From Thermoplasmata archaeon (lineage in GTDB: Archaea > Thermoplasmatota > Penumbrarchaeia > JAEHCK01 > GCA-020356005), in the NCBI GenBank assembly GCA_020356005.1, contig CP070629.1, positions 268,962-275,236 on the forward strand: a DNA stretch of 6,275 nt, written 5' to 3'. The notes beneath the pieces are model-generated. The model did no database searches, was not told the DNA's origin, and worked only from the letters and a program-made list of their open reading frames with translations. The first letter of the stretch is position 1; each line of letters starts with the position of its first letter. Below are positions 1 to 6,275 of the stretch, in pieces. The translations under genes were made by a program, and so were the position numbers.

Positions 1-12
1 CGGAAGAAGAAG

Positions 13-336
13 ATGGAAACCGTTACTGAACAGCAAGGTGAGTTATCTGCATTCGATAAAATGACAGTGGGGCAGGTACAATTAGGACCGAAAGGTGAAG
101 GCCCAGTAAGTCCGTCAACCCAGCCCGTTGCCGGGGAAGGGCCGAGGGTTATCAGTATCAAAGCAGGGCTTTCTCAGGTGGGTGCTCACCCAGATGACAG
201 CTCCGGTTTGATCAGCTGTCCAACATGCTCGCATAAATTCAAAATCCCACAGAGATATGCATCAGCTATAGATAAAAAACAGCACATACAGCTTACCTGT
301 CCGAAATGTAAGACAAGAATTAGTCGACGTTCATGA
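13..336 (+). CDS. Small zinc-ribbon protein with a C-terminal CPxC-X23-CPxC (MJ0042-like zinc finger) and a low-complexity N-terminal part; possibly truncated at the 5' end by the window edge
   Basis: ORF 13-336. The same frame is open from nt 1 (RKKK precedes the ATG), so the true start may lie upstream of the window. Cys pairs C69/C72 (nt 217-228) and C96/C99 (nt 298-309) sit in ISCPTCSHKFKIP...LTCPKCKTRI, a two-knuckle zinc-ribbon pattern. Stop TGA 334-336 is followed directly by T5 (337-341), an archaeal-type termination signal. Confidence 0.6.
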   Translation: METVTEQQGELSAFDKMTVGQVQLGPKGEGPVSPSTQPVAGEGPRVISIKAGLSQVGAHPDDSSGLISCPTCSHKFKIPQRYASAIDKKQHIQLTCPKCKTRISRRS

Positions 337-380
337 TTTTTGATTAATTATAAATTGATTATAGAGGTGCGGTACACGTT

Positions 381-625
381 GAGCGGTTGCGAAGGGCGTA
401 CCGATTAACGGTTGCGATACTCGTCTCGTAAAACGGAATCGAGGCCCGTCTCGTTATAAGGGCTCGAGGCTCGTCTCGTGATTTGTGCCTCGGTATTGGG
501 TGCTTAACTTAAACGACACACGAGACGACTCACCAGTACGATCCACCAGACGAGCTTCCACCCCGACAAGCGAGACGAATAACGAAACCGCAGGACGTTA
601 CGCCCCTCGCAAACGCAAACCGCTG
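381..625. repeat. Dyad-symmetric non-coding element: three 25-bp iterons (420-444, 445-469, 470-493) mirrored by three inverted iterons (505-529, 530-554, 555-579), plus outer inverted boxes (389-400 / 599-610); symmetry axis at 499/500
   Basis: Hand alignment of 381-493 against the reverse complement of 505-625. TCGTCTCGTG 471-480 pairs perfectly with CACGAGACGA 519-528. TCGTCTCG 421-428 pairs perfectly with CGAGACGA 571-578. CGTCT 447-451 pairs with AGACG 548-552. GCGAAGGGCGTA 389-400 matches TACGCCCCTCGC 599-610 at 11/12. All pairs are equidistant from 499/500. The region is about 55 percent GC, against about 21 percent GC in 721-840. Weak symmetry may extend to about 366-645. Confidence 0.8.
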
Positions 626-724
626 AATAGTTGCCCACACCGACCAGAAGAAAATGATTTCGAGGTGTAGGGCCGTGCCGTCAAATTGATGAAAAATTAA
701 TTCGCCCTTCTGGTATCAATTATT

Positions 725-840
725 AAGCTTATATAAGCAGTCAAAAATCTTAATAAATCAACATAACTTTAAATACAATCCAACTAAATCTTTATAACCT
801 ACCTTTATTTTTTAGATAACTATATTTAATCTCCTAAGAT
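725..840 (+). promoter_or_regulatory. AT-rich promoter region of the aldolase-like/mtnA operon, with candidate archaeal TATA boxes
   Basis: 721-840 is about 21 percent GC by hand count. TATATTTA at 821-828 is centred about 25 nt upstream of ATG 850, which would give a leaderless or near-leaderless mRNA. There is also a perfect 12-bp palindrome GCTTATATAAGC at 727-738 centred on TATATA, and TTTATAAC at 791-798. No Shine-Dalgarno-like sequence precedes 841 or 850. Confidence 0.35.
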
Positions 841-849
841 GTGAACTCT

Positions 850-1467
850 ATGCAGAGCCGAGATCCGTACCAATCCGAAATATTCTTCCTGGGTGTACAG
901 GAGATCGATGCTGAACCGTTACAAGAGATCAACGAGAACCTCATACGGCTAGAAGAGCTTTCTGAGCGGAATCACCCCGAGTTCGTTATTGCATCATTGA
1001 GCGTACGCTGGGGTAAGAAATTCTATTTGTCAACCGGCGAGGTTGTCAACACCCCTGTGAACCCGAATGATTTCGTCGAAATCGTCGATTACGACCCTGT
1101 CAGGAATTCGGCGCTCGCCGTAGGCAAAACAGGACCAAATGAGGATATGCCCTTCCACTGGTTCTCTTACCGCACATTCCCGCATATTAACGGCATCGCA
1201 GTTGTCAAATTATTGGTTGATATTGATATTGACAAATTTGTGGATATTAAAAGCATAGATTCGGAGATCAAGCTTTTCCAGCCAGATATTATTTTGAATA
1301 TTTTACCGCATATGAAAGAGGGATCGAGTATAAATCTCCTGGGAAAGGGTATAGCTTTTTATAATAATTCATTCAAGGATTTATTTTCTGAATTGATACA
1401 ATTTTTTAAGAACCTTGAGAGTCATTTACCGAAAGAGGAATCGGAACAAAAAGGTGCTGATAAATGA
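850..1467 (+). CDS. Diverged class II aldolase/adducin-fold protein (MtnB/FucA-like) lacking the zinc-ligand histidines; function unknown
   Basis: The ORF track starts at GTG 841. ATG 850 is preferred because of the TATA-like box at 821-828. By-eye alignment to the class II aldolase pattern (numbering from 841): SLSVRWGKKFYLSTGE resembles GNxSxR..xxITPSG; DFVEIVDYD resembles the xVxxD strand; PNEDMPFHWFSYRTFP...IAVVK aligns residue for residue with E. coli FucA PSSEWRFHMAAYQSRP...AVVH; NLLGKGIAFYNNSFKDLFSELIQ resembles LLxxHGxxxxGxxLxxAxxxxExxE. The stop overlaps the mtnA start (ATGA at 1464-1467). Confidence 0.75.
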   Translation: MQSRDPYQSEIFFLGVQEIDAEPLQEINENLIRLEELSERNHPEFVIASLSVRWGKKFYLSTGEVVNTPVNPNDFVEIVDYDPVRNSALAVGKTGPNEDMPFHWFSYRTFPHINGIAVVKLLVDIDIDKFVDIKSIDSEIKLFQPDIILNILPHMKEGSSINLLGKGIAFYNNSFKDLFSELIQFFKNLESHLPKEESEQKGADK

Positions 1468-2498
1468 AGGTAAAGCTCGGTGGCGAAATCAAGAATTATC
1501 CGGCGGTGTGGCTGAAGGATGATGTTGTCAAATTCATAGACCAGCGCGCACTACCTCACGAATTTACTATTTTTGAGGCCAGAAGCTACCAGGATGTGGC
1601 AGAAGCCATAAACACAATGATCGTGCGCGGTGCACCCGCCATCGGCGTGGCCGCAGCTTACGGAATGGCGCTGGCAGCGAGGCAGCCTGACGCATCATTG
1701 GAATCCGCATCAGAGGTGTTATTTGCAACGCGGCCAACGGCATATGATCTGGACTTTGCTTTGAATTATATGAAGGACGCGTGCGGGACCGAATCTGTTT
1801 CAGCAGAGAAAGCAGCCGAAGCAGCAAGGTCCTATGCTGATAAAATAATAGAACGATGTAAAAAGATCGGTGAAAATGGCGAAGGGTTGATTAAAGATGG
1901 AATGAACATTCTAACTCACTGCAATGCAGGTGCACTGGCAACTGTTGAATACGGTACCGCTTTAGCGCCCATGCGCCTTGCAGCCGGGAAAGGAAAAAAG
2001 TTCTTTGTTTATGTGGACGAAACCCGTCCTCGTTTACAGGGAGCCAAATTAACCGCGTGGGAACTGAACAACGAGGACATTCCATGCGCGGTAATCGCCG
2101 ATAATGCCGCCGGGTATTACATGAAGAATAAAGATATCGATATTGTAATTACAGGTGCAGATAGAATTGCCGCTCTTGGTGACGCCGCAAATAAGATCGG
2201 CACATATGAAAAAGCGGTTCTGGCAAAGGAGAACGGGATTCCATTCTATATCGCAGCGCCTGTTAGTACTTTTGATGCAGATATACAAAAAGGAGAGGAT
2301 ATCCCCATCGAGAACAGGGACCCTGAAGAGGTTCTTGAGCTGGACGGCAGGAAAATAACACCAGAGGGCGTGGATGCCAAGAACCCGGCTTTCGATGTAA
2401 CCCCGGCGAAATATATTGAGGGATTCATAACAGAAATTGGAATTCTAAAACCCGATCAACTAAAAGATACTATTTTTTCTAAAAAGATTTCATTTTAA
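1464..2498 (+). CDS. mtnA: S-methyl-5-thioribose-1-phosphate isomerase (MtnA; eIF-2B alpha/beta/delta-like family)
   Basis: 344-aa ORF with MtnA hallmark blocks: FIDQRALPHE, MIVRGAPAIGVAAAYGMALAA, THCNAGALAT (Cys at nt 1920-1922), DETRPRLQGAKLTAWEL, GADRIAALGDAANKIGTY (Asp at nt 2160-2162) and NPAFDVTPAKYI. Its ATG overlaps the upstream stop by 4 nt. Confidence 0.9.
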   Translation: MKVKLGGEIKNYPAVWLKDDVVKFIDQRALPHEFTIFEARSYQDVAEAINTMIVRGAPAIGVAAAYGMALAARQPDASLESASEVLFATRPTAYDLDFALNYMKDACGTESVSAEKAAEAARSYADKIIERCKKIGENGEGLIKDGMNILTHCNAGALATVEYGTALAPMRLAAGKGKKFFVYVDETRPRLQGAKLTAWELNNEDIPCAVIADNAAGYYMKNKDIDIVITGADRIAALGDAANKIGTYEKAVLAKENGIPFYIAAPVSTFDADIQKGEDIPIENRDPEEVLELDGRKITPEGVDAKNPAFDVTPAKYIEGFITEIGILKPDQLKDTIFSKKISF

Positions 2499-2514
2499 GA
2501 AATTTGAATTTCGA

Positions 2515-2537
2515 ATCCTTTCGGAAGAGGAAAGGAT
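2515..2537 (+). other. Perfect 8-bp stem / 7-nt loop hairpin downstream of mtnA, immediately preceding the solo repeat copy
   Basis: ATCCTTTC (2515-2522) and GAAAGGAT (2530-2537) are exact reverse complements, with loop GGAAGAG. The hairpin lies 17 nt after the mtnA stop (TAA 2496-2498), between convergent genes. Whether it acts as a terminator is unknown, since archaeal termination mainly uses oligo-T. Confidence 0.4.
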
Positions 2538-2587
2538 GAGACGAACTTCGCTTCCGCTTTACGTTACGCCCCTCGCCACCGCTAAAC
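2538..2587 (+). repeat. Solo partial copy of the outer right arm of the 381-625 dyad element, in the same orientation
   Basis: GAGACGAA (2538-2545), then N15, then ACGTTACGCCCCTCGC (2561-2576), then CACCGCT (2577-2583). The right arm of the dyad element has GAGACGAA (572-579), N15, the identical 16-mer (595-610), then AACCGCT (618-624). The 6-nt duplication CGCAAACGCAAA seen at 608-619 is absent from this copy. Confidence 0.75.
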
Positions 2588-2640
2588 GTTAGGCGCTCTT
2601 CTATAATCGATTAAAAAGCTTATAGTTTTAGCTTATAATT

Positions 2641-3348
2641 TCACTTAATTATCTCAATGCCTCTTGTAGTTATTGTAAATGGATGCATAGACGTGTCATG
2701 CCAGGTGTGACGCATTTTTCGGACCACAAGCGAACGGCTCAATTTACCCTCAACTTCTTTTAAACCCAGGAGAATGAATGAATCCGCAACGTACTCCTCC
2801 ACTTCGAACCGTGTGGTGGAATCATGTGTGGATTCAGTAATAAGAACCGCCGTGATTTTGTTCGATTTAAGAAACCTGACGAAATTAATAAGACTTCGCC
2901 GGAATTCTTCACGTGATACATAAAACGCACCGACGGCACTGACAGAATCGATCACTATTCGTTTGGCCTTGCTCAACTTGATAAGGTTCTGGAGCAGGTC
3001 CGTAATGCTGCGGAAGCCGTTGACCTTGGTGCTGCCCCGCCCGTCCGCTTCGGGCTCACCCAAATCGATAAGAAATAATTTACCGGTACTTATCAGCTGC
3101 TCCACATCCATGCCGTGGGCATTCATTGTGGCCTTTACACTTTCACTCCCCTCTTCCAGTGTGATGAATATCCCGGGCTCGTTAAAGCCCTTTGCACCGT
3201 TGTAAAGATACTGCATAGCGAAAAGACTTTTTCCTGAACCGGCCGGGCCGCTTACAAGGGTAATTGTATTTTCAATCAACCCCCCGTCCATAATATTATC
3301 TAAGCCAGGAATGCCAGTTCGAACTCGGGTTAAGGGTGCCATAGGCAT
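2641..3348 (-). CDS. Single-domain KaiC-like / RecA-superfamily ATPase (COG0467-type, KaiC/RAD55 family)
   Basis: 235-aa ORF. The N-terminus has TGIPGLDNIMDGGL followed by Walker A GPAGSGKS (nt 3226-3249). The KaiC-type FITLEEG acidic pair and a Walker B-like RIVIDSVS are present. Length matches one KaiC domain. On the minus strand a T5 run (complement of A5 at 2613-2617) follows the stop. Confidence 0.85.
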   Translation of the reverse strand: MPMAPLTRVRTGIPGLDNIMDGGLIENTITLVSGPAGSGKSLFAMQYLYNGAKGFNEPGIFITLEEGSESVKATMNAHGMDVEQLISTGKLFLIDLGEPEADGRGSTKVNGFRSITDLLQNLIKLSKAKRIVIDSVSAVGAFYVSREEFRRSLINFVRFLKSNKITAVLITESTHDSTTRFEVEEYVADSFILLGLKEVEGKLSRSLVVRKMRHTWHDTSMHPFTITTRGIEIIK

Positions 3349-3467
3349 TTTTCACACACTCTTAAAACACGCACTTAAAATATACATTTGTATTATTTTA
3401 ATGTTCCTATAAATATTTAATACGCTTTTTTTCAGAAAGCATTTTAAATTTGAATTAACATTCCAAA
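3349..3467. promoter_or_regulatory. AT-rich divergent promoter region between the KaiC-like gene (-) and argS (+)
   Basis: TTTTAAAT at 3443-3450 is centred about 25 nt upstream of the argS ATG 3471, suggesting a leaderless transcript. An alternative box is TATAAATA at 3408-3415. On the minus strand, TATATTTTAA (complement of 3375-3384) is centred about 32 nt upstream of the KaiC-like ATG (3348), suggesting a very short leader. No Shine-Dalgarno-like motif precedes either start. Confidence 0.35.
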
Positions 3468-3470
3468 GTG

Positions 3471-5243
3471 ATGACCGAGCCCACTTCAAAATTCGATAAC
3501 AGCTTCGAATCGGTAGACCCGCTGGCAAATTACAGGAACACCTGTTCGCAACTTCTGGAGAGCGCGGTAATGGAGTTTAAGGTTAAAAAGGTGCCGCAGA
3601 TGGAGATACCGACATCACCTGAACTCGCAGATTTTGCATACCCGTGTTTTTCCCTGGCAAAGGATCTTAAATTACCGCCGCAAAAAATTGCTGAAATGTT
3701 ATTAAATAAAATCGGCGCAGTTGAAAATTTAAAAATATCAGCGGTAAAGGGCTACTTGAATTTTAAAATCAACCTTAAGCCGCTGGCTGGTGCTACTATA
3801 CCTCTGATACTAAAAGAGAAACAGGAGTACGGTACATTTCCAAATATCGGCAAGCGGATAATTCTGGAGCACACCAGCGCCAATCCCAACGGACCGTTCC
3901 ATGTAGGGCGGGCGCGCAACCCGATCATCGGTGATACGCTGGCGCGGTTATTACGAAAGGTTGGATATGAGGTTGAGGTACAGTACTGGGTTAACGATAT
4001 GGGCAAGCAGGCCGCCATACTCGGCTGGGGCGTTCAAAACCTAAGCGGAGATTCCCTGCCGGCTGCCGGCTCAACCAAGAAGGACCATGAGCTGGTCAGG
4101 TACTACCAAAGCGCTTATAAGAAAATGGAAGAGGACCCGGATGTTGAAGGTGTAATCACCAGGATGATCCAATCCTACGAACGAGGCGACATCGATGAAT
4201 TGAATAAACTTAAAAAGCCCTGTTCGGATGTTCTGGCGGGGATGGTGGAATCGCTGGAAAGAATGAATATTTTCGTTGACAAATTCGTCTGGGAATCGGA
4301 ATCGGTACTGGACGGGGGCGTTGATGAAGTTATTGCGAAATTGAAGAAATCGAAAATCACAAAAGAAGAAGAAGGGGCATATTACCTGGACCTGGAGGGC
4401 TATGAGCTCGGCGGCAAGACCAGCAGGTTCGTTTTTACCCGCAGCGACGGGACATCACTTTATACAACCAGAGACCTAGCATATCACTGGAACAAACTTC
4501 AGAACTGTGATATCGCCATCAATATCCTCGGAGAGGATCATAAGCTCCAGGCCAGGCAGCTGGAGATCGCACTGAAGATTATGGGTATGGAGCATGTACC
4601 AGAGGTGGTGTTCTACTCGTTTGTATCGCTGGAGGAGGGGAAGATGTCCACCAGGAAGGGTCAGGTGGTATACCTGGATGACCTGATGGAGGAAGCTGCC
4701 GCACGGGCGAGAAAGGAGGTGGAGACCAGGCGCCCTGAACTGCCTGATGATAAGAAGAGTGAAATTGCGGATGTAGTTGGGCTGGGTGCCATTCGCTATA
4801 ATTTGATTCGGGTTCAGCCCGAGAAGAAAATCGTATTTAAGTGGATGGATGCGCTGAATTTCGAAGGCAACAGTGCACCCTTTGTACAGTACTCCCATGC
4901 GCGGGCCTGCAGTATTTTACGAAAAGCGGAAGAAATGCTGGCAGGGTATTCGGATTATTCAACAGATCTTCTGGACAGCCCCGCGGAAGATGAACTGATA
5001 CGAAATCTGGCGCGGCTGCCGTCTCTAATCCATGAATGCGCACATACGAGAAAACCCCATCCCGTTGCGGCATACGCATACAAAACCGCCGCGCTGTTCA
5101 ACCAATTTTACAAGGACTGCCCGGTTCTACCGGCAGAATCAGATGAGCTGAGGGCCTCCAGACTCGCTCTTGTAGAAGCCTCCAGGTGGGCACTGGCTGT
5201 GGCTCTGGACTTGATTGGTATTAACGCACCTGAACAGATGTGA
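3471..5243 (+). CDS. argS: Arginine--tRNA ligase (arginyl-tRNA synthetase, class I)
   Basis: The ORF track starts at GTG 3468; the adjacent ATG 3471 is the more likely start. It has the HIGH-region block EHTSANPNGPFHVGRARNPIIGD (nt 3867-3935), the ArgRS-type MSTRKG motif in place of KMSKS (nt 4644-4661), YTTRDLAYH, a DALR-like anticodon-binding C-terminal domain, and the typical ArgRS C-terminal Met (..NAPEQM). The stop is followed by TTTT at 5262-5265. Confidence 0.93.
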   Translation: MTEPTSKFDNSFESVDPLANYRNTCSQLLESAVMEFKVKKVPQMEIPTSPELADFAYPCFSLAKDLKLPPQKIAEMLLNKIGAVENLKISAVKGYLNFKINLKPLAGATIPLILKEKQEYGTFPNIGKRIILEHTSANPNGPFHVGRARNPIIGDTLARLLRKVGYEVEVQYWVNDMGKQAAILGWGVQNLSGDSLPAAGSTKKDHELVRYYQSAYKKMEEDPDVEGVITRMIQSYERGDIDELNKLKKPCSDVLAGMVESLERMNIFVDKFVWESESVLDGGVDEVIAKLKKSKITKEEEGAYYLDLEGYELGGKTSRFVFTRSDGTSLYTTRDLAYHWNKLQNCDIAINILGEDHKLQARQLEIALKIMGMEHVPEVVFYSFVSLEEGKMSTRKGQVVYLDDLMEEAAARARKEVETRRPELPDDKKSEIADVVGLGAIRYNLIRVQPEKKIVFKWMDALNFEGNSAPFVQYSHARACSILRKAEEMLAGYSDYSTDLLDSPAEDELIRNLARLPSLIHECAHTRKPHPVAAYAYKTAALFNQFYKDCPVLPAESDELRASRLALVEASRWALAVALDLIGINAPEQM

Positions 5244-5311
5244 ATTACCAGACCGCTCTGATTTTACATTGATTCATAATGCTATAAGACCACTACAAAG
5301 AGAATATGAAA

Positions 5312-5373
5312 ATAGTCGTTGTGAGATCGCTCTGATATCATGCAGATTATAGTCGCTGTGAGAGGGCTCTAAT
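5312..5373. repeat. Imperfect 25-nt direct repeat in the spacer between convergent genes
   Basis: ATAGTCGTTGTGAGATCGCTCTGAT (5312-5336) and ATAGTCGCTGTGAGAGGGCTCTAAT (5349-5373) match at 21/25, with a period of 37 nt. CGCTCTGAT also occurs at 5254-5262. Confidence 0.6.
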
Positions 5374-5379
5374 TGATTT

Positions 5380-6275
5380 CTAACCGCTTTCGTCTGATTT
5401 CTCAACTTTCGGTTTTGGTTCCTGTACTTCTTCTGCAACAGGTTCTGCCGGTGCTGCTGTGGGTGTGGGTGTAGGGGTCGGTGTTGGGGTAGGAGTGGGT
5501 GTTGGAGTTGGAGCGGGTGTGGGCGTGGGTGTGGGTGCTGGCGTCGGGGTTGGTTCCGCTGGTGCTGGCGCTGCAGGTAAAGCCTCAACGGCTACTGCGG
5601 GTTCCGGTGTCGGTGTGGGCGTAGATACTAGTTTTGCTGCGGGAGGTTCTCCAGCTGCTGCTTCGGGCTCACCCCCCTCCTCCACGGGTGTGGGTGTTTC
5701 TGTTGATGGTGGGGGCAGCTCCGTCGGGGCTGGCATTGCTGGCAACTCCACAGGTTTCGGTATACCCTCGGGCATAGCTGCCTCGCCGCCTTCGGCACCC
5801 TCAACTGCTGGCACAGGTGTTGGGACTTCACCTAGTGCGGCTGGCGCTTCCACCTCTGCCCCGGGTTCGATTCGGGGTTCCGCACCCTCAGTCACACCCT
5901 CTTTCTTGGCGGCCTCATCTTTCTTCTTCTTCAAAACGAATCCAACAAGTGCTAAAATAACAATTATCACAATAATAATTACCGCGAGGTATAAGGCAGT
6001 ATTTTCGTCCGCTCCTTCTTTTTCCGATGTATCCTTTTTGGTATCATCGTCATCGGTTGTTTTAGGGTTGTAAACATTGACGAGGACATATGATTCATTA
6101 GAATACACCCTTCCATCGTATGATCTGATAGATATATTGTGCAAACCATTTGAGAGCTTTGATGTATCCAGTGTATATTTCCAGTTGATCGTGCCCGACG
6201 CTTCTGTCCATTCGCCGTCATCCACTTTAATCTGTACAACTGCTATACCATCATCCGGGTCAAAGGCCTTCCCCT
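5380..6275 (-). CDS. C-terminal part of a membrane-anchored surface protein: Ig-like domain, acidic stalk, one TM helix, then a Pro/Glu/Ala/Thr-rich tail of about 180 aa with a (TP)n run; the 5' end lies outside the window
   Basis: The track start at 6225 is a GTG inside an open frame. I translated 6226-6273 on the minus strand as GKAFDPDDGIAVVQIK with no stop, so the CDS continues past the window edge. DPDDGIAVVQIKVDDGEWTEASGTINWKYTLDTSKLSNGLHNISIRSYD resembles Ig-like repeats of archaeal and bacterial surface proteins. The TM helix ALYLAVIIIVIIVILALVGFVL (nt 5932-5997) is followed by KKKKDEAAKK. The low-complexity tail spans nt 5383-5931. The stop is TAG (complement of 5380-5382). Confidence 0.8.
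   Translation of the reverse strand, partial: GKAFDPDDGIAVVQIKVDDGEWTEASGTINWKYTLDTSKLSNGLHNISIRSYDGRVYSNESYVLVNVYNPKTTDDDDTKKDTSEKEGADENTALYLAVIIIVIIVILALVGFVLKKKKDEAAKKEGVTEGAEPRIEPGAEVEAPAALGEVPTPVPAVEGAEGGEAAMPEGIPKPVELPAMPAPTELPPPSTETPTPVEEGGEPEAAAGEPPAAKLVSTPTPTPEPAVAVEALPAAPAPAEPTPTPAPTPTPTPAPTPTPTPTPTPTPTPTPTAAPAEPVAEEVQEPKPKVEKSDESG
5458..5553 (-). repeat. Coding (Thr-Pro)n / (Ala-Pro) dipeptide repeat within the surface-protein tail
   Basis: It encodes PTPTPAPTPTPTPAPTPTPTPTPTPTPTPTPT. At the nucleotide level it is (ACN CCN)n with mixed synonymous codons: ACA/ACC/ACT/ACG for Thr and CCC/CCT/CCG/CCA for Pro. The longest perfect nucleotide periodicity is only about 12 nt. Confidence 0.9.

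Follow-up and report, generated by a model that had tools for sequence, protein, structure and literature searches.

A 415-bp intergenic palindrome with phased 25-nt units in a Thermoplasmata archaeon: a candidate palindromic repeat element

Introduction

Inverted sets of short sequence units are found in elements of very different kinds. Foldback-type elements have long inverted ends made of tandem sub-repeats, the ends of Tn7 and Mu carry several phased protein-binding sites in inverted sets, and parC of plasmid R1 contains 5+5 iterons. In bacteria, paired REP sequences form the REPINs or BIMEs, which are mobilised by RAYT tyrosine transposases; REPINs measure about 100 bp and occur in hundreds of copies, and each REP has its own palindrome of about 14 bp (PMC3116915, PMC3337134, bioRxiv 10.1101/2021.07.10.451892). 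They have been reported as undetected in archaea (bioRxiv 10.1101/2021.07.10.451892). Among MITEs, forms that contain a minisatellite are described, for example in Porphyromonas gingivalis (PMC4596501). At archaeal replication origins, TTCC/GAA motifs have been described for the ORB core and multiples of mini-repeats could bind cooperatively (PMC1904270), and there is precedent for a second, regulatory ORB cluster near an origin (PMC1904270, PMC4010727).

The DNA analysed here, called the window throughout, is a stretch of 6,275 nucleotides from the chromosome of a Thermoplasmata archaeon. An intergenic gap of about 510 bp (337-849) holds an array of short repeats that a preliminary description, made from the sequence alone, presented as 3+3 inverted iterons of about 25 bp, preferring a DNA-level protein-binding array (iteron-type origin, centromere-like partition site or multi-operator) to a simple hairpin RNA. 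The neighbours of this gap are housekeeping genes syntenic with those of relatives, and the 205-aa product encoded downstream is 100% identical to 'hypothetical protein JSV49_00820 [Thermoplasmata archaeon]'. The features of the window are collected in Table 1.

Table 1. Location of the palindrome, its parts, the solo module and the protein genes in the window.
Feature	Position	Strand	Details
Complete palindromic element	335-749	.	415 bp; outermost inverted repeat GATTTTTGA...TCAAAAATC
E1, outer AT-rich part	335-378	+	T5 tract, TATA-like TTATAAAT (348-355), ATTGATTATAGAGGTGCG; aligned with the outer parts of E3 and of the L148 modules
E1, two outer 25-nt units	379-419	+	AGCGGTT (382-388), 7-nt spacer, degenerate core GCGTACCG (396-403), AACGGTT (407-413)
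Three left 25-nt units	420-494	+	Cores TCGTCTCG (421-428), CCGTCTCG (446-453), TCGTCTCG (471-478)
Dyad axis	495-504	.	Axis at 499/500; centre not AT-rich
Three right 25-nt units	505-579	-	Cores 528-521, 553-546 (TCGTCTGG), 578-571
E2, outer units	580-627	-	GCGTAACG (603-596), 14-nt spacer including 7 extra nt (611-617), AGCGGTT (624-618)
Insert between E2 and its outer AT-rich box	628-702	.	About 75 nt; local hairpin at about 633-673
E2, outer AT-rich part	703-749	-	T5 tract, TATAAGCTT, AATTGATACCAGAAGGGCG; inverted repeats; E3 gap against 703-733, 77% by blastn
Short hairpin beside the E3 core	2516-2538	.	ATCCTTTC-N7-GAAAGGAT, where a second arm would be
Solo module E3 (L-type)	2534-2640	-	GCGTAACG (2569-2562) and single core TCGTCTCA (2544-2537), 25 nt apart
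Large protein, 3' end	1-336	+	C-terminal zinc ribbon
205-aa protein	850-1467	+	
IF-2B/MtnA-family protein	1464-2498	+	Overlapped by the 205-aa gene
KaiC-domain ATPase	2641-3348	-	
ArgRS	3468-5243	+	
PT-rich membrane protein	5380-6225	-	281 aa

Anatomy of the palindrome

The 3+3 mirror-image array is real and lies far beyond chance. All sequences and coordinates of the preliminary description could be reproduced: the left units (420-444, 445-469 and 470-493) begin CYCGTCTCGT, the first two of them are identical at 19 of 25 positions, the segments 471-480/519-528, 421-428/571-578 and 447-451/548-552 are exact reverse complements, and the outer box at 389-400 matches 599-610 at 11 of 12 positions. 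One detail has to be corrected, since the tandem duplication of the right arm (CGCAAACGCAAA at 608-619) is present but its extra length is 7 nt (611-617) and not 6. Matches to TCGTCTCG with at most one mismatch number 10 in the window against 3.7 expected, and six of these ten fall within 421-578 at an exact spacing of 25 nt, three per strand, a triple-core pattern that appeared in none of 200 shuffles. Ungapped mirroring about 499/500 gives 72 Watson-Crick matches in 125 pairs, compared with a mean of 45.2 (sd 2.1, maximum 56) for the best axis in each of 500 shuffles. Self-identity peaks at a lag of 25 (0.60 in the left arm, 0.49 in the right), and both phase and register are exact in the mirror comparison, with no indels.

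The 25-nt phase runs outward past the three units of each arm into the degenerate cores, so that the boxes stand at 396/421/446/471 on the plus strand and at 603/578/553/528 on the minus strand, with 2569/2544 in the solo module E3; A[AG]CGG boxes keep the same phase at 383, 407 and 432. The GC island noticed earlier at 381-625 has 55.5% GC, against 10% in 337-365 and 23% in 681-840; inside it, 451-550 has 51% and the arm centre (481-518) about 42%.

The array is no stand-alone object; it forms the inner, expanded portion of a palindrome 415 bp long, whose symmetry is carried out to 335-749 by inverted repeats rich in AT (348-371/703-726 and 335-352/732-749). An 8-nt direct repeat, AAATTGAT, lies inside the palindrome at 352-359 and 683-690. 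Folded as single-stranded DNA, the 415 nt reach z = -7.5. Each arm is a module of about 100 nt, in which a T-tract and a TATA-like box are followed by ATCGATT.TAGAAG and then by the phased 25-nt units. The TATA-like box at 348-355, which had been remarked on as a possible promoter of the array, belongs to this conserved module in all five copies described below. The element has no coding capacity, the small ORFs at 485-670 (+) and 504-638 (-) being unsupported.

A small family of modules

Three modules are found in the window: E1 (335-432, plus strand), E2 (749-567, minus strand) and E3 (2640-2534, minus strand). E3 lies directly downstream of the KaiC-domain gene and on the same strand, in the 143-bp gap between the MtnA-like and KaiC genes, 2 kb from the palindrome. 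It matches 353-427 with 73% identity over 75 nt in blastn (E = 9e-9) and with E = 3.5e-22 in nhmmer, has no partner arm and folds unremarkably on its own (z = -0.38).

A profile made from the three window copies alone and run against all fetched related loci finds matches elsewhere only in L148, a JGI metagenome contig of a relative whose ArgRS is 70% identical. The L148 modules form an inverted pair (4963-5012, plus strand, and 5097-5043, minus strand; E about 1e-5 each) in the gap between the KaiC and CBS genes, just downstream of the KaiC-domain gene, a position orthologous to that of E3. This element has the outer two units and lacks the TCGTCTCG units. In both palindromes the spacing from AGCGGTT to GCGTAACG is 7 nt in one arm and 14 nt in the other, the longer spacer of L148 sitting in its R arm; the palindrome as a whole is therefore homologous between the two genomes, although the loci are non-orthologous. 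The spacer beyond the shared units measures about 150 nt in the window and about 20 nt in L148.

The five modules share 22 invariant columns, chiefly G.GA.GGGCGTA.CG, and the other intergenic DNA of the two genomes cannot be aligned. With 57-66% identity the copies are old and diverged, and there is no sign of recent amplification because two copies of the same genome resemble each other hardly more than copies of two genomes do. None of them falls within a gene, and at two of the three family loci the flanking genes converge, with their 3' ends toward the modules. The array is thus the centre of one member of a small repeat family found between the genes of uncultured Thermoplasmata archaea. 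A conserved sub-hairpin within the single module was also considered and rejected, as the GGTAC/GTACC stem of E1 is missing from E3 and from L148.

Wider scans gave no further members. A genome scan for three CGTCTCG motifs with gaps of 16-20 nt returned more than 120 chance matches in high-GC bacteria, none of them related, and a metagenome scan with the three-core dyad pattern returned 25 loci, all of them chance matches or unrelated high-GC sequences. Scans of viral sequences gave 0 matches, and distant-mode blastn against plasmids and phages gave no match. Three contigs of the Ga0081539 metagenome, from a high-GC organism, carry inverted arrays of 16-nt tandem units (CTCGTCGTCTCGTCAG; L132 6480-6620, L135 7360-7440 and L143 8760-8830), which contain the search pattern in a context unrelated to that of the window element.

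Presence and absence at the main locus

In relatives, the gap upstream of the 205/212-aa gene measures 94 bp (L148, L154 and L155) or 176 bp (L156), and in L001 it is 450 bp long, bears simple tandem repeats, is unrelated in sequence and has no unusual fold (z = -1.5 and -0.9). The gap of the window equals about 100 bp plus the palindrome, which is a discrete presence/absence difference of 415 bp against the other genomes. Conservation at orthologous loci had been proposed as a test of the array. At the main locus it is rejected, the element being missing there in L001, L148, L154, L155 and L156, but the module pair of L148 occupies the site orthologous to E3. Profile and locus comparison together find the element absent from L001, L149, L152 and L154-L156.

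Simple tandem repeats of 7-12 nt are common between the genes of this clade and are genome-specific (ctttaaa, ctaactg, CTCCGTA and GGGTTCATNGAG); examples lie at L001 6400-6500, L153 about 1230-1290 and L156 3260-3392.

Comparison with known repeat systems

In kind, the element seems closest to REPINs and BIMEs, and MITEs that have tandem repeats inside them (PMC4596501) are close as well; membership of either class would be tentative. Like REPINs, it is extragenic and consists of two inverted conserved modules around a variable spacer, with a predicted hairpin: the window holds the pair E1/E2 and the singlet E3, and L148 holds another pair. Singlets as remnants and long persistence at orthologous sites in relatives are further points in common, and for REPINs, too, no target-site duplication is expected. 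On the other hand, the element is 200-415 bp long, or 2-4 times larger, and its family count covers the window and the fetched loci only; the solo module by itself shows no significant fold, the arms are made of phased 25-nt units, and no RAYT gene was seen in the window or in related loci.

The likeness to MITEs and foldback elements lies in small size, AT-rich flanks, terminal inverted repeats (335-352/732-749 and 348-371/703-726 in the 415 bp), internal tandem units, non-coding sequence with only short unsupported ORFs, and presence or absence between relatives. We know of no autonomous element related to the window palindrome. Unlike such elements, the best-conserved blocks are internal rather than terminal and the copies are 57-66% identical rather than nearly identical. 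Dozens of near-identical copies with target-site duplications had been named as the sign of a plain MITE; there is no duplication at 335/749, where the flanks (...GTTCAT before GATTTTTGA and TTAATA after TCAAAAATC) have no direct repeat. The dispersed family and the presence/absence difference nevertheless shift the array towards that mobile-repeat alternative.

The ends of transposons and the centromeres of plasmids share with this element short boxes at fixed spacing, two inverted sets, and conservation of the boxes with free spacers. They differ in that no transposase or partition gene is adjacent here, a phase of 25 bp does not correspond to an integral number of helical turns and the boxes are putative sites.

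A proposed DNA-level palindromic repeat element

The reading that we favour, with a probability of roughly 0.4, is that of a palindromic repeat element at the level of DNA, similar in type to REPINs, MITEs or foldback elements, with phased boxes to which a protein would bind. The unit of the family would be the module of about 100 nt, with an AT-rich terminus followed by phased 25-bp units, each with an A[AG]CGG box and a box of 8 bp (GCGTAACG or TCGTCTCG). An element would consist of two inverted modules, and single modules would be remnants. In the source genome the inner unit may have been multiplied to three per arm, giving a lineage-specific 3+3 array of TCGTCTCG. We infer that the phased boxes would be bound by a DNA-acting protein, most likely an enzyme that copies or moves the whole element, and that the paired arms would permit a fold-back form.

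Several observations count in favour of this reading. The modules form a family spread over two genomes, the palindrome is present or absent as a discrete block, it is the sequence that is conserved and not the pairing, the copies are extragenic, and there is no Rfam match and no coding capacity. Moreover, the element may have been copied as a unit, given that the 7/14 spacer asymmetry recurs in both palindromes at non-orthologous loci. Counted against it are the age of the copies, the lack of a target-site duplication and, in the window and the related loci, of any gene for a transposase or recombinase, and the inward T-tract and TATA-like box of each module, which would suit transcription equally; a further difficulty is the exact 3+3 register, left unexplained by simple decay. 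That genomes with only 70% identity in ArgRS have kept a module at orthologous sites suggests either a benefit to the host or a very long-lived maintenance.

Palindromic repeats of this kind are poorly documented in archaea, and those of the REPIN type are reported absent there. If copies of the family prove to be scattered over the genome, archaea would have a palindromic repeat of unusual structure and long life, which would point to an unknown sequence-specific DNA-binding enzyme. If it is confined to this neighbourhood, it would represent a new kind of chromosomal site beside ORB-like clusters in a clade without cultured members. Whichever applies, the element ought to be annotated to prevent confusion with sRNA genes, origins or CRISPR-like arrays.

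Possible origin, partition and other host sites

The specific identities proposed in the preliminary description fare less well than its preference for DNA over RNA. An iteron-type origin finds neither an AT-rich centre between the arms nor an initiator gene nearby, a centromere-like partition site finds no partition gene, and a multi-operator finds no regulator gene, according to the Pfam domains of all window genes; orc1/cdc6, whiP, par and seg are not within reach in the window or in the gene lists of L001 and L148. A plasmid-type iteron origin or centromere is rejected in the same way, phased repeats being present and a rep or par gene absent. An operator for the downstream mtnA-like operon is disfavoured, as is a multi-operator in general, by the position of two of the three family loci between convergent 3' ends. 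The statements that the array is neither an archaeal ORB nor a CRISPR hold: the ORB-like motif of relatives is unmatched with up to 3 mismatches and the TTCC/GAA core is lacking, and the units are contiguous 25-mers in a mirror pair.

A broader form of this idea is that the palindromes are chromosomal platforms of the host, for instance origin-accessory, centromere-like or chromatin-organising, on whose 25-bp-phased boxes (with a sub-period of 12.5 bp) a protein would oligomerise. We regard this as a credible alternative, though an unlikely one. Box-wise conservation in strict phase would fit it, as would a module kept at an orthologous site across deep divergence. The element also shares with archaeal oriC ORB and mini-ORB arrays the inverted intergenic repeat sets, where multiples of mini-repeats could bind cooperatively (PMC1904270), and a regulatory second ORB cluster has precedent (PMC1904270, PMC4010727). 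In the same neighbourhood relatives have ORB-like inverted repeat clusters, the window itself has four weak units of this 37-nt type at 5244-5380, and ATCGATTCTAG is common to the R arm of L148 and to L001, standing right before TAGCAGG and TAGTGGA, respectively. What speaks against host platforms is that the boxes are unlike the ORB core, that no initiator or partition gene (orc1/cdc6, par, seg) is adjacent, and that the position of the element differs between genomes, six of the loci compared having none. Additionally, a centre with about 42-50% GC is not an unwinding element, AT-rich DNA being found only outside the arms.

The ORB-like clusters deserve description in their own right. They are inverted-repeat clusters of CACTAGTGG(AAAGTG)GACCGCT at L001 9170-9850, L151 2960-3107 and L148 12085-12461, resemble the archaeal ORB core (cf. 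TTCCAGTGGAACT, PMC1904270) and lie in a different intergenic gap in each relative, on contigs from which cdc6 is absent. The cluster of L148 is a 3+3 inverted array with a 37-nt period and an AT-rich centre. Such clusters could be origins or another dispersed repeat family. The four units of the window are direct repeats of about 37 nt in the convergent gap between the ArgRS and PT-rich genes, with GACCGCT-type boxes at 5251, 5287, 5324 and 5361 and with GACCGCTCTGATTTTA, which is identical to L151 2989-3004; against a profile of the relatives' ORB-like units they score weakly (E 0.036-4). Homology of the modules to these 37-nt units was also considered and rejected, the shared boxes being only suggestive and the profile of ORB-like units missing the modules.

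Pairing or sequence: the RNA question

A structured non-coding RNA is the next alternative, namely an imperfect hairpin of about 250-320 nt transcribed from the TATA-like box of one module, with helices that would serve as sites of protein binding or processing. We consider it unlikely, slightly more so than host platforms. The fold itself is strong: the hairpin reaches -123.9 kcal/mol on the plus strand (z = -5.2) and -135.9 kcal/mol on the minus strand (z = -6.1), both far better than shuffles, and the L148 element folds as well (z = -5.1 versus -2.8), the better strand being the same one relative to the arm types as in the window. The 55% GC island amid AT-rich flanks would also suit an RNA gene. 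Furthermore, a T-tract and a TATA-like box open every module and point inward, about 23-25 nt before the GC-rich part, and they resemble boxes that precede the start codons of the window's protein genes by about 20-30 nt; their presence in all five modules leaves room for transcription. Neither strand has a clear oligo-T terminator after the hairpin.

Known RNAs are not recognised here. Rfam gives 0 matches at E <= 1 in the whole window or in the L148 element, in agreement with the preliminary description, ARAGORN finds no tRNA or tmRNA in the window, and reading of the sequence shows no K-turn or C/D-box motifs in the internal loops.

The evolution of the arms is the point on which RNA and DNA readings differ most clearly. 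Conservation sits in phased boxes and not along a continuous helix, as had been noted earlier: the cores agree at 46 of 48 positions, and the spacers of the units are about 50% identical. Six cores hold one sequence, where independent helices would drift. Over the 51 columns shared by E1, E2 and E3, identity is 36/51 for E1-E2, 37/51 for E1-E3 and 36/51 for E2-E3, which means that the arms of the palindrome are no closer to each other than either is to the solo copy, and there is no excess of compensated changes because the columns in which a single copy differs split 6, 7 and 6. Likewise, the two arms of one genome are as similar to each other (0.65 for the window, 0.57 for L148) as arms from different genomes are (0.64 and 0.57), in tests of low power that cover two hairpins, or five modules, from two genomes. 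Wobble pairing would accommodate 9 of the mismatches on the plus strand and 10 on the minus strand, a balance that shows no strand bias. The mutations of the middle cores (C446, and TCGTCTGG at 553-546) are uncompensated, the arms of L148 are only 57% complementary, and solo E3 retains its boxes although it has no partner arm and folds no better than chance.

Uncompensated cores, the arm comparisons and the balanced wobble therefore indicate selection on sequence boxes and their spacing rather than on a helix. It is on these grounds (box-wise conservation, arms that do not co-evolve, wobble balance) that the earlier preference for a DNA-level array over a simple hairpin RNA stands, separately from the origin, partition or operator identity attached to it.

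Less probable readings

The DNA-level repeat element could in principle be more than a relative of known families: it might be an archaeal counterpart of the REPIN-RAYT system, with long-lived, vertically inherited palindromic replicators made of phased 25-bp units, or alternatively a new origin-proximal architectural or centromere-like array in Thermoplasmata, a pair of proposals that we treat as quite speculative. The weakest explanation, that of a decaying old inverted duplication of a tandem array with no present function in genomes rich in intergenic tandem repeats, draws on the unrelated repeats of that kind of which relatives are full (L001 6400-6500, L153 and L156) and on arms that are only 58% complementary, but it is very improbable in view of the marked unevenness of conservation between cores and spacers, the 22 invariant columns over five modules in two genomes with otherwise unalignable intergenic DNA, and the exact, indel-free phase and register.

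Neighbouring genes

Some genes of the window have features of their own. The '107-aa' ORF at 1-336 is the C-terminus of a larger protein, as shown by a frame that is already open at base 1. L001, L148 and L154 have orthologues that are Big_7/CARDB proteins of 688-738 aa, and the one in L001 likewise ends in a zinc-ribbon-like CxxC...CxxC motif. The 205-aa protein (850-1467, plus strand) has 0 matches in Pfam and 0 in NCBIfam, and 2 homologues were found by a word-based search. The last 4 nt of its gene, with the stop, are also the first 4 nt of the MtnA-like gene. Since JGI labels a homologue as class II aldolase, the protein may be an MtnB-like partner in methionine salvage.

The KaiC-domain ATPase (2641-3348, minus strand) is 84-88% identical across genomes in which ArgRS reaches only 68-70%, an unusually strong conservation for its family, and its homologues in relatives (P0003-P0012) contain DUF7125. 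Finally, the minus-strand gene of the 281-aa membrane protein has tandem repeats of 12 and 18 nt at 5435-5640, which code for its Pro/Thr-rich linker.
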